Origin: a virus
DNA: 64,000 nucleotides
Virus record (IMG/VR): IMGVR_UViG_3300005096_000137
Coordinates: 32,001 to 96,000 of that record
Strand: one strand, 5' to 3'
Part shown: one piece after another, positions 1 through 64,000 of the stretch
Position numbering within the stretch: the first letter of the stretch is position 1
How the letters are laid out: the number at the start of each line of letters is the position of its first letter
Notes under the pieces: model-generated
Database searches by the model: none
The model's input: the letters and a program-made list of their open reading frames with translations, nothing else
Told to the model about the DNA's origin: nothing
Program-made: the position numbers and the translations under genes

Positions 1-137
1 GGTTTACGAACACCTGTTGATACGATTTCACAGGTTTCAGTATTGACTTTTAGATTGTAACCGGAGTGCCGCTTAGTCTCAGGATCATATGTGCCTGACT
101 CGGGGGTGTTGAATACATCCTCACGTTCTTTGCTCAT
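1..137 (-). CDS. hypothetical protein, 5' part (runs off window start)
   Basis: ATG at 137 overlaps the stop of the upstream exonuclease; open frame MSKEREDVFNTPESG... to the window edge. Confidence 0.6.
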   Translation of the reverse strand, partial: MSKEREDVFNTPESGTYDPETKRHSGYNLKVNTETCEIVSTGVRK

Positions 138-745
138 AGGTCAAACTCCATCAACTTCCGGTACACTTCAGCTTCGGCTCGGGCATCAGCGAGGGCGTCA
201 TGGGGGCAGTCATTCACTACATCCAATTGCCGGCACAAGTCCTTGAGCCCAACTCGTGGGAATGGTCTCGGCTGACATCGCCAGTACGCCTTATCATTCA
301 GGTAGATGGCAATTGACATAGTGTCTCGGGGATGGAAGTAAAAGAATGAATCGAACCCCTCAACCCCAAGCCAGGCTTTCAGGAACCCGGATTCAAACGA
401 CCAGTTCTGCGCGAGCGGAATGATCTTCTTGCCGAAAGGCAAGTCCAGATTATCGAACCATTCCCCAAGCCAATCCTCCACTTGCCACTTGGTTGGGGCA
501 TGGATCATCAACTCATCCAAATCAATACCATGGACGCTCGAAGACCGCTTATCTTCGTTCTCCCGCTTCTCGGGCTTCATGGTCATATAAAATGGGCTGA
601 TGCCTTTGATGGGTTCGATATTCGAGTCAAGTGGCACAATTGCAATTTGAATCACATCGTGAAGAGCCGGATCCGTCCCAGTTGTTTCTACGTCCACGGC
701 ACAAAGTACGTGCCCATTCCAATCTACAAATCCTGGTTGAACCAT
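134..745 (-). CDS. DEDDh 3'-5' exonuclease (DnaQ/RNase T-like)
   Basis: VDVETTG (ExoI), AQNWSFE (ExoII), HDALADA (ExoIII). Confidence 0.85.
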   Translation of the reverse strand: MVQPGFVDWNGHVLCAVDVETTGTDPALHDVIQIAIVPLDSNIEPIKGISPFYMTMKPEKRENEDKRSSSVHGIDLDELMIHAPTKWQVEDWLGEWFDNLDLPFGKKIIPLAQNWSFESGFLKAWLGVEGFDSFFYFHPRDTMSIAIYLNDKAYWRCQPRPFPRVGLKDLCRQLDVVNDCPHDALADARAEAEVYRKLMEFDL

Positions 746-1614
746 TATTTAGCCTCCCCATGACCATTGCGATCCCGGTAGGCAGCCTCATCGAAAAGCT
801 GATTGAAATCGTCGATGGAATCCGTGAAAAACGCATTAGCGGGTGGACGGTCATCCCCATCAGGGTGGCTATTCACAAAGTGACGGAGCATGAGTACATT
901 AGCCATCACATGGTCGAGGTGGTGTTCCCCTGACTCAGGGTCAATATCTTCACCGAGATAGAACCACTTGAAGAGATGACGAAGCGTACAATCGAACGCA
1001 CTACTCCAAGCCATACCCTTGGCCCAATTCCAGGGCCTGTATTTGATCTTCCCCCCCATCAATACACGAGCTGTACCCGCAAGGAGGTGCAACGGAATTA
1101 GGGATAATGCAGCTTTCCCACCGTTGCGGCGGGCGCCCGAGCCCTTTTTATCGCTGTTTAGGTTACCAATGGAAACATCACCATCAGACTTACCCTCGCG
1201 TGAATCCAATTCACGGTGGAGCGAATCTCTGTCAATGGGTCTATCGATATTGGGTGGACCAGCAGTATCACCAGAGGGGTTACCTACCCAGTCAGGGCGA
1301 ATCTGAATAGGTCGCACCCGAGGGGGTGGTCCCATGGGTAGCTTAACAAGGTCCCCGGGGTCTGGTGGGATACCACCAGGGGGCATTGGGTCGCCTGGAT
1401 GCTGAAACACAGCGTTGGGTTCAATATGGAGACTTGGTTGAGGTGGCTGAGATGCTGCCTTCAACATATCCGCCAATTCATCCCGCTGTTTGCCCAGGAT
1501 GTCGTCCTGTTGAGTGTTCAGTTCAAGCTGCTTTATTCGTTGGGCTCCCATATGGCTGGCATCCCGTTGTTGGATACGCCGGTCATCTGCATCTTGTCGT
1601 TCATTCTCGTTCAT
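745..1614 (-). CDS. dATP/dGTP diphosphohydrolase-like protein (DUF5664-type C-terminal domain, Pro-rich N-terminus)
   Basis: GARRNGGK..LSLIP...VLMGGKIKYRPWNWAKGM...RHL...GEDIDPESGEHHLDH pattern. Confidence 0.75.
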   Translation of the reverse strand: MNENERQDADDRRIQQRDASHMGAQRIKQLELNTQQDDILGKQRDELADMLKAASQPPQPSLHIEPNAVFQHPGDPMPPGGIPPDPGDLVKLPMGPPPRVRPIQIRPDWVGNPSGDTAGPPNIDRPIDRDSLHRELDSREGKSDGDVSIGNLNSDKKGSGARRNGGKAALSLIPLHLLAGTARVLMGGKIKYRPWNWAKGMAWSSAFDCTLRHLFKWFYLGEDIDPESGEHHLDHVMANVLMLRHFVNSHPDGDDRPPANAFFTDSIDDFNQLFDEAAYRDRNGHGEAK

Positions 1615-1667
1615 CTTGTATCCTCTACCGTTGTCTACCTGACTGGGAGGGCCCCAGTCAATTATCC

Positions 1668-1696
1668 AGTATAACCTAACCTTTCAATTAAAACAA
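1668..1696 (-). promoter_or_regulatory. sigma70-like promoter for the 1614 gene
   Basis: TTGTTT-17 nt-TATACT on the minus strand. Confidence 0.45.
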
Positions 1697-1705
1697 GCGA
1701 TATTC

Positions 1706-4513
1706 TTACTTCTTTGATCGCCGCCCCAGGGGTTTAAGCTTCAGACGCCCCTTGACAACCTCCAGGTATTGCCCAGTGGTCTTTGAATCAGCACTCCATG
1801 AGATATTGCCGACATAAGTACCACCCTTCCCTCCGGACTTGCCGGTAACAAAAGGACGAGGGAGGCGGAGGGAGAACTGCTTCTGGCTCCAGTACTCTTC
1901 GTCATCAGCCGAAAGGGTAACCCGAAAACGGTCATAGACTTCGCCAAACAAAACCTTTGCGCCGGGGCACTCGAAGGCAGTCTCCGTGAAGAACCGAGCG
2001 ATAGGATCCATCGTCAGGGCTTCAACGGCTTCCTTCTCGCGAGTTGCCATCACAGGGATCCGAAGTCGACCGGACGCTGGTGGTATGTCCCAGTCCATTA
2101 GTGTCCGCATGAAATGGGGAGCTTCAGCTTCAAGAGACTTCTTGAGGAGGCTCTTCGGAATCTCATCATCATAGTCAATCTCTGACACGTACAGCATGGT
2201 GACTCGGGTGTCCCCGTGCATGATGGGGCAATAGGACCGGTCATTGGCACAATGAACAAAGTGGAGACTGTTCCGGAGCATGTAGGTGTCCGTCCGCATC
2301 TGCCGAATGGCGATGTAATCGGATGTAATCCAATCCTTCATTCGGTTAAGAGCACGTTCCCCGTTCTTCCCATTTAGGTTGGTCTCTTCGACAACTGCAA
2401 GCACTGCATTTGCCAACTCCCCGTTGTGCTCGCCAGTTGTCTTTAGCGGGTTATCTGCTTTACAGTAACCCCCCGTGAACAACTGACGTGCTGCTTCGTG
2501 GAAGATGGATTTACCGGAATTCTCAGGACCATGCAGAAACAAGTAGGGCAGTGGCTCAAATGGCTCACGGAGCATGGCGGCGATCCAAAGCTGAAGGTAT
2601 TGGCGACCCGTCTTAACGTTGTACTTGTTCGCCCAGATATCGTCTACTAGAACCTCACCCAAGTCCTTTCCAATGTGGTCAAGAATCATATCCCAGTGGG
2701 GGTGGACTGGTTCCTCTTTGTCACCCAGGATTGCTGGGGCATAATTGAGCTGAGGGGCTTTGTGATTCCACTGCCGATTGCCTGGGAATTCAGGCTGGAA
2801 CGGCATGTTCACAAGCCGCCACCGTTTCTTCAAAATCGTACCCATGATGTGTTCAGCATCACCCTTGGCAACAAAGTCACTCTGGAGCATAAGCTTGATG
2901 TTGTTGGATGGGTGCATATCCCATTCCTTCTGGGAAGCATCCCAGGCTGCCCACCCTGCCTGGTCACCAGCCGTTGACATCAGGACGCGATACATCCCAT
3001 CGTACTCAGGATAATCCACGTTCTTCATCTCGCGGGGATCACACTCCACCTCAAACATCCGTTCCCAGAAAGTCTTATTCAGAATCCAGTGGTGGCTGGG
3101 CTTGGCGTCACTCTCGTGCTTTTCCACCCTTACCGATAATTCGTTGGACTTCAGCTCATGTTTTAGGATGACCTTCCGGTCCCCCTCAGCCCACTGCTTG
3201 ATATCATCCATCTGGGTTGCCTTGACCCCAAGTGCGGTCATTGCCTGCATGGCATGCCGAACACATGTAAAGTAAAAACTCCCATCCTTGGATTTGGCCG
3301 CCTGCATCGAGAGTGCAGCCGCCTTCAGATTTGGACGACAATTGAAGAATGTGGTTGTGTACCCACGTCCATCCTGGTCCCAGGTCTCATGCTCGTGATG
3401 ACCCTTACTGAATCGGTAAACCTTCCAACCGCCATCAGCCATTGGGAACGCGAAGGCATTTGGTTCGGCTAGATTGTTACCATCAGAGTTGGTCTCAAAG
3501 AACCCTGCGTACTTATCAGGATGTGTTTCCCTTAGTTGTGCGAACCCAGCCGTGTGCGTCTGCAACAGATTGTATTCGGGAATCCAGACAGTTGTACAGT
3601 TGCATTCCTCCGAAAGTGCCTCGATGATTTCATGATGGACTTCGTCCAGAGAAACCATATCCCGGGCGCTTGCCATCACATCGAAAGCTTCGTCTTCCTT
3701 GGTGGGGATACCCCGAACCTTGATCTTCGTTCGCTTTCGAGTCACCACATCAATGTGGTCACGCCAGTTGATTGGAAGATCACTAAGTGTTAATTCCTGA
3801 GTACTATCCTGGATAACCGCCAGCCCTTCATTCTGGGCAGTTGCATCACGATGCCAAATCCACATGTTTCCACCACAGGCATCAATAGCTGAGGCAAAGT
3901 TGAACCCGGACTCTTGGCTCATCTTGCTGAGGATACAACGACCCAGCCCTTGATGGATGGTGTGGTTCTCGGTAGGGATGCCAGCATCATCGAAGTACAC
4001 GTACATGTGGTAACCTTTACCGCGTGTACTCTTCCGGGTCTGAACCCAGGGGATCCGCATTGCTGCTTCCCGGACCTGCGAGAGCTGAACTTCATCGACT
4101 CCGACACCGGGTGCATGCCCAGTGATGGCATCAAAGTCAAATGCCACCCACCGTGAGACTCGGTGGCACCAGTCCCACCCTGTCATACCAACCGCTTCTG
4201 CGTTCATTGACAATGACCAAGGCAGCACCTTGTCCTCGAAATGGGGGAAGTCGGTCATGGCGTCGGCCGGGATGCGGATGTTCCAAAACTGGACACCGTC
4301 TTTGGTCCAAGTGTTTCGTCGCCCTTCGACTGCCTCAGCGCCACTGCCCGAGACGTTGACTTGAACTTCCATGTTGATTGAGAACCGCTCCAGCATATCT
4401 GGATTGTTCACCAGGGGCCGCTTCTGGCCTTTGGGCTCCATTGGGTTTCGTGGGAGGTTGCCAGCAGCAGCGGCGTCCAAGAATGATTTGATTACTTCGC
4501 GAGTCGTCTTCAT
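1706..4513 (-). CDS. primase-helicase (primase-like N-terminus, D5/SF3-like NTPase C-terminus)
   Basis: DFD and GYHMY primase-like motifs; Walker A GPENSGKS; VVEE Walker B; start moved to ATG 4513, which has an upstream GAAAGG RBS. Confidence 0.75.
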   Translation of the reverse strand: MKTTREVIKSFLDAAAAGNLPRNPMEPKGQKRPLVNNPDMLERFSINMEVQVNVSGSGAEAVEGRRNTWTKDGVQFWNIRIPADAMTDFPHFEDKVLPWSLSMNAEAVGMTGWDWCHRVSRWVAFDFDAITGHAPGVGVDEVQLSQVREAAMRIPWVQTRKSTRGKGYHMYVYFDDAGIPTENHTIHQGLGRCILSKMSQESGFNFASAIDACGGNMWIWHRDATAQNEGLAVIQDSTQELTLSDLPINWRDHIDVVTRKRTKIKVRGIPTKEDEAFDVMASARDMVSLDEVHHEIIEALSEECNCTTVWIPEYNLLQTHTAGFAQLRETHPDKYAGFFETNSDGNNLAEPNAFAFPMADGGWKVYRFSKGHHEHETWDQDGRGYTTTFFNCRPNLKAAALSMQAAKSKDGSFYFTCVRHAMQAMTALGVKATQMDDIKQWAEGDRKVILKHELKSNELSVRVEKHESDAKPSHHWILNKTFWERMFEVECDPREMKNVDYPEYDGMYRVLMSTAGDQAGWAAWDASQKEWDMHPSNNIKLMLQSDFVAKGDAEHIMGTILKKRWRLVNMPFQPEFPGNRQWNHKAPQLNYAPAILGDKEEPVHPHWDMILDHIGKDLGEVLVDDIWANKYNVKTGRQYLQLWIAAMLREPFEPLPYLFLHGPENSGKSIFHEAARQLFTGGYCKADNPLKTTGEHNGELANAVLAVVEETNLNGKNGERALNRMKDWITSDYIAIRQMRTDTYMLRNSLHFVHCANDRSYCPIMHGDTRVTMLYVSEIDYDDEIPKSLLKKSLEAEAPHFMRTLMDWDIPPASGRLRIPVMATREKEAVEALTMDPIARFFTETAFECPGAKVLFGEVYDRFRVTLSADDEEYWSQKQFSLRLPRPFVTGKSGGKGGTYVGNISWSADSKTTGQYLEVVKGRLKLKPLGRRSKK

Positions 4514-4957
4514 TTCTGACCTTTCGTGTTTAATCTTGTATGTCCCGAGTATACTTGAAATTGGACAACGAACTAGGGCAAAATGGAATAATCCTGACAA
4601 GGGTCGATCCAAAACCTATCGACCTTCCACTTAACCTGGGATTGGCATTGGAGTTACGTCAATTGTTAAGACTAATCCTCTTTTCTTACCTTATCCTCTA
4701 TATGAAGTTTTCTCTCTCTCTAAAAACATATAAGTACTAAGGGACCTAAGGGTATTGACCCTTTTTATTCGTAACCTGTTGATACGATTGAGGTTACGTG
4801 GGAAGGGATAGACCCTCGTGGACCCCATGATTAACTACCTCTTAAGGGTGCCAGTATAGATCGTAAGGGTTGTCCAGATTCCAATGGGTCATTATTTCAG
4901 AAACTTTCCACAAAATCGACAAAATCCCAATAATTCCAACCCGTTAGGTCGTGAGGC

Positions 4958-5914
4958 TTGGTACAATATAGTATGGACGTATCTACTGTACCAATTGAAA
5001 TGATTGACCCACCTAATCCGATTCTCCGGAGATTCTCTGAGAATTCGGTTCAGTTCCTAGAACTTGTTGACCAAATCAAGTCCTGTGGTGGGGCATTACA
5101 AGCCCCACCCGCACGCCCTGTTGAGAGGGGTCGGGTTCAGCTATGTGATGGTTATCGCCGCTATCGGGCAACCATTAAAGCAGGTCTCTCCCACATGAAC
5201 CTGGTTATTCAGGAGATGGATGATGTCGAGTACCTGGCAAACCAGATGCTCTGCAACTCTATGCACGAAGAAACGGACTGGATCGATTACGCAAAACACC
5301 TTGATCGCCTTCGGCATCTTAATAACACCGAGATGACGTTGCGAGACCTGGCAGGTTACTGTAGTCGGTCAACCCAGTGGGTACGCCAGGTTTTGAACCT
5401 CAACCACCTCCATCCCCACTTTGCTAAGATGGTGAAGAATAACGAAGTCCCAATTGGTAACGCCAAGATGTTGGCTCGATTACCATTGAGTGAGCAGGTA
5501 CACTTCATTGATGATGCCCAAACCATGGGGTCCATGGAATTTGTACGGGTGGTTCGCCGGGCTATCAATGATTACCGGGAAGGTATCAAGCAGGGCAGGC
5601 TTCTGAAACTGGGGAAGGACAATTTCCGCCCAGTTATGCGTGACCTCCGGGTTGTTGAAGAGGAATTGCGATCCCCTTCCCATCTCCCTGCACTCATTGT
5701 CGCAGCGGGTATTACTAACGTGGCGGAGGCCGCCCAGCTTGCTCTTCAGTGGGCGTTCCGGGTTGATCCTAAGACTCTCGCAGAGCGTCAGGAGAGTGTC
5801 CATGCCAACGAAGTCCAGCACCTCCAAGATACTGAATATCGCAAGCACGCACGAAAACTTATACAATTTGCTGAAGAATCCCAGACACGCTCTTGTCCAA
5901 AGGGCGAGCTTTGA
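4958..5914 (+). CDS. ParB/Srx-like protein with HTH
   Basis: LCDGYRRYRA (GxRR) motif; HTH MTLRDLAGYCSRSTQWVRQVL. Confidence 0.75.
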   Translation: MVQYSMDVSTVPIEMIDPPNPILRRFSENSVQFLELVDQIKSCGGALQAPPARPVERGRVQLCDGYRRYRATIKAGLSHMNLVIQEMDDVEYLANQMLCNSMHEETDWIDYAKHLDRLRHLNNTEMTLRDLAGYCSRSTQWVRQVLNLNHLHPHFAKMVKNNEVPIGNAKMLARLPLSEQVHFIDDAQTMGSMEFVRVVRRAINDYREGIKQGRLLKLGKDNFRPVMRDLRVVEEELRSPSHLPALIVAAGITNVAEAAQLALQWAFRVDPKTLAERQESVHANEVQHLQDTEYRKHARKLIQFAEESQTRSCPKGEL

Positions 5915-6053
5915 TTACACTGGTCGATAGAGCAGTTGACTTTGTCATATCGTTTGATCGGTTAGCCCGTTTGACCTACCACTTGATGGTGGTTGGTGTT
6001 GAGGTTCACAATCGTTGAACCCATGTTATGTTTCGAGAAGAAAGTACAGAGTA

Positions 6054-6767
6054 ATGAGTAACGACATGATCCCCACAGATGTTTTCGGTGAAATCTCCAC
6101 AGAGGTTGATGACGACAAAGACTTCGCAGACATGAGTTCGTCCCCGTTTCTACAACGGCTCGAACTAAAATCTAAAGGAGCCCTCATCGATTCCGGGAAA
6201 GTTCGCCCGGGAGGTTATGCTATTATCAAATCGTCGGATGATGCTGTTGACCTTGGGTCCTCAGTTGACATTCTCCCCCTTGCACGACGTGCAAAGGCGA
6301 TTGATATGAGTGACAAGAAGAACGTTGTGGTTTCATATGACCGTAGCAGTGACGTTTTTGCGAGTATCGAAAAGCGATCGTCGCAGCAAGACAGCCACTG
6401 CCAATTCGGCTCCAGTTTCTTGGTGGTCGAACGTCGTACAGGTAAGATGTACGAGCTGTTCCTCGGTTCCAAATCAAACCGCCGAGAGACTGGTACCATC
6501 TCCAACTACTTACCTCAGGTGGTCAATGGAGAACGTGTCCAGCCCCAGCCTTTGACATTGAAGTCAAAGCACATTAAGAATGAGGAGAAAGGGTACTCTT
6601 GGTTCGTTATTGTTCCGACGCCCTGCTCGAATCCATTCACGAAGGACCAGATTCCTGATGGGGACCTGATTCGCGCTGAAATAGAGAAGTTCAAGGCTCC
6701 CGCCGAAGGTGGTGATGCCATTGAGGTCGAGAAGACTCCTGAGACTTCAAAACGACGCGCACGCTAG
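6054..6767 (+). CDS. putative ssDNA-binding/replication protein
   Basis: beta-rich composition, GYSWFV motif, replication context; weak call. Confidence 0.4.
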   Translation: MSNDMIPTDVFGEISTEVDDDKDFADMSSSPFLQRLELKSKGALIDSGKVRPGGYAIIKSSDDAVDLGSSVDILPLARRAKAIDMSDKKNVVVSYDRSSDVFASIEKRSSQQDSHCQFGSSFLVVERRTGKMYELFLGSKSNRRETGTISNYLPQVVNGERVQPQPLTLKSKHIKNEEKGYSWFVIVPTPCSNPFTKDQIPDGDLIRAEIEKFKAPAEGGDAIEVEKTPETSKRRAR

Positions 6768-6801
6768 GGTTGAGTTCAGCCCCATCATTGGGGCCCTTTC
6801 G

Positions 6802-6836
6802 AGCCCAGCAGGTATCCCCTACCTGTTGGGCTTTTT
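6802..6836 (+). terminator. intrinsic terminator
   Basis: agcccagcaggta...tacctgttgggct stem followed by T-tract. Confidence 0.7.
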
Positions 6837-6868
6837 ACTGAAACACAAGAACCACACGAGACAAACCA

Positions 6869-7129
6869 ATGGGTTGGATAAACGAAAACGGCGAGTACAT
6901 TGACCAACTTGGTGACATGGATAACAGCCACTTGTTGTTCTTTGCCCAGAGGATGGTAGACGTCTTCAGACATCACCAGGACGAGTGCTTGTTCCGGATG
7001 CTGAAGGGCAGCGAATTCGACGAAGACCACGCTTGTCATATGCACAAACCGTTGGTATTTACTTACCCCTTGACTGAACTTGTGGCGGAGTGTCAGAAAC
7101 GCGGGCTTCCTTTGAATACTTCCAGATAA
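6869..7129 (+). CDS. hypothetical protein
   Basis: 86-aa ORF between terminator and tRNAs. Confidence 0.55.
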   Translation: MGWINENGEYIDQLGDMDNSHLLFFAQRMVDVFRHHQDECLFRMLKGSEFDEDHACHMHKPLVFTYPLTELVAECQKRGLPLNTSR

Positions 7130-7136
7130 ACATTAT

Positions 7137-7208
7137 TGCGGGATGGTCGCTGGTGACCCAGCAGGTCTCATAAGCCTGCCTTCGGTGGTTCGATTCCACC
7201 TCCCGCAA
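7137..7208 (+). tRNA. tRNA-Met/fMet-like (CAT)
   Basis: acceptor tgcggga/tcccgca, loop ctCATaa, T-loop ttcgatt. Confidence 0.75.
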
Positions 7209-7210
7209 CT

Positions 7211-7276
7211 TGGCGTATAGTCGGTGACCCCAGGACTCATGAGCCGGGGAGGTTGGTTCAACTCCAACTGCGCTAT
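7211..7276 (+). tRNA. tRNA (CAT) with truncated D arm
   Basis: acceptor tggcgta/tgcgcta, loop ctCATga, T arm gttggttcaactccaac, D arm about 9 nt. Confidence 0.5.
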
Positions 7277-7342
7277 TCGTTAATTGTCCCGCCAGACATT
7301 TGTCTGCAAACCAGCTTCGGCTGGCGCGGGCCGGAAACAGAT

Positions 7343-7426
<84 letters not shown>

Positions 7427-7440
7427 CTTTAGACAGCTTC

Positions 7441-7525
7441 GCTCTCTTGGTGGAATTGGGATACACATCAGGTTTAAGCCCTGACGCCCGTTGAGGGATT
7501 GAAGGTTCGAGTCCTTCAGGGAGCA
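7441..7525 (+). tRNA. tRNA-Leu (TAA)
   Basis: tcagg-ttTAAgc-cctga, long variable arm. Confidence 0.9.
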
Positions 7526-7753
7526 CTTTACTTTACTTTTGGAGAACACTATGAACGAGAGACCCGAGTTTATTAGCCCACCAGTAGATGCTCTACAGGC
7601 ATCTGAGGCACTCCAAGCAAACCTCAAAAAGGGTCTCGAAGATCTCATCAAACTAGGGGGCTCTGACGCTGACATCCAGGCACATCAGACAGCCCTTGAT
7701 GCTTTAAGAAAGTCCGATGTGTCTTTAAGAGAGTCTGGTGAGGCAAAGACCCC

Positions 7754-8110
7754 ATGAAACTAGTACGACAACCACCTTGTTCAAATCTATGTGGTCAGGC
7801 CTGCATTGCCACAGTTCTAAACATCACCTTGGACGAATCAATCGAGTTGATGGGTACCAAAGGTAAAACGGATACTCGGCAACTCAAGGACGCCTTGGAT
7901 GCCCATGGTGTTGAGCATGGCGACCGGCGTATCCGGGGCTTTCCTACCTCTGGGTCTGCTATTCTCTGGTTTACCAGTGATTTTGGTAAGCATTGGGTTG
8001 TCTGGCACAACAAGAAGTATTATGATCCAATTGCAGGGGTTCATCGGAAGCTCCCCAACCACTTGGAGACTGCCCGAGTTACCTCCCACTTACCAGTGAT
8101 AATCAAATGA
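7754..8110 (+). CDS. C39-like cysteine peptidase domain protein
   Basis: Q...CGQACIA, HWVV, YYDP (Cys/His/Asp triad pattern). Confidence 0.6.
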   Translation: MKLVRQPPCSNLCGQACIATVLNITLDESIELMGTKGKTDTRQLKDALDAHGVEHGDRRIRGFPTSGSAILWFTSDFGKHWVVWHNKKYYDPIAGVHRKLPNHLETARVTSHLPVIIK

Positions 8111-9756
8111 CTCAGGAATCAGCGGAAGCGTTCTATGACAAACTTGAGCGACACCTCGACTATTTCCGCAAGGAATTCGATTTAACCTACTTTGAGCTGG
8201 TGGGTGCATTGACGCACATGGCTCACACTCTTTCCAGCGAGGCTGAAGCCCTTGACGAAGAATCAACCGAATACGAAGACGAAGACGAAGACGAAGACGA
8301 AGCCTATGGCACGGGCTTCGACGAAGGGTTCCAAGAAGGGTTCAAAACCTGCCAAGAGGAAGGTAACGGCACCGTTGACCGAGGCCTCCGTGCAGGACAC
8401 AAAGAAGTCCTCGAAGATGGGCACGGGTCACCGGACCAGTTCGACGCAGGTCACAGAACCGGGTACGAGTACGGTCTCGAAGAAGGCCGGGACAAAGGCT
8501 ACAACGAGGGCTACAAGGACGGGCTCCAAGAAGGCCAAGACAAAGGAACCCGTGATTCCAATAGAGTGGATGAGGGCAAAGAAGGACCAGACTGACTGTT
8601 CTAAGAGGCGGAAATGGATGTCTCGGTGTGGTCGGTTCAAAGTGGTGGAGTGCATCAGCCTACTGGGTTTGAACACAATCTACTATGCCATAAGGTTTCA
8701 ACGAATGGATGACGGGCGAGTCCAAGAGTACATCATCAGTCGGCATCGGAAACGTAATCCAGCAGAAAAGGCGTGTGACAAATGGCAACGGAAGCGGAAG
8801 TAAAATCAAGAGAAGTCAGGCTGACTGCTGATTGGAAGTTCAAGATTGGTCTGCGGAAACGGCTGCGGGAATCATTGAAGAAATACGACGGGTCAGTGTT
8901 CGAGATGATTGGGGCTTTGACTGCCCTAGCGTCTCAGATTTCTGTGTTATCAGAAGGTTGGACGTCCCAGGCGGGTGGTGAAGTCTATATTGATTTGGCT
9001 GACTTTCTAACTGAAGCTCGGGTGGATAAAGACTTGACCCTTCCGACCATAGTAGGTATCTTGAATATCATGGCGTTGGATATTAACCGTCTGGGGTTTA
9101 CAGTTGCCACATCATGAGTCGTACATCAGAGCGGGTTATGTCAAGTCAGAATTTCTACAAAGACTTACAAGTTCTTGCCCAGCGTGTGGGTGAGGCCCAA
9201 GGTCTGGATTTCTCAGAACTAATTGGGGCCTTAATTACAGTTCGCCAATACTTGGCTCCAGGTTGTGGGCATACCACACTAGGTCTCCAGGCTGCCACAC
9301 GTAAGATGCTGAGGGAAGTCACTGATCTTATTGACCAACATAGCGTCAATCTGGATCAGGTTATCGGTTCAATCACGATATTGGTTGCAAAGATTACATC
9401 TGTTGGATTAGAACAGGAGTCAACAGCTTGGATATCAGCAAAGAAGGAGAATCCTAATGGCTACCCCAATTAAATCCTTCTATGCTGAATTAGCAGACGC
9501 TTTGGAATCAGTGATTGATGCTGGGGACCTGGACTATGTGGGTATCCTGGGGCTCCTTACGCTCGTCCAACATCATTGTCTCCACGTAAATGACACCCAG
9601 CTCCCTATCATGGATGAGGTCGCGGATCTATTTTCCGTAACGGTTGGGAGGCTACAATTTGAACACAAGGTCACCCAGAGCCAGGTCGTCGGGGCTTTGA
9701 CGCTGTTGAAAGCCCAAACGGCTGAGATTGGCATGAGTGTCTGGGGACAGCAATGA
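8107..9756 (+). CDS. cluster of small related helical proteins (8107-8595, 8782-9117, 9114-9473, 9457-9756) plus an unrelated basic ORF (about 8570-8803)
   Basis: shared motif L(T/D)xxEhhGAL; overlapping start/stop codons. Confidence 0.6.
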
Positions 9757-10625
9757 ACAAACCACAAATGACTAAGGAACAACTCCTCAAGGCTCTGAGC
9801 GGCGTTTCTAAGCTCGTTGAGTGTTCACCCTGGTGGGAGAAGAATATGCTTGAAGAAGCGTCCAAATCGACCTGTGACGAGCCCAGACGACCAGTTCCTC
9901 GCGGCACCCTCAAGGCAGAACGAGTCCCTGAGGTGAATGCAGCCCAAGACGGGCTTCTCAAGAAGTTGGAGAAGGTCGCGGAGTTAGTGGCAAAGCGACC
10001 CCTGTGGCAGAGGGGTCTCCTTGACGACTGCAATAAAGCGACGTATGATAGACCTGTGGACTATGGTCCCGATGAGTGGCTGACCCTCTACAAAGACCTG
10101 GTCTCTGCCCACGGGTGGGGTTCAGAACAGGCTGAAGAGTTCAAGGCAAACTATTCTGGGAATGATAGGTTCAGTCACATGGTTGGAGAATTTGAGAAGG
10201 CTGAGCGTGGCAGTGTCCCTAAGTCAGATGAGCATGGACCCACTGAGTGGCTGATTATCTACAAGGCCTTCGTCTTTTCGTATGGTCTGGGTTCCGAGAC
10301 GGCTGAGATTTACAAAGGTACCCACTCAGACAATGATTGCTTCAACTACATGGTAGGACTCTTTGACCAGGCTGAGCGGGGCGAACTTGATGAGCCAGAT
10401 GATCAATGTGATGGATTGGATGAACCTGAACCTGAGCCTCCTAAACCAGGTGAGGCCCAACCCATTATCCTGACTTATGCGAAGCTGATTCATGACTATG
10501 GGTACAGGTCCCCTCAAGCTGAGAACTTCCGTATCCACTACGAGGATGATGCAACCTTTCTTCATCAGGCACAGACACTTGAATTCCACATGATGGACTC
10601 CCCTAGAACAAGGTATTCGGAATGA
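9753..10625 (+). CDS. repeat protein (3 copies of YxxLxxxxGxxSxxAxxF repeat)
   Basis: repeat visible by eye; ATGA coupling. Confidence 0.7.
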   Translation: MNKPQMTKEQLLKALSGVSKLVECSPWWEKNMLEEASKSTCDEPRRPVPRGTLKAERVPEVNAAQDGLLKKLEKVAELVAKRPLWQRGLLDDCNKATYDRPVDYGPDEWLTLYKDLVSAHGWGSEQAEEFKANYSGNDRFSHMVGEFEKAERGSVPKSDEHGPTEWLIIYKAFVFSYGLGSETAEIYKGTHSDNDCFNYMVGLFDQAERGELDEPDDQCDGLDEPEPEPPKPGEAQPIILTYAKLIHDYGYRSPQAENFRIHYEDDATFLHQAQTLEFHMMDSPRTRYSE

Positions 10626-11374
10626 CATCTGAACCAATGACAGACATGGAACGGTTCACGAAGTACCAGGAGCTGGTCAATGAATTTGGCTTTGAGTCAA
10701 ATCAGGCTAAGGAGTTCAAGCACCAACACCCCGGGGGTAGCTTCCAGGAATTGGTGGTATACTTTGATACTGCCTATGGGGTCAACCTGACGCTATTGTC
10801 CGAGTATAAAGATTGGGTGACTAGGTTTGGAATGTTCTCGGATGGTGCCAAGGGGTTCAGAGCCTGCCATATTAGCAACCGCGCACTGGGTGACATGATG
10901 GCTTGCTTCGATGACAAGAATAGGGCTGATCTTTGGAAGTCTCAATACCAGTCCCTCGAACATCAGCAGAAGGGCGACCTTGTTACCTACACCCAGATGA
11001 TCCAACAACATGGTGTTGATTCAACGGCGGCATACGGGATCCGGTTCCTCTACCCAGATGATCACGAATTCCACAACCTCTGTCAGCAACTAGATGACCA
11101 GCACAACAAGTCCCGGGAATTGGTTAAAGCGGTGTGCGAGGACCCGTTCGCGGGCGACGAACCTTCTGAGGATACCGAACCTTCTGAGGATACCGAACCT
11201 TCTGAGGATGACCAGCCCCTAATCCTGGAGTACGCCAACCTCCTCTATGAACATGGGTTTCAGTCCTATTATGCTGAGGCGTTCTACAAGGAACATGCGG
11301 ACGACACTCTGTCCGGCCACGTATTTGAACACCAGGCTGCGGCGATTGAATTCTACGCGGGGTTTCGACGATGA
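10622..11374 (+). CDS. repeat protein (4 copies of same repeat)
   Basis: paralogous repeats; internal 18-nt tandem repeat encoding EPSEDT. Confidence 0.7.
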   Translation: MTSEPMTDMERFTKYQELVNEFGFESNQAKEFKHQHPGGSFQELVVYFDTAYGVNLTLLSEYKDWVTRFGMFSDGAKGFRACHISNRALGDMMACFDDKNRADLWKSQYQSLEHQQKGDLVTYTQMIQQHGVDSTAAYGIRFLYPDDHEFHNLCQQLDDQHNKSRELVKAVCEDPFAGDEPSEDTEPSEDTEPSEDDQPLILEYANLLYEHGFQSYYAEAFYKEHADDTLSGHVFEHQAAAIEFYAGFRR

Positions 11375-12030
11375 GTAAGGTCATGCTATTTTCACTGTTA
11401 TTCCGGAAACTACCCTCAGCCCCCACGTCAGCCCGGGCACTCTTGGCTGCTTCCATGTTGGATATCCCACCCACTGACTTACTGTTTGAGAAATACTGTG
11501 ATTTATTGATTCGTAAGCGTGGGCACACCCCTAACGCTGCCCAGTCCTTCAAAGAGCAGCACTCGGATAACGCTGACTTCATGCAACGGGTAACCCAGTC
11601 TGAACTAAACGAACTCCAACGTATCAAGCGGGTAAAAGATGACTATGTGAAGACTCAGCAAGCCGCTCGTCAAGCAGAACAGTTGGCGGCATACTCCCTC
11701 GCTCTGAAGAGGGGTGTGGGTTCCAAAGAAGCGGCTTGGTTCCGGGATTCCCATCGGGACGACCTTGACTTTCAGAAAGAGTGTGCTAGACTTGAGCATT
11801 GGGATGTCGAAAGAGTGCATGCCCTCCAGGTGGAGGCCCAGGTTATCGAGGACGCACAGAACCGACCCTTAATACTGGTGTATGCCACCCTCCTATACGA
11901 GCATGGCGCCCAGTCACAGAAAGTCCAGTACTTTCGCAACCAACACAAAGACAACGAAGCTTTCATGTTCCAGGCAGGAATACTTGAGGGGTTCAACGAC
12001 AACCCTGAAACAACACGGATAGGCGTCTGA
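11371..12030 (+). CDS. repeat protein (3 copies of same repeat)
   Basis: PLILVYATLLYEHG matches the C-terminal repeat of the two preceding ORFs. Confidence 0.7.
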   Translation: MSKVMLFSLLFRKLPSAPTSARALLAASMLDIPPTDLLFEKYCDLLIRKRGHTPNAAQSFKEQHSDNADFMQRVTQSELNELQRIKRVKDDYVKTQQAARQAEQLAAYSLALKRGVGSKEAAWFRDSHRDDLDFQKECARLEHWDVERVHALQVEAQVIEDAQNRPLILVYATLLYEHGAQSQKVQYFRNQHKDNEAFMFQAGILEGFNDNPETTRIGV

Positions 12031-12638
12031 TGAACTGGAAAGCTGTAACCAGGTATGAAGGAATCTATGAGGTGAGTGAATGTGGTTGCGTTCGCTCGTT
12101 GGACCGGCAAATCTTCCCAAAGGCAGGCCCAACTTACTGGCTCAAAGGTGTGGTGCATAAACAATGTAAGAATCGGCGTGGTTATTTCAAGCTGAGTCTA
12201 TTCAAGAACAACAAAGAGAAGACCTTCGAGACCCACCGGTTGGTGATGATGGCGTTTGTTGGACCATGTCCTGAGGGTATGGAGATCCGACACCTGGACG
12301 GGACTCGGGACAACAACCATGTGGATAACCTGACATATGGGACATTGAGCGAGAACCAGCAGGACCGGAAGACACACGGCACAGCTTGCCTCGGAGAGAA
12401 CAGCCCAGTGAGTAAACTCACGGATGTACAATGCCATGAGATAGTTGACCAGTATGCCACTGGCAAGTATACTATGAGGGAAGTGGGCACCCAGTTTGGT
12501 GTGACTGCCGGTAACGTGTGTCGGGTTGTTAATGGACAGCGGGGTCTCGTTGATGGTACTCGTGTACCTGAGAAGAGAATTGCATTCAGACGGAGTGGGC
12601 AGAAAGGTGCCAACAATGGCCAAGTTAAATCGAGCTGA
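12030..12638 (+). CDS. NUMOD4-HNH homing endonuclease
   Basis: WKAVTRYEGIYEVS..G.VRSLDR (NUMOD4); HRLV...HLDGTRDNNHVDNL (HNH). Confidence 0.9.
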   Translation: MNWKAVTRYEGIYEVSECGCVRSLDRQIFPKAGPTYWLKGVVHKQCKNRRGYFKLSLFKNNKEKTFETHRLVMMAFVGPCPEGMEIRHLDGTRDNNHVDNLTYGTLSENQQDRKTHGTACLGENSPVSKLTDVQCHEIVDQYATGKYTMREVGTQFGVTAGNVCRVVNGQRGLVDGTRVPEKRIAFRRSGQKGANNGQVKSS

Positions 12639-12990
12639 TGTCAAGTTTGACACCATGCGGGGATCCGGACCCGGTGGACAGCACAGAAATCGTACTGATT
12701 CGTGTGTACGTGCCACCCATAAGCCTACTGGTATCTCAGTCACAATTGACGGGAGAAGTCAGGGAAAGAACAAGGCACTTGCCCTCAAGGAGCTTCAGAA
12801 GCGTCTCGACGAACGGGAAAACGACGCCAAAGAGCAAGCCAAGAAAGCAACCAGAGACAAGCGTATCAAGGAAGAAAGAGTTATCAAGACCTACAGTTTT
12901 GTACGCGGAGTTGTGACGGATCATCGAACCGGCAAGGTCGCCTCCCTGAAAGATGTCCTTACTAAGGGTAAGATTGAGAAGCTACGATGA
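12616..12990 (+). CDS. stand-alone class I release factor GGQ-domain protein (peptidyl-tRNA hydrolase / ribosome rescue-like)
   Basis: RGSGPGGQHRNRTDSCVRATHKPTG, RSQ.KNK, IKTYSF...VTDHRTG. Confidence 0.85.
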   Translation: MAKLNRADVKFDTMRGSGPGGQHRNRTDSCVRATHKPTGISVTIDGRSQGKNKALALKELQKRLDERENDAKEQAKKATRDKRIKEERVIKTYSFVRGVVTDHRTGKVASLKDVLTKGKIEKLR

Positions 12991-13035
12991 GTGCAGTTGA
13001 TATTCGTTATCTCGACCCAATAAGGAACACCTCCA

Positions 13036-16000
13036 TTGAGTGATAACCCTTCCGACCTGCTGTGGATTCGGACAGACGAGTTCAGTCCTCACTTGACAGT
13101 GGAGCAACTCCGGCGTACACTTGAGGGCTTAGACCCTAAAACACCTATCCTCATTGGAGTGCTTGGTGCCTTTGGGTTTATCGAAGACATAAGTATAGCT
13201 ACTCCCGCCCTAGGGGGTACCTACCCATCTGAGCCAACCCTTGTAATCTCTATGGACCAGCTATGACCGAACCACCCTACGACTTATGGCAACAATGTCA
13301 CAGTCAGACACCCCGCTTGACTGTCGGAGTCCTTCAAGCTATACTAGAAGGTAAGGACCCAGAGATGCCCATTCGCGTAGGTCCAGAGGGTACCGAGGGA
13401 GACGTTGAGAACGTCTGCATTGATACTCCTGACCCTTTGTGGCCATATACCCGCGAACCCACAATCATGATTTCATGTCCCAGAACTTACCCGGATAGCT
13501 ACTAAAATGAATACTGCTCAGAGAAACGAAACAGGTAACCTCATGTCACCCCTGGAAAATGTACCCATCTTCACAGATGCTGTGTGGCTGGGGTCCTCCT
13601 GTCTCCACGACAACCTGTACGAGGTCTTCCGAGTTACCACCACTCAAGAGGATCGACTCCGACTCAATGCCGGAGAACTCGTGGTTCTCAATCAGCGCCA
13701 GTACGTCCTCCAAGGGTCATTGTTATCGCCAGAGTCCTACAAGACTGATGACCTACTCTTTGTTCAAAACCTCGGAGTCCCATCCTAATGAATCAATCTT
13801 GGTGCGACCCCACCTCAACCCCATCTAAATTCACAGAGGCAGAATTCCTGTGCGAGATTGTGCTGGAGAGCAAGGTGTATTTGGTGTTCCAAGTCCTCTC
13901 AGGTCACGGCAGAATTCAAGGACTCCACCGCGAGACCGTCATCATTATCAATGATCGGAAGTACACCTTCAAGGACTCCCTTGACCTAGGTCCGACTAAG
14001 CCTGGGTCTTCCGACCATGAATACCAATTGTTTGTCCAGCCTGCTTAGGCCACATAATGAAAGTCCACGAACTCCGTGCCCTACTCAACGACTGGGCTGA
14101 TGATGCTCTCATCGAAATTGTCGACGAATGCGGACAAATCCATTCAATCGCTGATGTGTACGAAGGGTATACACCTCAGGGTGTTACCCGGTACTTAATC
14201 GATATGGATCCACAATGACTGACTACACCCCTGTACAATACGAACTGGTCTGGGACAACCCCAACTATGAACCTGTGTCTGTGGACACCTTGCAGGCTGC
14301 CCTGAGCACATGTGACCCCAGTTCTCTGGTTGGCTTTGACGCAGGGGGTAACTACGCCTCAATCATCCAGAACATCTACACCATAAAAGATGTGGTGGTT
14401 ATCGAGCCACTACTCCTGTACACCGACCAGTGTGCCTGGGCCAAGGAATGCTCTCGCCTTTGGACCAACGAGGTTCGGAAGGTTCTGACTGTTGACGAGC
14501 TTCAAGGGTTGCTGAGCCTGTATCCCTACAACAATCAAGTGTCCACAAACCCCAACGATAGCAATGGTCGCCCAATGGGGATTTACCAGCGTCCAGGTTT
14601 CACTTTCATTAAGGTGGTTCGATGACAGTCATTTGGCACGAGGACGAGGATACTGAGATTTGGGGTGGTCTCACGGTGGGCGAACTCCAAGGGCTCCTAC
14701 ATGGTCGCCCCTCCAATACCATTGTCCGTATTGGGTTTGAGGGTACTAAATACCCTGTCACCCTGGTTGATGAAGAGTCAGCAGGGTCTATCACATTGGA
14801 AAGGTTCGACGCTTGAACATCCGCGAATTGCGAAAAGTCCTAGACACATTCGACGATTTGGACGCCATCCAGGTTTATGACCGCAATGGCTGTTTGGTTG
14901 ATATTACGGAGCACTACCAAGATCGGGAGCCAGATGGTTCCAGGACTTGTGTGCTCATACCAGGCGGTAACTAACGACACCCCTCTGGGCGGCGATAACA
15001 CCAGGAACCCAACTTACGGTGGGTGGGCTCAGGGGAAATCCTTGAGTATGCTAAGGACGACGAGGTTGTGGAGATTCTCTATGAGACCCACGCACGTCGC
15101 GATGTGCTCAATGTTACACGAGAACCCAAGACAGGAAAGCTTGTTTTGGAGGCACATGACTGATGAGTGCCTCTGAAAACACCAACCGTTTCTGGGTCAA
15201 GATTATAGTAATAAGTGCCACCAGGTGGGCAATGGACGTAACGTCTCAACAACCAACCAGTGGGCTCGCCGTAAGGTCAACCGAAAACGCCGCAAACATC
15301 TAGCCGATGATTTGGAAGCACAACTCAGGGAGGAAGAGAATGAAGAACGTGGAACACACCGGTCAATTCACCGTGCATGGACAGAACAGTGTGAAGTGCA
15401 TCGGCCTGGGGAACAACCGGAAATCCTCAGTCATCAACGCAAAGGTAAGGCAGGACTCGAACACAAAGAGACGGCAGTATCTCAAGAAAGACCTGGAGAA
15501 GCAAATTGACGATACGCCGGTAGAAACGCCGGTAGAAACCAGGTGATGAAGAGGGGCAGCTAGATGAACATTGGTGAATTGAAACAGATGATTGATGGGC
15601 TCCCCAATGACATGCCCTTGATTGTCGTGAATGATAACTATGCGTTCGGTTGTATCGAAGATGTTGGTGTGGACCTCCCCAATTGGGGGAAATGTTGTGG
15701 CAATTGACGTTTTGCATTTGGACGATATTTACCTGGAGACCCCACTTGATGATACGACTCTACTATGACACTTCGGCTCAGCGAACCATTGCGGTGAAAG
15801 GTTCTCACCGACTCAAGATTCGCGATACCTCGCCAAGGTGTTACCCCGTGGTTGCTGAATACTTAAAGTGTCTGAGTGCCCACCTCGATAAAGTTGTGGT
15901 TTCCCCACTGGATCACTTTGCCCCTCAAGGTTTGAATCTCCCGGCACATGGGCAATGTGACCCCTGGGATGCTGTTGGTCGGGTGGGATATACACTTGAG

Positions 16001-16519
16001 CGACTACAGCGATTGCAACGGGACCCCAAGATGTGTCTGAGTTGGTGGGAAGGAGATTCCGATGCCTGCAAATCTTACTTCCACCTACTACAGGGTAGCC
16101 TCCTAAGATTTGACCCCGAGGAGAAACATCGGGCCCAGTGCATCGGTGGTCCCTATGCAGGAGATGTTCACGGAATACGGATTGCCGATCATCGACATGT
16201 ACTTGACTGCAATCACGACATCCCGGCGTGTGTTTATGAGGGTCGTTCGGTTGACGGCAACACCCCCGAGAAGATTTACTTCGTCCGTGAAATAAACTCA
16301 CGCTGACGCCTATTTTGAGAATTCCACTTGACCAATCACGTTTTGGAGGTATACTTAATGCAGAAGACACTTGGAGACTTGAAGCGGGACTTGGCAAAGA
16401 TATCGGAGAAGTTCTCGGATAATGCCCTGGTGGAACTACTGTGTCCCGAGGATAAGTCAGTGGGTCACTTGACCGACGTATTTGAACAATTCGGAATCAT
16501 CTTCCTGGAATCAAAATGA
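13036..16519 (+). CDS. array of small hypothetical ORFs, many sharing an N-terminal (L/M)xVxELxxxL motif (13036, 13263, 14057-14218, 14215, 14622, 15564, about 16358)
   Basis: ORF track plus manual translation; tightly packed with overlapping start/stop codons. Confidence 0.55.
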
Positions 16520-16992
16520 GTGACACCCCGTACATCAGTGGATTCGAGTTTAACAACACACCAGAGCAAGCCCGCGAATTGGTAGCTCAAGCACTGGAGT
16601 CTGGGGACTATGTGCAGGGTTATGGGTACCTCGAACTTCAAGTAGACGGGGGTTGCACAAACTGTTGCCTCGGGGTGGCATGTCGGGAATTTATCAAACA
16701 CGAGAACGATGTCCACGCTATACCGGCTGAGTTGTTTCATGATGGGACAACATCCTTTGATGGGGAACGGAGTAAACTCCCGTACTATATCCAGGGGTGG
16801 TTGGGCTTTAATGATTCGAGTGGCTCCTATGACGGGGGCTGCCTAACAGAAGACAACGACGGGGATCTAACCCCCAATCCCGTTAAACGTAGTGAGGACC
16901 ATGCACGTGAAGCTTGGCTGTATTCTGGTGATAAGACGTTTACTGGAATCGCCAACCTATTCCGTAACCCACCAAAGGGACTGCTGGAATGA
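16516..16992 (+). CDS. hypothetical protein, paralog A
   Basis: NTPEQARELVAQALESGxYxQGYG...CTNCCLGVACR. Confidence 0.7.
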   Translation: MSDTPYISGFEFNNTPEQARELVAQALESGDYVQGYGYLELQVDGGCTNCCLGVACREFIKHENDVHAIPAELFHDGTTSFDGERSKLPYYIQGWLGFNDSSGSYDGGCLTEDNDGDLTPNPVKRSEDHAREAWLYSGDKTFTGIANLFRNPPKGLLE

Positions 16993-17426
16993 TCAACACA
17001 CCAGAGCAAGCCCGAGAATTGGTTGCCCAAGCCCTGGAGTCGGGTGAGTACACTCAGGGTTATGGTCAGTTGGAACGAAACACACCTGAAGGTTGTACGA
17101 ACTGCTGCCTTGGTGTAGCATGTCGGCAATTTGAAAAGCACGAAGGTACTGTCTACGCATACAGGGAAGAGGACGACGCCAATACATGTTTTGAGAAGGA
17201 AGTAACCAAGCTCCCATATCGCGTGCAGCAATGGTTGGGTTTTTCAAACGCTAGCGGTGGTTATGACACAGGTTACCTAACTGAAGACAATGATGGCGAT
17301 GTCGTCAGGAACCCGGACAAGGGTCTCAAGTTGGACGAGAATAACCAACTTGTGTATGCCGGCGGTAAGTCATTCACTGAAATTGCCGAACTCTTCCGTA
17401 ACCCTCCCGAAGGATTACTCGAATGA
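16989..17426 (+). CDS. hypothetical protein, paralog B (tandem duplicate of 16516)
   Basis: near-identical N- and C-termini (LFRNPPxGLLE). Confidence 0.7.
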   Translation: MINTPEQARELVAQALESGEYTQGYGQLERNTPEGCTNCCLGVACRQFEKHEGTVYAYREEDDANTCFEKEVTKLPYRVQQWLGFSNASGGYDTGYLTEDNDGDVVRNPDKGLKLDENNQLVYAGGKSFTEIAELFRNPPEGLLE

Positions 17427-18307
17427 GACGACCCAGAGTATGTGATATAACGATCCAGGTCCTAAAGGACACAGGGAACGAAGCGGTCATGTACGGCGAC
17501 GAAGGTCTCATGCACTTGATTGCCATGGAACTCCACTGGAAGATTCCCAGTGATATCCCAGGCTGGGACAAACTGTATCAGCGTCTCCTGAACGCCCTCA
17601 CAAAGACACCAGGTGATTTGATACACAAGTTCACACAAAATGGGCGTGGACGGTTGGTGCGGATATTCCGTTTACCGGAGGAAGACAGTGCTTGAATTCA
17701 AAGGCAAAGCGTATCGACCCGAGTGTCCCTTCCACATGTGTGGCGAGGATACTTCACTGTTCAAGGTTCAGATTACAGCGGAACCACCCTGGGTGTTGGT
17801 GAGTGGCGACCCCGTCATGGTCAATGATTACCAATACACCATCATCGATTGGCTACCCATCGACCGGTCAAAGAACGAATACTATCTCTTCGTGAGCGGT
17901 GAGAGTTTTCTGCAATTCGCTCAGAAGTATGTGGACGGGTATCTGAATGCTGAGCTACCCTGTCTGAATACAGTCATGGACTGGATGACAGATGCACCAG
18001 TTGATTATTACACCTACGAGTGTGAAGTGGATGACAGGGTTGCAAACTGGGAGGTACTAATGGAGGACACTCTCCGCTTTTCACTCAGGGAGCTGATGCA
18101 GGATTTGATTGCGTATCATCGCCAGATTGTGTTCGCCTGCACAAATCCTCGCAGCGATGGGGCATACCGACTCCGGCTGACCTGTGACTTACCAATTGCG
18201 TACAGTGTTCGTCCCACCGACGAACCGCATGTGTACGACCACATTATTGAAGTTGCCATCGTGGCAGACCCAGGTAAGAAATGCTCACGACCAGACTGGA
18301 TCGCGGA

Positions 18308-19969
18308 ATGAACGTCTTTGATTTACGAGACATAGTACAGGCAGCCATTGACAGCGGTCAAGGGCTCGCCGAGGTTACCATGTGGGTCAACGGTAGAGAC
18401 AGCCCTATCATGAGTACTGACCTAACTGAGGGTGAGTTGAGTCTCGAAGAATAATGATTGGAGCGCAGAATGAACGTCTTTGCTTTACGAGACCGGTTAC
18501 AGGCAGCCATTGACAGCGGTCATGGAGACTGTGAGGTTATAATGTCTGTTCCAGGTGATGAAATACCGGCTAGGGACACTGAAATCATAGATGGTGAATT
18601 CGTCATCGAAGACTGAGGTTAGGAATACATGACGTTAAACGAATTGCTGACTGTGGTGGGAGATGCTGTTGCCGTCCTGGATGAAACCACCAGCTCAAAG
18701 ACCTGGAGGGCCCGTACATAACGGACGTCACCCAGGGTGCCAGCGAATGTATTATCTTTGTTGACGACGTTTATTAGGAGTGAACCATGATTGTAGACGA
18801 ATTGATTGCTCATCTTGAGCGACTGTCGGACGATGGTTTCGGACGCCATGAAGCTCAGGTCGAGGGACATGTCGGCGAACTCAGTGACATTGAGAGCGTC
18901 GAAGTTTGCGATGATGAAGTATTCATTATCACTGACCACTTGTAAGGAGAGACGAATGACACAGAAGATTGTACTGGGCCAACTGATTGAGAAGTTACAG
19001 AAACTCGCTGAGGATGGTCACCAGTACACACCAGTCCACGTGCAGGATGGTTCGTCCGGTATAAAAGTCATCACCGGTATTGCTGTTGCTGATGACTACG
19101 AAAACGTGGAAATCCTTACTGAGTATCCGGAGGATTGAGAATGAGACTTGGACAATTACTTGCTCAGGTGAAGGAAGCAGTTGACGCCGGGCACGGGCAC
19201 ATGGACGTCATACTCTGGTGCAACGGAGCTACGATACCTGCTGATCGCACTGACATTTGTGACGGTGAATTCATCATCGACGTATATCCAAAGGTGACGA
19301 CATGCCCCGACAAATGATACTCGGCGAACTGGTCGAGAAGTTACAGGCACTCGTGGCTGCGGGTCACGGGTACACACCCGTTCAGGCTGTGAGTCGGCTG
19401 ACGGAGATGGTAGTTGTGGATGTTGCAGCCGACGATGAGGACGAATACGTGAATCTCTATGTTGAACCTCAAGGAGTAGGCAAATGAAAGTTAGTGAACT
19501 GATCCAACTGTTGATGAAGTATCCAGCGAGTGATGACGTGGAGTTTCTGGTCCCGGGGGACGACCCCTGGCCTATCGAAACGGTCACAGCAGATAGTCCC
19601 GGGGTGACATACATCATTGCCGATGATTAAGGAGTAAACCATGATTGTTTCTGAATTGATTGAGAAGTTGCAGATAGTAGCCAGTCATGGTTATGCTGAC
19701 TCTGATGTGCGGGACCTTGTGACGGACAACTTGATGTTGGAGGTTGTGGTGGTGGCTGGCAGTTTGTATCTTATCGCGGGGGTACCTGAGGTGAACGAGG
19801 AGAGTAAACCATGATTGTTTCTGAATTGATTGAGAAGTTGCAGGAGGCTGACGCGAATAACGAGGTTGACATTGAATTACCAGGTGGTGTGGAACTTGAT
19901 GTTTCAGGAATTCACTTCTACCTCTACCGTGTAGCCATCCAAACCACAACGAAGCATAAGACATACTGA
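18308..19969 (+). CDS. tandem array of about 10 paralogous microproteins (18308-18454, 18470-18616, 18629 frameshifted?, 18787-18945, 18956-19138, 19141-19317, 19314-19487, 19484-19630, 19641-19814, 19811-19969)
   Basis: manual translation gives MxxxELIEKLQxxxxxGxG-type N-termini; several have GGAG-type RBS or ATGA coupling. Confidence 0.75.
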
Positions 19970-19975
19970 ACAAAT

Positions 19976-20046
19976 GGGCTGTTAGTATAACGGGATTACC
20001 CCGGTTTTGCATACCGGAAATCAGGGTTCGATTCCCTGATGGTCCA
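19976..20046 (+). tRNA. tRNA-Ala (TGC)
   Basis: ccggt-ttTGCat-accgg; G3:U70 pair. Confidence 0.85.
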
Positions 20047-20227
20047 CTTTTAAGCGCGAAGACTGGTTCGACTCCAGTACGCTCGTCGAGGTTCGGTAGG
20101 GAAGTCAGGTTCGATTCCTGATGATTGAGGTCTGGGTGTAGGACACAGCTCCCAGGCTAAGGGTGGTCTCCAGGACGCGCTTAATCCCCGTAAGGGATGT
20201 GTCATTTTACAACTGAAAGGGTGCGGT

Positions 20228-20617
20228 ATGAACCACGACGACATGAATTTCCAAGGGTTTATTGCCGAGAGACTGACTGGGTTCCTGAGTAATCTACCGG
20301 TACCTATTCATCCAGATGCAGAATTACTGAGTGTGGGGAAGAACATCCCAGTTGATCCACGACTCGGCAAGAAGCACTTGCTCACTTACTACATCGCCCC
20401 AATGATTGAAGACCTAGTGGCACCAATTCGTGAGAAGAACGTTCCGGTTAAATTCGTGGATTTGCCGCCCCTTGAAGACGGGAGAACTGAAGTTCCGCTT
20501 GACACCTCACTGCCAATTCGGTACTGTGTAAAGTATGTTCCAGGGGAGCCCTTTGACACAGTGATTCATGTGCTTGAACTCAACGTAGTGTACCTGTACG
20601 CTAGGTGTGGAAGGTAG
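20228..20617 (+). CDS. hypothetical protein
   Basis: 129-aa ORF. Confidence 0.55.
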   Translation: MNHDDMNFQGFIAERLTGFLSNLPVPIHPDAELLSVGKNIPVDPRLGKKHLLTYYIAPMIEDLVAPIREKNVPVKFVDLPPLEDGRTEVPLDTSLPIRYCVKYVPGEPFDTVIHVLELNVVYLYARCGR

Positions 20618-20621
20618 TCAT

Positions 20622-20708
20622 GGAAGGTAGGCAGATATTGGTTTGCTGCCCCTGTTTTGAAAACAGTACGTCGTAAAGGCGGTGCGAGTTCGATTCCCGC
20701 ACCTTCCG
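20622..20708 (+). tRNA. tRNA-Ser (TGA)
   Basis: acceptor ggaaggt/accttcc, G73, long variable arm, loop ttTGAaa. Confidence 0.8.
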
Positions 20709-20777
20709 CTGTCGCTTACCAGTGGTAAGGGACTTACAAAGGCTTTCGCTGAGCCAGCCTGGTCAAATCAGCGATAC

Positions 20778-20860
20778 GAGAGGGAGGTAGATGTTGGCTT
20801 TGCTACACCTGTCCGTTAGACAGGGGCTTCGGTCTGTGGGTTCGATTCCCACCCCTTTCG
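20778..20860 (+). tRNA. Ser-type tRNA body with atypical loop ccGTTag
   Basis: acceptor gagaggg/ccctttc, G73, variable arm, flanked by two Ser tRNAs. Confidence 0.55.
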
Positions 20861-20865
20861 CTTTG

Positions 20866-20953
20866 GGAAGATAGTCAGATATTGGTTGGCTGTACCTGCT
20901 TGGAAAGCAGGCGGCGTTAATTCGCCGTGTGGGTTCGATTCCTGCATCTTCCG
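20866..20953 (+). tRNA. tRNA-Ser (GGA)
   Basis: cctgc-ttGGAaa-gcagg, long variable arm, G73. Confidence 0.88.
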
Positions 20954-21018
20954 CTCGGGCAGGTATCTTGGTGAGGGGAGATGATCACCCTGGGGGTTCG
21001 ATACCCTCTACTTGTTCA

Positions 21019-21230
21019 GTGAGTGGGTTATGGACGTGACAGGCCTGACCGCCTGGGAGGTAAGATTCCTCGCCCACTTGCATGGAGGACCCTACGAGGT
21101 GGGGACGTACATGGGTAAAAGTCCATTATGGAAGAACTACCCGCGTGCGTCGAGGTTCGTAACCTTACTCCTCCGCTTTAGTTTATCAACTGAACCGGCA
21201 CCGGATGGTGTTCCTTCGTGACTCACCCAC
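21019..21230 (+). ncRNA. candidate structured ncRNA (about 210 nt, rod-like)
   Basis: 16-bp terminal helix with 1 mismatch; nested ggagga/tcctcc and gacgtacatgggta/tacccgcgtgcgtc helices. Confidence 0.5.
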
Positions 21231-21331
21231 GATAGGTTGGTAAGCGTTAATGGGCGGTCCCCGCGACAAGTCTATACGACAAACCGTCTGGGGTACGACT
21301 CCCCGCCCTTTGATACAAATGAGGTGGATGA

Positions 21332-23970
21332 ATGTTTGATGACTGGATTGAATTCGACGAGCAGATGGTAGCTGATGTTGTGGCTGGTAATCTCAGACAA
21401 CGGCTTGCGTCTAACCCGCCCATTGCTATGATCCCTGACGTCCGAATGATACGTTGCTTCATCGAGGAGGAAATCAAGAATCCTAAACCTCTGTGGGAAC
21501 AGTACGATGGTCCGGTAAGCACTTATGATTTTGTTGATCCACCTTGTGCATGTCTGAGGACCATGATAGATGACCTGTGGCGGGTCATAATTGAGTCTTC
21601 ACCCGAGTCTCTGACATTTTACCGTCCAGAACCACAGCCCCAGCTAGATGGGGTTGTTGCAGGCGGGCGGATACCCGTGAGGTACACACATTTTGGCACT
21701 GATAAGTGGGGTTCCCACTGCATCGAAGTTTATCTGAAGGAGCCCAGTTAATGCCTGATGGACACAGTTTCGTGATGTTGCTCACAATGGAGCATATCAC
21801 CCGACAAGTCCTGGAATCTGGACTTAATGCCGACACCCTCCTCGACTACCTATCTAGTGGTGAGATTTCTAGACACTGGAAACTCGCCGGCAACCGGGCA
21901 GAAGCTGATATCCGGGTGTTCAAAGAAACCTCCTCCCTCGAACATGATGAGCCCATTGCTGAGTTGATTCTCTGCCAAATGGGTTGTCGCTTTGCAATTG
22001 ATATCAAGCTTAACCTAGGTGACGACCTTGTTGTGAAGCTGCTGGAAGACCACACCCCCGTTTGGCTTGAGGGTTACCTGGCTCGCTGTGACTGGTCACT
22101 CCATAAGTCCTACAAGATTGAATCTAACCGTGACCGGAATATGGCGCTAAAGAAGCAGAAGCAGGCACTTCATAAGAAGTACTCTTCGACGGGCACCTAC
22201 TACGAGTATCGAAAACACGAATCATTTATTAACCCTGAGGCGACCGAATGAACAAGCGACACTGGGAGGACCTCCCCGACAAGGGCCCACCAATCCAGGA
22301 TACCCACAGACCTAATAAGAAGCGGGGCGGTGGTAAGAAGCCCTTTGGTATCGAATGCCGGCACATTATCAGTGAGGACCACTGGTCACGGAAACAGGGT
22401 AAAACCGTTTGGAGCTGGTTTTCCAAATGGCAAGAATGGCACATGTATCAGAAATACAAATTGGAGAAAGACCGTGATCAAGCTCTCACCACCCTTACAA
22501 GAAAAGCTGGACAGGTTCAGGCACTGGGACGCTCGTACTGGGAGTACCGAAAAGCTTCTTAGTGTGATAGCCCACACCGTTGTGGGGATTTGCTTGTTGA
22601 TAGCCTCCTGGGTGTTCTTCAGCTATGTGCCTTTGAGTCTCGTCTTTGCAGTCATCATACTTTCCACGTCCTTCACGGCACTAGCGATGTTGCTTTACTG
22701 GTCATTCACAACCGTGTTCAAGTCTAAGGATCCAGAATGGTAACCTCTACGCAAAATACACTGCACAAGTTCAGGAAGTGGTACGCTCTCACTGGGGGTC
22801 TCGGAACGCTTCGTAACATTGTGGCATATTCGTTCGTGGCGTTGTGTGTCCCGTTGTATACCCTATTTGCTCTCGGTCTTGCGATAGCCATCTACAATAA
22901 TTTGGCGGAGATCATCCAGGGGCTTCTGGCGATTATACTTCCAGTGGCGTTCCTGTTATTGGGTTTGTGGTCATTCACAACCGTCTTCCCTCCAAAGGAA
23001 TCAAGATGACATTACCCTTAAAGACAGAGCTGGCGAAGTTCAAGAACTGGGACGACCAGACCAGTGCCCTTAAAACACTTCGTAGTTTGGGAGCAGGACT
23101 AATCGTTCTGGTGACGGTACTCACGGTCCTCTGGCTCCTGTACCAAGCCAGAATAGGGCTGCTCCTGATTGCAATGGCAGCCCTTATGACCTGTGCAATC
23201 ATTGGTGGTGGCGTCTGTATCCTCTACCTGATTGGCTGGGCGTTCAAAACCATCTATGCGATAATGTTCCCTGAAGGTCTGGGGGTCGAGGACGAGGACG
23301 AGGACGATTATGAATCTCATGCTGACTGGGTACGTCGAGATATGGAGCTGTAGATGAGCAGAACGAATAGAGGTGAGAAGGGTCCAGGCTACGATTATTG
23401 GACGAGCCGGTTACCCGGACCCTGTGGGATGATACCCGGACGCCAGACAAAGAAGTGGACGGCTCGACACGAGCGACGTAAAGACAAAGACAAATGCCGA
23501 GACCCTGAGGAGGTTGATGATGTCGGAGGCGAGAGACCACCTGATGACAGTGATTGACACCTACCGGTTCTGTGAAGATGCCTGCGGCTGGTTTATGATC
23601 ACCATACCTCTATGGGCTATAGCCGTCGGTTTGTCTGTGGTAGTCAATGAGGTGTATGCGTGGCAAAGCAGATAATCTGGGACCTCCTGATGGTTAGTCT
23701 CTCAGTCACAGCGTTCGTGCTTGCCCTAAACCTAGTCATAGCAATGAGTTACGTTATATTCGACGCTTTCATACAATGGATGGTATAATGGTACAGAAGC
23801 CTAAAGGACGTGAACACCATCCCAGTGACAGACCCTGGATGAAGTGGGTCAAGATATTCAGCAATCGGAAAGACCGACAGGCAACAAAACAGAAGATTCA
23901 TCACGAAGAGTACGAAGATATCCCTAAAGACCAGCCAACCAAAACGGAAGACCCGTGGGGTTGGGACTAA
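21332..23970 (+). CDS. series of hypothetical ORFs including three related small membrane proteins (about 22430-23353) and small basic proteins
   Basis: ORF track; hydrophobic segments with shared W(S/A)FxT motif. Confidence 0.5.
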
Positions 23971-23985
23971 CCAAAGGAGACCCTA

Positions 23986-24711
23986 ATGGGACTTATCACT
24001 GACTTTCTTGCGAACGCTACGAGTATTGACACCACCCCTGAGATCACCGCGTTGGACCGCACTGTGGTGAAGGAGTTGAATGCCGCCATCAGTCGGGGCG
24101 ACCCCAACCTACAACCTGCCCTAGAGGGTACTAACGAGGTTCAAGCGCTGGCTCAGTATGCTGTGAATCACTCTGGAGGTACATTTGCCCTCTTGGTCAC
24201 ACTCGCGAACGGTGAATCGGTTACAACAGCAGCCATTGCCTTTGGTGCTGATGCTGCCACAATTGAAGCGGCGATTGACACTGCTGCCAATGGTAATATC
24301 ACCGGGTGGGTTGATGGCGATATCTCGATTGCTGGTGGTCCACTCACAGCAGCCGCCGCATCCGTGACCTATGATGGGGTATCAGTATCAGACACTAACC
24401 AGGTGTTGATCACCTTGGATGGCGCACTATTAACGGGCGGGACCACAGCCTCGCCTGCTACGACGATCACCACAGAAGGTCAAAGTGCCCGGCGTGCTTG
24501 GGGTGTTTTGGTAGTTCTGGGCATCATTGATATCAGTGAAGTTCCCGCCCAAGGCGTGGATCCAGGTATTCTGACTCTGGTCACAGCTCCCGGAGACAAT
24601 TCATACTACCCAACCGCAGCCACGATTCGTGCCCTGGCAGACGAGGTAGGTATCACAGATGATAGTGTTGCAGCTCGGGACGCAGTCTTGCGGGCAGCAA
24701 AGCTCCTGTAA
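23986..24711 (+). CDS. putative virion/structural-type protein
   Basis: EVQ...GGTFAL...TTAAIAFGADAATIEAAI motif typical of phage tail/structural domains; Ala/Thr/Gly rich; AAAGGAG RBS. Confidence 0.5.
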   Translation: MGLITDFLANATSIDTTPEITALDRTVVKELNAAISRGDPNLQPALEGTNEVQALAQYAVNHSGGTFALLVTLANGESVTTAAIAFGADAATIEAAIDTAANGNITGWVDGDISIAGGPLTAAAASVTYDGVSVSDTNQVLITLDGALLTGGTTASPATTITTEGQSARRAWGVLVVLGIIDISEVPAQGVDPGILTLVTAPGDNSYYPTAATIRALADEVGITDDSVAARDAVLRAAKLL

Positions 24712-24719
24712 CAGTTAAG

Positions 24720-24791
24720 GCGACGTTGGTGTTAATGGTAGCATGACTGGTTTCCAACCAATTGGTGAGAGTTCAAATCCCTCACGTCGCA
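24720..24791 (+). tRNA. tRNA-Gly (TCC)
   Basis: acceptor gcgacgt/acgtcgc, loop ttTCCaa. Confidence 0.75.
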
Positions 24792-24795
24792 CTTT

Positions 24796-24877
24796 ACCGT
24801 CACGGTGTAACCGGCATCACACTAGATAGTACCTATAGGGCTATCTGGAGGAATGGGTTCGGGTCCCGAGGGCGGTA
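24796..24877 (+). ncRNA. tRNA-like RNA with elongated anticodon arm
   Basis: accgtc/ggcggt acceptor, ctagatag/ctatctgg extended arm, T-like loop. Confidence 0.5.
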
Positions 24878-24881
24878 CTTT

Positions 24882-24956
24882 GCCGTAGTGGTGTAAATGG
24901 CACAGCATACCAGGGCGTCCACCCTGGAGGCATGGGTTCGATTCCTGGGTGCGGCA
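24882..24956 (+). ncRNA. tRNA-like RNA with 8-nt anticodon loop
   Basis: gccgta/tgcggc acceptor, ccagg-gcgtccac-cctgg, ttcgatt T-loop. Confidence 0.55.
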
Positions 24957-24967
24957 CTTTGAGTTTT

Positions 24968-25072
24968 GCAGCGGTGGTGTAAAAGTGATCTAGGGAGGCC
25001 TCTCTAGGTACCATAGGTGAACATTACTGGGTTAGATACCCGGAGATGGGGGTTCGACTCCCCCACGCGGCG
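24968..25072 (+). ncRNA. tRNA-like RNA with hairpin inserted in D loop (copy 1)
   Basis: cloverleaf with ctaggga-ggcc-tctctag insert; T arm gggggttcgactccccc. Confidence 0.6.
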
Positions 25073-25083
25073 CTTCGAGTTTT

Positions 25084-25187
25084 GCAGCGGTAGTGGAAAA
25101 GTGATCCCGGAAGGCCTTCTGGGGTCCCATAGGTAACATTCCAGGCCTTTTAGCCTGGCGACAGGGGTTCGAGTCCCCTACGCTGCA
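25084..25187 (+). ncRNA. tRNA-like RNA with hairpin inserted in D loop (copy 2)
   Basis: cccggaa-ggcc-ttctggg insert; ccagg-ccttttag-cctgg; T arm aggggttcgagtcccct. Confidence 0.6.
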
Positions 25188-25189
25188 CT

Positions 25190-25260
25190 GTAGCTATGGT
25201 GTATTTGGCCTGCACAAGCCCTGCGAATGTCTAGGAGATGGTTCAAATCCTCTAGTCACT
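25190..25260 (+). tRNA. degenerate tRNA (loop ctGCGaa, Arg-like)
   Basis: D and T loop remnants, poorly paired stems. Confidence 0.3.
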
Positions 25261-25271
25261 CCATATTCCTC

Positions 25272-25300
25272 TTGACTGTCAACGAATTCAAGGTTATACT
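25272..25300 (+). promoter_or_regulatory. sigma70-like promoter
   Basis: TTGACT-17 nt-TATACT. Confidence 0.75.
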
Positions 25301-25306
25301 AGAAGC

Positions 25307-25468
25307 TCACGGCTTAAAGGTGTTGTCTGAGAAATGACACGCGCCCGCAACGTGCGGGTGCCATTTTATGAATCAGGACTTAAAGTGCCGCGATGGTGGC
25401 ACTCCACCAGAATAAACCTGGTGGTGTCACGTGGACCCAGGTTGTCGTGCATCGCATCGTGGGTCCGC
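25307..25468 (+). ncRNA. candidate multi-hairpin ncRNA
   Basis: four GC-rich hairpins between the promoter and tRNA-Pro. Confidence 0.45.
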
Positions 25469-25471
25469 TAC

Positions 25472-25545
25472 CTGGATGTAGCTCAGTTTGGTAGAGCGGG
25501 TGGTTTGGGACCATCAGGCCGGAGGTTCGAGTCCTCTCATTCAGA
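25472..25545 (+). tRNA. tRNA-Pro (TGG)
   Basis: canonical cloverleaf, ggtgg-ttTGGga-ccatc. Confidence 0.9.
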
Positions 25546-25620
25546 CTTAGCTGACCTGCCATGTGTAGGTTCAGTAACGGTACCGTCAGGTGGCGGTACC
25601 AGCCTTTAACGGAGATCACA

Positions 25621-26034
25621 ATGAGACGACTTTTGATGCTGTTGGCTGTTGCTACGTTTACCTTGGTTCTCAGTGATATTGCTGAAGCTCGCCGGGCGCC
25701 CCATTCGGGTTCCCGACATAATTCCATCGAGTCCTTTCAACACTCCTCCCGAGACCATTCCAGCCGGCACCAGTGGTATCCACACTACCAACGCCATCAA
25801 TCCCGACATAATCAACCCCACCGTCCCCACTACCAGCATCAAGAACGTCATCAGTCCAGGCGTCACCACTATCGACCTTACCAGTATCATAGACCACTGG
25901 TTATTGCAAATCCCTATTTCCAATCCCAAGGGTCCTTCTTCCCTAGTGGTGTGCTTGCACCTCGGGGACCCCAGTTGATTGAGAATCCCTACTACCCAGA
26001 CTGGATTCCGTGGAACACCTGGTTCAGGTTCTAA
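25621..26034 (+). CDS. secreted His/Arg-rich low-complexity protein
   Basis: Sec signal MRRLLMLLAVATFTLVLSDIAEA; GGAG RBS. Confidence 0.6.
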   Translation: MRRLLMLLAVATFTLVLSDIAEARRAPHSGSRHNSIESFQHSSRDHSSRHQWYPHYQRHQSRHNQPHRPHYQHQERHQSRRHHYRPYQYHRPLVIANPYFQSQGSFFPSGVLAPRGPQLIENPYYPDWIPWNTWFRF

Positions 26035-26214
26035 ATGAGAGACTGTCAATTTACAATCAAAGGTTGGTTCATGATTGTTCTGACGTTTGCCATCGGGTTT
26101 ATGTTCGGGCGGTATGAACACATGATAGCCGAGGTGTTGGAATGCCTGTTATCAATACTCTGGCATCATGTTTACCAGTATACGGATGGTGTGGCCTATG
26201 GGATGCCCGTATGA

Positions 26215-26306
26215 GGGTGGTGTTCCCAACGTTGGACTGTAAATCCAGCGTCCTTTAATCATGTTGGGAAGCATTGGGACAGGGGGTGCGATTCCCTCAC
26301 TGCCCA
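26215..26306 (+). tRNA. non-canonical tRNA-Tyr (GTA) lacking D arm
   Basis: gggtggt/actgccc acceptor, A73, ttgga-ctGTAaa-tccag, enlarged variable arm. Confidence 0.6.
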
Positions 26307-26327
26307 CTTAACGAACGGAGAGTTGAG

Positions 26328-26964
26328 ATGGCGAAGTCAAAGTCAAAGTCAAAGTCAGAGTCAGAGTCGAAGTCGAAGTCGAAGTCGAAGTCGAAGTCAG
26401 CGGACGAGGCAAAGTCGAAGTTTCAAGTCATAGTGCAGCAGCGTGGTGTTCGCGTCCAAGTCTCAGAAGTTGAGGCGACCACTGAAGAGGAAGCTCTGGA
26501 GCTGGTATTGGCCCGCAACGTTGCAGTCCAACTGGTCTCAGATGTATTCGAGCCAACGGATGGGCATGAGACGGAGGTTGAAGAATGCCAAGATTCAGAC
26601 TCGAACGAGCCGAAACCGGAATCCGACACACCACCCACGAAGTCACCGCGCAAACCAAAGAAGAAGCCGAAGACCTAATCTCCGATGATTTCGATGGCAC
26701 CATGGTGTCCGAGTACTTCAAGCAGTATGACTGTGAGAATGGGGACATCGAAGAAATCCCAATGGAGACAGACTGATGCCTGAGTACACCATCTATAAGG
26801 GGAAAGTGGGCGTTTACAAGCAAGTATTCCGTGTCCATGCTAAGAACTCTGAGGAAGCAGACGCCTTGGTGGGCGCTGGTAATGCAGGTCCACCTGTGTC
26901 AGAGTACTTTGTCTGTGATGGCGGGCAAGTATTTACTTTCAACGAACCACCGGAGACAGACTGA
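26328..26964 (+). CDS. three small related ORFs (26328-26678 with SK repeat, 26585-26776, 26776-26964)
   Basis: shared VxAxxxEEAxxL motif; hexamer repeat agtc(a/g)(a/g) at about 26334-26400. Confidence 0.5.
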
Positions 26965-27419
26965 TGCCTGCCTGTGATTCTAAAGACCGTCAACCAGTGC
27001 CCTTAAAAGAGGAACCACCACTGTCTGTTTTGGTGGTGTTGGGACTCAGCGTGGTGGGGCTTGGAGTCATCTTCCTACCAATAGTGATATTTGCTGTCCG
27101 GACCATGTTTAGATTGACTTGCCAAAATTGGTTCGATGTGTGGACATTGTTCTACTATTAACGAAATTCCCTGGATCCGGAGAACGAAGAGTGATTTGGA
27201 AATTGAAACAATTGCTGCCCCTCTCATACTGGACGACGTACAGAACAGGGTCTGGTGAGAAGCGGTTTGCAATTTGGCGAATGTGGTTTGGACGTTGCTT
27301 CGATGTGACGGACGTCCGTGTCTAATTCTGCAATAAACAGAAAGGACAAACCAATTCCACCATGGTGGGACGTTGCTGTGGGCAGCGGTACAAGTGTGAC
27401 ATTCACACTCCCCAGACAT

Positions 27420-27494
27420 CAGGTCGGTAAGCTTAAATTGGATAAAGCACTTGGTAGCTCCAAGGTTACGGAGGTTCGAGTCCTCCCCACCTGA
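27420..27494 (+). ncRNA. tRNA-like RNA with 5-nt anticodon loop
   Basis: D arm, cttgg-tagct-ccaag, perfect T arm ggaggttcgagtcctcc. Confidence 0.5.
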
Positions 27495-27499
27495 CTTAT

Positions 27500-27575
27500 T
27501 GTGCAGCAGCTTAAACCTGGTTCAAGCGACCACCTATCTGGTGGCTGAGTGGGGGTTCAAATCCACCCTGCACGT
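27500..27575 (+). ncRNA. tRNA-like RNA with atypical anticodon loop (ctATCtg)
   Basis: tgtgcag/ctgcacg acceptor, D and T loops. Confidence 0.5.
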
Positions 27576-27580
27576 CTCAT

Positions 27581-27655
27581 CGGACAGTGGCCAAGCCTGG
27601 TTAAGGCGTCTGCCTGATACGCAGAAGACCGGTGGTTCAAATCCATCCTGTCCGA
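27581..27655 (+). tRNA. tRNA-Ile (GAT)
   Basis: cggacag/ctgtccg, tctgc-ctGATac-gcaga. Confidence 0.85.
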
Positions 27656-27660
27656 CTTAG

Positions 27661-27734
27661 TGTGTAGTCGTTTAGATCTGGGAACAAGACACTCCGCATG
27701 TAGTAGAGAAGGGGTTCAAGCCCTCCCTACACAG
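27661..27734 (+). ncRNA. degenerate tRNA-like element
   Basis: tgtgtag/ctacaca acceptor, ggttcaag T-loop. Confidence 0.35.
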
Positions 27735-27758
27735 CCCTCAACTCTGAAAGGTAATGCA

Positions 27759-28133
27759 ATGCCAAAACTCAAGTTCAAATTCCATCCGCAGATTGTCAAA
27801 GACAAGAACGAGAAGAAAGACTTTATTGTCTACTTTGGCTCAAAGTTCTGAGGACCTTGTACTAAGATGGCTCCCCGTGTGGAAGCTATGGCAAAGACAC
27901 ATATTGTCTACAAGTTCTTGATGGAATCCAAGGATGAACCCACAAAGGCATTTATCAAAGCACTCCAGGTCCAGGGCGTACCCGTAATTCGGGTATTCAA
28001 AAACGGAACACCCATCGAGAGACGGTTCCCAGGTATTCAGGAGATAAAGGTGGTGCTGAAAGGTGTGAAAACCCGGAAGTCCCAAGAGAATTCAGACGGC
28101 TGGAATTGGCCGGACTGGTTGAAACTGTGGTAA
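27759..28133 (+). CDS. thioredoxin with in-frame TGA at the catalytic position (UGPC; candidate selenoprotein), 124 aa
   Basis: GAAAGG RBS, ATG 27759; IVYFGSKF-TGA(27849-51)-GPCTKMAP...GVPVIRVFKNG in one frame. Confidence 0.8.
27867..27889 (+). promoter_or_regulatory. SECIS-like hairpin
   Basis: atggct..cc-GTGT-gg.agctat, apical loop begins with G about 25 nt after the UGA. Confidence 0.5.
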
Positions 28134-28245
28134 GTAGTTAGGTTTCTAGGGTACCCGCCTCGGCCTTGAAGCCACAGTTCAAATTCATTCCATAACAGAG
28201 GAGACTAGGGTAAATGTTCTGTTTGAGGTTTGTTTACAATTACCA

Positions 28246-28299
28246 ATGAAACGAGGAACACCACAATGCGATTTACGTGAATGTAGAGGTCCCCCTTAG
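28246..28299 (+). CDS. putative leader peptide MKRGTPQCDLRECRGPP
   Basis: 17-codon ORF ending RGPP-stop 45 nt upstream of the next gene. Confidence 0.4.
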   Translation: MKRGTPQCDLRECRGPP

Positions 28300-28344
28300 G
28301 GTTGTTGTCCATACCCTTCCATTCCTTTTTGAAAGTACTGAACA

Positions 28345-28716
28345 ATGACTAATCAAAGTGAGACCAATTCTATGACCAACGACGACACTCGACGCGACCT
28401 TTTTAGCCCATACCGACGTCAGTTCCTGAAAGTGAAAATCAAGTCACTCTCTGAGGAATCCCGTATCATTAGGGCGGAAGAAAAGAAGGTGGCCAACGTT
28501 TATCTAATGGGTCAATTGCATTGGCATCGTACCAACGATGTCCGTATTGAGTCCCGGGCAGCTCAACTTGCCTATGGCTACCTTCGAGGGAAGACCCTCA
28601 AGCAAGTGGAGAAATCCGCCGATCGACCCGAATGGGTGGATAAGCGGGCTATTTCCATTGTAAAGAAGTTTGGCCGCCTTGAAGCCCGTGAGGGTTTTGT
28701 GGAGTGGCTTAAATAA
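28345..28716 (+). CDS. basic hypothetical phage protein
   Basis: LKVKIKSLSEESRIIR...RAAQLAYGYLRG. Confidence 0.65.
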   Translation: MTNQSETNSMTNDDTRRDLFSPYRRQFLKVKIKSLSEESRIIRAEEKKVANVYLMGQLHWHRTNDVRIESRAAQLAYGYLRGKTLKQVEKSADRPEWVDKRAISIVKKFGRLEAREGFVEWLK

Positions 28717-28726
28717 CCTGAAGACC

Positions 28727-28798
28727 GCGCGAGAGGCAACATGGTGTTGCGGCGGGCTTTCAATCCCGTTCTGGTGGGTTCGATCCCCATCTCGCGGT
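28727..28798 (+). tRNA. atypical tRNA, 8-nt loop CUUUCAAU (Glu UUC or opal-reading UCA)
   Basis: cgcgag/ctcgcg acceptor, 5-6 bp D stem, gcggg/cccgt anticodon stem, canonical T arm. Confidence 0.55.
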
Positions 28799-29024
28799 TT
28801 CAATTTCACCACCACCACCAATCTATGGAGAATGGATCATGTTTCTTAGACTACGTATTGGCATTCTTAACCTCCGGGTTAACCGCTTGGCGAGACGAGT
28901 TATGCGTCTTAGCAAACGATTTGACCGTCTTGACATCCGTATGGAACGTTTACAAGATAAGTTGAACGCTAAGCAAGCACGTAAGAAAGCCAAGTGTTGC
29001 GATCACGACTGTAAGTAATGACTA

Positions 29025-29198
29025 ATTGACCGCTGGAGTGGCATGACACATTTCATGCTGACGAGACGTATTCTCGCCTCCGGGAGCCTAAATCACACCG
29101 TGTATACAAGTCACCCCTGTGTCATCTGGGGTGGCAGGGTCGCTTCTCTCAACGACACATTGAGCTGAGGTACGGGGTTAGTGAAGCCAGCGGTCGAT
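29025..29198 (+). ncRNA. candidate structured ncRNA (about 175 nt)
   Basis: 12-bp closing helix attgaccgctgg/ccagcggtcgat enclosing 4 hairpins. Confidence 0.55.
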
Positions 29199-29220
29199 TT
29201 TATATACATAGGATGTCTGT

Positions 29221-29454
29221 ATGCGGAAACTTCGCAAACAACCAACTGCTTTCCTCAATCCTTGGAATCAAGGCTTTGAGGTCGGAGACCGGGCATACAC
29301 TTTTGTGGCTGGTGGCTATCACATATACGATTTAGTCGAGAGTCGCGGTCAGAATAAACGGGATGCAGGTGAACTTACTCCAACCTGTGTGAAGAAGAAT
29401 GGGTATCCACGTCGTGCTATCAAGCAAGGTGGTGTGTGGTACTGGGAAGACTAA
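29221..29454 (+). CDS. hypothetical protein
   Basis: 77-aa ORF with AGGA RBS. Confidence 0.5.
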   Translation: MRKLRKQPTAFLNPWNQGFEVGDRAYTFVAGGYHIYDLVESRGQNKRDAGELTPTCVKKNGYPRRAIKQGGVWYWED

Positions 29455-29527
29455 TCCTAGGTAGCTCAACTGGAAGAGCGGGTGGCTGTTAACCACCAGG
29501 TTGCAAGTTCGATCCTTGCTCTAGGAG
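29455..29527 (+). tRNA. tRNA-Asn (GTT)
   Basis: canonical, ggtgg-ctGTTaa-ccacc, G73. Confidence 0.9.
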
Positions 29528-29596
29528 CTTCAAGGTGATTTAATGGTAAAGTGGACCCACAGCAGAGAATTGGGTTCAAATTCTACCCTTGATAAT

Positions 29597-29668
29597 GCCA
29601 CTGTGGCAGAATGGTTATGCACCTGTTTTGTAAACAGGATTATGTGGGTTCGAGTCCCACCGGTGGCC
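29597..29668 (+). tRNA. tRNA-Thr (TGT)
   Basis: canonical, cctgt-ttTGTaa-acagg. Confidence 0.9.
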
Positions 29669-29782
29669 CTATGTGCAACCCCAGGGATAGTATCCTTGGG
29701 CCTAATGCCTCCCTTGCGGGAGGTGTTTCTTGAGTCCTTCGTGGCTCATACTGATGGGGTCCTCCGTGGCTCTTAATAATTT

Positions 29783-29811
29783 ACCCCTAGTTCTTCGGAA
29801 CTAGGGGTTTT
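29783..29811 (+). terminator. intrinsic terminator
   Basis: acccctagttc-ttcg-gaactaggggt followed by T-tract. Confidence 0.85.
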
Positions 29812-29815
29812 CTGC

Positions 29816-29844
29816 TTGCCCTACCTGGCAATTTAGATTAGAAT
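29816..29844 (+). promoter_or_regulatory. sigma70-like promoter (probably leaderless mRNA)
   Basis: TTGCCC-17 nt-TAGAAT, ATG 7 nt downstream, no RBS. Confidence 0.55.
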
Positions 29845-29851
29845 AGAGTTT

Positions 29852-30376
29852 ATGATACCTCGTTCCACATTTGTGTCGCAACCCGCCGTTGCCTTCTCGG
29901 AGTTATTGTCGGCTTGCAACGAGATATTAGATCATTCGGTCACGACTTCCGTGGACAGTACTGTCAAGAAGCTCAGCGATTCCGAGAGATTCCTGTCGAT
30001 ACTGTCTGCGATGCGTGACAAGAATGCCCCCGCCTGTTTACCTCCTCACTTGTTGACGCATATCTCCTTCTCAGTCCTCATACTTTCTAATGAGAATGAT
30101 ATGCTTGACATCTTGGAGGCCTGTGGTGGAATGCCCTTTACCTACGCAGAAACGAAGCGGAGTGGTATCCTGGTAGCTGTAGTGACCGGGAATGTCCAGC
30201 AGTGGCGTGATGCCATTGTGACTGGCACTCAGCACAAACATTCTGAGCTTCGAGAAGGGTTTAATCAGATGCACAATCTCTTTGTAGAGGTTGGTCTGCA
30301 CCAAGTCTGGGAAGACTTTGAACAGAAGCCACAGGATGATGGAACCTACTTACTCGTGGAGTTCAAGCCATCCTAG
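29852..30376 (+). CDS. hypothetical protein, possibly degenerate ThyX-fold
   Basis: HISFSV and VVTGNVQQWR resemble ThyX segments; RHR motif absent. Confidence 0.35.
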   Translation: MIPRSTFVSQPAVAFSELLSACNEILDHSVTTSVDSTVKKLSDSERFLSILSAMRDKNAPACLPPHLLTHISFSVLILSNENDMLDILEACGGMPFTYAETKRSGILVAVVTGNVQQWRDAIVTGTQHKHSELREGFNQMHNLFVEVGLHQVWEDFEQKPQDDGTYLLVEFKPS

Positions 30377-30643
30377 GAACAGATCATTACATTAAGCATA
30401 TACTCACCCTGGTGCCTCTGGCGGTCAAGGTTTCCTTTCGAGGCTGCATCTCTGAGATGAAATATGCTTGGGAGAACACACCTGGTCAACCCGAATCAGA
30501 AGCTGACCGTGCCCACAGGGTCCAGGCAGCACACGACTCCAAGTTTGCTGACATCATGGCAGCCAAAGCCCGTTCCGAACGTATCAAGAATCAAACTAAC
30601 TGAGCCCAAACTAACTGAGCCCAAAATAACTGAGAGCCAATCA

Positions 30644-32698
30644 ATGTCCAAGACCGAACGCCGTATCCTTGAAACCCAATTGTATGTTGACCTAAACGGG
30701 GGTCTCCGAGCCAAGTACCCTGTTACGATGGCAGTTAGTCCTACCACAATTGAATTCCAGAGATCACCCTTCCAGCTCAAGGATGAGATTAAAGCGCTCA
30801 AGGGCGCTAAGTGGATGGGCTTCCACCCCACAGAGCCTAAGAAGGTTTGGACAGCGGATAACTGTGCGAGGAACTGGTTCCAGCTCAAGTACCTAATGGG
30901 GCAGAATCCCTATGAGTGGTTCGACCGCGAGTTGATCAAGCACGAGTTTCGAGACTTTCCCTCTGTTTTGGATAAGAAAGGGAAGCCCTGTAAGCTGATG
31001 AGCCATCAAGCTCACATGGTAAACGTTGGGTTGACCTACCATTACCAGATTTGGGGTGCAGAAATGGGCACGGGCAAAACCTTATCCGCCCAGACCCTCA
31101 TGGAGATGTCTGGTCAGGAAACTTGGTTCTGGGTTGGTCCCCTCAAATCTCTGGAAAACATTGAGCGCGAGTTCGAGAAGTGGGATTGCCCGTTATCCTT
31201 GTGCATTCCAAAGGATGGGGCGAGTCTGTTGTCAGCAGTCCGCGCAAATGAACACAACATCTACATGACCACTTACGAGCGACTTCTCCGGTACATGGCT
31301 ATCAAAGAACCAGATGAGCGTGTTCCCGGTGGTGTTATCTTCGATGAGTCTTCACGTCTGAAGACCCCAACCGCTCAGCGGACGAAGGCTGCCATGCAGC
31401 TCGCCGATGACATTCGCACAGAGTACAAGGAAGACGGTTTTGTCATCCTGATGTCTGGCACCCCCTCGCCGAAGTCCCCCCTAGATTGGTGGAGCCAATG
31501 CGAAATAGCCTGGCCTGGCTACCTGCGGGAGGGTTCCAAAGGTCAGCTCCAAAAGACATTGGCATTCATGGTGTTGCATGAACTCCCGGACAACATCGTC
31601 AATGTTCAGATAGGTTGGAAAGACAACGATAAGAAGTGCGCCAAGTGTGCTGACATGAAGGGTGAGGGTGCCCACGTTTATGATCCAGATAACCCAGATC
31701 AAGACAGGCACGTCTTCGTGAAATCCAAGAACGAAGTCGCATACATGTACGACCGGTTGGCAGGGTTAGCAACCATCATCCACAAGAAGGATGTGCTGGA
31801 CCTTCCGCCAAAGGTCTACGAGATTGACATCTGCGAGCCATCTGCATCAACAATGCGGGTCGCCAAACATCTGGCGGCTTCTGCACCCAATGTGATGACT
31901 GGTATCACCTGGCTACGTGAACTCAGTGATGGCTTTATGTACAAGGAGATTGCTGATGGTGTTCGCCAGTGTCCCACTTGTGCTGGCTCACCTGAGGACG
32001 GGCAAGTTAAGGTCTGGCGAGACCCTGATTCCCCTGGTGAGTGCATCCGCGCGATTGACATGCTTGACCAGGAGTACGTGGATACCCTTGAAGAAGGGTA
32101 TGACACCTGCCCAAGCTGCAAGGGTACTCGACAAGTTCCAAAGAAGACACGGGTTGCCAAGATGGTCCCCTGTCCGAAAGAGAAGGCTCTCAAGAATCGG
32201 CTTGCACAGTGCGAAGAGACAGGTCGGATTGTCATCTTCGCTGGTTTCCAGGGCAGTATTGACCGCATCAAGGGTATCTGCAAGAAGTCCGGCTGGGATG
32301 TGGTCCAGTGTGACGGTCGCGGCTGGCAGGTTATTGATAAGACAGGGAAGAAGGTTCAGACCAACAAGCCTCTAAGCTACTGGGCTGATCGTGAGCACCA
32401 TCAGCAGGTTGCCTTTGTGGCTCACCCTGCATCAGGTGGTTTGAGCCTCAATCTCACTGAAGCACGGATGATTGTGTACTGGTCCAATGACTTCAATCCT
32501 GAGTCCAGATCTCAAAGTGAGGACCGGATCCACAGAAAGGGTATGTCTGAAAACCATGGGGCAAAGATTGTGGACCTCTACCACCTCCCTAGTGACGAAC
32601 ACGTCCACACAGTACTCAAAGCTAATCGGAAGTTGGAGCTTATGACCCTCGGGGAATTGTTCCCTGATGCACCCGAGGTTAAGAAAACCAAGGGCTAA
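30644..32698 (+). CDS. SF2/SNF2-like helicase with CxxC inserts
   Basis: EMGTGKT, IFDESS, MSGTP, GGLSLNLT, QSEDRIHRKG. Confidence 0.85.
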   Translation: MSKTERRILETQLYVDLNGGLRAKYPVTMAVSPTTIEFQRSPFQLKDEIKALKGAKWMGFHPTEPKKVWTADNCARNWFQLKYLMGQNPYEWFDRELIKHEFRDFPSVLDKKGKPCKLMSHQAHMVNVGLTYHYQIWGAEMGTGKTLSAQTLMEMSGQETWFWVGPLKSLENIEREFEKWDCPLSLCIPKDGASLLSAVRANEHNIYMTTYERLLRYMAIKEPDERVPGGVIFDESSRLKTPTAQRTKAAMQLADDIRTEYKEDGFVILMSGTPSPKSPLDWWSQCEIAWPGYLREGSKGQLQKTLAFMVLHELPDNIVNVQIGWKDNDKKCAKCADMKGEGAHVYDPDNPDQDRHVFVKSKNEVAYMYDRLAGLATIIHKKDVLDLPPKVYEIDICEPSASTMRVAKHLAASAPNVMTGITWLRELSDGFMYKEIADGVRQCPTCAGSPEDGQVKVWRDPDSPGECIRAIDMLDQEYVDTLEEGYDTCPSCKGTRQVPKKTRVAKMVPCPKEKALKNRLAQCEETGRIVIFAGFQGSIDRIKGICKKSGWDVVQCDGRGWQVIDKTGKKVQTNKPLSYWADREHHQQVAFVAHPASGGLSLNLTEARMIVYWSNDFNPESRSQSEDRIHRKGMSENHGAKIVDLYHLPSDEHVHTVLKANRKLELMTLGELFPDAPEVKKTKG

Positions 32699-32703
32699 GA
32701 AAC

Positions 32704-34086
32704 TTGAACAATCTGGGGGAAATAGTCCCACCTCAAAGTGATTTCGACTATACTGGAAGTAGTCCAATACTACATAAAAAGGAACATCGCTTGACACTGA
32801 AACTGACCAAAAGACGTGCTACATCCCTCAAGAGGGACATTGCCGCCGGGACCAAGTCCTTGCAAGCCCTGGCCAACAAATACAAGGTATCCAGGGGTTT
32901 GGTGTCGGACATCGCCAACGAACGTACCCGTACGGATGTCCCATGGCCCGAGGACTATGAGCCCGCGTTGAATAAGAAGGGTGGTCAGCGGAAGAAGATA
33001 CTACATGATCCCACCGACGCACGGGTTCTGGAGCTGGAGGCAGAGGTCATTCATCTCAATGATGAGAAGAACCTGCTCAAGCGGCAAGCCAAGGCAGCGA
33101 CAAAGACCAGTGGTCTTTATAAAGCAGCTTGTGACGTTGTGTCCGAGAATCTGATCCCTATGAAGGCACTGCCAGTTCAACGTAAACGGGGTGCCCAACA
33201 AGACATCATTGAGGAAGATTTGGTTCTCCACCTCAGTGATGGTCACCATGACCAGGTGGTTCGGAAGGAAGAGACCGGCGACTTGGAGGAGTACAACTTC
33301 CCCATCTCCTGTGCGAGGGCAGAACGCCTCGTGGACACGGTCATCGAACACAGTCAAGGGCACTTGCCCAATTACCGATTCCGTAGGTTATGGATTCTTG
33401 CCAATGGCGATCATACCAGCGGCGAGATCCATGGTCACGAGAAGCGATCCTACTTCAAGAATCAGATGAAGAACACACTGGCTATTGGTCAGCTTCATGC
33501 TTTGATGATTCGCGACTTGGCTCCGTATTTCGACCAAGTGAATTGTGTCTATACACCAGGTAACCATGGACGTCGGACACTAAAGAAAGACCATTATGGT
33601 GCCCACGAGAATTGGGACTACATGGTAGCCAAAGTGACGGAACTCCATTGTGCCAAGCTGCGGAATGTAGCGTTCAAGATTCCAAATGCCTTTTCCGTCA
33701 ACCTGGACATCTGTGGACATGGTTTCCACCTCTGCCATGGTGATGACGTCAAAGGCTCCCTAGGTATTCCGTTCTACGGGATGGTCCGTAAACAGAAGAA
33801 CCTGATGGCGTTAAACGCTATCTCAGGGGGTACTCGTATCCGTTACTTCTGTATGGGACATCACCACGTCCAAGCCAGTATGGCTGATTTGGATGGTGAA
33901 CTGCTGGTCAATGGCGCCTGGCTCGGGAATGACCCATACAGCTACAATTCCTTCTCTGGCTATCGGGCACCTACCCAACTCCTCCATGGGGTACACAAGA
34001 AACACGGAGTTACCTGGAGACTCCCCATTGGTCTCAAGCATGACGCAGAGAGTAAGGGTCCAAAACGTTACAAGGTGAGTATTTGA
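32704..34086 (+). CDS. calcineurin-like metallophosphoesterase with N-terminal HTH/coiled coil
   Basis: LSDGH, NGD, PGNHG, HGD, MGHHH motifs. Confidence 0.8.
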   Translation: MNNLGEIVPPQSDFDYTGSSPILHKKEHRLTLKLTKRRATSLKRDIAAGTKSLQALANKYKVSRGLVSDIANERTRTDVPWPEDYEPALNKKGGQRKKILHDPTDARVLELEAEVIHLNDEKNLLKRQAKAATKTSGLYKAACDVVSENLIPMKALPVQRKRGAQQDIIEEDLVLHLSDGHHDQVVRKEETGDLEEYNFPISCARAERLVDTVIEHSQGHLPNYRFRRLWILANGDHTSGEIHGHEKRSYFKNQMKNTLAIGQLHALMIRDLAPYFDQVNCVYTPGNHGRRTLKKDHYGAHENWDYMVAKVTELHCAKLRNVAFKIPNAFSVNLDICGHGFHLCHGDDVKGSLGIPFYGMVRKQKNLMALNAISGGTRIRYFCMGHHHVQASMADLDGELLVNGAWLGNDPYSYNSFSGYRAPTQLLHGVHKKHGVTWRLPIGLKHDAESKGPKRYKVSI

Positions 34087-34451
34087 ACAACCCGAGCCCA
34101 CCCAGATTTGAACACCCAGACCAAGACTGTATTGATGCAGTCTTGGTTCATAGTGGCGGGTACCCACATTTCGTCTCCCTCTTTGAAGAGCCCGTGACTC
34201 GTGGTGCCCACAGCTTTATTACAACCAAACTCTCGGTGAGGTGGAAGGGTGACCTTCCAAACCACTGGTCTGGTAAGGGTGGATCATTCAAGTGGCATCG
34301 GGTATTCACTACTCTCAAACCCGTGACAGTGGTGGGCGTTGCACTAGAAGGGGCTGTGATCCAAGATGGTGATAGCCATCGATTGGCTGGCCCTGATGAA
34401 ATGTTGTACAACTCCAAAGCTTCCTACCCCTGTTACCTATAGAGGACAACC

Positions 34452-35231
34452 ATGCTGCTAAGGTATCCAGGTGGGAAAAGTCGAGGACCTCTCTGCAAAC
34501 GGATTGTGGACTTGGTGGGCACAAAGTATGAAGGTGGGCTCTTTTCGGAGCCCTTCTTCGGTGGCGGTGGGATTACCTTTCGGCTCCTGAAAGACGGCAT
34601 GGTGGACCGGGTACTGATCAATGACCTCGACCGCCCACTCGCCAACTTATGGAATTTGGCGATTTACCGGCCATCCCACCTGTGCCGTCTCATCAATCTC
34701 TTCAGACCATCCGTCGAAAGCTTTCTGAGCTGTAAGAAAGCCATTTTGGACGAAATGCCTTATGATTTAGGTTTTGAGATGCTAGTGGTGAATCGACTCT
34801 CACACGCGGGTCGGGGTGTCAAGGCAGGTCCTCAGGGTGGGCTAAAGCAGTCGGGGAAGTACAAGATTGACTGCCGGTGGAATCCCACCACCCTGGTAAA
34901 TAATGTGTGGAAGGTCCACAATCTGTTCCTCCCACTGGAGTCTGGTGGGTGCCAGAACGCAAGTTACGAAGAGTTCTTAACGCAACCAGTGGGTCTTCAC
35001 TATTTGGATCCACCCTACTGGGAAGTTGGAGAGGAACTCTATCCGCAAGCATTCACGGAAGAGCAACACACTGAACTTCGCGACAGGCTCATCAAGTGTC
35101 CAAACTGGATTCTGTCCTATAACAATCACCCAGCTATCCGGGAATTGTACAAGGGGTTTAATATGGAAACCCTGGGTACCTCCGGAAATGGTGGGGAGAA
35201 AGCTAAGAGTGAACTACTGATATGGAATTGA
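34452..35231 (+). CDS. dam: DNA adenine methyltransferase (Dam/D12 family)
   Basis: LRYPGGKS, EPFFGGG, INDLD, YLDPPY. Confidence 0.85.
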   Translation: MLLRYPGGKSRGPLCKRIVDLVGTKYEGGLFSEPFFGGGGITFRLLKDGMVDRVLINDLDRPLANLWNLAIYRPSHLCRLINLFRPSVESFLSCKKAILDEMPYDLGFEMLVVNRLSHAGRGVKAGPQGGLKQSGKYKIDCRWNPTTLVNNVWKVHNLFLPLESGGCQNASYEEFLTQPVGLHYLDPPYWEVGEELYPQAFTEEQHTELRDRLIKCPNWILSYNNHPAIRELYKGFNMETLGTSGNGGEKAKSELLIWN

Positions 35232-35902
35232 ATGTGATCACAACTCCCATGACGCTCCCTGATGAAGCAAATAATAAGGTGAATGCTGATTGCCGTTCCT
35301 TCACAGAATCAATGGAGGGTAAGGGGCAGTCCCTGGAGTACTACGAAGAGAATCGAGCTGCCTGGGACCCCTGGTATGATGTCTTTGTGGGTAAGAAAGC
35401 AGAGTACTTTGCCAGCCTCTACATGACATACAAGAAGGACTACCCATTGGTGTACCCAGATGTGTCGGTCCGTCAAGGATACCGGAAGGGGTGGGGCTTT
35501 GATTTAACATACGAAGACCTTCCCTCCGTGCATGTCAAGTCTTGTACTCAGCGGACAATCGATAGTGTTGGTGACTACAGTTGGACATGGCAGTGGAAGA
35601 ATCAACATGATGACGGCGGTCGGGACAGGGTATTTACGCAAGAAGAGCCTGGTCTTGTGGTCTGTGTGTTTCTCCCGAGTCTATCTGCACCTACTGCGGA
35701 TATTAAATTGGTGCTGCCCACTGAGATGATGTTGGAGAAGGTCCGGGATCCAAAGAGCACAACACACATCGGTTTTAAGAAGTGCTTGTATTTTGCTGAT
35801 TTCAGTAACGACCCACTTCCACCCCGATACAAAGACATTTGCAATAGTCCCACACTATCCAGTGCTGATCTCGATGCAATGATTGGAGGACTCGGCGTAT
35901 GA
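35222..35902 (+). CDS. hypothetical protein, possible PD-(D/E)xK nuclease
   Basis: GKKAE...FDL...VHVKS pattern. Confidence 0.35.
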   Translation: MELNVITTPMTLPDEANNKVNADCRSFTESMEGKGQSLEYYEENRAAWDPWYDVFVGKKAEYFASLYMTYKKDYPLVYPDVSVRQGYRKGWGFDLTYEDLPSVHVKSCTQRTIDSVGDYSWTWQWKNQHDDGGRDRVFTQEEPGLVVCVFLPSLSAPTADIKLVLPTEMMLEKVRDPKSTTHIGFKKCLYFADFSNDPLPPRYKDICNSPTLSSADLDAMIGGLGV

Positions 35903-36690
35903 CACTATCCCGCCGAAAACTACTCAAGGGCCTTGGGCTCAGCGGATTGAGCCTGGCTGTCTGTGTGGGTACGAAAATGACCCTCCCCATAGCTCAGTCG
36001 GAATCCCCCGACCCAACCCCTGAACCAACTCCTGAACCAACTTCTAAGAAGGGGTCTCGGGGGTCCATCAAGGAAATAGAAGCCCACATCGACGACTGCT
36101 GCATACCAAAGGCAACGCCCAAGCCGTCAATTGACGAACTTGTCGTGGACCACCTCGACCATAGTTTGGTGTCTCAGGAGACTGTGAACCAGGTTGTGAA
36201 GCAAGGTATTGAGGACACCAGGGCGGACCGGGAGCAGGGTCTTGAAGAGCTGGCGAAGCAGATCACACTGGTGGCGGAGCAGCAGGCATGCGAATGGGAG
36301 CAGAAGAAACATGAGTGGGAGCGACGTCGGGACCAGGAACGTCAGATGCAGTATCAAAGCAGTCAGTACCATACCAGGAGGTACCCACAACCTGATGGAC
36401 CTGATGGACCTGATCCACATGGTTTTCACTATGAAGAAATGGGATCAATTGATACCGTGTTGGGGCAACGCTTCACTACGTGTCAAGCGCCCCTATTTGA
36501 CATTAACTGCTTTCGTGATGACTCCGTACGGATGCTCCCTAACACCTACAAGGAATACTTTGTACGAAAGGTGGTCACGATTGTCGGCGAATCGGCGTGG
36601 GGTCCAGTCGTAGAGGATGAGTCGGTCCCTTGTGGGTATCGAGTTGCTTATCCAACTGAAATGGGTTTAGAAAGTGAGTACACACGGTGA
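35899..36690 (+). CDS. twin-arginine signal protein
   Basis: MTLSRRKLLKGLGLSGLSLAV. Confidence 0.6.
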   Translation: MTLSRRKLLKGLGLSGLSLAVCVGTKMTLPIAQSESPDPTPEPTPEPTSKKGSRGSIKEIEAHIDDCCIPKATPKPSIDELVVDHLDHSLVSQETVNQVVKQGIEDTRADREQGLEELAKQITLVAEQQACEWEQKKHEWERRRDQERQMQYQSSQYHTRRYPQPDGPDGPDPHGFHYEEMGSIDTVLGQRFTTCQAPLFDINCFRDDSVRMLPNTYKEYFVRKVVTIVGESAWGPVVEDESVPCGYRVAYPTEMGLESEYTR

Positions 36691-36929
36691 TACGTCGACG
36701 AATTTACAATGAGATGCCCGACATTGGAAAGGATTCTCCAATTGTCACCCTCCAGTCAGCCCCAATTGTCAAAGACACCGAATGTGTCTTTCTATGTGGG
36801 AACCTCCAGGTCCGGGGTCCCGAACAGGACTACGTCATTGATACAGAGACCGGGGTAATTACTTTCAATTTCAATTTGAAGAATGAACCAGGTCAACGTG
36901 ATACTGTGGCGGTTAGTTATAATCCCTGA
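36687..36929 (+). CDS. small beta-rich protein (virion-type domain)
   Basis: VFLCGNLQ...DYVIDTETGVITF...VAVSY. Confidence 0.45.
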   Translation: MIRRRIYNEMPDIGKDSPIVTLQSAPIVKDTECVFLCGNLQVRGPEQDYVIDTETGVITFNFNLKNEPGQRDTVAVSYNP

Positions 36930-37218
36930 GGACTGATCAGTAGTCCTTACATTCAAGAGGTAAATAAACTGTGACCAACCAGCGTGACATACCAACAGGC
37001 TCGGAATCTCACGTCATGTTGTTCCCCGACCCCATTCAGGTAAATGCAGGTGAGACATTAACGGTAGTTTATACCGTTGGTTTTGGTCCTGAGTGTCAGG
37101 GTGGGGCAGTGTGTCGCCTTGAGGGTGCTAGGGTTACATCTGAAAGCGGACTTGTTGTCCAAGACTTCGATTATCTAAATGGTTTATGATTAGAGAAACT
37201 TTCCAGTAAGGTATCCAA

Positions 37219-37986
37219 ATGACAATTTCACGACGTGGTATGCTACGGGCTCTAGGGCTGGGTGGTGCAGGGCTGGCACTTGGGGCTCACAAGGGGTTGG
37301 CTAATCTACCTGCCCTGGTTGATGCAGGTTCAGATACAAAAGACTTACCTCAGACCCTCGAAGCGATCCAGGACCTCGCGGACGCGGCAGAGGTGTGTTC
37401 TACAAATATGGGCAAGGCTTGGAAGCCCATTAAGTTCCGGAATGAGACACAACTCCCACCCGAGTCTATTCTTCCTGATTCCCCAATCAGCTTTCACATC
37501 CCAGATGCTGATAAGTCCAAGGCGCTCCAGGGACTTGTGGATGACTATCTCATCCCAGGGTTGAAATACCCGAAAACGACTCACCATGACCGGCATCTGC
37601 TAATGACGTTCTCCACACCGGTTGCTGTTGATACCGGGGACAGAATCAATGCCACCTTCCCAGGCGGGAAGCGCAACTTCGATATCCTCGCCAGAATCAC
37701 AGCCATTGGTGTGACGTGTGCTGGTGAACTGGCGATTGACGATGAAAGTGCCGATGGTGGCGTAAGGGTGGCCCGTTGTTCGGAAGTCACATCAGGAACA
37801 CTCCAGGCGTCTGATGACCCCAAAATGGATGTGGCTCTCGCTAATTTCAACCGGCTGGGTGCCGAGAACTTGACACCCGGAGAATGGATGCTACTGTATA
37901 GTAGGGCTCCGGGTATTCTGGATCCCTTTCATCCTAGTAACTTTCCTAATTCCAAGACTCTCGGCGAATTTGACGAGCGTTACTAA
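37219..37986 (+). CDS. twin-arginine signal protein
   Basis: MTISRRGMLRALGLGGAGLALG. Confidence 0.6.
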   Translation: MTISRRGMLRALGLGGAGLALGAHKGLANLPALVDAGSDTKDLPQTLEAIQDLADAAEVCSTNMGKAWKPIKFRNETQLPPESILPDSPISFHIPDADKSKALQGLVDDYLIPGLKYPKTTHHDRHLLMTFSTPVAVDTGDRINATFPGGKRNFDILARITAIGVTCAGELAIDDESADGGVRVARCSEVTSGTLQASDDPKMDVALANFNRLGAENLTPGEWMLLYSRAPGILDPFHPSNFPNSKTLGEFDERY

Positions 37987-38519
37987 TGTACACAATCACC
38001 CATGATGATCACCGCGCACACTACCTGGCAATGCCTCGGACAGGTTCCAAGGCTGTCCGGGATGCGTTCCGTTCTGTAGTTGGCTGTCGGACGGATGGGC
38101 ACCATTGTCTTGATGACTTCAAGCGGATGGTGTTTCCTGGTGACCTAGTGATGTCCACCGTGAGAAATCCATTTGATTGGTTTGTCTCATTCTGGTACCT
38201 CAATGGATGTCCTGGTAAGTTCGACCGGTTTGTGCCCAAACTCTGTGACACATCCGAGTGGATCAAACGGAATGCTGACGTTACGGAGTGCCGGTTGTTC
38301 TGGAAGTATGCACCCCTCTCCACTCATATCCTCCGGTACGAATATCTCCAGGATGACCTGGATACTGCCCTCATACTCAATGGATTCCCGGAGATGCCTC
38401 TCAAGCAGAATGGAACTCCTAAACCCAGACCCTATCAAACTTACTACAAGCGGTTGACACGAGACTACGTTCAGTCTCGCTTTGCTGCTGAAATCAAGGA
38501 ATATGGATACCAGTTTTGA
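37986..38519 (+). CDS. sulfotransferase family protein
   Basis: MPRTGSKA (5'-PSB loop), VRNPFDWFVS (3'-PB), ILRYEYLQDD, YGYQF end. Confidence 0.75.
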   Translation: MYTITHDDHRAHYLAMPRTGSKAVRDAFRSVVGCRTDGHHCLDDFKRMVFPGDLVMSTVRNPFDWFVSFWYLNGCPGKFDRFVPKLCDTSEWIKRNADVTECRLFWKYAPLSTHILRYEYLQDDLDTALILNGFPEMPLKQNGTPKPRPYQTYYKRLTRDYVQSRFAAEIKEYGYQF

Positions 38520-39076
38520 CAGTCGTTAACCACAAATACAAGTACGTGTTCTTCCATGAGCCACACACTGGTGGTCGCTCGGTGGAGCAGTCTCTCATGC
38601 AGCACGAGGGTAGCCACAACTGCAACGGTGAGCACCACATTAGTGTACCCAGTATGCTGACGAAGGGGTTCATTACTCAGGACCAGCTCGAAGCATACAC
38701 CACCTTTCGAGTCGTTCGACATCCCCTCGATTGGTTGATGACCTGTTGGCTGAGGGTTCGACAACCTCACCAGACGCTGACTTTCTGGGATTGGCTCCAG
38801 CACTACGGTAAGCTCCAGATGATGGAGAGTCCAAAAGGGCGGACTCTGTTCTGGCGTTACCAGGGGCATGCCTTTGAGACCTTTAACTTGGAAGGGATTA
38901 CTCCCGATTTGACCATGTACCTTACCCGGTATACTGGCTGCCCCCAGTTCACCGTGGGCACAGTAGGCAAGACTGAAGATAAACCGAATTGGAGGGATGT
39001 ACTGACGGTTACCCAGCACTGGCAGGCTATCCAGATGTATCCTGATATCCAATACTACGGGTACAAATACTCATGA
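38516..39076 (+). CDS. sulfotransferase family protein (paralog)
   Basis: VNHKYKYVFFHEPHTGGRSVE, VVRHPLDWL, DIQYYGY. Confidence 0.75.
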   Translation: MTVVNHKYKYVFFHEPHTGGRSVEQSLMQHEGSHNCNGEHHISVPSMLTKGFITQDQLEAYTTFRVVRHPLDWLMTCWLRVRQPHQTLTFWDWLQHYGKLQMMESPKGRTLFWRYQGHAFETFNLEGITPDLTMYLTRYTGCPQFTVGTVGKTEDKPNWRDVLTVTQHWQAIQMYPDIQYYGYKYS

Positions 39077-39633
39077 GTCTAAGACACAGAAACGTGGACA
39101 TAAGCAACCCGCCGGTTCTCCGTAGTCAATTGACTAATGCGTTCTCTGTAGGTAGATGGGAAGCCCGGTGTACCAAGAAGTGGCTGGAAACAGAAGAGGC
39201 TGTCGACGGGACCACCCTAGCACTACCTATTTGGCACTGGATGGGAAACTGCCTGTACTCTGGGTACCAAACCCTCCAGGCAGATGACGAAGTTCGGGTG
39301 TCCTGCCCAAAGTCTGGGGATCACCTTGCGGTTCAGATTACGGACCCGAGCACCTTCATGTGGTGTCAGAAAGTCCCAGATGAACCATGGACATTAACCC
39401 AGATATGTGGCAGCCTCAAGGGGCACCAGATGTCAACGATTCACTTGGCGGTGCATATCCAGTGTGACCAAGATATTCAGAGTGATCTCTGGTGGGCAGG
39501 CTTGGATATTGCCCCTGACCTCAATATGACCATTGATGGTAAATGCTATTGGTTCCCATACTTCCAAGGTTCATTGACACCTGTGGTGGGTGGGAGCTAC
39601 CTTCTTCAGGGCAATTCCAAACCCTATATGTAA
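39073..39633 (+). CDS. hypothetical protein
   Basis: 186-aa ORF, ATGA coupling. Confidence 0.55.
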   Translation: MSLRHRNVDISNPPVLRSQLTNAFSVGRWEARCTKKWLETEEAVDGTTLALPIWHWMGNCLYSGYQTLQADDEVRVSCPKSGDHLAVQITDPSTFMWCQKVPDEPWTLTQICGSLKGHQMSTIHLAVHIQCDQDIQSDLWWAGLDIAPDLNMTIDGKCYWFPYFQGSLTPVVGGSYLLQGNSKPYM

Positions 39634-39871
39634 GGAACTGATTTGAATTACCCCAGGTATACCAAACCTCTTGTGACTTATGATATAAGACCTAGCCATA
39701 CCTTCCTGTGTGGACCTGATTGGTTTACCTTTGCTTGGTTCACAGTCCAGGAACGTCTTGTCTACCCACCACAGTGCTCAATGATAATTGATGAGCGGTC
39801 GTGCTTCTTCTCTGATGAGTTTCACCTCTGCCGGGAGTTCTCTGAGATTGTTCTTTGAAAGGAACTAATTT

Positions 39872-40507
39872 GTGTTGAATCGACGTGACTTGTTAAAGAT
39901 GTTCGGCGTGGGGGCAGTCTCAGCCACCATCCCAGCATCCCTCTCTCGGGCTGTGGTTCCTAAGAACGAGATTGTTGAGGTGCCTTGGCAGGAACCTCCT
40001 GAGGCGGCACCCTTTGGGTTCGCTGACCCTCCCCCGAAACCAGATGAACTGGATGACCTGGTTGAGAACCTGCCCGTCCCGGCTCCCGTCGATGCAGTTC
40101 ATGAGAGCCTCAGGGGTCAGGGGTTAGTCAGGCTGGATGAACATGGTGTGGTTACGTTTCACAACACCAATACTGACGAGAAGGTACATCTCAAAATACA
40201 CGAGGGTTCCATGGCCTATGGGCAAAGTATGGATGTGCAGTTTAGTCATGACCGAGGTCGACTGACTGTGCCGAATGCCAGCCATGGTCCCCTAGAGGTC
40301 AGTTTGTACGCACGTATTGCAGAAGTGGTCTCCCCTAACCCTGGTTGGCTTCAGACAATTCGGAGTGCAGGTCCAGAGGGCCTGGATATGATCATCTCGT
40401 TGCCGAACTCTGACCTACTGGTACTGTTTTCCAGGTTGGTGTACCAGTCGATGTCTCTCGACCCCAAAGAAGGGCTATTTGAAATTGAAGGGGTATGCTA
40501 CAATTGA
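39872..40507 (+). CDS. twin-arginine signal protein
   Basis: LNRRDLLKMFGVGAVSA. Confidence 0.6.
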   Translation: MLNRRDLLKMFGVGAVSATIPASLSRAVVPKNEIVEVPWQEPPEAAPFGFADPPPKPDELDDLVENLPVPAPVDAVHESLRGQGLVRLDEHGVVTFHNTNTDEKVHLKIHEGSMAYGQSMDVQFSHDRGRLTVPNASHGPLEVSLYARIAEVVSPNPGWLQTIRSAGPEGLDMIISLPNSDLLVLFSRLVYQSMSLDPKEGLFEIEGVCYN

Positions 40508-41379
40508 GCTATGATTATGAAGTTGCTGGGCATGTCTACGTCGTCCCACTCCATGACATCTACGTGGACCCTGATTTCAATTGCCGGGGTGCATTTGCTC
40601 CTCATGAAGTTCACGGACTTGGTCAGAGTATCTCGGAAGAAGGTCAACGGGCTCCCATAGTTGTCCAACCTCTGGACGACGTCCCTGGACCAGAGCAGCC
40701 CCTGGGTGACTGGACCTTTCGTTTGATCGCCGGACATCGCCGCTACATGGCAATCGATAAATGGTCTACGGGTACTACTATCAACTGTGTGGTGGAGAGG
40801 GGACTGACCCGTGAACAGGCTTGCACTCTTAACTTCTCAGAGAATCTCCAGAGAAAGGACCTGAACATCTTGGAGGAGGCTCGCGCACTCCACCGCACCT
40901 GGCCAATCCAGTCATTGGGCATGATCTCAAAACTCATTGGGAAACCTAAGAAGTGGATCCACGCTCGCCGGATGCTCCTCCAGCTCCCTGATTACGTCCA
41001 GACACGGGCAGCCAGTAACGGTATTTCCCAGTACGATATCCTAATGCTTGCCAAACTCCCGCCCGACAGGGTGGAGGCAGCCTACGAGAAGCTGACTTCG
41101 TCAAAAGGAAAGACGGGGCGACGACCAGTGGTAGCCGGCAAACAGAAGTGGAGAAACCGACCTCGGGGAATCAATGAAATCTCAAAGATGGTCGCATTCC
41201 TGCTCCGCCACCAGCGATTCTCAGAACTTTCCGAAGCCGAAATTACTCTGGTCACGTCAACCCTGGTCTGGGTCACTAAAGGCATTGACGCACAGGAGTT
41301 ACTAGAGAACAGGTTTGGCTTCCCCGAGGGCAGCGTGGCTATCGATTCCACTGACGAAATTGAGGGAATGAAAGATTAG
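40495..41379 (+). CDS. ParB/RepB/Spo0J-like protein
   Basis: PIVVQ, LIAGHRRYMA, ENLQRKDLNILEEA. Confidence 0.85.
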   Translation: MLQLSYDYEVAGHVYVVPLHDIYVDPDFNCRGAFAPHEVHGLGQSISEEGQRAPIVVQPLDDVPGPEQPLGDWTFRLIAGHRRYMAIDKWSTGTTINCVVERGLTREQACTLNFSENLQRKDLNILEEARALHRTWPIQSLGMISKLIGKPKKWIHARRMLLQLPDYVQTRAASNGISQYDILMLAKLPPDRVEAAYEKLTSSKGKTGRRPVVAGKQKWRNRPRGINEISKMVAFLLRHQRFSELSEAEITLVTSTLVWVTKGIDAQELLENRFGFPEGSVAIDSTDEIEGMKD

Positions 41380-41404
41380 CCGCAGGTTTTATTGAAATTG
41401 GTTC

Positions 41405-41432
41405 TTGACTTCCCGGACCCATCGAGTATACT
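41405..41432 (+). promoter_or_regulatory. sigma70-like promoter for the Y-RNA/tRNA-like cluster
   Basis: TTGACT-16 nt-TATACT. Confidence 0.65.
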
Positions 41433-41542
41433 TGGTAATAGAACGTGCCAAAGATTCAAGACTAATTCCAGCCAAAAGAGCTGGTGAACTCTAACTTGAG
41501 GACAGAACGATGTAGTTGGCTGGGTGAAAGCCCAGCACCCTT

Positions 41543-41667
41543 GGAGGGGTAGCTCAGTTGGTAGAGCGCCAGTAGCATAAAAACAGTTGTGACAAACTTG
41601 CTATTAAGCCGAACATAGCTGATTATCTCGGAACTGGATGTCGCGGGTTCGAGACCCGCCCCCTCCG
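41543..41667 (+). ncRNA. tRNA-Y RNA chimera 1 (Ro-binding-like helix replacing the anticodon loop)
   Basis: GGAGGGG/CCCCTCC acceptor, canonical D and T arms, ccagt/actgg stem enclosing a 59-nt insert with ACTTGCT-atta-AGCCGAA...ATTATCT. Confidence 0.8.
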
Positions 41668-41669
41668 CT

Positions 41670-41734
41670 GCCTAAGCCGAAGTCAATGCGTTATCTTTCA
41701 TATGATTACCCGCACCGACATTCACTTGCCAGGC
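41670..41734 (+). ncRNA. minimal Y RNA-like gene 1
   Basis: gcct-AAGCCGAA-gtcaatgcGTTATCT...cgcaccgac-attCACTTGC-caggc. Confidence 0.75.
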
Positions 41735-41759
41735 TATTTTAGATGTAGACCAATACTTT

Positions 41760-41878
41760 ACGGGGGTAGCTCAGTTGTTAGAGCACCAGCTCGGGCCATT
41801 ACGACAAACTGTCCGGACAGTCTTGTATAACGGGTCACAGGGAGCTGGGGGTCGGTGGTTCAATTCCTCCTCCCCGTA
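41760..41878 (+). ncRNA. tRNA-like RNA with about 50-nt hairpin in place of anticodon loop
   Basis: acggggg/tccccgt acceptor, D arm, ccagctc/gagctgg stem, palindromic apex actgtccggacagt. Confidence 0.7.
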
Positions 41879-41883
41879 CTACT

Positions 41884-41949
41884 GCCTAAGCCGAAATCAA
41901 TGCGTTATCTTTCATATGATTACCCGCATTAACATTCACCTGCTATGGC
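41884..41949 (+). ncRNA. minimal Y RNA-like gene 2
   Basis: near-duplicate of 41670-41734. Confidence 0.75.
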
Positions 41950-42039
41950 GTTTTGAGTGTAGACCACGGACTACGAGCATCTTAGGCTGCTTATGGCCCT
42001 GGGGTCTCAGTTGTAGTTCAAGTCTGCCGCACTCACCTT

Positions 42040-42107
42040 GGGCGAAGCCGCAGCTCATGCGTTATCCTTGTAAGATTTGCCGCATACAGCATCGACTTGC
42101 TAAGCCC
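42040..42107 (+). ncRNA. minimal Y RNA-like gene 3 (divergent)
   Basis: gggc-gAAGCCGCA-gctcatgcGTTATC...cgcatacagc-atcGACTTGC-taagccc. Confidence 0.7.
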
Positions 42108-42120
42108 AATAATACAAAGT

Positions 42121-42138
42121 CCCCGCCTTCGGGTGGGG
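42121..42138 (+). terminator. GC hairpin after the RNA cluster (terminator or processing signal)
   Basis: ccccgcc-ttcg-ggtgggg; no clear U-tract. Confidence 0.4.
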
Positions 42139-42200
42139 CGTTCGCACAAAGTCCCTGTCCGCCCTTATGGCGGGCAGGGTAGTGATTCAAGGAGAGTAAT

Positions 42201-42572
42201 GTGTCTGATTACGATGAGTTTGAATCTGAGTTTGAAGCCGAGGAATTCAAGGCAGAAATCAAACAGATGCAAGCAGAGTCGCAAGGGGTGGCTCTAGACC
42301 ACGCAATTTATCGAGAAGCTTCACAGCATGCTGTGTTTGATGAATGGCAGATAGTCTCTTTATTGAACCAAGATGCCTACTTCGTGGATGGTTGTGATCT
42401 GGAAGCTGATCCCAAGACAGGTAAGTGTGTCTGTGTGATTCTCCGAGAGAAGGATGAGGGTACTGGTAAAATGTGTAACCACTATTATACACTGAAGAAT
42501 GCCCTGATCCGCCTCCGTCACATAACGCCCAACTTGTTCCTCGCGAACGTGAAGGGGCAATCGGATGACTGA
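42201..42572 (+). CDS. hypothetical protein (PxLF family)
   Basis: C-terminal YTLKNALIRLRHITPNLF. Confidence 0.6.
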   Translation: MSDYDEFESEFEAEEFKAEIKQMQAESQGVALDHAIYREASQHAVFDEWQIVSLLNQDAYFVDGCDLEADPKTGKCVCVILREKDEGTGKMCNHYYTLKNALIRLRHITPNLFLANVKGQSDD

Positions 42573-42891
42573 CTCCAAGATACCAACCGAGTTGGAATTG
42601 GCTGAAAAGAAGTACCATTATTTAGTGATTCGAGAATCCATTTTGAAAGCCGCGAAATCACACCGGGTTTACTGGCCATTGCAGATTCTCCTACTTCTTA
42701 GGGACCAAGCTTATATTGAAGGTGGCTATGGTGGCAATTCATATGAGATTCCTTCTGGTGTGGTGCGCGTGAATCTGGATGTAAAAACCTTGAATCCTAC
42801 CAGTCCGGCGAAAAGACTCTATTCTTTAGATCGTGTTATGAAACGACTTCGGCAAATTCATCCAAGTCTATTTAACCTGGGGGTTGAATAA
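42565..42891 (+). CDS. hypothetical protein (PxLF family)
   Basis: C-terminal YSLDRVMKRLRQIHPSLF. Confidence 0.6.
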   Translation: MTDSKIPTELELAEKKYHYLVIRESILKAAKSHRVYWPLQILLLLRDQAYIEGGYGGNSYEIPSGVVRVNLDVKTLNPTSPAKRLYSLDRVMKRLRQIHPSLFNLGVE

Positions 42892-42896
42892 CCAGA

Positions 42897-43463
42897 ATGA
42901 ACTTTCAGAATACGACTGGGAATTATGCCATTGCAGCCGGTCTGGCCGCTTCTGCGCATACTAAGCAACGTCGGAAAGACCCTGATAGGACCCCCTACAT
43001 CAATCACCCACTTGAAGTTGCCGTCCTCTTAACATATGATGGGCAAGTGGATGATGTGGATACTCTGATCGCAGCAGTCCTTCATGATGTTGTGGAAGAT
43101 ACAGATATCACGCTAGGTTTTATCTTCACCCTGTTTGGTCCCCGAGTGAGGGACATCGTGGCCGAGGTTACTGACGACAAGTCGCTCCCGAGTGCAACAA
43201 GGAAGCAACTACAAATTGACAACGCCCCTGGTAAGTCAGACGCCGCCAAGATGATTAAGATCGCGGATAAGATAGTCAATATCCAAGACATGAGCACAGA
43301 GTCCCCTGTTGGCTGGTCGACTGACCGGAAGTTCGAGTACATTGATTGGGCGACGAAAGTCGTGGCAGGTTGTGCCGGCGTGAATTCTAATTTGGATGCC
43401 ATATTTCACAGTGCGGCTATCCAAGCCAAAGCCAACTGTACTACTGTTGGGAACCATGAGTAA
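42897..43463 (+). CDS. MESH1/SpoT-type HD-domain hydrolase (small alarmone hydrolase-like)
   Basis: HTKQRRKD...PYINHP, AAVLHDVVEDT, EVTDDK, KIADKIVN. Confidence 0.88.
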   Translation: MNFQNTTGNYAIAAGLAASAHTKQRRKDPDRTPYINHPLEVAVLLTYDGQVDDVDTLIAAVLHDVVEDTDITLGFIFTLFGPRVRDIVAEVTDDKSLPSATRKQLQIDNAPGKSDAAKMIKIADKIVNIQDMSTESPVGWSTDRKFEYIDWATKVVAGCAGVNSNLDAIFHSAAIQAKANCTTVGNHE

Positions 43464-43526
43464 CCTCAATTCTACACGGTAACTCTCCGAGGGTTACTGT
43501 GCAAACTTTATGATTGGAGACAGAGA

Positions 43527-43844
43527 ATGGCAATTACTTTAGACACCACCTATCACGGCGTAGTTCAAGAGGTCCGTAACCTAAGCTACCAATGGGCAGA
43601 CAATTTGGTCGCCCTCTTGATTGTCGAAGCGGCTATGAAGCAAGGGGCTTTTAATCCACAGCAGGTCCGGGTACTTTTAGCAGACGGAGCCACGACTAAT
43701 CCTAATGTCAATCCTCATTTTGGATTACCTCGGGACTTTGAGGTCCGGATAAGTAACAGCCACACAGGGGGTGTCGGGATGTCTCTTGAACAGGCAGTGA
43801 GTTACTTGAAAGAGACCCAGCCCAATTTGTTCCTGGCTGACTAA
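43527..43844 (+). CDS. hypothetical protein (PxLF family)
   Basis: C-terminal MSLEQAVSYLKETQPNLF. Confidence 0.6.
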   Translation: MAITLDTTYHGVVQEVRNLSYQWADNLVALLIVEAAMKQGAFNPQQVRVLLADGATTNPNVNPHFGLPRDFEVRISNSHTGGVGMSLEQAVSYLKETQPNLFLAD

Positions 43845-43851
43845 TACATGT

Positions 43852-43984
43852 AGTCCAAGAGCAACGGAATCAGAACCGAATAATGACTCTAAACTGAATC
43901 GACAAATCTGACCACCCTGGGTGGAGTCCGAGAGCAACGGAATCAGAACCGAATAATGACTCTAAACTGAATCGACAAATCTGA
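43852..43984 (+). repeat. 60-bp direct repeat, two copies (period 73)
   Basis: agtcc(a/g)agagcaacggaatcagaaccgaataatgactctaaactgaatcgacaaatctga at 43852 and 43925. Confidence 0.9.
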
Positions 43985-43990
43985 ATCGAT

Positions 43991-44137
43991 GCGACTGTGG
44001 TGTAATGGTAGCACACATACTAACTAGGTTGTCAATAACTTGCGCAGAAGAAGTACCTTCGGGGAACCACGCTGAGCCGAATGTTAACCGTTATCTCTTG
44101 CACGAGTGTGGACTAGGTTCAATTCCTAGCAGTCGTT
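43991..44137 (+). ncRNA. tRNA-Y RNA chimera 2, immediately upstream of ro60
   Basis: gcgactg/cagtcgt acceptor, D arm, T arm ctaggttcaattcctag; insert ggttgtca..ACTTGC...AGCCGAA-tgttaacc-GTTATCT. Confidence 0.8.
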
Positions 44138-44165
44138 TTAACAATTTCACTGGAGAACTGAAATC

Positions 44166-45740
44166 ATGTCCTACTCAACTGATATTGGTCGAACTGATCA
44201 AGTTACTAACAACCAAGGTGGTCGTGTCTTCCAGATTGACTGCTGGGCACGCCTAGAGCGGTTCCTCATTCTTGGACACGAGGGTGGGAGCTACTACGCC
44301 GAGCAGCAGAAGCTGACTCTTGAGACAGTTGTTTGTATTGATGAGTGTCTGGCTGAAAGTTCGTACCTCATGGTGAAGGCTATCGTGGACATCAGCCAAT
44401 CAGGACGGGCTCCAAAGAATGACCCGGCCATCTTTGCGCTTGCCTACGTAGTGTCAAAGAAGGACGAGTCATCCCAGTATGCGCTCAAGTTTCTGGGGGA
44501 TGTGTGTCGGATTGGGACACATCTTGCTCAGTTCCTAAATCACTGTAAGAACCTTGGCAGAGGTTGGGGTCCATCATTCACGCGGGCAGTTGCTGAGTGG
44601 TACAACCGTGATCCAGAACGGCTTGCCATGCAGGTGACAAAATACGCGAACCGAAAAGGGTGGACACATCGTGACATTCTCCGCAAGGCGCACCCTTCGT
44701 CCAAGGATAAGAAGCTTGACAACATCTTCTGTTACCTGACCCAACATGCGAAGTGGTCACGCCGGAAGAACTCGGGACCTGCTGATGAGTTCCTGTGTGC
44801 GGTGGATGAAGCTAAGGACTCAAAAACGACCGTGGCTCGGCTCGTGGAACTAATTCAGTTGTATGGGCTGGTGCGCGAGCACATGCCAACCAATGCTTTG
44901 AACAATCGAGAAGTCTGGATGGCGCTGCTTCAAAACATGCCACTCACGGCAATGATTCGCAACCTGGGTAAGATGTCCAGCATTCGACTCCTCACACCCC
45001 TGAGCACTGGTTCAAAGCTGGTGCGGTCTGCACTCGAAGACTCTGGAAACCTAAAGAAACAACGGGTTCATCCCTTGTCATTACTGATTGCGCTCAAGCA
45101 ATATGGCGAAGGTCAGGGTCTTCGTGGCTCCCTTACTTGGGACCCTGTCCCACAGATTATGACAGGCTTGGACAATGCCTTCTATGAGGCGTTTGACTTC
45201 GTGGAGCCGACCAATAAGAACCACCTCCTAGGTGTTGATGTCTCAGGCTCTATGGACTGGACCAACTGTGTTGGGGCAGGTGTTCTCAAATGTTCCGAGG
45301 GTGCAGCAGCTATGGCTATGCTGGCAGCTCGGACAGAAGAGAACACGCACGTCTTTGGTTTTGCCGACGATTTCCGTGACCTGGGTATCACTGCTTCAGA
45401 TTCCTTGCAGACTGCATTGAAGAAGACCGAGACTGGGACCTTCGGCGGTACGGATTGTGGACTCCCCATGCACTACGCCGCCAATCATGGGATTGAGGTG
45501 GATGTGTTCTGCGTCTACACGGACAATGAAACGGGTGGTGGCTACTACAGTCGGACCAAGGACCCACACCAGGAACTTGAACGCTACCGGCAGACAATGG
45601 GACGGGACGCTAAACTGGCAGTGTTCGGGATGGCACAGAACGAGTTTAGTGTTGCTGATCCTAAAGACGCTGGGCAAATGGACTTTGTTGGATTTGATGC
45701 GTCGGCTCCAACTTTACTTGCGAACTTCGTTCGTGACTGA
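44166..45740 (+). CDS. rsr: Ro60/TROVE-domain RNA-binding protein with vWA domain
   Basis: NNQGG, RLERFLILGHEGGSYY, RIGTHL, KYANRKGWTHRDILRKAHP, MPLTAMIRNLGKM, DVSGSM (MIDAS), GGTDC, YTDNET, GFD. Confidence 0.95.
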   Translation: MSYSTDIGRTDQVTNNQGGRVFQIDCWARLERFLILGHEGGSYYAEQQKLTLETVVCIDECLAESSYLMVKAIVDISQSGRAPKNDPAIFALAYVVSKKDESSQYALKFLGDVCRIGTHLAQFLNHCKNLGRGWGPSFTRAVAEWYNRDPERLAMQVTKYANRKGWTHRDILRKAHPSSKDKKLDNIFCYLTQHAKWSRRKNSGPADEFLCAVDEAKDSKTTVARLVELIQLYGLVREHMPTNALNNREVWMALLQNMPLTAMIRNLGKMSSIRLLTPLSTGSKLVRSALEDSGNLKKQRVHPLSLLIALKQYGEGQGLRGSLTWDPVPQIMTGLDNAFYEAFDFVEPTNKNHLLGVDVSGSMDWTNCVGAGVLKCSEGAAAMAMLAARTEENTHVFGFADDFRDLGITASDSLQTALKKTETGTFGGTDCGLPMHYAANHGIEVDVFCVYTDNETGGGYYSRTKDPHQELERYRQTMGRDAKLAVFGMAQNEFSVADPKDAGQMDFVGFDASAPTLLANFVRD

Positions 45741-46006
45741 ATATGACGAATAACGAAGACAGCATGACATGTTCCCAATGGGCAGAAGCACATCGAGCCA
45801 ACCCCACTGAGGACACACAAACTCCATCCCCGGAGTTGTTGCGAGTCCTAGAGTGGCAGCGTGAGCAGCGGTCAGTTCGCTGGTTCATAAAGTGGTTGTT
45901 CTCGGATAACAATAATCGCTAGGAGGTGCCCAATGGTCCCTCTTTGGCCATGCGGTGCTTAGCACCCCGGCTGGACATATCAGTGTGGTTGGTCGCCACG
46001 AGTAGG

Positions 46007-46098
46007 GAGCCAGGTAGATTCATTTCTATCTGGCTCTTTTTATGCCTTGCCCAGAACCCCAGCTTCGATTAGAATGGAGGGGTACCATTTCAACGCCA
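46007..46098 (+). promoter_or_regulatory. terminator+promoter module, copy 1
   Basis: gagccaggtaga..tctatctggctc-T tract, then TTGCCC-17-TAGAAT. Confidence 0.7.
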
Positions 46099-46114
46099 CA
46101 ATGAGGATCAAACT

Positions 46115-46657
46115 ATGATATCTCCAGAGACCCGTGCCCACTTCGCCAAAGAGACCCAGCAGATTAAAGACATGGGGTTCAAGTATGAATTCGCGGACTA
46201 TCCGGCGATTGACGATGGCGGCTGCGACTATACTGGTGTCACCCTGAGTCGGACTGGTTTCGGACGATTGAGTGATAAGTTCACCCATGAGGAGGGGTGG
46301 GGTGTTTGTCCTGGAACCTTCTCCCGTGTGAGACACAATCTATTGATTCTGGTTTCAAAGACCTTTAGGATTATTACACCAGAGATGCACAGGTGGCATG
46401 GTCGCGACAAGTGGGGTCCTAAATTCAGTCCGTTCCCATCTGGGGTCAAGGGGTTTACTGGCATTCACACTCGGGAAGGGTGTGAATTGGCTTGGGCTCA
46501 GCTTCAGTATTTAGGTGTTACAACTGATGAATTCTACGAAATAGCAGAAATCCTGGACGCACCCCGGGTCTTTTATTTGGCTCCGGCTGATCCACCGCCA
46601 GCTACAGACCAGTTTCCCTTGTTCAATGCTATCCGTCGAGGGTTCCAATCCAAGTAG
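46115..46657 (+). CDS. hypothetical protein between duplicated regulatory modules
   Basis: 180-aa ORF with GAGGA RBS. Confidence 0.65.
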   Translation: MISPETRAHFAKETQQIKDMGFKYEFADYPAIDDGGCDYTGVTLSRTGFGRLSDKFTHEEGWGVCPGTFSRVRHNLLILVSKTFRIITPEMHRWHGRDKWGPKFSPFPSGVKGFTGIHTREGCELAWAQLQYLGVTTDEFYEIAEILDAPRVFYLAPADPPPATDQFPLFNAIRRGFQSK

Positions 46658-46681
46658 TTAATTCAATCCGGACAGGATGCT

Positions 46682-46771
46682 GAGCCAGGTAGATTCATTT
46701 CTACCTGGCTCTTTTATGCCTTGACCTTACATCGGCTTCGATTAGAATGGAGGGATACCATTTCAATGCCA
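46682..46771 (+). promoter_or_regulatory. terminator+promoter module, copy 2 (upstream of DNA polymerase)
   Basis: near-identical to 46007-46098; TTGACC-16-TAGAAT. Confidence 0.7.
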
Positions 46772-46803
46772 GCTCTGGGCAAACAAGAGCATAGGAGACA
46801 CTC

Positions 46804-49599
46804 GTGACAGCAGCCATTGATCCGAACGTTCCAGATAATTCTGAGTTCGTCCCCAAAGTATTCATTCAACCCAAGTTCGTCCTTGACGATGTCCGTGACC
46901 AGCTCAAGGTTGGTTTCGACATTGATGCCATTCAGAGGGAAATCGACGCGGGTGCAAAGACATACATCGATAGCGAGACCTGTGGTCTCCACTCCATGAT
47001 GGTCCTCTGGCAATTTGCCATTGATGAAGGACCTATCTACCTCTACCACATCTGGAAAGAACCTGTCTGGAAGACCATGCGGCTCTTCGAGATGCTCATG
47101 GGTCTGGACTACGTGGGGTTCAACCTCTCTTTCGATCACTTCCATGTGGCTAAGATTTACACCATTTGGGAGCGGCTGCCCAAGGACTGGATCCCCGAGG
47201 AGCACATTCTCGATATCGCCATCAATCATGAAGCTCAGGCTCAGATGGGTTCCTGTATCAAGCCTAAACGGGCATGTGACCTAATGCTGTGGTCACGTAA
47301 GGGTAAATTCCAGTCGGCGATGCAGCGTGGAAGTATCCGCATCCGGCGGGTACCCACCATACTATCATATGCCCTCGCGCGAGAATTAGGTCAGCGAGTT
47401 GAGTTGCCAGAGATTTGCTTTGCTAAAGCTCAGGACCCCAAGGGAAACCAGTGGAAGGTCCTGGACCGGGAAGACAAGGAAGGTCTAATCGACGAGCACT
47501 TCAAGGACGTCTCGCTGCGGTTCAACCCCGCCGGCGGTTTGAAGTACCTCACGGAATATGCACTCGGTTGGAAACCCAAGTACCACTTCACGGACGTCGA
47601 GCTTCCACGGACCATGAGCCCACCAGACAAGAAGCTGGGGTATATTCCCACAGCACTCGGCATGGCGCCCGGTGGGGCGGAGGACGATTGGCGGATGTAT
47701 GACAAGCACGGTAAGGAAATCGGACATGCCTGGCCATACTGGATTCAGAAACACATTGATCACTGGGTTGATAGTGAGAAGGCCCAGGAGTACGCCTACG
47801 AGGATATCACGTACACCCGGGCAATGTCTCACTACTTTGAAGACCCTGAACCTGGGGACGATGATAGTGAGTTGGCTTGCATGGTGGGCATCGTTCGCTG
47901 GCATGGCTTCGAGACAAACGATGATGGTCTCCGGGAACTTTGTGTCCTTGCTCAGGCTGAGCTGGATGCCTCTCCAATCAATTGCAATAAAGTTTGGGAA
48001 GTGCGGCGGTTCATTACAGACGCCATGGATGTCGAAGAGGCGGTGATGATCGAGCAGACGACTGATAAGAAAGCCCTGGAGCAAGTAACCAAGTTCCACT
48101 TCGACGAGAATGAGGATGGAGAAGAATGTACCAAGTGTGAGGGCGAGGGTGTCTATCTCCGGGAAGGTACAAAGAACTACCCGGAAGAAGAGATTACGTG
48201 TGTTCGTTGCTCAGGTAACGGGGTAATTGATGCGAGCAAGTCTCCTATCTTTGACCCAACTGGGGGGATTCGGGTGGGCAACCACCCCGCTGCCTTCCGT
48301 GCGCGTCAGCTCTTAGATGTCAAAGCCGCCGTGAAGGAAGTTGAACTTTACAACAAGCTCTTGGCAGCCGGCAAGTTCCATCCCGACTTTAACGTCATTG
48401 GTACATTGAGTACTCGAATGTCCGGCGGCTCCGGGCTGAATGCCCAGGGTATCAAGCATGATAAGTCTGTGCGAAGGATGTTCCCTCTGATGTGGGAGGG
48501 TATGATGCTGAGCGGGGGTGACTTTGATTCATTTGAAGTCGCGATTGCAGCCGCTGTCTATAAGGACCCAGACCTTGTCAATGCTCTGACAAAGAAGGTC
48601 GAGTGTGACGGTTGCAAGCATGGCAAGACCTGTGAGAAGTGTGGTGGGACTGGTCAGGTCGGCGAATTTGAGTGTGTCCACTGTCAAAAGGACGAGAACG
48701 GGACCACAGGTATCCGGAACTGTAAACTCTGTGGGGGCAGCGGAATCTTCCGGAAGAAACTCCACGCCCTGTTTGGGACCGCTCTTTACCCACATGCGTC
48801 CTACGAGGACGTGGTGGACTCTGATGGTACCAGCACAGACATGTACACGGCTGGTAAATCTGGTGTGTTCGCGCTTCTGTATGGTGGTAATTGGGTAACT
48901 CTGGTGAAGAACCTTGGTATCCAAGAAGAGCATGCTCAAGAGGCAGAAGAACGTTTCCTGAAGATGTTCCCCGGTATCCTAGAAGCACGGAAGTTGATTG
49001 AAGATCAATTCCAGAGTATGAAACAGGTTGATGGTCGCCAGATAGTCTGGAGTGACCCCAAGGAATATGTGGAATCACTGCTTGGGTTCCGACGCAGCTT
49101 CGAGCTGGAGAACAAGGTGTGTAAATGCCTGTTTGACCTGGCTCACAATCTGCCACCTAAGTGGAAGGGTAACCAGTGTAAGGTCAAGGTGGTTCGCTCG
49201 CTCGCCAAAGGGGTTCAAACCGCCGGGGGTGCCGTTGCCTCATCCTTGTTTGGTGCTGCCTTCGGGGTTCAAGGCTCCAACGTGCGAGCAGCCGCCAATC
49301 ACCAGATTCAATCGTTAGGGGCAACCCTCTGTAAATTGTTGCAGAGATCCCTGTGGGATTTACAACCCTCGGGGGTGGGGAAGTTGATTATGGCTCCCAT
49401 AAATGTCCACGATGAAGTTCTTTGCGTTATTGATCCGATTTTAGTTGACACCGCCGCCGCTGTGGTCGTCCGTATCGTCGAAGGGAATCGGAAGACTGTA
49501 CCTCTCCTAGGTCTTACCTGGACACTCGATATGGCTAATTGGGCAGAAAAGAAGGGTGGGGCAACCACTCTGAAGATAGCCCCACCGGAGATGAGATGA
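46804..49599 (+). CDS. polA: family A DNA polymerase with 3'-5' exonuclease and zinc-finger insertions
   Basis: DSET, GFNLSFD, YAYED exonuclease motifs; TRMSG; DFDSFE (A), KSGVFALLYG (B), VHDE (C). Confidence 0.85.
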   Translation: MTAAIDPNVPDNSEFVPKVFIQPKFVLDDVRDQLKVGFDIDAIQREIDAGAKTYIDSETCGLHSMMVLWQFAIDEGPIYLYHIWKEPVWKTMRLFEMLMGLDYVGFNLSFDHFHVAKIYTIWERLPKDWIPEEHILDIAINHEAQAQMGSCIKPKRACDLMLWSRKGKFQSAMQRGSIRIRRVPTILSYALARELGQRVELPEICFAKAQDPKGNQWKVLDREDKEGLIDEHFKDVSLRFNPAGGLKYLTEYALGWKPKYHFTDVELPRTMSPPDKKLGYIPTALGMAPGGAEDDWRMYDKHGKEIGHAWPYWIQKHIDHWVDSEKAQEYAYEDITYTRAMSHYFEDPEPGDDDSELACMVGIVRWHGFETNDDGLRELCVLAQAELDASPINCNKVWEVRRFITDAMDVEEAVMIEQTTDKKALEQVTKFHFDENEDGEECTKCEGEGVYLREGTKNYPEEEITCVRCSGNGVIDASKSPIFDPTGGIRVGNHPAAFRARQLLDVKAAVKEVELYNKLLAAGKFHPDFNVIGTLSTRMSGGSGLNAQGIKHDKSVRRMFPLMWEGMMLSGGDFDSFEVAIAAAVYKDPDLVNALTKKVECDGCKHGKTCEKCGGTGQVGEFECVHCQKDENGTTGIRNCKLCGGSGIFRKKLHALFGTALYPHASYEDVVDSDGTSTDMYTAGKSGVFALLYGGNWVTLVKNLGIQEEHAQEAEERFLKMFPGILEARKLIEDQFQSMKQVDGRQIVWSDPKEYVESLLGFRRSFELENKVCKCLFDLAHNLPPKWKGNQCKVKVVRSLAKGVQTAGGAVASSLFGAAFGVQGSNVRAAANHQIQSLGATLCKLLQRSLWDLQPSGVGKLIMAPINVHDEVLCVIDPILVDTAAAVVVRIVEGNRKTVPLLGLTWTLDMANWAEKKGGATTLKIAPPEMR

Positions 49600-50255
49600 C
49601 ACTTACCCTTCAACAGGTCCTTGATGCTGTTTCTCTCCATTCTCGATGGCGAGGGATGCGGAGGCGGTGTTATGATTCCCGCACTCGTGGGTACGATCAC
49701 TATGGTGGTCGGGGTATCCAAGTGTGTGCAGCGTGGGAGGACTTCAACACATTCGCTGAGTGGTCCGTTAACAACGGGTACGACTCAGAGCTGTCCCTTG
49801 ATCGCCGGGATGGGGGCGGGGATTATACGCCCAGTAATTGCCGTTGGACAACCTCCACAGTTCAGAATCGAAACAAGGCAAGTGTGACCCTGACGCTGAC
49901 ACAGGTCGCGGAGATTCGCTGGCTGTGTGGGCAAGGGAAATCATTCTCCTCAATTGGCCAACTGTACTCTGTAAACGGTGGGTCGTGCAAGCAGATACAT
50001 GATGGGGCTTCCTATCAGGAGGTCACGGCAAAACCGCCAAAGGATTTTAAGGAAGTTGTGAATTCACTAAAAGACCGACGAGAAAGTCCACGACCACCCC
50101 AGAGTATCACAATTGATGGTCGCGAATTCCCAACCATTTCCGAGGGCGCCCGGCATACCCAGATACCCCGTACGCGGCTGTCGGTTGCCCTCCACAAAGG
50201 CTACCATACCTGTAGGGGTGTCAATAACCAGAAACACAAGGTATCATTCAAATGA
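49596..50255 (+). CDS. HNH-type homing endonuclease
   Basis: WRGMRRRC...YGGRGIQVC..W..F...LSLDRRDGGGDYTPSNCRWTT...QNRN. Confidence 0.85.
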   Translation: MTLTLQQVLDAVSLHSRWRGMRRRCYDSRTRGYDHYGGRGIQVCAAWEDFNTFAEWSVNNGYDSELSLDRRDGGGDYTPSNCRWTTSTVQNRNKASVTLTLTQVAEIRWLCGQGKSFSSIGQLYSVNGGSCKQIHDGASYQEVTAKPPKDFKEVVNSLKDRRESPRPPQSITIDGREFPTISEGARHTQIPRTRLSVALHKGYHTCRGVNNQKHKVSFK

Positions 50256-50438
50256 GCCAGACCAAAGAAGAACAAACGAAGCAGGACCAACAATGGGTAG
50301 CCACCTGGTTGGAGTCCCTCCAAGCCGGCACTGTCCAACACCTCGCCCGACACTACAATCTGATTAAGTGGTACGAAACTGAACCCTCAGACTATCTCCG
50401 AACGCAACTCATGCTTCACTTAACCCAGGAAACATCAG

Positions 50439-50894
50439 TTGGCTAAGAAGAAACGGAAGAACAAGTTCAAGCGGAACGCCGAGGAGACCAGACTACGCGA
50501 TAAGGTCATACGACCCATGCTGATTGACCTAGGCTGGCGTTGTGAGGTGACTCACGGGAACAAGTACATGAAGGGCTTCCCGGACCTCTACCTTATGCAC
50601 CCGGAGTTTGGTACTCGATGGGTCGATGTGAAGGTCAAAGGGCAATACGAGTACACCAAGGCACAGCAAGAGAAGTGGCCTATCTGGCACCAATTCAAGG
50701 TTGGTATCTGGATCATGGTGGATGGTACCGAAGCTGAGTACGAAAAGCTCTTCAAAGTACCAAATTGGCAAGATTACTGGAAGAAGAAGTACGGAGACCC
50801 TTTCCGCGCGTTTGATCCGGAAAGTGACTACGACGAGAGTTATGGGTTCGACCTGGAAGCTCTCCTGGACACCATTGAAGAAATCGAGGAATAA
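50439..50894 (+). CDS. VRR-NUC/PD-(D/E)xK nuclease-like protein
   Basis: E...GFPDL...WVDVK...YTKAQ. Confidence 0.6.
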   Translation: MAKKKRKNKFKRNAEETRLRDKVIRPMLIDLGWRCEVTHGNKYMKGFPDLYLMHPEFGTRWVDVKVKGQYEYTKAQQEKWPIWHQFKVGIWIMVDGTEAEYEKLFKVPNWQDYWKKKYGDPFRAFDPESDYDESYGFDLEALLDTIEEIEE

Positions 50895-50895
50895 G

Positions 50896-50952
50896 ATGAC
50901 ACCTGAACATATGACACCTGAACATATGACACCTGAACATATGACACCTGAA
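50896..50952 (+). repeat. 15-nt tandem repeat (about 3.8 copies)
   Basis: atgacacctgaacat repeated. Confidence 0.9.
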
Positions 50953-51486
50953 GATTACTTGCGGAATGCTTACTGTATTGCCTCCCAGAGCCGTGATTCC
51001 TCCAGTCAGAATGGATCCACGCTTGTGGGTCTCGGTGGTAGTATCATTGGCACGGGCGCCAATAACTTCCCCATCGGTGTCTCGTTTACTCGGGACCGAT
51101 CCGAGAAACGACCGGATAAGTACACCTACTTTGAGCACGCGGAACGGAACTCCATCTACTCGGCAGCCCGAGCCGGCAATTCTGTCTATGGAGCCACCAT
51201 GTACTGCCCGTGGGCAGCCTGCTGTGATTGTGCGCGTGGAATCATCAATGCAGGGGTGCGGGTCCTCTACATGCACAAGGAACGGATGGTGATGACCCCA
51301 AAGCGGTGGGGCGATTCGGTTATTAAAGCACAAGAAATGATGACGGAGGCCGGGATTGAGCTGGTGTTCCACCAAGGTCCCATTACCGATTGCCCTGACA
51401 TTCGTGTAAATGGTGAACTCTGGAACCCTTTCCAACCTCCTTTAGAGGGGGCTCTGGGTAACCAATCTGAGGGGATGGGGACATGA
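50896..51486 (+). CDS. dCMP deaminase family protein
   Basis: HAERNSI and ACCDCARGIINAG zinc motifs; N-terminal MTPEH repeats. Confidence 0.85.
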   Translation: MTPEHMTPEHMTPEHMTPEDYLRNAYCIASQSRDSSSQNGSTLVGLGGSIIGTGANNFPIGVSFTRDRSEKRPDKYTYFEHAERNSIYSAARAGNSVYGATMYCPWAACCDCARGIINAGVRVLYMHKERMVMTPKRWGDSVIKAQEMMTEAGIELVFHQGPITDCPDIRVNGELWNPFQPPLEGALGNQSEGMGT

Positions 51487-51673
51487 TTTGGGCGCAAAAC
51501 AACCGGGCTTGACTTATCCCCCGCATGTGGTAAGTTTTAGAGACTTAATCCTTGTGTTTCATGAAGCTGGAGGTTATAATAGTGGTTGACGAATCAATTC
51601 TCTTTGTATCTAAGTTATTGCTGGGTCTGCTCTTAGGGGGTGGCTTAGCTCACCTCCTTTTCCGGAACCCCTG

Positions 51674-52171
51674 ATGAAAGAGCTGAAAACTCCCAATTCC
51701 TGGTCCTGCCTGCCAACAGCCTTTGCCATTGCCCTTGAGGTCCCTCTGGAAGCCGTTCTCGCCATTGTTGGACACGATGGCTCTGAGGAGAGGTTCAAGT
51801 CCTTACCGGACCCACAGCGTCGTCGTGGGTTCCACCATCAGGAACTGGTGAAGATGTGCGTAGAAGATGGGATGTCAGTTACGCCCATTGAACTAATACC
51901 AGCGATTGCCCCTTATGGTGAACCAATACCCTATGGGGACCCTGAGGGAGAACTCGACTGGTTTTTCCAGAATCTACGGAATAGCAGAGGTGTCCTGGAA
52001 TGTAGAACGTCCATGGGCATCGGGCACGCTATTGCTTACAACGGGTGTACACATTCCATTGAGGTCTGTGACCCTCGCAATGGTGAGAGGTTCGACATGG
52101 CAACCCTCGACGACCTCCAGAAACGGGGGTTGTTTGTGTTTAGCATGTGGAGGGTGGATCCCATCTCATGA
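51674..52171 (+). CDS. papain/C39-like peptidase-fold protein
   Basis: SCLPTAFA, GHAIAY, VCDP. Confidence 0.5.
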   Translation: MKELKTPNSWSCLPTAFAIALEVPLEAVLAIVGHDGSEERFKSLPDPQRRRGFHHQELVKMCVEDGMSVTPIELIPAIAPYGEPIPYGDPEGELDWFFQNLRNSRGVLECRTSMGIGHAIAYNGCTHSIEVCDPRNGERFDMATLDDLQKRGLFVFSMWRVDPIS

Positions 52172-52776
52172 AAGAACCCAAACACCCATTGTTGATTGGT
52201 TCCGGACAGAGTGCCTCCCAGGAAAGCAATCATCGAGACATTTTAGTGATACGGGCACTACAACCTGGTCCCCACCAAACGGATCTCATCAACGACATGA
52301 TCCTCGCCAATATTCCCTTGGTGTTCCTGAAAGTGGGGTCCTACATCGACCTTCATTCGTCCGCAACTCATCTCAAGGAAGAAATGACTAATGAAGGTTC
52401 GCTGGCACTCACTCTCGCTGTTCAGAAACTAGCTGCTATGGGTACCCCTAGTGACGGCGGGAATCCCACTGGTTTTGTGGGTCAGCGTATCATCTGGGCT
52501 ATTTCCCGAGTGGCCGAGAAGGATGCTAAACAGAAGTTCCCTGCTGAGGCTATCAAAGAGGACATCCCTCTGGACCCTTGTGCCAACATTGAGACCCTGG
52601 ATATGCTGGAGGTAGCCTGCCATACTCCGGAAGATGTGATCCTTATCCATGCACGATTACGGGGTAGTACCAACCAAGAGATCGCGGATATCCTCGGAAC
52701 CACAAAGACCGCTGTGTCTCTCCAATGTCAAGACATTCGAGATCGATTTGAGATGTTACAAAGGGACGCCCAATGA
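52168..52776 (+). CDS. sigma factor-like protein (region 4 HTH)
   Basis: LILANIPLV-like region 2 segment; LRGSTNQEIADILGTTKTAVS. Confidence 0.55.
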   Translation: MKEPKHPLLIGSGQSASQESNHRDILVIRALQPGPHQTDLINDMILANIPLVFLKVGSYIDLHSSATHLKEEMTNEGSLALTLAVQKLAAMGTPSDGGNPTGFVGQRIIWAISRVAEKDAKQKFPAEAIKEDIPLDPCANIETLDMLEVACHTPEDVILIHARLRGSTNQEIADILGTTKTAVSLQCQDIRDRFEMLQRDAQ

Positions 52777-53360
52777 AACGAATAGTTCTTGATGTTGATG
52801 ATGTACTCAATGGGCTCACCATGCACATTCTTCGGCATTTCAAGTGTGATGTAGGTCCTTTCGAGTACAATATCTTTCCGACGGAAGTCGGGTATGATGT
52901 CATGACCGCTTGCCAAGTACTTCGAGGTGATGCCCCTACAGACCCGGCAGAGTTCTGGGATGAGGTCACACGGGCCGACCTATGGCGGACTGCCCCCAAG
53001 TCTCCCCAGTGTGATTGGCTCATGGAGATTGCTGCGGACATTGTGGGTCGGGACCAGGTGTTACTGGCCACCACACCAACGAAAGATCCCCAGTGCCATG
53101 CTGATAAGCTAGAGTGGATCTGGGAGAATTTACCTCCATGGATACACCGACAGTACAACCTCACTCCTCGGAAATGGTGTCTCGCCAAACCCGGGGTCAT
53201 ACTCTTTGACGATCATATAGCTAACTGTGAAGAGTTCATCGAAGAAGGTGGCGAAGCCCTACTCGTCCCCCGTCCATGGAACCCCGACCACGTGAAAGAC
53301 ACTGATTCAACTATTAACAACTGCCTTAACATCCTCAGATTGGAGATGACCTATGAGTGA
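52773..53360 (+). CDS. 5'(3')-deoxyribonucleotidase, HAD superfamily
   Basis: LDVDDVL, KLEWI, ILFDD, PRPWN. Confidence 0.8.
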   Translation: MKRIVLDVDDVLNGLTMHILRHFKCDVGPFEYNIFPTEVGYDVMTACQVLRGDAPTDPAEFWDEVTRADLWRTAPKSPQCDWLMEIAADIVGRDQVLLATTPTKDPQCHADKLEWIWENLPPWIHRQYNLTPRKWCLAKPGVILFDDHIANCEEFIEEGGEALLVPRPWNPDHVKDTDSTINNCLNILRLEMTYE

Positions 53361-53805
53361 CCGATACCGTATTGCCCTATTGTATTTTGTGATATTCATG
53401 TGCCTGGGCGCCACTATCTTTCACACCTACATGGTTCGTGAAATGGCTACCAATTCGTTTATGGTAGACGCCTATGCCTCGTCCCTTTCAGTTCAAGCTG
53501 ACCATATTGCCAAGCTTGACGGTCGTGTGGAACGTATCGCCAAACAGTTTGTAAACTTGGTGGAAATCAATCAGAATTTGGAGTTGCAGCTTGAGTTTTC
53601 GAGTATAATAATGAAAGGGCAGGATGACTATGTCCGTCAACTCCTAGATACCCTGGGCACAAATGGGATTCCTATCCCACTGCCTAACAACCCCATTTTC
53701 CCGGAATTCCAACTTACACCCTTGGGACCTCAGTCAGTGGTTCCCAGTGGTCTTGACAAGAATGGGAATCCGGTAAACCCTTTAGAGGTTGCACCCGCAA
53801 CCTAA
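53353..53805 (+). CDS. membrane-anchored coiled-coil protein
   Basis: N-terminal TM segment followed by heptads. Confidence 0.5.
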   Translation: MSDRYRIALLYFVIFMCLGATIFHTYMVREMATNSFMVDAYASSLSVQADHIAKLDGRVERIAKQFVNLVEINQNLELQLEFSSIIMKGQDDYVRQLLDTLGTNGIPIPLPNNPIFPEFQLTPLGPQSVVPSGLDKNGNPVNPLEVAPAT

Positions 53806-53811
53806 TCGGAG

Positions 53812-54942
53812 ATGATAATGCCTGTTGCTACTGAACTCAAACGACGTGAATTTCTCCAGCTTGCCCATACATACAAGCCTGAGAAACCACCCAAGGGTGG
53901 TTGGAACTTGGGCGGTTACCTCTCGTCAGAGAAGTTGGACGGTGGGCGTTGCTTTTGGGATGGGGGTTTATCCCGAGGGATGAACACAGTCGATGTTCCT
54001 TGGGCGAGTGTGACTGACCCAAAGACAGGTGGACGTAAGAAGAAGATCAAGCCAAAAGCCACAGGGTTGTGGTCTCGCTATGGTAATCCCATTATGGCCC
54101 CCGACTTCTTCCTCAATGGGCTTCCTACCTTCCCCCTCGATGGGGAACTCACAGCCGGTCGTGGTCGTTTTCAATACACCATGTCAGTGATTCGGAAAGA
54201 CAATCCTGTCGAAAACGAATGGTCGGACATCCAGTTTGCCGTTTACGGGAGCCCGCCACTCAGTGCAATCTTCGGCGATGGTGAAATCAAGAACGCCAAT
54301 TTCCATTGTGCCCTCCGTTGGGACGCAATTCGACCTTGGGTTCAGCAGCGGGCAAAGAAGCTTGGTGGCCACTTTCGTGAATGTGGGAATGGTGATACTT
54401 TCGCGCAGGAACTCATGGTCATCAAAGATGTACTGGAGACCCAGACGGACTTTGCCTACCTTCATAGACAGGTTGTTTTACCATCCAATCATCAGTTAGC
54501 CCTCGACGAGATTGAACGTCAACTGGAAACAGTCCTGGACGCGGGTGGTGAGGGGTTGATTCTTCGAGCCCCCCAAGGTCTCTGGGTGCCCAAGCGGATG
54601 AAATACATCCTGAAGTACAAGCCCTACCTCGACTCGGAAGCAACCATCACTGGCTTTACCTCCGGACGTATTGGTAAGACGGGTCAGCGGAAGGGTTTGA
54701 TTGGTGCCATGATTACTGACTACAAGGGTAAGAGGTTGGAAGTTGCTGGGTTCAACTTTAAGGAACTCGAATTCGCTAAAGACTTGATGATTCAACATGC
54801 CGCGAACCACCCAGGTGAAGACATGCCATCCGACTTCCAGGGTCTCCACTTCAAAGTGGGAGACACCCTCACCTTCCGCTACCGAGAACTTTCTGACGAT
54901 GGCATCCCCAAGGATGCCCGTTACCTTCGCTCAGCCAACTAG
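53812..54942 (+). CDS. ATP-dependent DNA ligase
   Basis: SEKLDGGR, LDGEL, GGEGLILR, LKYKP, FRYRELSDDGIP. Confidence 0.88.
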   Translation: MIMPVATELKRREFLQLAHTYKPEKPPKGGWNLGGYLSSEKLDGGRCFWDGGLSRGMNTVDVPWASVTDPKTGGRKKKIKPKATGLWSRYGNPIMAPDFFLNGLPTFPLDGELTAGRGRFQYTMSVIRKDNPVENEWSDIQFAVYGSPPLSAIFGDGEIKNANFHCALRWDAIRPWVQQRAKKLGGHFRECGNGDTFAQELMVIKDVLETQTDFAYLHRQVVLPSNHQLALDEIERQLETVLDAGGEGLILRAPQGLWVPKRMKYILKYKPYLDSEATITGFTSGRIGKTGQRKGLIGAMITDYKGKRLEVAGFNFKELEFAKDLMIQHAANHPGEDMPSDFQGLHFKVGDTLTFRYRELSDDGIPKDARYLRSAN

Positions 54943-54993
54943 TACCCAGTCACCAGTACCCTCAGTCCCCAAGTAATCCTAGAGGAGCCAGTA

Positions 54994-56049
54994 GTGAGAA
55001 TTCCAAAATCGTTATCTCCGTCAGCATTCATGCTGTGGGAGAAAGATCCTACCGAGTATACAATGAAGTATCTGGTGGACGAGAAACCACCCCGTGACCC
55101 TCAGAGCCTCCCGATGTCAGTTGGTTCGGCTTTCGATGCAGTGGTGAAGTCCAAGCTCCACTCTGCCATATTCGGCGAAGGTAATGACCCACAGTTTGAG
55201 TTTGACGCCCTGTTTGAATCCCAGGTCGAATCTCATAATCGGGATGAGGCCCGGAGGATGGGCCTCCATGTGTTCGAGGACTATGACGCTACAGGGTCCT
55301 ATCAAGATTTACTTGATATGATGGATGGCGCTCAGGAGGCTCCACGATTCGAGTTTGATGCTGGCGCCACTCTGGAAGGTATCCCATTGTTTGGAAAACC
55401 TGACTGTTGCTTCATCAATCGAGACTGGGTCCGGGTTATTCTGGACTGGAAGGTCCGGGGTTACTGCTCCGTCCATAGTGCCAGCCCAACAAAGGGTTAC
55501 TTGTTATGCCGTGATGGGCTTGGTTGGATGGAACGGAACTTCACCAAAGCCAAGCTGAAGAAGATTGACGCAGGTATCGAAGGTGTGGTAGGCGCTCAGA
55601 GCCTAACTAACGGGAAGCCCCACAAACTGGTTCTTCCGGGTGACATCAAAGGTTTCCCGATCAATCAAGGATTCCTGGAGACCTGTAGTCCCACGTGGGC
55701 AATTCAATTGTCTATCTACAGTTGGATCACTGGTTCGGATGTCGGTGACGAAGATGTTGCAATCTGCCTTGATGAGGTAGCTTGTAAGTACATGGGTGAA
55801 GGTGAGAAACCCCTAATGCGTATAGCGAACCACCGCGCTCGTATTAGTTCGACTTTCCAGAAAGACCTTTTTGCCCGTATCCAGAAACTCTGGACAGCAA
55901 TTAACGATGGTCATATCTTCCAGGAAATGACCCGCGAAGATAGTGACAACCTCGTGACTATGCTTCAGGCGCGTGCCAGTGGCATGGGAATTGACACTGG
56001 TTCCGAAGACGATGAATGGTTTGCTAACCTTGGGAGACCCACGTACTAA
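54994..56049 (+). CDS. PD-(D/E)xK exonuclease (RecB/Cas4-like)
   Basis: LSPS, GSAFD, GKPD...ILDWK, QLSIY. Confidence 0.7.
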   Translation: MRIPKSLSPSAFMLWEKDPTEYTMKYLVDEKPPRDPQSLPMSVGSAFDAVVKSKLHSAIFGEGNDPQFEFDALFESQVESHNRDEARRMGLHVFEDYDATGSYQDLLDMMDGAQEAPRFEFDAGATLEGIPLFGKPDCCFINRDWVRVILDWKVRGYCSVHSASPTKGYLLCRDGLGWMERNFTKAKLKKIDAGIEGVVGAQSLTNGKPHKLVLPGDIKGFPINQGFLETCSPTWAIQLSIYSWITGSDVGDEDVAICLDEVACKYMGEGEKPLMRIANHRARISSTFQKDLFARIQKLWTAINDGHIFQEMTREDSDNLVTMLQARASGMGIDTGSEDDEWFANLGRPTY

Positions 56050-56549
56050 TGACTGATTTCCGTGAAGCTGTGATGGGCGATTTACCACATTTACAAAACC
56101 TAGATTTGAAAGGATACGAACAACAGCCCGAGACCATGGACTGGTGGAAATCAGTCATCACCAACCCCTCAATGACGTGTGTTGTTGCCTGTCAGAACCA
56201 GACTCCCATTGGCATGGTAGTCTGGACACACCAGGAGTTTCAGAAACCATCTCCTATGTCTGGTCAAACTACGGTCCACGTTCACAAAATATGTGTCCAG
56301 AAGGGGTTTAGATACCGAGGGATTGGTTCCTCTTTGATGGCAAAGGCCCGCAAAGAGACCTACCGTCTGAAGTGCAAAACCATGAGTATCTCGGTGCCAG
56401 AGTACCAATGTATTTCGGATGACCCTGACAATGTTAGTCAGTGGCTACACAAACTGGGATTCAAGGCAGATTCAGTCTTACCCGTACCTCTCCATTTATA
56501 CGGGAAGAACTATGATCAGTACCTGTTTCTCTTTGAGGTGCCGAAATGA
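56049..56549 (+). CDS. GNAT acetyltransferase
   Basis: ICVQKGFRYRGIGSSL, WLHKLGF. Confidence 0.8.
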   Translation: MTDFREAVMGDLPHLQNLDLKGYEQQPETMDWWKSVITNPSMTCVVACQNQTPIGMVVWTHQEFQKPSPMSGQTTVHVHKICVQKGFRYRGIGSSLMAKARKETYRLKCKTMSISVPEYQCISDDPDNVSQWLHKLGFKADSVLPVPLHLYGKNYDQYLFLFEVPK

Positions 56550-57193
56550 GCGAGACAACCCCAAATGTTGGAGGACATCCTGAGACTGAGGCCGGTCCTG
56601 ATGGTTCCTTCCTGAACCCTGATGCTGGCCTCCAGGACTTTGATGCTGAAGCCCACCTCCGAGTCCTTCGTCATGATTCGGATCCTCGCATGGGTATTGT
56701 TCTCTTACTTGAACACACTGCTGTGCTCGCTGAGTCAATGGGGGTCAACATTGGGTGGCAGATTCATTCAGCAGTGGACGATTACCCCCTGGACCTTGAT
56801 AAGTTCGAGGAGGCCCTCGGGTGGTTATCCGCCACCCTTGTTGACACCAAGCTACGCAGTGAGATAGATGTGGACTCCCTGTTAGCCGAGTTAAATGCAC
56901 CCAAGGCTCCCGTGGTTACTGGGATCATTGTAGACCCCACAATCGATGTGGATTCATCAAGCAAGGGAGGGACTAATGAAGATACACCCTAGGGCTCTTG
57001 AAGCCCTCAAGGGCGCAAAGATAACCGGTGAAACTCTAGCGGAGATATTCACTGTGATGGAAGCACAAACAAACGTGGTGGGTGGTATCAGTAACAATTA
57101 CACCATTGACTACCAACACCCCGATTACGAAGTCACCGCCGATACCCTCATACCCCAACTGATTCTGGTTTTACGTCCAGCGGAGGTCTGCGA

Positions 57194-57457
57194 ATGATGG
57201 GTTCCTTGTTAGGGTGGTCCGGGAACATTGCAACAGTTATGGGAATTGGGATGGTCTCATACAAACTGCGAATCGGGTTTCTGTTCGGTATTCTCGGAGG
57301 TCTGTTTTGGGGCATACAAGGTACCTTGACACACCAGATGGACTTGGTTATACTAGAGATTGTGATAGCAATTATCCAAGCTTTTTCATGGTGGAAGTGG
57401 GGGAAGGCAGATGTGGGACCAGTGTGTCGAGTTTGTTCAAAACCAGTTACAGAATAA
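57194..57457 (+). CDS. small 3-TM membrane protein
   Basis: three hydrophobic segments, WWKW end. Confidence 0.5.
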   Translation: MMGSLLGWSGNIATVMGIGMVSYKLRIGFLFGILGGLFWGIQGTLTHQMDLVILEIVIAIIQAFSWWKWGKADVGPVCRVCSKPVTE

Positions 57458-58679
57458 CGACCTCTTCCAGGGTGGTCTTCTGCTCATGGTGGGTGGTGCC
57501 ATTTTGGCGTTGGTTCGCTCATGGCCTTTCAGGTTCTGGGGATTCATTAAATACCATTCCATGGTCGTCATTGATATCCCAGACAGGGACAGGTCCTTCA
57601 AGTGGGTTGACAGATGGCTGTCAAATCATAGTTATGCACTAAAGCATGCACGGGTGCTGACAGTGGACACTAAGGGATCACATCGTCCTCGACTATTGTC
57701 AAGGACACATATTATGTTCACGCCCGCACCAGGCACTCACTGGCTGTTTTACAAGTACCGATTGATCATACTTAGCCGCTCACGGAAGATTCAAGAGAAT
57801 GGCGACAGTGACGACGCCTATCGGGAAGCGTTTACCATCCGCGTCCTTGGACGTGACCGTGCTATCGTGCGGGAGTTGTTAGAAGAGGCTCGGGATACTT
57901 TCAAGCCTGAGAGTCAAAACAACATGGTCGTGTACACTCGTGGCCTAGGGTACTGGGATGATTATTATGTACCTACCAGGTCCATGGAGTCTGTGATACT
58001 TCCTGAAGGGCAGTCTGAAATGCTCATCCAGGATATGACAAGCTTCCTAAGTTCGGAGGTATGGTACCGGGAAAAAGGAGTCCCATACCATCGGGGGTAC
58101 CTATTCCATGGACCTCCTGGGTCAGGTAAGACTTCGTTTCTGTTAGCCCTGGCAACCCATCTGGAGAGGGACATAGCCCTCGTAAATCTCAAGTCTACGG
58201 ACCTAGCTGACGGCGGTCTGGCGACTGCCCTTACGGAGGTCCCACGTAATACCATTCTCCTAATCGAGGACGTGGATTGTGTGGTACCTACACGGGAAGG
58301 TCGATCCACAGAGGGGATAAGCTTTGCGGGGTTACTGAACGCCCTGGATGGTTTGACAACTCCTCACGGGCAAATTGTCTTTATGACGACCAACCATCGA
58401 GAGAAACTTGATCCCGCACTAATCCGGCCAGGGCGATGTGACACTGAGGTTCTTTTTACACATGCTACCAACTTTCAAAAGGAGATGATGTTTACTCGGT
58501 TCTTTCCTGATTCACCTTTGGCCTCGAAGTTTGCGCAAGTTGCTGATGGCAATATCAGCATGGCGGAGATTCAGAAATACATGATGCTTTATACCGATAG
58601 CCCCCAAGCTGCCCTTGAGAATACAAACCAACTACGGAGAGTGCAAGATGAGACGGAAGCGAAAACGCCAGAAGAATAA
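57411..58679 (+). CDS. BCS1-like membrane-anchored AAA ATPase
   Basis: N-terminal TM; FTPAPGTHW; SVIL; WY..KGVPYHRGYLFHGPPGSGKTS; LLIEDVD; GLLNALDG; MTTNH..LDPALIRPGR. Confidence 0.85.
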   Translation: MWDQCVEFVQNQLQNNDLFQGGLLLMVGGAILALVRSWPFRFWGFIKYHSMVVIDIPDRDRSFKWVDRWLSNHSYALKHARVLTVDTKGSHRPRLLSRTHIMFTPAPGTHWLFYKYRLIILSRSRKIQENGDSDDAYREAFTIRVLGRDRAIVRELLEEARDTFKPESQNNMVVYTRGLGYWDDYYVPTRSMESVILPEGQSEMLIQDMTSFLSSEVWYREKGVPYHRGYLFHGPPGSGKTSFLLALATHLERDIALVNLKSTDLADGGLATALTEVPRNTILLIEDVDCVVPTREGRSTEGISFAGLLNALDGLTTPHGQIVFMTTNHREKLDPALIRPGRCDTEVLFTHATNFQKEMMFTRFFPDSPLASKFAQVADGNISMAEIQKYMMLYTDSPQAALENTNQLRRVQDETEAKTPEE

Positions 58680-59454
58680 ACGTAAGACACGGGACTACAG
58701 TCAGGACGCCCCAGAATCCCTATCACACGAGGATGAAATGAGTCGGAGACGTCAGAAACGATTACGAGGTGAGAAGCCTAAATTCAGTGGATACAAACCT
58801 GCTAAAGTCGAACCCCGCTCGGAACACCAAGCTCAGTACGTCAATTCCATCAATGCCAATGATCTCGTGCTCTGCCATGGTCCGGCCGGCACAGGTAAGA
58901 CTCATCTGGCTGCTGGTATGGCTGTCAAGATGATGCGTGCAGGTGGCATTGAGAAGATAGTTCTGTGCCGCCCCGTCGTGGGTGTTGGTAAGGACATTGG
59001 CTTCCTGCCTGGTACAAAAGAAGACAAGGTAGGACCCTACCTCACCCCTTTGTTTGATGAAATGTCCTACTACTGTGAAAACAGCCTGGTCAAAGAGTGG
59101 ATGGACCAGGGCAAGCTGGAGATCGTCCCACTGTCCATGATGCGAGGGCGGACGTTCAATGACTGCTTTGTCATTTTGGATGAAGCACAAAACGCATCCA
59201 TGATGGAGCTACGTATGCTAATGACCCGTCTAGGTGTTGGGTCAACGATGGTCATTTCTGGCGATCTGACCCAGTCGGACCTCCCCGAGCATCAGCGTGG
59301 CGCTTTCAACACAGTTGTGGATCGTCTGAATCACGTCGAGTCTATTGGCGTCGTTCAACTTACAAACGAAGACATTGTTCGACACCAATTGATTGGTGTC
59401 ATTGAATCATTACTAAATACGTCGCCGGTTGGAGATTTTGTGGGATGCAGTTAG
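58648..59454 (+). CDS. phoH: PhoH family ATPase
   Basis: GPAGTGKT, GFLPG, MRGRTF, LDEAQN, GDLTQSD, DIVRH. Confidence 0.92.
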   Translation: MRRKRKRQKNKRKTRDYSQDAPESLSHEDEMSRRRQKRLRGEKPKFSGYKPAKVEPRSEHQAQYVNSINANDLVLCHGPAGTGKTHLAAGMAVKMMRAGGIEKIVLCRPVVGVGKDIGFLPGTKEDKVGPYLTPLFDEMSYYCENSLVKEWMDQGKLEIVPLSMMRGRTFNDCFVILDEAQNASMMELRMLMTRLGVGSTMVISGDLTQSDLPEHQRGAFNTVVDRLNHVESIGVVQLTNEDIVRHQLIGVIESLLNTSPVGDFVGCS

Positions 59455-62114
59455 AGACCATTCAGATGTCGGTGTTTGCGGACACCATCATGAAACAGAA
59501 ATACTCACATGAACTCACGGGCTCGATTGCCGAGAAGATGGAGGTACCTGACGGGACCAAAGAGGAATGGCCTAGTATTGCTTACCGTGTGACTAAGAAC
59601 GTGTTGAAACCCTTGGGGTACACAATGCGGGACAAGGTATCCCAGGATATTTGCAAGATGATCACTGAGAGGAAGTTCCTCCCCGCCGGGCGGTATCTGT
59701 ATGCCAGTGGACGTCCGTATAGTCAAGTTCAGAATTGCTACAGTGCGGAGACTGAGGTCATCACCAGTTTGGGGACCTTCACCATTCAGGAACTGTCCGA
59801 GACCAATGCAGGTAAGCATACCATCATGACCTCCCAGGGTAGGTGGGTGGAAGCTGATTTCAGGTGTTTTGGTGTACAAACTCTCATGGAGGTTGAATTA
59901 GGCTTCGGACGCGGGGGTAAGACACTGTATGCCACAGCAGAACATAGTTGGCGAGTAGCTGAGTCGTTTGGGATCGATCAGTCCCGAGGGGGTCGAAGAC
60001 GCTTTACACAGAAACATAAGGTTCTCACTCAAGACCTGACACCCGGGGATACACTCTGGCAGACCTTCGGGTATGGTATGAGTCGCACCCCTATCAACCC
60101 TGTGGGTATCCAACATGGTTTTGTCTGGGGTGACGGGAACATTAGTACTAAGGGGCATCAGTGTACTGTGCGACTGTGTGGGGACAAGCAAGAGTACATG
60201 GATGAGTACTTCGCATTGTTCCCTAACCATGTGATTGAGGATGACATTGAATTGTCACTCCTCCCAAGCCATTTCAAAAGCCTTGTGCCCCTCCAGTATG
60301 ATAGGTCCTACCTTCTCGGTTGGTTAGTCGGGTACTTCGCAGCAGATGGGTGTGTCGCCGACAACGGACGCATGACCCTCCTCAGTCATGATATATCCTC
60401 GGTGCAACACGTAAAGGACGTCTGTGCTATCCTGGGTATTGGGTGCAATCAAATACTGACTGGCACCAAGACATCCAATCTGGATGGTAAGGAATACACC
60501 CACTATTCGGTGTCATTTGACCGTTCCACTGTCACAAAAGACTTCTTCCTCAACCCTGAGCACCAAGACCGCTGGTTGGAAAACCCACCCCAGAAACAGA
60601 CCTTCTGGAAGGTAAAGTCGGTCAAGCGAACGGATAGGGTCGAACCTGTGTATTGCGCAATTGTGCCTGATACTCATGAGTTTGTCTTGGCAGACAATAT
60701 CCTAACGGGTAACTGCCTACTCTTGAGGTGCCATGACAGTCGAGAAGGTTGGTCAGAGCTACTCCACAATGCCAGCATGGCTCTGATGACCGGTGCTGGT
60801 ATCGGAGTGGACTATTCGGACCTCCGCAGTGAGGGTGCCACGATTCGGGGAACAGGCGGGAAAGCCACCGGACCTATTGCCTTGATGCAGATGCTCAATG
60901 AGTGTGGTCGTGGTATTATGCAGGGAGGCGCGCGTCGCAGTGCTATCTGGGCTGGTCTCCGCTGGGACCATCCGGACATTCACAAGTTTATTCGTATTAA
61001 GAATTGGTCGGATGACGTCAAAGCCATGAAGGCTAAGGACTTCAATTTCCCCGCTCCTCTGGATTGTACCAACATCAGTGTGCAACTCAACGACGAGTTC
61101 TTTGAAGCCTTCCACGACAACGAACATGTAAAGCACTCGCTCGCACAATCAGTGTACTGGGCAGTGATTGAACAAGCCCTGGAGACGGCTGAGCCTGGAT
61201 TCAGTGTGGACACTGGTAAGAACAGTGGTGAGACCCTGCGGAATGCTTGCACAGAAATCTCCTCCAAGGATGACTCCGACATCTGTAATTTAGGTTCAAT
61301 CAATTTAGCGAGAATCGACGATATCGAGGAATTCGAGAAGGTGGTTGATTTGGGTACCCTGTTCCTACTTGCAGGCACAGTTTACAGTGATGTACCCTAC
61401 GAGAAGGTCGATCGCGTGCGTACCAAGAACCGACGTTTAGGTCTTGGACTCATGGGCGTTCACGAGTGGCTTATCAAGCGAGGGAAGCCCTATGCTCCCG
61501 ATGAGGACCTTGAGAAGTGGCTGAAGAAGTATAAGAAGTCGGGGAAGATTGCGAACAAGTATGCGGATCAATTTGGACTCTCGCGTCCGAAGAAGACTCG
61601 GTCCATTGCTCCCACGGGTACCATCTCGATTATTGCTGAGACAACCGGTGGGCTGGAACCACTGTTTTGTATTGCGTATAAGCGACGATACCTAAAGCAC
61701 AACAATTGGTGCTACCAGTATGTCATTGACCCAACAGCAAAGCGACTCATTGATGCTGGTGCTGATCCCCATTCCATAGAGGACGCCTATACGTTGGCAG
61801 AAGACGTGGAAAGACGGGTCAAGTTCCAGCATTGGATTCAGCAGTTCGTCGACCATGGAATCAGCAGTACGGTCAACCTACCCGCATGGGGTACCAAATT
61901 GAACAACAAATCCAAGGTGCAGCCTTTTGGAACCATGCTAATGAAGTACCTCCCTGAGCTACGAGGGATCACCTGCTACCCAGATGGGTGCCGTTCTGGA
62001 CAACCCTTCACGCCATGTGACTATGAAGAAGCCTTGCGTCACGAGGGTGCTGAATTGGTTGAAGAAGCCGTCCAAGCCTGTAGTTTGGCAAAAGGCGGAG
62101 ATTGTGGAGATTAG
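59445..62114 (+). CDS. nrdJ: class II (B12-dependent) ribonucleotide reductase with intein
   Basis: FLPAGR, GAGIGVDYS, GGARRSA, NACTE, CNLGS, RRLGLG, IAPTGTIS, ISSTVNLP; no beta subunit in window. Confidence 0.85.
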   Translation: MQLETIQMSVFADTIMKQKYSHELTGSIAEKMEVPDGTKEEWPSIAYRVTKNVLKPLGYTMRDKVSQDICKMITERKFLPAGRYLYASGRPYSQVQNCYSAETEVITSLGTFTIQELSETNAGKHTIMTSQGRWVEADFRCFGVQTLMEVELGFGRGGKTLYATAEHSWRVAESFGIDQSRGGRRRFTQKHKVLTQDLTPGDTLWQTFGYGMSRTPINPVGIQHGFVWGDGNISTKGHQCTVRLCGDKQEYMDEYFALFPNHVIEDDIELSLLPSHFKSLVPLQYDRSYLLGWLVGYFAADGCVADNGRMTLLSHDISSVQHVKDVCAILGIGCNQILTGTKTSNLDGKEYTHYSVSFDRSTVTKDFFLNPEHQDRWLENPPQKQTFWKVKSVKRTDRVEPVYCAIVPDTHEFVLADNILTGNCLLLRCHDSREGWSELLHNASMALMTGAGIGVDYSDLRSEGATIRGTGGKATGPIALMQMLNECGRGIMQGGARRSAIWAGLRWDHPDIHKFIRIKNWSDDVKAMKAKDFNFPAPLDCTNISVQLNDEFFEAFHDNEHVKHSLAQSVYWAVIEQALETAEPGFSVDTGKNSGETLRNACTEISSKDDSDICNLGSINLARIDDIEEFEKVVDLGTLFLLAGTVYSDVPYEKVDRVRTKNRRLGLGLMGVHEWLIKRGKPYAPDEDLEKWLKKYKKSGKIANKYADQFGLSRPKKTRSIAPTGTISIIAETTGGLEPLFCIAYKRRYLKHNNWCYQYVIDPTAKRLIDAGADPHSIEDAYTLAEDVERRVKFQHWIQQFVDHGISSTVNLPAWGTKLNNKSKVQPFGTMLMKYLPELRGITCYPDGCRSGQPFTPCDYEEALRHEGAELVEEAVQACSLAKGGDCGD
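59736..60713 (+). mobile_element. intein with LAGLIDADG homing endonuclease (326 aa)
   Basis: N|CYSAETEV start, ATAEH block B, GFVWGDG and GYFAADG, VYC...HEFVLADNILTGN|C end. Confidence 0.9.
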
Positions 62115-62180
62115 GGGTTGACCTTACTCTTTGGACCAACTAGGATAGAGGAATAGAAACAAACTCTCTGGAGACATACA

Positions 62181-62747
62181 ATGCTGATTGCTGATTACGT
62201 TGCACAAGCCCGTTCGGTTGCCCACTACCATGACAAGGCTCCGAATGCCAATTTCATCTACCCCGCCCTGGGGCTCTGCGGTGAGATTGGGGAGGCTCTT
62301 GATAAGGTACAACACGTAGATGACGCGGAGGCCATCACTGGAGAATTAGGTGATGTCCTGTGGTACGTGGTAAACACCGCCTTGGATTTGGACATCACCA
62401 TCCCTTCCGTCATTGATAGTATCATTCTTGGTGGTACAGAGTGTCAGACCTTTGACCAACTTCAAGGTCGTTTCCTTGCCCTGGATGCCTCCTGCTTTCT
62501 AGCCTTCGTGGTGTATGCCGGACGTATTGCAGAAATTGCAAAGAAATCCATCCGTGATACCAACGGGTCTGTTTCTGACGAGAAAGTACAGATCATTCGC
62601 GAGAACTTAGGCTACATCCTCCTGGGCATCACACGCTTTGCCGATATGTATAGCGTACCCCTCCAGGCTGTAGCACAAGCTAACATTAACAAACTGTTTT
62701 CCCGCCGCGACCGAGGGGTTCTCTCGGGTGACGGCGACAATCGCTAA
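62181..62747 (+). CDS. MazG-like nucleotide pyrophosphohydrolase
   Basis: YPALGLCGEIGE, ELGDVLWY, NINKLFSRRDRGVLSGDGDNR; internal degenerate duplication. Confidence 0.85.
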   Translation: MLIADYVAQARSVAHYHDKAPNANFIYPALGLCGEIGEALDKVQHVDDAEAITGELGDVLWYVVNTALDLDITIPSVIDSIILGGTECQTFDQLQGRFLALDASCFLAFVVYAGRIAEIAKKSIRDTNGSVSDEKVQIIRENLGYILLGITRFADMYSVPLQAVAQANINKLFSRRDRGVLSGDGDNR

Positions 62748-62761
62748 TACGGAGAAACACT

Positions 62762-63112
62762 GTGGCTGACTTTACGAGCTTTACAATCGAGAAAGAAGTG
62801 GACCTGGGATACTACCCAGCCCGTCTCTTTGACCGGAATCGGACGATTACGATACCTGTCGAAGGTACCCCCAATTCGGACGTCATCTTTACCCCGACCG
62901 TGAATACTAACCCACCCGAGGACACTAACCCATCCGAGAGTCTGGAAACGGCCATCGTGAATACGTTGGATTTTCCAAATGAAGAAGAGTTTGACGCCCT
63001 GTTCAAACGCAATGATTCACTTCGGGAACAAGGCCTCCAGACCTTGGAGGATGTTCCTGATATCACCCGAAGGGTGAAACTCCGGATCACCGTTGAAGTT
63101 CTCGACGACTAA
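62762..63112 (+). CDS. hypothetical protein
   Basis: 116-aa ORF with GGAG RBS. Confidence 0.55.
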   Translation: MADFTSFTIEKEVDLGYYPARLFDRNRTITIPVEGTPNSDVIFTPTVNTNPPEDTNPSESLETAIVNTLDFPNEEEFDALFKRNDSLREQGLQTLEDVPDITRRVKLRITVEVLDD

Positions 63113-63237
63113 CTTTATGCACGTTGCTTGCCATGTCCCTCTTTGGGCCCGCAGCGACGATGCACAACCCCGACCGTGACGCCACCCCCCCCTATGGCTC
63201 ATAGTCGGGGTCTTTTCATTTACCTTTGGAGATTGAT

Positions 63238-64000
63238 ATGCAAAACTACTTGGATTTGATGCAGACTATCCTGGACCATGGGAACCGGAAGGGCGATCGT
63301 ACTGGGACCGGGACTCTGAGTCTCTTTGGTCCTCAGCTTCGATTCGACCTAGCTGCTGGGTTCCCCTTGCTGACCACCAAGAAGCTCCACCTCCGTTCCA
63401 TAATCTATGAACTGCTGTGGTTCATGCGTGGGCGTAACGACCTCGCCTACCTCCATAAACACGGGGTGAAGATTTGGGACGAATGGGCGTTGGATGACGG
63501 AACCATCGGACCTGGGTATGGTGTCCAGTGGCGTAGCTTCAATGAAGACCCAACCTGTGACCAACTCCAAGATGTACTTGACACCCTCAAGGGGAACCCC
63601 AACTGTCGGCGAATGATTGTCTCGGCGTGGAACCCCCTCCAGACGGGTAAGATGGCATTACCACCTTGTCATTTACTGTTCCAGTTCTATGTCGCCAATA
63701 ACAAACTCTCGTGCAAGATGTACCAGAGAAGCTCCGATATGTTTCTAGGGGTGCCATTCAATATCGCCAGTTATGCCCTCCTCACTATGATGATGGCTAA
63801 GATGGCAGACCTAGAACTCGGGGATTTCATCTGGACATCTGGCGATTCACACATTTACTCGAACTGTATTGAACAGACCAAGACACAAGTCATGCGGGAC
63901 TGCCGGAGGCTGCCGACCATGACCCTCAAAAATCGAGGTCAGGGGTTAAGTGACTGGGAGTACGACGATTTCAAATTGACCGGTTATGACCCCCACCCTC
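63238..64000 (+). CDS. thyA: thymidylate synthase ThyA (3' end just outside window; absent from ORF track)
   Basis: MQNYLDL...[56 protein letters not shown]. Confidence 0.95.

Follow-up and report, generated by a model that had tools for sequence, protein, structure and literature searches.

A phage thioredoxin-fold gene with a conserved in-frame TGA at its nucleophilic position is a candidate selenoprotein gene dependent on host machinery

The DNA analyzed here, referred to below as the window, was a stretch of 64,000 nucleotides corresponding to bases 32001–96000 of the 148,427-bp IMG/VR virus record IMGVR_UViG_3300005096_000137, a phage record rated 100% complete by CheckV. All coordinates refer to the window unless stated otherwise. 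A thioredoxin-fold gene of 124 codons extended on the plus strand over 27759..28133, from an ATG at 27759, which was preceded by GAAAGG, to a TAA at 28131–28133, and contained one in-frame TGA. This TGA (27849–27851, plus strand) was codon 31, the first and nucleophilic redox position, where it aligned with the first Cys of CxxC and constituted a candidate selenocysteine (Sec) codon. The resolving Cys of the U-G-P-C motif was encoded by the TGT at 27858..27860 (plus strand) and was invariant in the protein alignment (A5). Read through the TGA, the thioredoxin motif region became IVYFGSKF-U-GPCTKMAP. The original prediction had joined two listed open reading frames (27660–27851 and 27867–28133) into one gene and placed the TGA at the first Cys of a thioredoxin motif. 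Both statements were confirmed, with the two frames being same-frame halves of the 124-codon gene separated by a single internal stop, and with the TGA lying in F-U-G-P-C at the first CxxC Cys of the aligned homologues. The upstream neighbor was a tRNA-Ile(GAU) gene (27581..27656, plus strand), which was likewise found upstream of the gene in lineages L003, L004, L006, L013, L014, and L016. In every lineage, the thioredoxin gene was located within a tRNA array.

Outside this codon, TGA had been described as a normal stop, which agreed with the codon usage of the genome. Under the standard code, 218 greedy non-overlapping ORFs covered 90% of the phage genome, and 102 of them terminated with TGA. 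Genome-wide reassignment of TGA (code 4 or 25) was rejected on the basis of these figures. As the commonest true stop codon in the genome, TGA retains its standard meaning. A genome-wide list of same-frame ORF pairs split by TGA was noisy, and the codon described here was the only conserved in-frame TGA to be confirmed.

The encoded protein matched the Pfam thioredoxin family PF00085 with an E-value of 2.4e-11 and a score of 44 bits (cut-off 23.5), and the phrog_22 thioredoxin domain with an E-value of 4.8e-7. The AlphaFold2 model of the readthrough product was a Trx fold (pLDDT 88.7, pTM 0.79), in which a predicted strand at residues 22–27 was followed by a helix at residues 32–47, with U31 and C34 at the helix start. 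When the PDB was searched using Foldseek, the top matches were thioredoxins with E-values of about 1e-6, and the top 50 matches were nearly all thioredoxins, the rest having a thioredoxin fold. The cis-Pro P75 was invariant in the same protein alignment, ordinary thioredoxins included. None of the NCBIfam equivalog and selenoprotein models scored above its cut-off, with TIGR01068 reaching 33 bits against 96.8 and the others lower. The protein is a thioredoxin-fold redoxin and not a TrxA orthologue.

An exhaustive phmmer search over 1.84 billion representatives returned six short proteins of 78–93 aa with 38–49% identity. A profile of these fragments was then run against 5.8 billion proteins, accepting lengths of up to 163 aa, and collected 22 family members, all of which were 57–93 aa long and had been called as C-terminal fragments beginning at a Met just after the redox motif. 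No full-length Cys form of the family was found among the 22 members in this search. The aromatic C-terminal tail WYPDWL[KR]LW was conserved in all family members, and the relatives had a U-x4-C spacing, unlike the U-G-P-C (UxxC) of the window protein.

DNA was read for nine lineages, namely the window, L002/3, L004/5, L006, L007, L008, L013, L014/15, and L016. All nine carried TGA at the same codon at a protein identity of 38–50%, and we infer that the TGA is retained in all 22 family members. In each of the eight further lineages, the reading frame was open before the TGA and encoded a conserved N-terminal part (MHPxIK...YFGT[RK]x) that led into the TGA in frame. Over the 12 codons before the TGA, the amino acid was kept in 249 of 432 pairwise codon comparisons, and 137 of these 249 involved different codons. 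The Gly codon upstream of the TGA varied among the lineages (GGC, GGG, GGT, GGA), and the second Cys codon was TGT or TGC depending on the lineage; the TGA was invariant. The upstream amino acids were kept despite synonymous variation, which reflects purifying selection on translation through the stop.

Cys was aligned with the TGA codon in the more distant proteins P0008 (CWAC, 39% identical), P0089, P0112, and P0120, and ordinary thioredoxins had WCGPC. The related phage G004, whose SNF2 helicase was 71% identical to that of the phage studied here, carried a CKYC thioredoxin domain that aligned with the TGA, inside a 234-aa ORF elsewhere in its genome. The comparison of homologues for Cys or TGA at this codon, which had been proposed together with the original prediction, consequently gave TGA in all near lineages and Cys in distant homologues, and it strongly supported the claim that the UGA standing in for the nucleophilic Cys of this thioredoxin is recoded deliberately. 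A sequencing error or simple nonsense mutation was rejected on the basis of TGA retention in nine divergent lineages. A dead gene was likewise rejected, given the purifying selection upstream of the TGA and the conservation of the TGA and both its flanks at 38–50% identity.

Without readthrough, the locus would yield a 30-aa peptide and a separately initiated 88-aa protein from the ATG at 27867, or it would be a dead gene, which we regard as extremely improbable. Gene callers do annotate only the downstream ORF in every member (88 aa in the window), and a GAGGA sequence overlaps the TGA 13 nt before the ATG at 27867. However, this Shine–Dalgarno-like motif was not conserved in the relatives, whereas the part before the TGA was conserved in frame across the nine lineages with near-saturated synonymous change, and it contributes both strand beta-1 and the active site to the predicted Trx fold. 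Since the TGA was kept by every known relative, readthrough appears to be deliberate. Judged from these alignments, recoding of the TGA in the thioredoxin gene is real and under selection.

A candidate bacterial SECIS hairpin was located at 27867–27889 (plus strand), beginning at a conserved Met codon and comprising an 8-bp stem that contains a single bulged A and carries the loop CCGUGU. The original prediction had described a hairpin with a G-initial GUGU loop about 25 nt downstream of the TGA. The hairpin itself was recovered, but the loop of the minimum free energy (MFE) structure was CCGUGU and not strictly GUGU, with the stem lying 15 nt and the loop 23 nt past the TGA. Taken alone, the window hairpin was at chance level (z -0.94 relative to dinucleotide shuffles; synonymous-codon shuffles gave p 0.36).

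A hairpin was found at the homologous place in every relative, starting about 22–25 nt after the UGA and lying over the codons M-[TSA]-[SG]-R-V-x-[ED]. The stems differed by lineage (CCAGC/GCUGG, UCCGGC/GCUGGA, GUCUGGCA/UGUCAGAC, UGACC/GGUCA, and UGGCC/GGUCA). Its stability exceeded that of synonymous-codon shuffles in all eight relatives (p 0.015–0.10 each), and the Fisher combination gave 8e-6 for all nine lineages and 1e-4 for the six distinct hairpins, with near-identical ones counted once. In an ungapped alignment of the hairpin region (A6), 74% of the cells paired versus 65% in shuffles (1/500), and five cells were changed on both sides of the stem (0/500 shuffles), while slid registers of the same alignment paired in just 15–48% of the cells. 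The compensatory changes were located on third codon positions (e.g., C6-G18 to U6-A18). The Arg-Val codons forming the loop were invariant in the family and missing in the Cys-form P0008, which fits an RNA constraint. Across the relatives, the SECIS-like hairpin shows signs of selection in these sequence comparisons.

The published bSECIS model (PMC13188914) specifies a loop of 3–9 nt, a stem of at least 4 bp, a G in the first two loop positions, a UGA-to-loop spacing of 16–37 nt, and an MFE of -7.5 kcal/mol or lower. The loops of the relatives (CGUGU, GGUCG, GGG, CGGGU) were 27–31 nt from the UGA, and their loop, stem, and spacing fit this model. For the window hairpin, the loop spacing was 23 nt, the energy was -7.2, and the G was third in the MFE loop. 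The fold energies of the 27-nt windows ranged from -6.4 to -10.2 kcal/mol, with six of the nine hairpins, the one in the window included, being weaker than -7.5. Within its own gene, the hairpin ranked among the top 1–12% of 27-nt windows and was rarely the strongest. In L004 and L007, it was placed 3 nt upstream of its position in the other lineages. The two extra codons of the U-x4-C motif in the relatives formed a second small hairpin 8–12 nt after the UGA. An Rfam E-value scan of positions 27300–28300 found no SECIS-type family.

The explanation that we favor, with a probability of roughly 0.6, is that the gene encodes a phage thioredoxin-fold selenoprotein that is made with the Sec machinery of the host and possibly reduces a class II ribonucleotide reductase (RNR). 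UxxC thioredoxins (PF00085) are an established type of bacterial selenoprotein (PMC13188914). In the phage, the ribosome would meet the UGA at codon 31 of the thioredoxin mRNA, and the downstream hairpin would act as a bacterial SECIS, recruiting host SelB with Sec-tRNA(Sec). Sec, and with it selenium, would thereby become the attacking residue of U-G-P-C (U-x4-C in the relatives). The phage would contribute the mRNA signal only, and selA, selB, selC, and selD would come from the host. Domain searches of the phage genome found no EF-Tu/SelB-type GTPase, SelA, SelD-type AIRS_C domain, or CysRS, and no tRNA-Sec in the genome scored above the Rfam cut-off. Since the phage has no Sec genes, any selenocysteine must be inserted using host machinery.

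During infection, the protein would probably act as a rapid reductant, for which a plausible client is the class II RNR of the phage. The presence of this enzyme, which had also been predicted, was verified: the class II (B12-type) RNR gene (59445..62114, plus strand) matched PF02867 with an E-value of 1e-53 as well as the B12-type RNR-II insertion domain PF21995, and no RNR small subunit was found in the phage genome. The RNR is located 31 kb from the thioredoxin gene and is a possible client of the thioredoxin.

Several observations speak against Sec. The window hairpin was not significant and had its G third in the loop, six of the nine energies were weaker than the cut-off, the hairpin was shifted by 3 nt in L004 and L007, and no NCBIfam selenoprotein model was matched. 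The family also contained no Cys form, which is unusual for selenoproteins. Finally, a tRNA with UCA in its anticodon loop was present near the gene in three lineages.

This non-canonical tRNA gene (28727..28798, plus strand), which the original prediction did not include, was detected by ARAGORN at a lowered threshold. Its 8-nt anticodon loop, CUUUCAAU, holds the UCA, and it has a D stem of 5–6 bp, a small D loop, a variable region of 4–5 nt, and U73. Homologues were found at 9463–9535 of L013, 720 nt downstream of the thioredoxin gene and with an anticodon read by ARAGORN as tca, at 1046–1118 of L002, 430 nt downstream of the gene, and at 11169–11242 on the minus strand of L017, which represents the unrelated phage G001. 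The family loop GG-CUUUCAAU-CC was thus present downstream of the gene in the window (about 600 nt), L013, and L002. A covariance model built from the four copies (R1) gave 90–101 bits on those four and at most 42 bits on about 90 other tRNAs, the best of which were phage tRNA-Glu(UUC). In the cloverleaf, 98.9% of the cells paired and there were seven compensatory pairs, which was matched by 0/500 shuffles. All four copies had the 8-nt loop, whose register was backed by one compensatory pair and which is not the 7-nt loop of an opal suppressor tRNA, with U33, UCA, and a purine at position 37. The pattern GGCTTTCAATCC...GGGTTCGATCCCC also matched ordinary tRNA-Glu(UUC) genes with a 7-nt loop in L018 and L019. 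Several further tRNA-like genes of the phage genome had odd anticodon arms.

The window copy had a G1.G72 mismatch due to an extra CG in the 5′ strand, leaving six of the seven acceptor positions paired, and four independent sediment contigs showed no indel at this site. In the L013 and L002 copies, an eighth acceptor pair (A-1/U73) was possible, which together with the 5-bp T stem would give a 13-bp branch; the extra CG makes this pair impossible in the window copy. By 3′-stacking logic, the anticodon would be UCA with an extra 5′ U, and alignment to the Rfam tRNA-Sec model gave the same assignment. With eight nucleotides in the loop, UUC (Glu) is an equally possible anticodon. Quadruplet (+1) decoding through UUCA was rejected, as triplet decoding keeps the frame and the nucleotide following the TGA differs among the lineages (G, A, or C). 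The score against Rfam tRNA-Sec (RF01852) was 33.5 bits with a gathering threshold of 47, and a phage tRNA-Ser scored the same, so that the best Rfam match to tRNA-Sec is no evidence for a tRNA-Sec. With no long variable arm, a 7-bp acceptor stem in place of the 8/5 acceptor/T branch, and a score below gathering, the 28727–28798 tRNA is not a canonical tRNA-Sec.

An unlikely alternative, which nevertheless carries some weight, is that this phage tRNA, and not the selenocysteine system, reads the UGA and inserts an ordinary amino acid. In that case, the protein would be an ordinary dithiol thioredoxin, and expression of the tRNA would control whether it is made. Cys is the best guess for the inserted residue because U73, C35, and A36 are identity elements for CysRS. 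In the window, L013, and L002, the tRNA follows the gene at a distance of 430–720 nt, but the gene was inside a tRNA array in every lineage, so that proximity to a tRNA is expected by chance. Its cloverleaf is supported by covariation, and it was 88–92% identical between phages whose thioredoxins were about 45% identical; the window copy nevertheless carries the G1.G72 mismatch. The tca call in L013 and the Rfam tRNA-Sec alignment both favor UCA as the anticodon, against which stand the possible UUC reading, the phage tRNA-Glu(UUC) as the nearest tRNAs by score, and the odd anticodon arms in other tRNA-like genes of the same genome. A tRNA-Cys(UCA) with U73 that translates UGA as Cys has been documented (PMC5389517).

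The distribution of the tRNA argues in part against this role. It was found in three of the six lineages with at least 1 kb of downstream DNA; L014/L015 kept the TGA with the tRNA absent from the syntenic tRNA array and the 10 kb downstream, and L004 and L008 kept it with no such tRNA within 3 kb of the gene. Conversely, the tRNA was present in G001, in whose 68%-complete record no such thioredoxin was found. The stop codons of the phage can be read both ways. TGA ended 1 of 26 structural genes (genome positions 75–30807) compared with 101 of 192 genes elsewhere (Fisher p 8e-7), a shortage that is expected if UGA is leaky late in infection, the ordinary alternatives being that highly expressed genes prefer TAA and that GC3 is lower in this module. 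However, TGA ends about half of the phage genes, so that an efficient suppressor would be costly. Furthermore, if Cys were inserted, there would be no chemical reason for 22 of 22 members to keep TGA over TGY.

The tRNA and the hairpin might also act jointly, with the phage tRNA as the private decoder of one UGA, aided by the hairpin, an explanation that we consider very unlikely. Host SelB could deliver the tRNA in one variant of this explanation; in another, the hairpin would do no more than slow termination. The selected hairpin and the UCA tRNA do occur together in the sole complete genome, and the possible eighth acceptor pair in L013 and L002 would give a 13-bp branch; SelB prefers a 13-bp acceptor/T branch. 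SelB-like delivery of Cys-tRNA(UCA) has been proposed for Deltaproteobacteria (PMC5389517, PMC7609411). However, the joint explanation is inferential throughout, the window copy cannot form the eighth pair, and the tRNA was missing from the DNA examined for L014/L015, L004, and L008. As there is no long variable arm, SerRS is unlikely to charge this tRNA, which makes the synthesis of Sec on it unlikely as well. It is rather doubtful that these viruses form a clade of sediment phages with a private one-codon recoding system made up of the UGA thioredoxin, the odd phage-made tRNA, and the hairpin. If they did, the phage, and not the host alone, would decide when and with which residue (Cys or Sec) the UGA is read.

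Strains with about 90–96% identity to the phage were present in metagenomes from marine sediment and sediment. Four sediment runs yielded contigs that matched the stretch just downstream; these stop at 27894 and do not reach the TGA. No relatives were found among cultured phages by tblastn and megablast, and a DNA pattern search of GTDB representatives found no prophage copies. DNA patterns for the gene and the UCA tRNA returned nothing useful from IMG/VR and the GTDB genomes, and when IMG/VR and the metagenome collection were scanned with single proteins and with profiles, just distant ordinary thioredoxins were retrieved.

The closest known counterparts of the proposed selenoprotein are bacterial UxxC selenoproteins such as the Sec-containing Trx of Treponema denticola (PF00085, UxxC; cited as ref. 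84 in PMC13188914). The phage gene shares with them the Trx fold, the UGA at the attacking Cys, the existence of Cys homologues, and a small candidate SECIS hairpin within 16–37 nt with a G near the loop start. Unlike them, it is a gene of a tailed phage with no Sec genes of its own, it scores below every NCBIfam thioredoxin or selenoprotein cut-off, its relatives have U-x4-C, and its family has the tail WYPDWL[KR]LW and no Cys form. The NrdC-type thioredoxin of phage T4 is an RNR reductant that uses Cys. It resembles the present protein as a small phage redoxin accompanying a phage RNR, whereas here the codon is UGA, the two genes are 31 kb apart, and the RNR is a putative client.

The odd tRNA also has partial counterparts. 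Like the selC*-type tRNA-Cys(UCA) of Desulfobacterales and Syntrophobacterales (PMC5389517), it has U73, a UCA in the loop, and an unusual body, and in both cases there is an association with UGA codons at Cys/Sec redox sites. The selC* tRNAs have an 8/4 acceptor/T branch, a 7-nt loop, and dedicated selB*/cysS* genes (Mukai et al., PMC5389517). By contrast, the branch of the phage tRNA is 7/5 (possibly 8/5), its loop has 8 nt, its variable region is short, and no selB*/cysS* genes are present in the phage. A natural functional tRNA in which an 8-nt loop changes the codon read is the yeast mitochondrial tRNA-Thr(UAG) (PMC7609411). The phage tRNA shares the enlarged 8-nt anticodon loop with this tRNA, which differs in being organellar, unrelated in sequence, and specific for a different codon. 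Borges and colleagues reportedly described in 2022 phages with a suppressor tRNA(UCA) in which TGA is recoded across the genome in the late genes, mostly as Trp. Such phages likewise carry a tRNA able to read UGA; unlike in those phages, TGA is the main stop codon here.

Selenoproteins are known from cells and a few eukaryotic viruses. Our literature searches found no published example of a bacteriophage selenoprotein, and phages and viruses go unmentioned in an inventory of prokaryotic selenoproteins from 2026 (PMC13188914). If the gene is indeed a phage selenoprotein, gene callers systematically truncate the whole family, as they would have done for 22 of 22 members in public data. Since the gene is small and its signal, the UGA plus a hairpin of about 25 nt, is compact, the proposal is directly testable with reporters. 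The same reporters could address the question raised by the tRNA with the 8-nt loop, namely whether a phage may bring its own decoder for one particular stop codon. If this is a phage selenoprotein, phages draw on the selenocysteine machinery and the selenium supply of their hosts, and genes of this kind would mark Sec-competent hosts.

The U-x4-C motif of relatives has two additional codons, and these form a first small hairpin located 8-12 nt 3' of the UGA. This element was placed at positions 351-365 of L002, 2183-2194 of L004, 619-632 of L006, and 1232-1247 of L014, all DNA of these relatives, and L014 kept it (AUCGCA-UCAA-UGCGAU) despite having different amino acids there. The thioredoxin gene of the window carried neither the two extra codons nor the first small hairpin.

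The phage tRNA that underlies the alternative reading of the UGA came from a conserved family whose members share U73, a long D stem, and an enlarged anticodon loop of 8 nt (CUUUCAAU). Its members lay at window positions 28727-28798 and, in the relatives, at L013 9463-9535 and L002 1046-1118. An unrelated 92-kb phage, in whose 68% complete record no TGA thioredoxin was found, also carried one (L017 11169-11242, minus strand). Around the thioredoxin gene lay several tRNA-like genes that were weak or degenerate and had unusual anticodon arms, at 27421-27493 (Rfam tRNA, 27.7 bits), ~27500-27580, ~27661-27735, 24882-24957, 24997-25076, 25189-25262, and 7211-7276; ARAGORN calls in this set came only at a lowered threshold. 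Two additional Rfam tRNA matches at 41543-41667 (52.6 bits) and 41760-41878 (47.4 bits) each spanned ~120 nt, a length that points to tRNA bodies with large inserts. Rfam also matched a DUF3800-IX RNA at 21181-21249, with 45.6 bits exceeding the gathering score of 36.8.

Stop-codon usage was divided across the whole phage genome. The structural module upstream of the window (genome positions 75-30807) ended its genes with TAA 23 times, TAG twice, and TGA once, whereas TGA was the stop of 101 of the 192 ORFs in the rest of the genome (Fisher p 8e-7). GC3 was likewise lower in the structural genes, at 0.46-0.50 versus 0.57-0.60 elsewhere.

A nucleotide-metabolism block (57411-62747), made up of a class II RNR and the BCS1-like AAA ATPase, PhoH, and MazG genes that flank it, was 31 kb from the thioredoxin. 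A conserved neighbour of the thioredoxin, 2-4 kb further downstream, was an SNF2-type helicase; in some lineages this helicase contained an intein (Intein_splicing, LAGLIDADG; L004 5176-5459 onward, L033 10001-13018), and the helicase of the window had none. The TGA thioredoxin was absent from the syntenic site of a related, complete 104-kb phage, G004, whose SNF2 helicase was 71% identical. G004 instead had, elsewhere in its genome, a CKYC thioredoxin domain that ended a 234-aa ORF (L035 1468-2172, minus strand) with a hydrophobic, signal-like N-terminus.

The C-termini of the thioredoxin family shared a conserved aromatic tail, W-Y-P-D-W-L-[KR]-L-W (window 28098-28130), which is not present in ordinary thioredoxins. 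The structure model of this tail was of low confidence, and the tail may be a docking motif.

What the first reader, a model, noticed from the sequence alone, without database searches (positions are those of the whole stretch)
41405..45740. Phage Ro60 ribonucleoprotein locus with five Y-RNA modules in two topologies, an anticodon-less tRNA and a MESH1-like hydrolase
Seen: downstream of a sigma70-like promoter lie five elements sharing AGCCG(A/C)A-N8-(G/A)TTATC and AC(T/C)TGC (41543, 41670, 41884, 42040, 43991). With them are a tRNA body with a hairpin in place of the anticodon loop, an HD hydrolase and a full-length Ro60/TROVE gene. GCCGA pairs with TTGC leaving one bulged C. Established: the Ro60-binding site of Y RNAs is a bulged-C helix. 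As I recall it, vertebrate Y1 reads GGUCCGAAGGUAGUGAGUUAUCU...CACUUGAC, which closely parallels these elements. Bacterial and some phage Ro60 genes lie next to Y RNAs. Inference: one phage Ro60 is loaded with a repertoire of adaptor RNAs. Together with alarmone removal, this could act as an RNA-damage or stringent-response counter-defence module. Ro60 in phages is not new; the multiplicity and architecture of the RNAs may be.
Basis: partly seen in the sequence, partly recalled or inferred. Interest (0 to 1): 0.93.

Follow-up and report, generated by a model that had tools for sequence, protein, structure and literature searches.

The report
tRNA-shaped Y RNAs beside phage Ro60
A 148-kb uncultured phage carries a Ro60 gene with five partner "Y RNA" genes: three are small hairpins like animal Y RNAs, and two are wired as complete tRNAs whose anticodon loop is replaced by the Ro60 docking helix, a wiring of the known bacterial YrlA RNA that I could not find described in print.

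Summary
Five copies of AGCCG(A/C)A-N8-(G/A)TTATC lie at the stated places (0.02 expected by chance), next to a full-length Ro60 gene and a MESH1-like HD hydrolase.

Three copies (41670, 41884, 42038) are 65-72-nt "mini-Y" hairpins. Two (41543-41668, 43991-44137) are tRNA bodies with open acceptor ends, where a loop-closed Ro helix replaces the anticodon loop. The "anticodon-less tRNA" (41760-41879) is a decayed tandem duplicate of the first chimera.

Both RNA types are families. In about 190 Ro60 loci from viral contigs, metagenomes and MAGs, my covariance models find them only on the Ro60 strand, several per locus, with compensatory base changes and an invariant GUUAUC. After circular permutation, the first chimera aligns end to end with a YrlA-order RNA from a related phage. 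It is therefore an un-permuted YrlA.

Mini-Ys often start 6-11 nt after a tRNA(-like) 3' end, which suggests RNase P/Z processing.

The hydrolase is not a conserved partner: a homologue lies near Ro60 in 1 of 188 loci. Transcripts, processing and Ro60 binding are untested.

This scan has noted the same tRNA-order Y RNA class on other DNA (33 notes, at least 31 genomes). I found no published description.

The parts
41405..41432 (+). sigma-70-like promoter candidate for the non-coding array
   Evidence: TTGACT-16-TATACT, 10 of 12, the best site in 41250-45900. It is a consensus match only, and the host's promoter type is unknown.
41543..41668 (+). E1: tRNA-order Y RNA (class b). It has a 7-bp acceptor stem, D arm, CCAGT/ACTGG stem and T arm. 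The anticodon loop is replaced by an upper stem plus a Ro helix (ACUUGC-loop-GCCGAA) followed by AUUAUC.
   Evidence: Rfam tRNA 52.6 bits with a 59-nt insert. Model R1 scores 102.6 bits. Family covariation is shown. After circular permutation it aligns with the YrlA-order RNA L008:8182-8322 at 86 of 123 positions.
41670..41734 (+). E2: mini-Y RNA with its ends in the Ro stem, the full GCCGA/UUGC helix with a bulged C, and GUUAUC opening the loop
   Evidence: R2 49.9 bits. Rfam nematode sbRNA RF01656 scores 22.1 bits, E 0.23. It starts 2 nt after the end of E1.
41760..41879 (+). Decayed duplicate of E1: a tRNA-like body whose insert has lost the Ro motifs and now forms a long hairpin with a palindromic tip
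   Evidence: Tandem duplication with a period of 214-217 nt. The unit alignment shows ACTTGC changed to ACTGTC, GCCGAA to GTCTTG and ATTATC to GGTCAC. Rfam tRNA 47.4 bits with a mismatch in the T stem. The D loop reads GTTGTT, so G19 is lost.
41884..41949 (+). E3: mini-Y RNA, 85% identical duplicate of E2, with an A.C mismatch in the Ro helix
   Evidence: R2 50.2 bits; repeat family D1.
41955..42036 (+). Structured spacer: a long hairpin with a T-arm-like GTAG-TTCAAGT-CTGC and pairing ends, possibly the remnant of a third tRNA-like body
   Evidence: MFE -32.3 kcal/mol, z -2.5. The T-arm-like reading comes from the sequence. R1 gives no hit, so its status is uncertain.
42038..42109 (+). E4: mini-Y RNA with GCCGCA (C.U in place of A:U) and a 6-bp terminal stem
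   Evidence: R2 39.6 bits; motif hit.
42121..42180 (+). Two G+C-rich hairpins that close the array. Neither has a U tail.
   Evidence: Read from the sequence. The terminator scan does not call them.
42201..42891 (+). orfA (42201-42572, 123 aa) and orfB (42565-42891, 108 aa): small weak paralogues of unknown function
   Evidence: BLASTP A against B gives E 4e-7. No Pfam, NCBIfam or PHROG hit. Absent from 188 other Ro60 loci.
42897..43463 (+). MESH1-like small alarmone hydrolase (HD_4)
   Evidence: PDB 3nr1 (HDDC3) E 4e-48 and 5vxa (MESH1) E 4e-47. Pfam HD_4 E 1.5e-13. A homologue lies next to Ro60 in 1 of 188 loci.
43527..43844 (+). orfC, 105 aa, a marginal paralogue of orfA that shares the C-terminal L..L...P(N/S)LF motif
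   Evidence: BLASTP E 0.004. The protein atlas gives weak viral leads only.
43849..43984 (+). Two 63-nt direct repeats (97% identical) separated by a CCACCC-TG-GGTGG hairpin. Function unknown. Not a Y module.
   Evidence: Repeat family D3. No R1 or R2 hit. The fold is not better than shuffles.
43991..44137 (+). E5: tRNA-order Y RNA (class c, D arm GGTGTAATGGTAGCAC). The Ro helix is extended by an arm with a UUCG loop. It ends 28 nt before the Ro60 start codon.
   Evidence: ARAGORN intron mode. R1 43.8 bits. A class-c alignment of 12 loci shows covariation in the acceptor, T, upper-stem and Ro-helix pairs. Its own MFE is not better than shuffles.
44166..45740 (+). Ro60 / Rsr gene (TROVE ring + vWA domain), 524 aa
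   Evidence: Pfam, NCBIfam Rsr E 4e-129 and PDB 9nen / 1yvp / 2nvo at E 1e-105 to 1e-110. The nearest relatives are 60-64% identical.

Best explanation
The locus is a phage Ro60 ribonucleoprotein cassette.

Transcription and processing (inferred). One transcript starting near 41433 carries a tRNA-order Y RNA (E1), three mini-Y RNAs (E2-E4) and two decayed tRNA-like spacers. A second tRNA-order Y RNA (E5) sits directly in front of the Ro60 gene. The tRNA-like bodies act as processing marks. Host RNase P cuts at their 5' ends and RNase Z, or trimming, cuts after the discriminator base. This releases the chimeras with tRNA-type ends, probably completed to CCA, and sets the 5' ends of the mini-Ys that begin a few bases downstream.

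Binding (inferred from conserved sequence and covariation). Each Y module docks on the outer face of the phage Ro60 ring through the conserved helix with a bulged C and a G.U pair (GNCGA over UUGN). The invariant GUUAUC next to the upper stem probably takes part.

Effector side (inferred by analogy). In the chimeras the tRNA-like L-shape is the effector or stability domain, as in bacterial YrlA. The strand is closed at the Ro end and open at the acceptor end, so these are un-permuted YrlA RNAs. The set of RNAs probably gives one Ro60 several adaptors and gates, for example for host PNPase as shown for Deinococcus and for Thermus phage phiLo. This would reshape RNA decay or RNA quality control during infection.

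What is shown: the sequences, the family-wide conservation and covariation, the strict linkage to Ro60 genes, and the homology to YrlA-order RNAs by circular permutation.

What is inferred: transcription, processing, CCA addition, Ro60 binding and the cellular target.

The HD hydrolase and the small ORFs are lineage-specific passengers, not parts of the system.
For: - Motif count: 5 found against 0.02 expected.
- tRNA bodies.
- Full-length Ro60.
- Chimera family on a MAFFT alignment of 16: 86.9% of cells paired against 66.1% in shuffles, and 28 of 35 pairs with double changes. The Ro helix is 96% paired.
- Chimeras in 95 sources: 66 long R1 hits, all on the Ro60 strand. Ro helix 95% paired and upper stem 80.5% paired. 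Compensatory sets include GGCCGA/TTGCC, GACCGA/TTGTC, AACCGA/TTGTT and GGTCGA/TTACC.
- Class c, to which E5 belongs, also covaries.
- Mini-Y family: 52 sequences, GUUAUC invariant, 88.8% paired against 67.0%. There are 139 hits at E<1e-3 in 94 loci, all on the Ro60 strand, and 57 more in MAG loci.
- A relative's mini-Y passes Rfam's gathering score for nematode stem-bulge RNA (40.2 against 38 bits).
- Permuted E1 against a YrlA-order RNA: 86 of 123 identical, score 105 against shuffles of 41 +/- 5.5. A second pair gives 93 of 123.
- Processing clues: 17 free-standing motifs lie 6-11 nt after a tRNA(-like) 3' end. E1 and the decayed copy share the N-C-T trailer of the phage's genuine tRNAs.
- Literature: M. 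smegmatis YrlA is cut by RNase P and receives CCA in vivo (PMC4201824). phiLo Ro60 binds two upstream Yrl RNAs and host PNPase (PMC12135203).
Against: - There is no expression, processing or binding data, and no RNA run holds this sequence.
- No element reaches Rfam's gathering score for Y_RNA, sbRNA or YrlA in the window.
- E1's Ro helix is only 4 bp plus the bulge, and RNAfold prefers a competing hairpin.
- E3 and E4 have a broken A:U pair, and all three window mini-Ys lack the two G:C pairs usual below the helix. They may bind weakly.
- E5's fold is no better than shuffles.
- The promoter is only a consensus match.
- Alignments made by the covariance models lean towards the model structure.
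- The cellular role of any phage Ro60 is still poorly known.
Confidence: 0.7

Rival explanations
1. The tRNA-like bodies are only processing punctuation. The chimeras are precursors from which the Y hairpin is cut out or which are degraded, and only hairpin-type Y RNAs work with Ro60.
For: Mini-Ys start 6-11 nt after tRNA(-like) 3' ends. The decayed copy at 41760-41879 keeps a tRNA-like body after losing its Ro motifs, as a pure processing signal would.
Against: In about 60 chimeras the Ro helix, the upper stem and GUUAUC are all conserved inside the tRNA body. E1 keeps all the tertiary-contact bases of a tRNA (U8, A14, G15/C48, G18G19, T loop; read from the sequence). The same two-domain unit exists in YrlA order, where the tRNA domain is part of the mature RNA (PMC4201824).
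Confidence: 0.1
2. E5, and perhaps the whole array, acts in cis. Ro60 binds the Y module in its own mRNA leader and regulates its own synthesis.
For: E5 ends 28 nt before the Ro60 start codon. Its T arm plus the T run resembles a terminator. Many relatives also have a Y module within 200 nt of the Ro60 start.
Against: The arrays lie either upstream or downstream of Ro60 in relatives, for example L008, L013, L088 and L098. A tRNA body with free ends implies excision from the mRNA. This reading does not exclude a trans role.
Confidence: 0.1
3. The chimeras are intron-containing tRNA genes that are spliced into decoding tRNAs, as ARAGORN labels them.
For: ARAGORN calls them tRNA-Pro(cgg), tRNA-Pro(ggg) and tRNA-Cys(gca) with introns of 46-76 nt. 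The conserved GGAAC before the 3' stem strand looks like the remnant of an anticodon loop.
Against: The inserts are far too short for group I introns, the only tRNA introns known in bacteria and phages (general knowledge). The 'intron' carries the conserved Ro60 site and covaries as a helix. The called anticodons vary without pattern among homologues. Acceptor stems covary freely, with no conserved identity set.
Confidence: 0.03
4. Ro60, the Y RNAs and the MESH1-like hydrolase form one counter-defence module that couples RNA surveillance with alarmone removal.
For: The HD gene lies between the array and Ro60 on the same strand. Phage and antitoxin small alarmone hydrolases are known (general knowledge). 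The genome also encodes RtcB. A Ro60-like protein of phage Bas63 is reported to counter the Ppl defence (PMC11482910).
Against: No HD homologue lies within 6 kb of Ro60 in 108 viral or metagenome loci, and one does in 80 MAG loci. The closest relatives (L029, L069) share ParB, the chimeras and Ro60 but not the HD gene.
Confidence: 0.07

Closest known systems
YrlA (Y RNA-like A; Rfam RF02553; Salmonella, M. smegmatis, mycobacteriophages; Chen et al. 2014, PMC4201824; structure in Wang et al. 2018, 10.1101/312249)
   Same: Two domains: a Ro60-binding stem with GNCGAA, joined through the anticodon-stem position to a tRNA-like L-shape with D arm, T arm and acceptor stem. Encoded next to Ro60 on the same strand. 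After circular permutation, E1 aligns end to end with a YrlA-order RNA of a related phage.
   Different: The strand order differs. YrlA runs Ro 5' strand, T arm, closed acceptor hairpin, D arm, Ro 3' strand. E1 and E5 run in true tRNA order, with open acceptor ends and a loop closing the Ro stem. Rfam's model does not find them (18 bits, partial). These RNAs carry an invariant GUUAUC that the Rfam YrlA consensus lacks.
[quoted passage not shown]
   Same: It ends up with an open acceptor stem and a CCA tail while still bound to Rsr, which is the architecture proposed here.
   Different: There it is a two-piece RNA made by nicking a permuted precursor. Here a single chain is encoded in that form.
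Vertebrate Y RNAs and nematode stem-bulge RNAs (Rfam RF00019, RF01656; Kowalski and Krude 2015, PMC4726728)
   Same: The mini-Ys are 60-75-nt hairpins whose ends form a stem with a bulged C and a G.U pair, followed by an upper stem and UUAUC at the start of the loop. RF01656 gives the best non-tRNA Rfam match in the window, and a relative's mini-Y passes its threshold.
   Different: They are encoded by a phage and are not Pol III genes with a U tail. The window copies score below threshold. The 3-nt bulge opposite the C in vertebrates is replaced by an asymmetric internal loop.
Thermus phage phiLo Ro60 with Yrl1 and Yrl2 (PMC12135203)
   Same: A phage Ro60 with Y-like RNAs just upstream that contain the CGAA motif. 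Binding to Ro60 and to host PNPase was shown in vitro.
   Different: Two hairpin-type RNAs only. No tRNA-order form or tRNA-punctuated array is described.
D. radiodurans Yrn1 and Ro-stem RNAs with a whole tRNA in the loop
   Same: This is another wiring of the same two modules. A related locus holds one with a complete tRNA-Ile inside the Y loop (L008:7948-8090).
   Different: There the Ro stem extends the acceptor stem, so the tRNA part has no free ends.

Membership tests
Y RNA in the broad sense (Ro60 partner RNA) | Helix with a bulged C and a G.U pair, formed by a GNCGA(A) strand and a UUG(N) strand | tested here: met
   Present in all five modules by sequence. In relatives it is kept by compensatory changes: Ro helix 95-96% paired, G.U in 43 of 52 mini-Ys and 48 of 64 chimeras. 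E3 and E4 have one broken pair.
Y RNA in the broad sense (Ro60 partner RNA) | Encoded close to a Ro60/TROVE gene on the same strand | tested here: met
   All five lie within 2.7 kb upstream of Ro60 on the + strand. All 139 R2 hits and all long R1 hits in related loci are on the Ro60 strand.
Y RNA in the broad sense (Ro60 partner RNA) | The 5' and 3' ends of the RNA form the Ro-binding stem | tested here: inconclusive
   By gene layout this is met for E2-E4 and not met for E1 and E5, where a loop closes that stem. The real RNA ends are unknown (no RNA data).
Y RNA in the broad sense (Ro60 partner RNA) | Physical binding to Ro60 | not testable with these tools
   Needs EMSA or pull-down.
Metazoan Y / nematode sbRNA (Rfam RF00019, RF01656) | Score at or above Rfam's gathering threshold | tested here: not met
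   In the window, RF01656 scores 22.1 bits against 38, and RF00019 gives no hit at E<=10. The relative L013:7745-7817 reaches 40.2 bits.
Metazoan Y / nematode sbRNA (Rfam RF00019, RF01656) | UUAUC motif at the start of the loop domain | tested here: met
   GTTATC is invariant in 52 of 52 aligned mini-Ys. It is present in E2-E5, and E1 has ATTATC.
YrlA (Rfam RF02553) | tRNA-like domain with D arm, T arm and acceptor stem joined to the Ro stem through the anticodon-stem position | tested here: met
YrlA (Rfam RF02553) | Circularly permuted order (T arm, closed acceptor hairpin, D arm) with the RNA ends in the Ro stem | tested here: not met
   E1 and E5 have D arm before T arm, open 7-bp acceptor stems and a closed Ro stem.
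YrlA (Rfam RF02553) | Rfam gathering score (69 bits) | tested here: not met
   The only match is an 18.2-bit partial hit at 41517-41567.
YrlA (Rfam RF02553) | Sequence homology to YrlA-order RNAs | tested here: met
   Permuted E1 against L008:8182-8322 gives 86 of 123 identical, score 105 against shuffles of 41 +/- 5.5. L001 against L008:8366-8512 gives 93 of 123.
tRNA (Rfam RF00005) | Cloverleaf body above the gathering score | tested here: met
   52.6 and 47.4 bits against 29 for 41543 and 41760. E5 is not reported by Rfam and is found only by ARAGORN and R1.
tRNA (Rfam RF00005) | Seven-base anticodon loop on a 5-bp stem | tested here: not met
   Inserts of 59, 52 and about 76 nt replace it.
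Ro60 / Rsr | TROVE HEAT-repeat ring plus C-terminal vWA domain, full length | tested here: met
MESH1 / small alarmone hydrolase | HD_4 domain with the HD motif and full-length similarity to MESH1 | tested here: met
   3nr1 E 4e-48 over residues 13-168, with LHDxVEDT present.
MESH1 / small alarmone hydrolase | Conserved genomic partnership with Ro60 | tested here: not met
   0 of 108 and 1 of 80 Ro60 loci.

The most novel reading that the evidence does not exclude
tRNA-order Y RNAs are a distinct, widespread class of Ro60 adaptor. They mature like tRNAs (RNase P/Z, CCA addition, perhaps charging or tRNA modification). They could therefore bring Ro60 to tRNA-handling enzymes, or act as decoys for tRNA-targeting defences. 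They are also the evolutionary intermediate of YrlA: tandem duplication of such a chimera, read from the Ro 5' strand of copy 1 to the Ro 3' strand of copy 2, gives exactly the permuted YrlA order. That would be direct support for the 'dimeric tRNA' origin model. Tandem chimeras exist in L005, L007, L021 and L024. In addition, the invariant UUAUC shared with animal Y and stem-bulge RNAs would be an ancient Ro60-linked feature rather than one specific to DNA replication.
Probability: 0.3. Interest if true: 0.8.

Novelty: new variant of a known kind. Interest (0 to 1): 0.65.

Why it matters
Y RNAs are the obligatory partners of Ro60 from bacteria to humans, yet three things remain open: how their effector domains work, how bacterial YrlA arose, and what the conserved UUAUC motif does.

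- **A third wiring.** This locus and its roughly 190 relatives show the Ro-binding module and the tRNA-like module joined in true tRNA order with free ends. Published YrlA searches would have missed or discarded this form.
- **Both wirings in related phages.** YrlA-order and tRNA-order RNAs occur side by side in related phages and are homologous by circular permutation. This makes the proposed tRNA origin of YrlA directly testable.
- **Biochemistry.** A Y RNA with a real acceptor end may be matured, CCA-tailed or even charged.
- **Animal-type features.** The mini-Ys carry the same motif set as animal Y RNAs, and phage Ro60 loci encode whole arrays of adaptors.
- **Annotation.** These genes are mislabelled as intron-containing tRNAs or left unannotated.

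Tried and rejected
- Rfam at gathering thresholds finds no Y_RNA, sbRNA or YrlA in the window. At E<=10 there are only sub-threshold hits.
- A single-protein scan of viral contigs found no relative. An alignment of homologues was needed.
- No RNA holder is listed for the stretch.
- The loose motif at window 431 has no R2 hit with filters off. I treat it as chance.
- I considered the 63-nt repeats at 43849-43984, which contain ACCGAA, as Y modules and rejected this. They have no UUG partner strand, no model hit, and a fold no better than shuffles.
- I rejected the reading of the chimeras as spliced intron-bearing tRNAs (see rivals).
- The HD hydrolase and orfA/B/C as conserved Ro60 partners: rejected on co-occurrence.
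- The protein atlas gave only weak viral leads for orfB and orfC.
- The recurring words CAAAGTCCC and TGTAGACCA are local duplicates, not genome-wide elements.
- Five cultured phages (Phosso, SparkleGoddess, GMA2, ET08, FuzzBuster) show no clear tRNA-order form. Three of them (GMA2, ET08, FuzzBuster) give YrlA-order matches below threshold.
- Two reviews (PMC10870794, PMC6047535) were not held in the library, so the novelty claim rests on the papers I could search.

Full report
**What is there.** The window is part of a 148,427-bp IMG/VR virus record. CheckV rates it complete, its G+C content is 50%, and it carries many tRNA genes.

All copies are on the + strand between 41607 and 44095. Shuffled sequence gives 0.02 matches.

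Downstream lies a full-length Ro60/Rsr gene (44166-45740). It has TROVE plus vWA_Ro60 domains and matches human and Xenopus Ro60 at E about 1e-110. Between the RNA array and Ro60 lie three small ORFs and a 188-aa HD_4 protein. That protein aligns with human HDDC3/MESH1 over residues 13-168 at E 4e-48.

**Anatomy of the RNA genes.** Three modules (41670-41734, 41884-41949, 42038-42109) are hairpins of 65-72 nt. Their 5' and 3' ends form the stem with GCCGA opposite UUGC and one bulged C. An upper stem follows, and GUUAUC opens the apical loop.

Two modules have the strands in the opposite order (ACUUGC, then a loop, then GCCGAA) and sit inside tRNA bodies.

- 41543-41668 has a 7-bp acceptor stem, a standard D arm, a 5-bp CCAGU/ACUGG stem, the variable loop AUGUC and a T arm. 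Rfam's tRNA model scores it 52.6 bits with a 59-nt insert where the anticodon loop should be. Reading the sequence, U8, A14, G15/C48, G18G19 and the UUCGAGA T loop are all in place.
- 43991-44137 has a different tRNA body, and its Ro helix is extended by an arm with a UUCG loop.

In both, the connectivity is Ro 5' strand, upper stem, (G/A)UUAUC, 3' strand of the anticodon stem, T arm, acceptor 3' strand. On the other side it is acceptor 5' strand, D arm, anticodon-stem 5' strand, upper stem, Ro 3' strand. This is the connectivity of bacterial YrlA, except that the chain is open at the acceptor stem and closed at the Ro stem.

**The third tRNA-like gene is a decayed copy.** The unit made of tRNA-like body, mini-Y and linker is tandemly duplicated with a period of 214-217 nt. 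Aligning the two units shows that the insert of 41760-41879 is homologous to that of the first chimera. It has changed ACTTGC to ACTGTC, GCCGAA to GTCTTG and ATTATC to GGTCAC. It also has a weakened D loop and T stem. It is not a separate design.

A further hairpin with a T-arm-like piece (41955-42036) precedes the third mini-Y. It may be an older remnant of the same kind.

**Relatives.** The nearest Ro60 proteins are 60-64% identical. Using an alignment of them I fetched three sets of loci:

- 28 from viral contigs
- 80 from metagenomes
- 80 from GTDB MAGs

The strict motif occurs in 73 of the first 108 loci. It is nearly always on the Ro60 strand, within about 1 kb upstream or about 2.5 kb downstream of the gene, and in 2-6 copies. 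ARAGORN in intron mode calls many 120-150-nt 'tRNAs with introns' at these places.

*The chimera family.* A MAFFT alignment of 16 chimeras supports the cloverleaf and the Ro helix: 86.9% of cells are paired against 66.1% in shuffles, and 28 of 35 pairs show double changes.

The covariance model built on this alignment (R1) finds 66 hits of 100 nt or more in 95 sources, all on the Ro60 strand. Among them the Ro helix is 95% paired, with matched variants GGCCGA/TTGCC, GACCGA/TTGTC, AACCGA/TTGTT, AGCCGA/TTGCT and GGTCGA/TTACC. The upper stem is 80.5% paired with many double changes.

The class to which 43991-44137 belongs, marked by the D arm GGTGTAATGGTAGCAC, is present in at least 11 other loci and covaries likewise.

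*The mini-Y family.* A MAFFT alignment of 52 mini-Ys has GTTATC invariant, G.U in 43 of 52, and 88.8% of cells paired against 67.0% in shuffles.

Its model (R2) finds 139 hits at E<1e-3 in 94 loci, none on the opposite strand, and 57 more in MAG loci.

*Within this genome and beyond.* In the window's own genome R2 finds only the three mini-Ys, and R1 finds only the three long tRNA-like genes. Strong chimeras also occur on MAG contigs labelled Planctomycetota and Myxococcota. Several Y RNAs per locus is therefore normal in this clade, and the window is a typical, somewhat eroded member.

**Relation to known families.** Chen et al. (PMC4201824) defined YrlA by GNCGAAN0-1G plus a tRNA-like domain in the order T arm, closed acceptor hairpin, D arm. 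Wang et al. (10.1101/312249) describe it as resembling a circularly permuted tRNA and discuss an origin from dimeric tRNA transcripts.

Related loci here contain such YrlA-order RNAs, for example L008:8182-8322 and L008:8366-8512. One locus also holds a Y stem with a whole tRNA-Ile in its loop (L008:7948-8090).

If the window's first chimera is cut in the Ro loop and joined at the acceptor ends, it aligns end to end with L008:8182-8322. The alignment has 86 of 123 identical positions and a score of 105, against 41 +/- 5.5 for shuffles and 67 for the unpermuted sequence. A second pair gives 93 of 123. The two wirings are therefore homologous circular permutations.

Tandem chimeras separated by about 7 nt (L005, L007, L021, L024) are the arrangement from which the permuted order could arise by duplication.

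Rfam's YrlA model does not detect the tRNA-order form. The YrlA-order RNAs in related phage loci, and those of three cultured actinophages, stay below its gathering score. Its consensus lacks GUUAUC.

The mini-Ys resemble animal Y and nematode stem-bulge RNAs. These have the bulged-C Ro site and a conserved UUAUC in the loop (PMC4726728). RF01656 gives the best non-tRNA match in the window (22.1 bits), and a relative's mini-Y passes its threshold (40.2 against 38 bits).

Chen et al. state that they discarded candidates overlapping tandem tRNA genes, which would hide this class. In the papers I could search I found no description of tRNA-order Y RNAs. Two reviews were not available.

**Likely mechanism.** In 17 cases a free-standing Ro motif begins 6-11 nt after the 3' end of a tRNA or tRNA-like gene, so the mini-Y stem starts within a few bases of that end. 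Other distances are scattered. The window shows this twice (41668 to 41670, and 41879 to 41884).

The phage's genuine tRNA genes all end with discriminator, C, T(T). The first chimera and its decayed copy share this trailer. Most class-b relatives also have C after the discriminator. The genome encodes no CCA-adding enzyme.

I infer that the array is cut by host RNase P and RNase Z, or by trimming, at the tRNA-like bodies. The chimeras would receive CCA as tRNAs do, as shown for RNase P-cleaved M. smegmatis YrlA (PMC4201824). All Y modules would bind the phage Ro60.

By analogy with Deinococcus and with Thermus phage phiLo (PMC12135203), the RNAs probably tether or gate Ro60 with host exoribonucleases. 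A role against host defence is possible (PMC11482910) but untested. The genome also encodes RtcB, 60 kb away.

**What is not supported.** The HD hydrolase is a genuine MESH1 homologue. But neither it nor the three small ORFs has a homologue within 6 kb of Ro60 in 108 loci, and only one MAG locus of 80 has an HD homologue.

The closest relatives share the upstream ParB-like gene, both chimera classes and Ro60, but not these ORFs. They are lineage-specific insertions between the array and Ro60.

**Limits.**
- No RNA data exist for this sequence.
- The promoter is a consensus match only.
- For E1 alone, thermodynamic folding prefers a competing hairpin. E5's fold is no better than shuffles, and E3 and E4 each have a broken pair.
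- Model-derived alignments lean towards the model. The MAFFT-based counts do not.

**Earlier notes of this scan.** The scan's notes describe the same class beside Ro60 genes on other DNA: phages, giant viruses, a cyanobacterium and an archaeal virus (33 notes in at least 31 genomes). My tests here were independent and agree with them.

Noticed in passing
window 27420-27495 and 27500-27576: Two tRNA-like sequences just upstream of tRNA-Ile score 39.0 and 31.6 bits with R1. Neither ARAGORN nor Rfam at gathering calls them. Read from the sequence, their 'anticodon' stems close loops of only 5 nt (CTTGG-TAGCT-CCAAG and CCACC-TATCT-GGTGG).
   Followed up: partly
window 21181-21249: Rfam DUF3800-IX RNA hit (45.6 bits against a gathering score of 36.8) inside the tRNA-rich region.
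   Followed up: no
G000:C1:135839-137167 (outside the window): The phage encodes a full-length RtcB RNA ligase (Pfam E 3e-104), unlinked to Ro60. In bacteria rsr and the Y RNAs often sit in the rtcBA operon. No CCA-adding enzyme was found in the genome.
   Followed up: partly
window tRNA genes (7137-29669): All 12 genuine tRNA genes are followed by C then T(T) after the discriminator, so CCA is not encoded. The tRNA-like Y RNAs at 41543 and 41760 share this trailer.
   Followed up: partly
L008:7948-8090: A Y-type stem (GCGAGGGCCGAAG ... ACCTTGTCTTCGC) encloses a complete tRNA-Ile(gat) in its apical loop. The same locus also holds two YrlA-order RNAs and mini-Ys, so it has three wirings.
   Followed up: partly
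window 42201-42572, 42565-42891, 43527-43844: Three small ORFs are weak paralogues (A against B E 4e-7, A against C E 0.004). They share a C-terminal L..L...P(N/S)LF motif, which loosely recalls clamp-binding peptides. No family hits.
   Followed up: partly
window 43849-43984: Two 63-nt direct repeats, 97% identical, flank a short hairpin just upstream of the second chimera. Purpose unknown.
   Followed up: partly
window 24882-25073 and 5263-5413 (- strand): ARAGORN in intron mode also calls 'tRNA-Ser with a 117-nt intron' and 'tRNA-Leu with a 60-nt intron' here. No R1 or Rfam support, so these are probably false positives.
   Followed up: no
L098:9406-9630; L195:4725-5136 and 5446-5502: Related Ro60 loci carry a permuted tmRNA (L098). 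In Gordonia phage GMA2 (L195) there are a tmRNA and a pistol ribozyme next to the YrlA-like RNA and a tRNA array.
   Followed up: no
window 40495-41379: A ParB-like gene directly upstream of the array is conserved in the same position in the closest relatives (L029 52%, L069 51% identity).
   Followed up: partly

What the first reader, a model, noticed from the sequence alone, without database searches (positions are those of the whole stretch)
41670..42107. Three very small (about 65 nt) Y-like RNAs with anticodon-like apical loops
Seen: each has a terminal helix, the bulged GCCG helix, an upper helix ending tgcg/cgca, and a small apical hairpin. The apex is atc-tttCATat-gat in copies 1 and 2 and atc-ctTGTaa-gat in copy 3; the latter is a canonical C-U-NNN-A-A 7-nt loop. 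Copies 1 and 2 each follow a tRNA-like gene within 2-5 nt and are followed by tttt..tgtagacca, which suggests duplicated tRNA+Y units released by tRNA processing. Inference (weak, 3-bp stems): the Y RNAs display anticodon mimics while the neighbouring tRNA bodies lack anticodons, as if split decoys for anticodon nucleases.
Basis: partly seen in the sequence, partly recalled or inferred. Interest (0 to 1): 0.7.

Follow-up and report, generated by a model that had tools for sequence, protein, structure and literature searches.

The report
Three mini Y RNAs beside phage Ro60
These are three genuine small "Y RNAs", the docking RNAs of the ring-shaped RNA-surveillance protein Ro60 that this phage encodes 2 kb downstream; such phage pairs are already known, but the anticodon-like tip of one copy proves to be a recurring trait of the RNA family, probably a leftover of its tRNA ancestry.

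Summary
Observation confirmed. Three hairpin RNAs of 65-68 nt lie at 41670-41734, 41884-41949 and 42040-42107. A covariance model built only from bacterial Ro60 (Rsr) loci finds exactly these three in the 64-kb window (E 4e-9 to 1e-5). They sit 2.1-2.5 kb upstream of a phage Ro60/Rsr gene on the same strand.

The family gave 296 hits in 161 phage and bacterial Rsr loci, all on the rsr strand, with strong covariation.

The apex is the conserved UUAUC (the YUAY motif of YrlA) plus a short hairpin, which corresponds to YrlA's "V" stem-loop.

Copy 3's AUC-CUUGUAA-GAU belongs to a recurring class. After UUAYC, 31-50% of members have a stem of 3 bp or more closing a 7-nt loop with U at position 2 and a purine at position 6. 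Shuffles give 2-6%. In YrlA-type relatives this hairpin lies 6-7 nt before the T arm, where an anticodon arm would be. Copies 1 and 2 have a non-canonical 8-nt loop.

Release by tRNA processing is supported: 19 of 68 relatives abut tRNA or tRNA-like genes. The anticodon-nuclease decoy idea has no support.

This scan has already met similar phage mini-Y RNAs in at least 7 other genomes. This is a known kind with a new family-level detail.

The parts
41405..41432 (+). sigma-70-like promoter (TTGACT, 16-nt spacer, TATACT) in front of the ncRNA array
   Evidence: 10 of 12 consensus matches. This is a consensus match only, and the region's promoter count is not above shuffles.
41543..41667 (+). tRNA-like RNA 1, with a 59-nt insert in place of the anticodon loop. 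The insert carries a back-to-front Y module (ACUUGCU-AUU-AAGCCGAA, then AUUAUCU).
   Evidence: Rfam tRNA 52.6 bits. ARAGORN calls it only in intron mode. Sequence read.
41670..41734 (+). mini Y RNA copy 1 (GCCGAAG ... GCGUUAUC ... CGCA ... CACUUGCC), followed by UAUUUU
   Evidence: R3 51.9 bits, E 4.4e-9. RF01656 22.1 bits, below threshold. Fold -15.9 kcal/mol, z -2.5.
41760..41878 (+). tRNA-like RNA 2, with a 52-nt hairpin that lacks the Ro60 motif in place of the anticodon loop
   Evidence: Rfam tRNA 47.4 bits; fold
41884..41949 (+). mini Y RNA copy 2, a recent duplicate of copy 1 with a weakened handle (GCCGAAAU, CACCUGC), followed by GUUUU
   Evidence: R3 35.5 bits, E 1.4e-5, with four non-standard pairs; alignment A1
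42040..42107 (+). mini Y RNA copy 3. Apex: AUC (42064-42066), loop CUUGUAA (42067-42073), GAU (42074-42076).
   Evidence: R3 40.5 bits, E 1.2e-6. Its loop class recurs in relatives.
42121..42183 (+). two strong G+C-rich hairpins closing the array, each preceded by CAAAGUCCC and neither followed by a U run
   Evidence: Fold -39.8 kcal/mol, z -4.6; motif count. Their role was not tested.
43991..44137 (+). third tRNA-like RNA with an inserted Y module (GCCGAAUG ... CCGUUAUCU), ending 28 nt before rsr
   Evidence: ARAGORN intron mode, motif scan. The fold is not better than shuffles.
44166..45740 (+). Ro60/Rsr gene (524 aa), the presumed protein partner
   Evidence: Pfam TROVE 1.6e-35 and vWA_Ro60 2.5e-51. 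Homologues of 60-64% identity lie in syntenic phage contigs.

Best explanation
The three elements are hairpin-type Y RNAs (mini-Y, of the YrlB / Yrn2 / phiLo-Yrl kind) that partner the phage's own Ro60/Rsr protein.

Anatomy. Each RNA is the Y 'handle'. It has a terminal helix, the bulged-C helix carrying the Ro60-binding motif GNCGAAG opposite ACUUGC, and an upper GCG/CGC helix. The upper helix is capped by the conserved UUAUC and a short hairpin. This cap corresponds to the YUAY motif and 'V' stem-loop of the tRNA-like Y RNA YrlA. A mini-Y is therefore a YrlA-type RNA without the T, acceptor and D arms.

Biogenesis (inferred). The three RNAs are transcribed with two tRNA-like RNAs from one promoter. 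The enzymes that trim tRNA ends (RNase P at tRNA 5' ends, 3' trimming after the discriminator base) cut them free.

Action (inferred from characterised Y RNAs). They dock on Rsr. They gate its RNA-binding surface or tether it to a host exoribonuclease such as PNPase, with the apex as the partner-specific part.

The anticodon-like tip. The 7-nt C-U-N-N-U-A-A loop of copy 3 is a family trait. It is most simply read as a retained, still-constrained anticodon-arm remnant from the tRNA ancestry of Y RNAs. Copies 1 and 2 carry a degenerate 8-nt version.
For: Partner gene. A TROVE + vWA_Ro60 gene lies 2.1-2.5 kb downstream on the same strand. The ParB - ncRNA gap - Ro60 - PolA order is conserved in relatives.

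Family. Model R1 gave 68 hits in phage Rsr loci and 45 in bacterial Rsr loci, all on the rsr strand. Model R2 gave 149 and 147, again all on that strand. A bacterial-only model recovers the three copies and nothing else in the window.

Structure. 92.8% of cells are paired. 249 cells have a change on both sides, against 72.8 in shuffles. The covariation score is 0.654, against 0.15 or less with slid partners.

Motifs. GCCGAAG fits the published GNCGAAN0-1G motif, and UUAUC fits the published YUAY motif that begins the V loop. The spacing matches the sbRNA consensus without indels. RF01656 exceeds its threshold on relatives L018, L120, L170, L163 and L057.

Link to YrlA. The same handle carries a T arm, a closed acceptor hairpin and a D arm in hits of 120-145 nt.

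Processing. 19 of 68 hits abut tRNA or tRNA-like genes. In M. smegmatis YrlA and YrlB come from one precursor and YrlA is cut by RNase P. In phage hits a U run follows the stem in 59%, against 11% background.

Loop class. The 7-nt U2/R6 loop occurs in 33/107, 12/24, 26/83 and 17/43 members (phage small, phage large, bacterial small, bacterial large), against 2-6% in shuffles. It sits on many different stems: AUC/GAU, AUCA/UGAU, CCA/UGG, CCU/AGG, UCG/CGA. In YrlA-type relatives it is followed by NN+AGGUC and then the T arm.

Precedent. Thermus phage phiLo Ro60 binds two phage hairpin Yrl RNAs and forms complexes with host PNPase.
Against: There is no RNA evidence for transcription, ends or Rsr binding. 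No RNA sequencing run holds the locus.

The window copies score below the Rfam threshold of RF01656 (22.1 against 38 bits), and there is no YrlA hit on them.

Copy 2 has a weakened Ro60 motif and four broken pairs. Copy 3 has GCCGCAG in place of GNCGAAG.

The alignments used for pair counts were fitted to the model, which favours the structure.

Family members are related by descent, so the shuffle controls overstate the independence of the loop class.

The published 3D model of YrlA assigns the Y stem itself, not the V hairpin, to the anticodon-stem position. The remnant reading is therefore my inference from linear order and loop signature.
Confidence: 0.8

Rival explanations
1. Anticodon-arm decoy. 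The Rsr-bound mini-Ys display anticodon-loop mimics that bind, titrate or sense anticodon nucleases or other anticodon-loop-reading enzymes. This would protect the phage's and the host's tRNAs, and would complement the neighbouring anticodon-less tRNA bodies.
For: Copy 3 and 14-25% of family members have an exact C-U-NNN-A-A 7-nt loop; shuffles give 0.3 or fewer such loops per set of 24-107 members.

The three middle positions vary (UGU, UCU, GUU, UUU, CUU, GCU, GCC, CAU) while the flanks stay.

The phage also carries 12 tRNA genes in the window and an RtcB RNA ligase elsewhere in the genome. In Salmonella, rsr, Y RNAs and rtcBA form one RNA-repair operon that responds to damaged tRNAs (title and abstract listed).
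Against: The stem has only 3-4 Watson-Crick pairs and no stability on its own.

Copies 1 and 2 do not have a 7-nt loop in the CAU register.

Half or more of the family has other apexes, 9-39 nt long.

The same hairpin occurs inside YrlA-type RNAs that have their own tRNA body, so it does not complement a missing anticodon.

There is no co-occurrence with insert-bearing tRNA-likes (4/11 against 14/28).

Position 36 is nearly always U and A is rare at 34-36, which suggests one conserved motif rather than a set of anticodons.
Confidence: 0.08
2. The apical hairpin is only an evolutionary leftover with no present function, and copies 1 and 2 (or all three) are decaying duplicates of a YrlA-type gene. 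Any Rsr partnering would then be done by the tRNA-Y chimeras.
For: Copy 2 has four broken pairs and a mutated motif. Copies 1 and 2 are recent duplicates including their flanks. Apex length and sequence vary widely in the family. Chen et al. call the V stem-loop 'less conserved'.
Against: The handle is kept by compensatory changes across hundreds of mini-Y genes in phages and bacteria. The loop flanks C-U and A-A persist on changed stems. Mini-Ys commonly occur two or three to a locus with different apexes. All of this argues for selection.
Confidence: 0.08
3. They are not Y RNAs but intrinsic terminators or processing hairpins that merely punctuate a tRNA-like operon.
For: Each follows or precedes a tRNA-like gene. 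Copies 1 and 2 are followed by a U run. In phage relatives a U run follows 59% of hits.
Against: The terminator scan calls none of them. The stems are bulged and moderate in G+C. Terminators do not keep sequence motifs (GNCGAAG, GGGUUAUC, ACUUGCC) across phyla, and they do not track one protein gene on one strand in 296 of 296 cases.
Confidence: 0.03

Closest known systems
Hairpin-type bacterial Y RNAs: S. Typhimurium YrlB, M. smegmatis YrlB, D. radiodurans Yrn2 (Chen et al. 2014, PMC4201824)
   Same: They are encoded next to rsr and carry the GNCGAAN0-1G motif in the 5' strand. [quoted passage not shown] They accompany a tRNA-like Y RNA, and in M. smegmatis they are processed from a common precursor.
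   Different: Here both strands of the Ro60-binding helix are conserved, as in animal Y RNAs, and UUAUC follows the upper helix. There are three copies. They abut tRNA-like genes and are phage-encoded. I had no sequence of YrlB or Yrn2 to hand, so there was no direct alignment.
YrlA (Rfam RF02553), the tRNA-like Y RNA bound by Rsr
   Same: They share the handle, the YUAY motif at the start of the V region, and a V stem-loop before the T arm. Relatives of 120-145 nt with this handle carry T, acceptor-like and D arms.
   Different: The window copies have no T, acceptor or D arm and give no RF02553 hit. Even the YrlA-type relatives in 15 phage loci stay below RF02553's threshold.
Thermus phage phiLo Ro60 with Yrl1 and Yrl2 (NAR 2025, PMC12135203)
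   Same: A phage-encoded Ro60 has hairpin Y-like RNAs with a CGAA motif just upstream. Binding was shown by gel shift, and complexes form with host PNPase.
   Different: Nothing was tested experimentally here. The phiLo RNAs were not compared in sequence. No tRNA-linked array or anticodon-like apex is described there.
Animal Y RNAs and nematode stem-bulge RNAs (Rfam RF00019, RF01656)
   Same: They share the bulged-C helix, the upper helix and UUAUC at the same spacing (alignments). RF01656 passes its threshold on phage and bacterial relatives. UUAUC is a conserved motif of sbRNAs and vertebrate Y RNAs (PMC4726728).
   Different: The apex here is 19-20 nt, against tens of nucleotides there. The genes here are prokaryotic and co-transcribed with tRNA-like genes, not RNA polymerase III genes. 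The window copies are below threshold (22.1 bits). The review cited calls bacterial Y RNAs not homologous to the vertebrate ones.
tRNA anticodon stem-loop
   Same: Copy 3 has a 7-nt loop with C32, U33, A37 and A38. The phage's own tRNA-Asn loop CUGUUAA is the commonest loop in the family.
   Different: There are only 3 standard pairs (plus two U-U) instead of 5, and no tRNA body. Copies 1 and 2 have 8-nt loops.

Membership tests
Y RNA (Ro60/Rsr partner RNA) | 5' and 3' ends pair into a long stem | tested here: met
   Folds. Family covariation: 92.8% of cells paired and 14 of 16 pairs with changes on both sides.
Y RNA (Ro60/Rsr partner RNA) | Ro60-binding motif GNCGAAN0-1G (animal GGUCCGA) in a bulged helix | tested here: met
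   Copy 1 has GCCGAAG opposite CACUUGCC with a bulged C. Copy 3 has GCCGCAG, a variant also seen in relatives. Copy 2 has GCCGAAAU opposite CACCUGC, which is weakened.
Y RNA (Ro60/Rsr partner RNA) | Encoded within a few kb of rsr on the same strand | tested here: met
   2.1-2.5 kb upstream of 44166-45740, same strand. 296 of 296 family hits lie on the rsr strand.
Y RNA (Ro60/Rsr partner RNA) | Bound by Ro60/Rsr, and accumulation depends on it | not testable with these tools
   Needs immunoprecipitation, gel shift or Northern blot. No RNA run holds the locus.
YrlA (RF02553) | tRNA-like domain with T arm, closed acceptor-like stem and D arm | tested here: not met
   At 65-68 nt there is no room for it. 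No RF02553 hit covers the copies (the only weak hit, 18.2 bits, lies at 41517-41567).
YrlA (RF02553) | Conserved YUAY at the start of the V region | tested here: met
   UUAUC directly follows the upper helix in all three copies. UUAUC or UUACC occurs in 90 of 101 relatives. Motif as described.
Nematode sbRNA / animal Y RNA (RF01656) | Score at or above the family's gathering threshold (38 bits) | tested here: not met
   Copy 1 scores 22.1 bits; copies 2 and 3 are not listed. Relatives pass: 41.3, 43.5, 40.5, 40.4, 43.0 and 41.1 bits.
tRNA anticodon stem-loop mimic | 7-nt loop with U33 and purine 37 | tested here: inconclusive
   Copy 3 meets it (CUUGUAA). Copies 1 and 2 have 8 nt in the AUC/GAU register, and only an alternative UUAU/AUGA register gives CUUUCAU. 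In the family, 31-50% meet it, against 2-6% in shuffles.
tRNA anticodon stem-loop mimic | 5-bp stem | tested here: not met
   There are 3 standard pairs (AUC/GAU) flanked by U-U. The isolated apex folds at 0 to -0.1 kcal/mol.
Intrinsic terminator | G+C-rich uninterrupted stem followed directly by a U run | tested here: not met
   The terminator scan of 41300-44200 calls none of the three. The stems are bulged, and copy 3 has no U run.

The most novel reading that the evidence does not exclude
The apical hairpin of these mini-Y RNAs, and the 'V' stem-loop of YrlA-type RNAs, would be a conserved anticodon arm. It would be inherited from the tRNA that gave rise to Y RNAs and still be read by an anticodon-loop-binding factor (a nuclease, a modification enzyme or a synthetase). 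Rsr-bound mini-Ys would then act as anticodon-arm decoys or sensors within a phage tRNA-protection kit that also includes tRNA genes and RtcB.
Probability: 0.12. Interest if true: 0.8.

Novelty: new member of a known kind. Interest (0 to 1): 0.5.

Why it matters
Phage Ro60 / Y RNA pairs are known, so the locus itself is another example. Three family-level points came out of checking it.

1. A very large, unannotated family of mini-Y RNAs accompanies Rsr in phages and in many bacterial phyla. It keeps both strands of the animal-type Ro60 helix plus UUAUC at the animal spacing. A nematode Y-homologue model detects its members above threshold. This bears on whether bacterial and animal Y RNAs are related, which the review read denies.

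2. UUAUC tracks Ro60 in organisms that have no Y-RNA-dependent DNA replication. This suggests that the motif's old role lies in the Ro60 particle.

3. The hairpin after UUAUC often has an anticodon-loop signature. In YrlA-type RNAs it sits where an anticodon arm would lie relative to the variable loop and T arm. This is concrete, testable support for the proposal that Y RNAs arose from tRNA transcripts. It also gives a defined loop to mutate when looking for the still-unknown effectors of bacterial Y RNAs.

Tried and rejected
- blastn of the array against 50,697 phage records: no match.
- Single-protein search for Rsr loci in viral contigs: none. An alignment query then worked.
- Exact pattern AGCCGMANNNNATGCGTTATC in viral contigs: 10 places, but none has the 3' strand of the handle, so they are chance matches in coding DNA.
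- RNA evidence: no RNA holder listed for the locus. Read laying was not used, because DNA contigs cannot show RNA ends.
- Kissing-loop idea: the locus 41400-44200 holds only 5-7-nt complements of the apical loops, all outside the ncRNAs except one 6-mer (TGAAAG at 41525, to the alternative copy-1 register) in the leader hairpin. None is a convincing partner.
- Split-decoy co-occurrence: anticodon-like mini-Ys are not enriched in loci with insert-bearing tRNA-likes (4/11 against 14/28, p=0.5).
- Coding reading: ORF 41775-42182 (135 aa, TTG start) spans tRNA-like 2 and all later RNAs and has no Pfam match. Rejected.
- Region 41948-42038 between copies 2 and 3 folds moderately (z -2.0) and matches no model. 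Left unexplained.
The smaller A6 was used instead.
- Two reviews by Sim and Wolin are not held in the library.

Full report
**What is in the window**

The window is part of a 148-kb IMG/VR virus record that CheckV rates complete. Positions 41400-42200 hold no credible gene. The only long ORF there, 41775-42182, has no family match and runs across several RNA genes.

In order, the stretch holds:
- a sigma-70-like promoter at 41405-41432;
- a tRNA-like gene with a 59-nt insert in its anticodon arm (41543-41667);
- mini-Y copy 1 (41670-41734);
- a second tRNA-like gene with a 52-nt insert (41760-41878);
- mini-Y copy 2 (41884-41949);
- about 90 nt of unassigned, moderately structured RNA;
- mini-Y copy 3 (42040-42107);
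- two strong G+C-rich hairpins.

Downstream lie small ORFs of unknown family, an HD_4 hydrolase and a third tRNA-like RNA with a Y module (43991-44137). At 44166-45740 there is a full-length Ro60/Rsr gene with TROVE and vWA_Ro60 domains. ParB lies upstream of the array and a family A DNA polymerase downstream of rsr. Phage contigs whose Rsr is 58-64% identical keep this order.

- the terminal helices;
- the GC-C-GA / UUGC helix with one bulged C;
- the UGCG/CGCA upper helix;
- the apex AUC-UUUCAUAU-GAU in copies 1 and 2, and AUC-CUUGUAA-GAU in copy 3;
- gaps of 2 and 5 nt after the tRNA-like genes;
- the UUUU ... UGUAGACCA tails of copies 1 and 2.

Copies 1 and 2 are recent duplicates together with their flanks.

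The three are far beyond chance. A covariance model built solely from bacterial Rsr-locus sequences finds exactly these three sites in 64 kb, at E 4.4e-9, 1.2e-6 and 1.4e-5, and nothing else at E<=1. Model R1, which was built partly from the three copies, matches nothing else in the 148-kb record.

**They are Y RNAs**

A model seeded with the three copies and one relative hit 68 sites in 87 phage Rsr loci and 45 sites in 80 bacterial Rsr loci. A second-round model hit 149 and 147. Every hit was on the strand of rsr. Most lay within a few hundred nucleotides upstream of rsr or just downstream.

The family structure is well supported:
- 92.8% of cells form standard pairs.
- 249 cells have changes on both sides, against 72.8 in shuffles.
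- The covariation score is 0.654, against at most 0.15 when partners are slid.

The caveat is that this alignment was fitted to the model.

The consensus runs as follows: GGCCGA-AG, five variable positions, GGGUUAUC, an apex of 9-39 nt (median 19), CCC, then CA-NN-AAC-UUGCC. In phages a U run often follows: TTT in 59% of tails, against 11% background.

GCCGAAG fits the GNCGAAN0-1G motif that Chen et al. proposed as the Rsr contact. The independent Rfam model of nematode stem-bulge RNAs, which are accepted Y RNA homologues, aligns to these RNAs without indels through both helices and UUAUC. It passes its gathering threshold on six relatives from phages, Chloroflexota and a planctomycete. Copy 1 itself reaches only 22.1 bits.

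**What the apex is**

The second-round hits fall into two size classes, about 60-80 nt and about 120-145 nt. The long ones carry, inside the same handle, a T arm, a closed acceptor-like hairpin and a D arm. That is the YrlA architecture, although Rfam's YrlA model does not reach threshold on them.

In those RNAs the upper helix is followed by UUAYC and a short hairpin, then 6-7 nt (typically NN+AGGUC), then the T arm. Chen et al. describe exactly this: a less-conserved 'V' stem-loop upstream of the T stem-loop, with a conserved YUAY that begins the V loop. The apical hairpin of the mini-Ys is therefore the V stem-loop of YrlA. A mini-Y is a YrlA-type RNA without its T, acceptor and D arms.

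The neighbouring tRNA-like RNA 1 has the same module back to front. Its order is 3' strand, closing loop, 5' strand, then AUUAUCU joining the tRNA body. Another note of this scan covers that element.

**The anticodon-like loop**

The apex is not uniform. Its length ranges from 9 to 39 nt, and most isolated apexes have no predicted stability.

A specific class nevertheless recurs. Directly after UUAYC there is a stem of at least 3 pairs closing a 7-nt loop, with U at loop position 2 and a purine at position 6.

| Set | U2/R6 7-nt loop | Exact C-U-NNN-A-A |
|---|---|---|
| Phage mini-Ys | 33 of 107 | 15 |
| Phage YrlA-type | 12 of 24 | 6 |
| Bacterial mini-Ys | 26 of 83 | 14 |
| Bacterial YrlA-type | 17 of 43 | 7 |

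Shuffling the apex gives 2-6% for the U2/R6 loop and at most 0.3 expected cases per set for the exact form. Among all possible short hairpins at this place, 7-nt loops are about twice as frequent as any other size.

The stems differ (AUC/GAU, AUCA/UGAU, UUAUC/GAUAA, CCA/UGG, CCU/AGG, UCG/CGA, UCGU/ACGA) while the loop flanks stay. The middle triplets vary (GUU is commonest, then UGU, UUU, CUU, UCU, GCU and others), with U nearly fixed at the third position. Copy 3 (CUUGUAA) is a typical member.

Copies 1 and 2 are not. In the AUC/GAU register their loop has 8 nt. Compared with relatives such as UUAUC-C-CUCAUAA-U-GAU, they look like a version shortened by one nucleotide. Only an alternative register (UUAU/AUGA around CUUUCAU) gives 7 nt.

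The sequences are related by descent, so the shuffle figures are not probabilities. Recurrence in four separate sets and on changed stems is the stronger argument.

**How I read it**

In YrlA-type RNAs the hairpin sits in the linear order expected of an anticodon arm: hairpin, two nucleotides, a 5-nt AGGUC-like variable loop, T arm. It also carries the loop signature of tRNAs. Wang et al., citing Sim and Wolin, propose that YrlA arose from a dimeric tRNA transcript, with the T arm coming from the first tRNA. A retained anticodon arm of that first tRNA would lie exactly here. I therefore read the loop as an anticodon-arm remnant that is still under some constraint.

This is inference. The solved YrlA structure places the Y stem, not V, at the anticodon-stem position in three dimensions, and S. 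Typhimurium YrlA has no such hairpin.

**The decoy idea**

The evidence does not favour a split decoy.
- The hairpin co-exists with a tRNA-like body in one molecule in the YrlA-type RNAs.
- Loci with anticodon-like mini-Ys are not enriched for anticodon-less tRNA bodies (4/11 against 14/28, p=0.5).
- The stem is short.
- I found no complementary partner sequence in the locus.

The idea is not excluded. The phage does carry many tRNAs and an RtcB ligase, and in Salmonella rsr and the Y RNAs belong to an RNA-repair operon induced by damaged tRNAs.

**Biogenesis and action**

The tight joints to tRNA-like genes are a family habit. 19 of 68 phage mini-Ys abut a tRNA or an insert-bearing tRNA-like gene on the same strand, often with 0-3 nt between them. 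55 of 58 insert-bearing tRNA-likes are on the rsr strand. Bacterial loci show the same, for example L128 and L102.

In M. smegmatis YrlA and YrlB come from one precursor, and RNase P cuts YrlA. Release of the mini-Ys by the tRNA end-processing enzymes is therefore the likely route, though it is inferred and not shown.

By analogy with D. radiodurans, Salmonella and Thermus phage phiLo, the RNAs should dock on the phage Rsr. They would either gate it or tether it to a host exoribonuclease such as PNPase, with the apex giving each paralogue its partner specificity. None of this could be tested here, and no RNA data set holds the locus.

**Novelty and verdict**

Phage Ro60 with Y RNAs has been known since 2014, and a phage complex has been solved. 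Hairpin Y RNAs beside a tRNA-like one are also known. This scan has already reported similar phage mini-Ys with animal-type hallmarks in at least seven other genomes.

The three RNAs are therefore new members of a known kind. New here are the family-level size of the mini-Y group, its identity with the YrlA handle plus V hairpin, and the conserved anticodon-loop signature of that hairpin.

Scores:
- Interest: 0.5.
- Y-RNA identity and mechanism as stated: 0.8.
- Anticodon-nuclease decoy: 0.08.

Noticed in passing
window 41543-41667 and 43991-44137: Two tRNA-shaped RNAs carry a back-to-front Y module (3' strand, closing loop, 5' strand, UUAUCU) in place of the anticodon loop. They amount to circularly permuted YrlA with an open acceptor stem. 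ARAGORN in intron mode finds 58 insert-bearing tRNA-likes in the 87 phage loci scanned, 55 of them on the rsr strand.
   Followed up: partly
own genome G000:C1:135839-137167 (outside the window): The phage encodes an RtcB RNA ligase (344.7 bits). Together with Rsr, the Y RNAs and at least 12 tRNAs, this resembles the bacterial rsr-yrl-rtcBA RNA-repair set.
   Followed up: no
window 42897-43463: An HD_4 (RelA/SpoT-type HD) hydrolase gene lies between the Y RNA array and rsr (E 1.5e-13). The three small ORFs around it have no Pfam match.
   Followed up: no
window 42121-42183: Two very stable G+C-rich hairpins, each preceded by CAAAGUCCC, close the ncRNA array without a U run (z -4.6). The 9-mer occurs only three times in the window.
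   Followed up: partly
window 41948-42038: About 90 nt between copies 2 and 3 fold into a closed stem (GAGUGUAGAC / GUCU..CACUC) with z -2.0. They match no Rfam family and none of my models. This may be a degenerate tRNA-like or Y element.
   Followed up: partly
window 21181-21249: Rfam DUF3800-IX RNA motif, 45.6 bits (threshold 36.8), within the phage's tRNA region.
   Followed up: no
window 24882-25073 (+) and 5263-5413 (-): ARAGORN in intron mode calls two more tRNA-like genes with long inserts (117 and 60 nt) far from rsr. They may be further chimeras or false calls.
   Followed up: no
L046:1935-2443: In another Rsr phage a mini-Y RNA (1935-2002) lies 15 nt before a phage-encoded tmRNA (2018-2443, 113.5 bits).
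   Followed up: no
L088, L057, L086, L065, L068 and others: YrlA-type Y RNAs of Rsr phages (T arm, closed acceptor-like stem, D arm inside the Y handle) are not detected by Rfam RF02553 at its gathering threshold in any of 15 loci. Current annotation therefore misses them.
   Followed up: partly

What the first reader, a model, noticed from the sequence alone, without database searches (positions are those of the whole stretch)
43991..44137. Second, independent tRNA-Y chimera directly in front of ro60
Seen: a different tRNA body (gcgactg/cagtcgt) with the same permuted module: ggttgtca/tgttaacc helix, ACTTGC...AGCCGAA and GTTATCT. Here it is capped by a longer arm with a cUUCGg loop instead of the 4-nt loop. 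It ends 28 nt before the Ro60 ATG. The helix sequence differs completely from chimera 1 while pairing is kept, which supports a selected structure. Inference: it is co-transcribed with ro60 and may autoregulate it.
Basis: partly seen in the sequence, partly recalled or inferred. Interest (0 to 1): 0.82.

Follow-up and report, generated by a model that had tools for sequence, protein, structure and literature searches.

The report
Second tRNA-shaped Y RNA before phage ro60
Just ahead of a phage's Ro60 gene lies a 147-base RNA gene wired like a normal tRNA, but with the Ro60-docking helix of Y RNAs in place of the anticodon loop; this layout is common beside Ro60 genes of phages and bacteria, and I found no published description of it.

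Summary
Window 43991-44137 has a tRNA body: a 7-bp acceptor stem, a D arm with GG, and a T arm with a TTCAATT loop. In place of the anticodon loop it has a capped Y-RNA module in swapped strand order (ACUUGC … AGCCGAA-N8-GUUAUC). It ends 28 nt before the Ro60 ATG.

A covariance model built only from 31 relatives in other phages finds it end to end at 63 bits (E 5e-14). Ordinary tRNAs score 42 bits or less. All five helices covary in two sequence sets: 94-95% of cells are paired, against 38-53% when the partners are slid.

I collected 117 distinct members from 72 Ro60 loci, always on the Ro60 strand. It is a circular permutation of YrlA, with the RNA ends in the acceptor stem rather than in the Ro60-binding stem.

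It is not an independent invention of this phage. It belongs to a second conserved subtype (GUGU…GCAC D arm) that occurs together with chimera 1's subtype in 18 loci.

Co-transcription with ro60 is likely. Autoregulation is untested, and the variable position of relatives argues against it.

This scan had already flagged the same class in this genome and in at least 28 others. In the literature I could search, only the closed-acceptor YrlA is described.

The parts
43991..43997 (+). Acceptor stem, 5' strand (GCGACTG)
   Evidence: Pairs 7/7 with 44130-44136. This helix is 98% paired with compensatory changes at all 7 positions across relatives.
44000..44014 (+). D arm: GTGT / AATGGTA / GCAC, with G18 G19
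   Evidence: This D-arm type defines the second subtype.
44016..44026 (+). Linker. CATAC can pair with GTGTG at 44106-44110 (anticodon-stem-like); it is followed by CTAACTA, which resembles the CUAAAAC linker of relatives.
   Evidence: Constrained fold; alignments A4 and A5.
44027..44034 (+). Upper Y helix, first strand (GGTTGTCA)
   Evidence: 7 of 8 positions pair with 44082-44089. In the family all 8 pairs of this helix covary, and no permutation in 5000 reached the self-pairing score.
44038..44047 (+). ACTTGCGCAG: the strand that forms the 3' side of the Ro60-binding helix in ordinary Y RNAs. Here it comes first.
   Evidence: The canonical strand order is visible in the Rfam sbRNA alignment of the neighbouring mini-Y RNA.
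44048..44071 (+). Cap of the lower helix; contains c-UUCG-g (44057-44062)
   Evidence: The fold here is weak or ambiguous. Relatives usually have a tetraloop cap (GCAA, GAGA, UUCG).
44072..44081 (+). CTGAGCCGAA: the GNCGAA strand of the Ro60-binding helix, with bulged C at 44078
   Evidence: Lower-helix pairs show G-C to A-U and C-G to U-A changes in relatives.
44082..44089 (+). Upper Y helix, second strand (TGTTAACC)
44090..44097 (+). GTTATCTC motif
   Evidence: Nearly invariant GUUAYC in alignments A2, A4 and A5.
44098..44112 (+). Variable region: small hairpin CTC…GAG, then GTGTG GA
   Evidence: Relatives carry a CUCU…AGAG hairpin at this position.
44113..44129 (+). T arm: CTAGG / TTCAATT / CCTAG
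   Evidence: This helix is 99% paired in the family.
44130..44137 (+). Acceptor stem 3' strand (CAGTCGT) plus discriminator T. No CCA is encoded; a U-rich trailer follows.
   Evidence: The phage's own tRNAs also lack an encoded CCA and have C/T-rich trailers. 14 of 78 relatives encode CCA at this point.
44138..44165 (+). 28-nt spacer with Shine-Dalgarno GGAG at 44152-44155
44166..45740 (+). ro60 (TROVE + Ro60 vWA domains, 524 aa)
   Evidence: Pfam E-values 1.6e-35 and 2.5e-51; full-length homologues.

Best explanation
The element is a gene for a small stable RNA that partners the phage's Ro60. It is a Y RNA of the YrlA kind, circularly permuted so that it has the strand order and free ends of a real tRNA.

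The acceptor, D and T arms form a tRNA-like L shape. Where the anticodon loop would be, a two-part helix closed by a cap presents the conserved Ro60 docking site: GNCGAA with a bulged C opposite CUUG, then an 8-bp upper helix, then GUUAYC.

It is probably transcribed as part of the long + strand unit that runs on into ro60. It would then be cut out like the phage's tRNAs (RNase P at the 5' end, 3' trimming, host CCA addition), which also sets the 5' end of the ro60 message.

Once bound to Ro60, the tRNA-like half would act as the effector or tether module, as proposed for YrlA.

Shown here: the motifs, the fold conserved by covariation, family membership, linkage to Ro60 on the same strand, and enrichment of encoded CCA in relatives.

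Inferred: Ro60 binding, the processing route, and the effector role.
For: - Motifs and helices lie at the stated coordinates, and the motif pattern is not expected by chance.
- Model R2 was built without any window sequence. It hits 43991-44136 over its full length at 63.3 bits, E 4.9e-14. Chimera 1 scores 80.5 bits and ordinary tRNAs of the window 42 bits or less.
- Covariation: in A6, 94.0% of cells are paired against 39-47% when slid, and 27 of 29 pairs show compensatory changes. In A7, a set of 39 metagenome sequences not used to build the model, 95.1% are paired against 38-53%, and 24 of 29 pairs show compensatory changes. In both sets all 8 pairs of the upper helix covary.
- Upper-helix self-pairing averages 6.9 of 8 against 5.65 for non-self pairs; no permutation in 5000 reached the observed value.
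- Every model hit of at least 95 nt lies on the same strand as a Ro60 gene. That is 117 distinct sequences in 72 loci, drawn from 77 phage, 80 bacterial and 72 metagenome Ro60 loci scanned.
- 14 of 78 relatives encode CCA directly after position 73, where about 1.2 are expected (p = 2e-11). This fits real tRNA-type 3' ends.
- The flanks resemble those of the phage's own tRNAs.
- Published precedent: YrlA binds Ro60 and mimics tRNA, and M. smegmatis YrlA is opened by RNase P and receives CCA (PMC4201824; bioRxiv 10.1101/312249).
Against: - There are no expression or binding data.
- Thermodynamics do not favour the fold: -29.3 against -36.8 kcal/mol, z = 0.24.
- The element is atypical for a tRNA. 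The variable region has only 2 nt if CATAC/GTGTG pairs, the first pair is G1·U72, and the upper helix has a U·U mismatch. Neither ARAGORN nor Rfam tRNA calls it.
- It scores lower than most relatives (63 against 75-108 bits).
- Alignments A6 and A7 were fitted to the model's structure, which inflates the paired fraction somewhat.
- The two Y-RNA reviews most likely to mention such a form were not available to read.
Confidence: 0.75

Rival explanations
1. In addition to, or instead of, acting in trans, the element is a cis-acting leader of the ro60 mRNA. Ro60 would bind the Y module 70-90 nt ahead of the start codon and feed back on its own synthesis, through translation, mRNA processing, or partial termination at the acceptor stem plus U run.
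For: - It ends 28 nt before the ATG, with only a Shine-Dalgarno site in between.
- A UUUU run follows the acceptor stem, as in the nearest relatives L047, L059, L082 and L052b.
- tRNA-order Y RNAs also sit 42 nt (L017) and 68 nt (L059) ahead of ro60.
- No separate ro60 promoter was found.
Against: - The position is not conserved. Family members lie 40 nt to about 2 kb upstream of ro60, or 90-1300 nt downstream. In L047 a whole ORF separates the closest relative from ro60.
- An intact tRNA-like body is expected to be cut away from the mRNA.
- The only terminator-like call is the T arm itself, with the T run 7 nt away.
Confidence: 0.15
2. It is a decoding tRNA gene interrupted by an intron-like insert, which is removed to give a functional tRNA.
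For: The cloverleaf body is complete. Close relatives (L047, L059) and many others exceed Rfam's tRNA gathering score when read as tRNAs with a long insert.
Against: - Nothing resembling an anticodon loop remains. The positions after the stem read UA…, so there is no U33.
- The insert is the most conserved and covarying part of the RNA and carries Y-RNA motifs.
- At 75 nt it is far too small for a group I intron, the kind known in bacterial and phage tRNAs (established knowledge).
- The linkage is to Ro60, not to tRNA arrays as such.
Confidence: 0.02
3. It is a decaying duplicate or a chance resemblance with no function.
For: It has the lowest model score among clear members (63 bits), mismatches in the upper helix, a weak cap and a short variable region.
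Against: - All invariant family positions are kept: CUUGC, GCCGAA, GUUAUC, G18 G19 and the T loop.
- The acceptor stem pairs 7/7.
- The pattern is not expected by chance.
- Its subtype is conserved across many genomes.
Confidence: 0.05

Closest known systems
YrlA (Y RNA-like A; Rfam RF02553; Chen et al. 2014, PMC4201824; structure in Wang et al. 2018, bioRxiv 10.1101/312249)
   Same: - It is encoded beside Ro60.
- It has the GNCGAA helix for Ro60, followed by GUUAUC.
- It has a tRNA-like domain with T arm, D arm, acceptor stem and V region.
- The GUGUAAYGGUAGCAC D arm and CUAAAAC linker of this element also occur in closed-acceptor YrlA-type RNAs next to phage Ro60 genes (L011, L002).
   Different: - The strand order differs. 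In YrlA the RNA ends lie in the Ro60-binding stem and the acceptor stem is closed by a loop. Here the ends lie in the acceptor stem and the Ro60-binding stem is closed by a cap.
- The Rfam YrlA model gives no hit on this element at E <= 10.
- It also gave no hit at gathering score in 15 loci that hold relatives.
- Cultured actinophages (Alice, FuzzBuster) carry the closed form.
[quoted passage not shown]
   Same: An open 7-bp acceptor stem with a tRNA-type 3' end on a Ro60-bound RNA.
   Different: That RNA is made closed and then nicked into two pieces. This one is encoded open, as a single chain.
Metazoan Y RNAs and nematode stem-bulge RNAs (RF00019, RF01656)
   Same: The bulged helix …GNCCGA… / …ACUUG… and the GUUAUC motif. 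The window's neighbouring mini-Y RNA at 41669-41734 aligns weakly to RF01656 (22 bits).
   Different: They have no tRNA domain, their ends lie in the Ro60-binding stem, and their strand order is the opposite.
tRNA (RF00005)
   Same: Acceptor, D and T arms with the elbow nucleotides. Many relatives pass Rfam's tRNA threshold.
   Different: There is no anticodon loop. This element itself is not called by Rfam or ARAGORN.
Circularly permuted tRNA and tmRNA genes (permuted tRNA genes of red algae, cited in bioRxiv 10.1101/312249; two-piece tmRNA, from general knowledge)
   Same: A precedent that tRNA-like RNAs tolerate circular permutation of the gene.
   Different: Those are processed back into a standard function. 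Here both topologies appear to be used as Ro60 partner RNAs.

Membership tests
tRNA-order Y RNA (open-acceptor, YrlA-like; family defined here by models R1 and R2) | Full-length match to a covariance model built without the query | tested here: met
   R2 gives 63.3 bits, E 4.9e-14, over model positions 1-125 of 125.
tRNA-order Y RNA (open-acceptor, YrlA-like; family defined here by models R1 and R2) | A 7-bp acceptor stem formed by the two ends, plus a D arm with GG and a T arm with a TTCRANY loop | tested here: met
tRNA-order Y RNA (open-acceptor, YrlA-like; family defined here by models R1 and R2) | Capped module in the order upper strand – CUUG(C) – cap – GNCGAA – upper strand – GUUAYC | tested here: met
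   The upper helix pairs at 7 of 8 positions.
tRNA-order Y RNA (open-acceptor, YrlA-like; family defined here by models R1 and R2) | Lies on the same strand as a Ro60 gene and within a few kb of it | tested here: met
   28 nt upstream of the TROVE/vWA_Ro60 ORF.
YrlA (RF02553) | 5' and 3' ends paired in the Ro60-binding stem, with the acceptor stem closed by a loop | tested here: not met
   The strand order is the reverse. There is no T arm upstream and no D arm downstream that would allow the closed reading.
YrlA (RF02553) | Reaches Rfam's gathering score (69 bits) | tested here: not met
   No hit on 43991-44137 at E <= 10.
YrlA (RF02553) | GNCGAA motif, tRNA-like D and T arms, and a location within 4 kb of Ro60 | tested here: met
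YrlA (RF02553) | Binds Ro60; is modified by tRNA enzymes | not testable with these tools
   Needs immunoprecipitation or a gel-shift assay, and modification mapping.
tRNA (RF00005) | A 7-nt anticodon loop with U33 | tested here: not met
   The loop is replaced by about 75 nt, and the first residues are UA.
tRNA (RF00005) | Called by tRNA finders | tested here: not met
   ARAGORN finds nothing; Rfam tRNA gives no hit at E <= 10.

The most novel reading that the evidence does not exclude
tRNA-order Y RNAs are matured and used as real tRNA-ended molecules, through RNase P, CCA addition and perhaps aminoacylation. About a third of relatives carry a tRNA-His-like G-1:C73 extra pair, and 18% encode CCA. 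Through them Ro60 would be tethered to the machinery that handles tRNA: CCA-adding or tRNA-repair enzymes, EF-Tu or the ribosome, or tRNA-targeting defence nucleases, for which they could act as uncleavable decoys. The two conserved subtypes (GCUC-type and GUGU-type D arm) would recruit different partners. In this phage, cutting out the second subtype would also set the 5' end of the ro60 mRNA, coupling the amounts of RNA and protein.
Probability: 0.15. Interest if true: 0.85.

Novelty: new variant of a known kind. Interest (0 to 1): 0.6.

Why it matters
Y RNAs are the obligate partners of Ro60, a protein conserved from bacteria to humans, and what their tRNA-like halves do remains an open question. 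A widespread form wired as a true tRNA with open ends, and sometimes with CCA encoded, shows three things:

- The tRNA mimicry is under selection in both topologies.
- It offers single-chain substrates for testing which tRNA-handling factors Ro60 is tethered to.
- It explains why current YrlA models miss the partner RNAs of many Ro60 genes, while tRNA finders mislabel them as tRNAs with introns.

This particular element adds that genomes often carry two distinct subtypes, and that one of them can sit directly in the ro60 leader.

Tried and rejected
- ARAGORN and Rfam (gathering threshold, and E <= 10) do not call the element.
- A DNA search of cultured phage genomes found no match. A single-protein scan of viral contigs with Ro60 found none either.
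- Free-energy folding gives no support: z = 0.24.
- Motif-only scans for the 'permuted' order gave false positives. Some came from closed Y or YrlA genes lying in tandem (L002, L009, L013, L048), and some were chance hits in coding DNA (L003, L006, L007). I therefore required acceptor pairing and used covariance models instead.
- My first heuristic parser placed the lower helix wrongly in several sequences. An unrestricted self/non-self test was too noisy. Both were replaced by anchoring on the model alignment.
- MAFFT alignments put the upper helix off register by one column. This was resolved by realigning to model R2.
- The intron-bearing tRNA reading was rejected: there is no U33 or anticodon loop, and the insert is the conserved part.
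- The 63-nt direct repeat upstream was checked as a possible Y module or structured RNA. It has no GUUAUC, no notable fold, and is unique in the genome.
- Two reviews (PMC10870794, PMC6047535) are not held.
- A 2026 preprint on bacterial tRNA mimics does not cover this class.

Full report
**What is there.** The window is part of a 148-kb uncultured virus record that CheckV rates as complete. At 43991-44137 on the + strand the sequence reads as a tRNA body:
- acceptor stem GCGACTG / CAGTCGT, 7 pairs with G1·U72;
- D arm GTGT-AATGGTA-GCAC;
- T arm CTAGG-TTCAATT-CCTAG;
- discriminator T.

In place of the anticodon loop there are about 75 nt, in this order: GGTTGTCA, ATA, ACTTGCGCAG, a 24-nt cap, CTGAGCCGAA, TGTTAACC, GTTATCTC. 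GGTTGTCA pairs with TGTTAACC at 7 of 8 positions. CTTGC pairs with GC-C-GA, leaving one C (44078) bulged.

These are the hallmark motifs of Ro60-binding Y RNAs, but in the opposite strand order. The ordinary order is GNCCGA … GUUAUC … ACUUG. It is visible in the three small Y-like RNAs further upstream and in the alignment of one of them to Rfam's nematode stem-bulge RNA model.

The combined motif pattern occurs twice in 64 kb, here and in chimera 1 at 41543-41667, and was never seen in 100 shuffles. The element ends 28 nt before the ATG of a full-length Ro60 gene with TROVE and Ro60-vWA domains.

**Weak points of the observation.**
- ARAGORN and Rfam do not call it a tRNA.
- Its minimum-free-energy fold is ordinary (z = 0.24).
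- The proposed fold is 7.5 kcal/mol above the MFE.
- The cUUCGg cap rests on two base pairs above a large internal loop and is ambiguous.

**Is it a selected structure?** I fetched 80 viral Ro60 loci, 80 bacterial loci and 80 metagenome loci. A first screen for tRNA bodies with long inserts that carry the swapped motifs gave a dozen clear relatives.

A covariance model built from 31 such RNAs from other phages, with no window sequence in it (A5 and R2), finds 43991-44136 over its full length at 63.3 bits (E 4.9e-14). Chimera 1 scores 80.5 bits. The window's ordinary tRNAs reach at most 42 bits. The whole 148-kb genome holds only these two.

| Set | Cells paired | Paired when partners slid | Pairs with compensatory change |
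|---|---|---|---|
| 48 matches in viral loci | 94.0% | 39-47% | 27 of 29 |
| 39 metagenome matches, none used to build the model | 95.1% | 38-53% | 24 of 29 |

In both sets every pair of the upper Y helix covaries. The lower helix shows G-C to A-U and C-G to U-A exchanges.

These alignments are fitted to the model, so I also made a test that does not depend on them. Each RNA's upper-helix strands pair with each other better than with the strands of other members: mean 6.9 against 5.65 of 8, and no permutation in 5000 reached the observed value. Positions 5-6 of that helix are often non-canonical across the family, as they are here (G·U, U·U).

**What family is it?** The parts are those of YrlA, the tRNA-like Y RNA of bacteria and phages (PMC4201824; bioRxiv 10.1101/312249):
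- the GNCGAA helix;
- GUUAUC;
- a V hairpin;
- a T arm, acceptor stem and D arm;
- a CUAAAAC-like linker.

In YrlA the RNA ends lie in the Ro60-binding stem and the acceptor stem is a closed hairpin. Here the ends lie in the acceptor stem and the Ro60-binding stem is capped. This is an exact circular permutation.

Closed-acceptor YrlA-type genes with the same GUGUAAYGGUAGCAC D arm and linker sit beside chimeras in other phages, such as L011 and L002. Cultured actinophages (Alice, FuzzBuster) have only the closed form. Rfam's YrlA model misses the open form entirely, while Rfam's tRNA model picks up many members as tRNAs with an insert. [quoted passage not shown]

**Distribution.** I collected 117 distinct members in 72 Ro60 loci, all on the Ro60 strand. 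They come from phage contigs and from metagenome bins of several phyla: Chloroflexota, Myxococcota, Armatimonadota, Abditibacteriota, Planctomycetota and Gammaproteobacteria.

**Not an independent graft.** The body of this element is 42% identical to that of chimera 1. It is 57-66% identical to members with a GUGU…GCAC-type D arm in other phages: L047, L059, L066b, L082, L010b, L017b.

- Across the set, 85 members have the GCUC-type D stem of chimera 1, and 28 have a D stem beginning GU or AU.
- 18 loci, including the window, carry both types.
- The nearest neighbour in another locus is of the same type for 84 of 85 and 24 of 28 members. The D stem itself contributes to that comparison, so the test is partly circular.

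The two chimeras of this phage are therefore representatives of two old subtypes.

**Evidence that the acceptor ends are real RNA ends.** Fourteen of 78 relatives encode CCA directly after position 73, where about 1.2 are expected (p = 2e-11). About a third of relatives have a G at -1 opposite C73, an eighth pair of the tRNA-His kind.

This element encodes no CCA, and neither do the phage's own tRNAs. Its U-rich trailer resembles theirs. Several of its closest subtype relatives also have U73 followed by a U run.

**Transcription and the autoregulation idea.**
- The only strong sigma-70-like promoter in 41300-46100 lies at 41405-41432.
- All genes up to ro60 are on the + strand, and no terminator is predicted between them.
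- A strong terminator hairpin with a U run follows at 46005-46043.
- With only 28 nt and a Shine-Dalgarno site before the ATG, ro60 must be read through this element or from a promoter inside it.
- tRNA-order Y RNAs also lie 42 nt (L017) and 68 nt (L059) ahead of ro60.

Co-transcription is therefore likely. Excision of the tRNA-like RNA would set the 5' end of the ro60 message.

Feedback by Ro60 is possible but untested. Family members also occur up to 2 kb upstream, downstream of ro60, or separated from it by an ORF (L047). Any cis role would therefore be local to this phage and not a property of the family.

**Literature and earlier notes.** The papers I could read describe only the closed form and the RNase P-opened M. 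smegmatis YrlA. Two reviews were not available. Earlier notes of this scan report the same class for chimera 1 and the array in this genome, and in at least 28 other genomes. These are unreviewed AI notes; I re-derived the claims here.

**Verdict.** This is a real, conserved tRNA-order Y RNA of the second subtype, very probably a Ro60 partner RNA. It is a new variant of a known kind. Autoregulation remains speculative.

Noticed in passing
window 43849-43911 and 43922-43984: Two 63-nt direct repeats (97% identical) flank a small hairpin (CCACCCTGGGTGG) and fill the gap between ORF 43527-43844 and the element. They are unique in the genome and show no notable fold and no Y motifs.
   Followed up: partly
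window 24796-25250: A run of odd tRNA-like elements with GGTGTAA-type D arms and long, non-standard anticodon arms. Model R2 hits them weakly at 24796-24876, 24882-25071 and 25084-25186. They may be further tRNA mimics.
   Followed up: no
window 41760-41877: A tRNA body with a 52-nt insert that has no Y motifs (palindromic apex ACTGTCCGGACAGT) in place of the anticodon loop. Rfam tRNA scores it at 47 bits.
   Followed up: no
window 41669-41734, ~41882-41950, ~42040-42108: Three small Y-like RNAs in the ordinary strand order. The first aligns weakly to the nematode stem-bulge RNA model RF01656 (22 bits).
   Followed up: partly
relatives in L043, L053, L012, L061, L044, L023, L004, L066, L148, L154, L163 and others: About a third of tRNA-order Y RNAs have G at -1 opposite C73, an eighth acceptor pair like that of tRNA-His. 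14 of 78 encode CCA after position 73 (p = 2e-11).
   Followed up: partly
window 42897-43463: An HD-domain protein (Pfam HD_4, the RelA/SpoT-type hydrolase family) is encoded in the same + strand unit, between the RNA array and ro60.
   Followed up: no
window 46005-46043: A strong intrinsic terminator (14-bp stem plus UUUUU; z = -3.05) closes the unit after ro60 and a 59-aa ORF.
   Followed up: partly
window 21181-21249: An Rfam DUF3800-IX RNA match (45.6 bits, above the gathering score) inside the phage's tRNA region.
   Followed up: no
L004 2336-2721 (- strand): Three tRNA-order Y RNAs lie in tandem with 6-7-nt spacers, followed by a lone capped Y module. The source is a 37-kb viral contig whose Ro60 status I did not check.
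   Followed up: no
L047, L059, L082 leaders compared with window 43982-43990: The nearest relatives share the 5' leader TGAATAA(T/C) immediately before the acceptor stem. The window has TGAATCGAT. This may be a processing or promoter signal.
   Followed up: no
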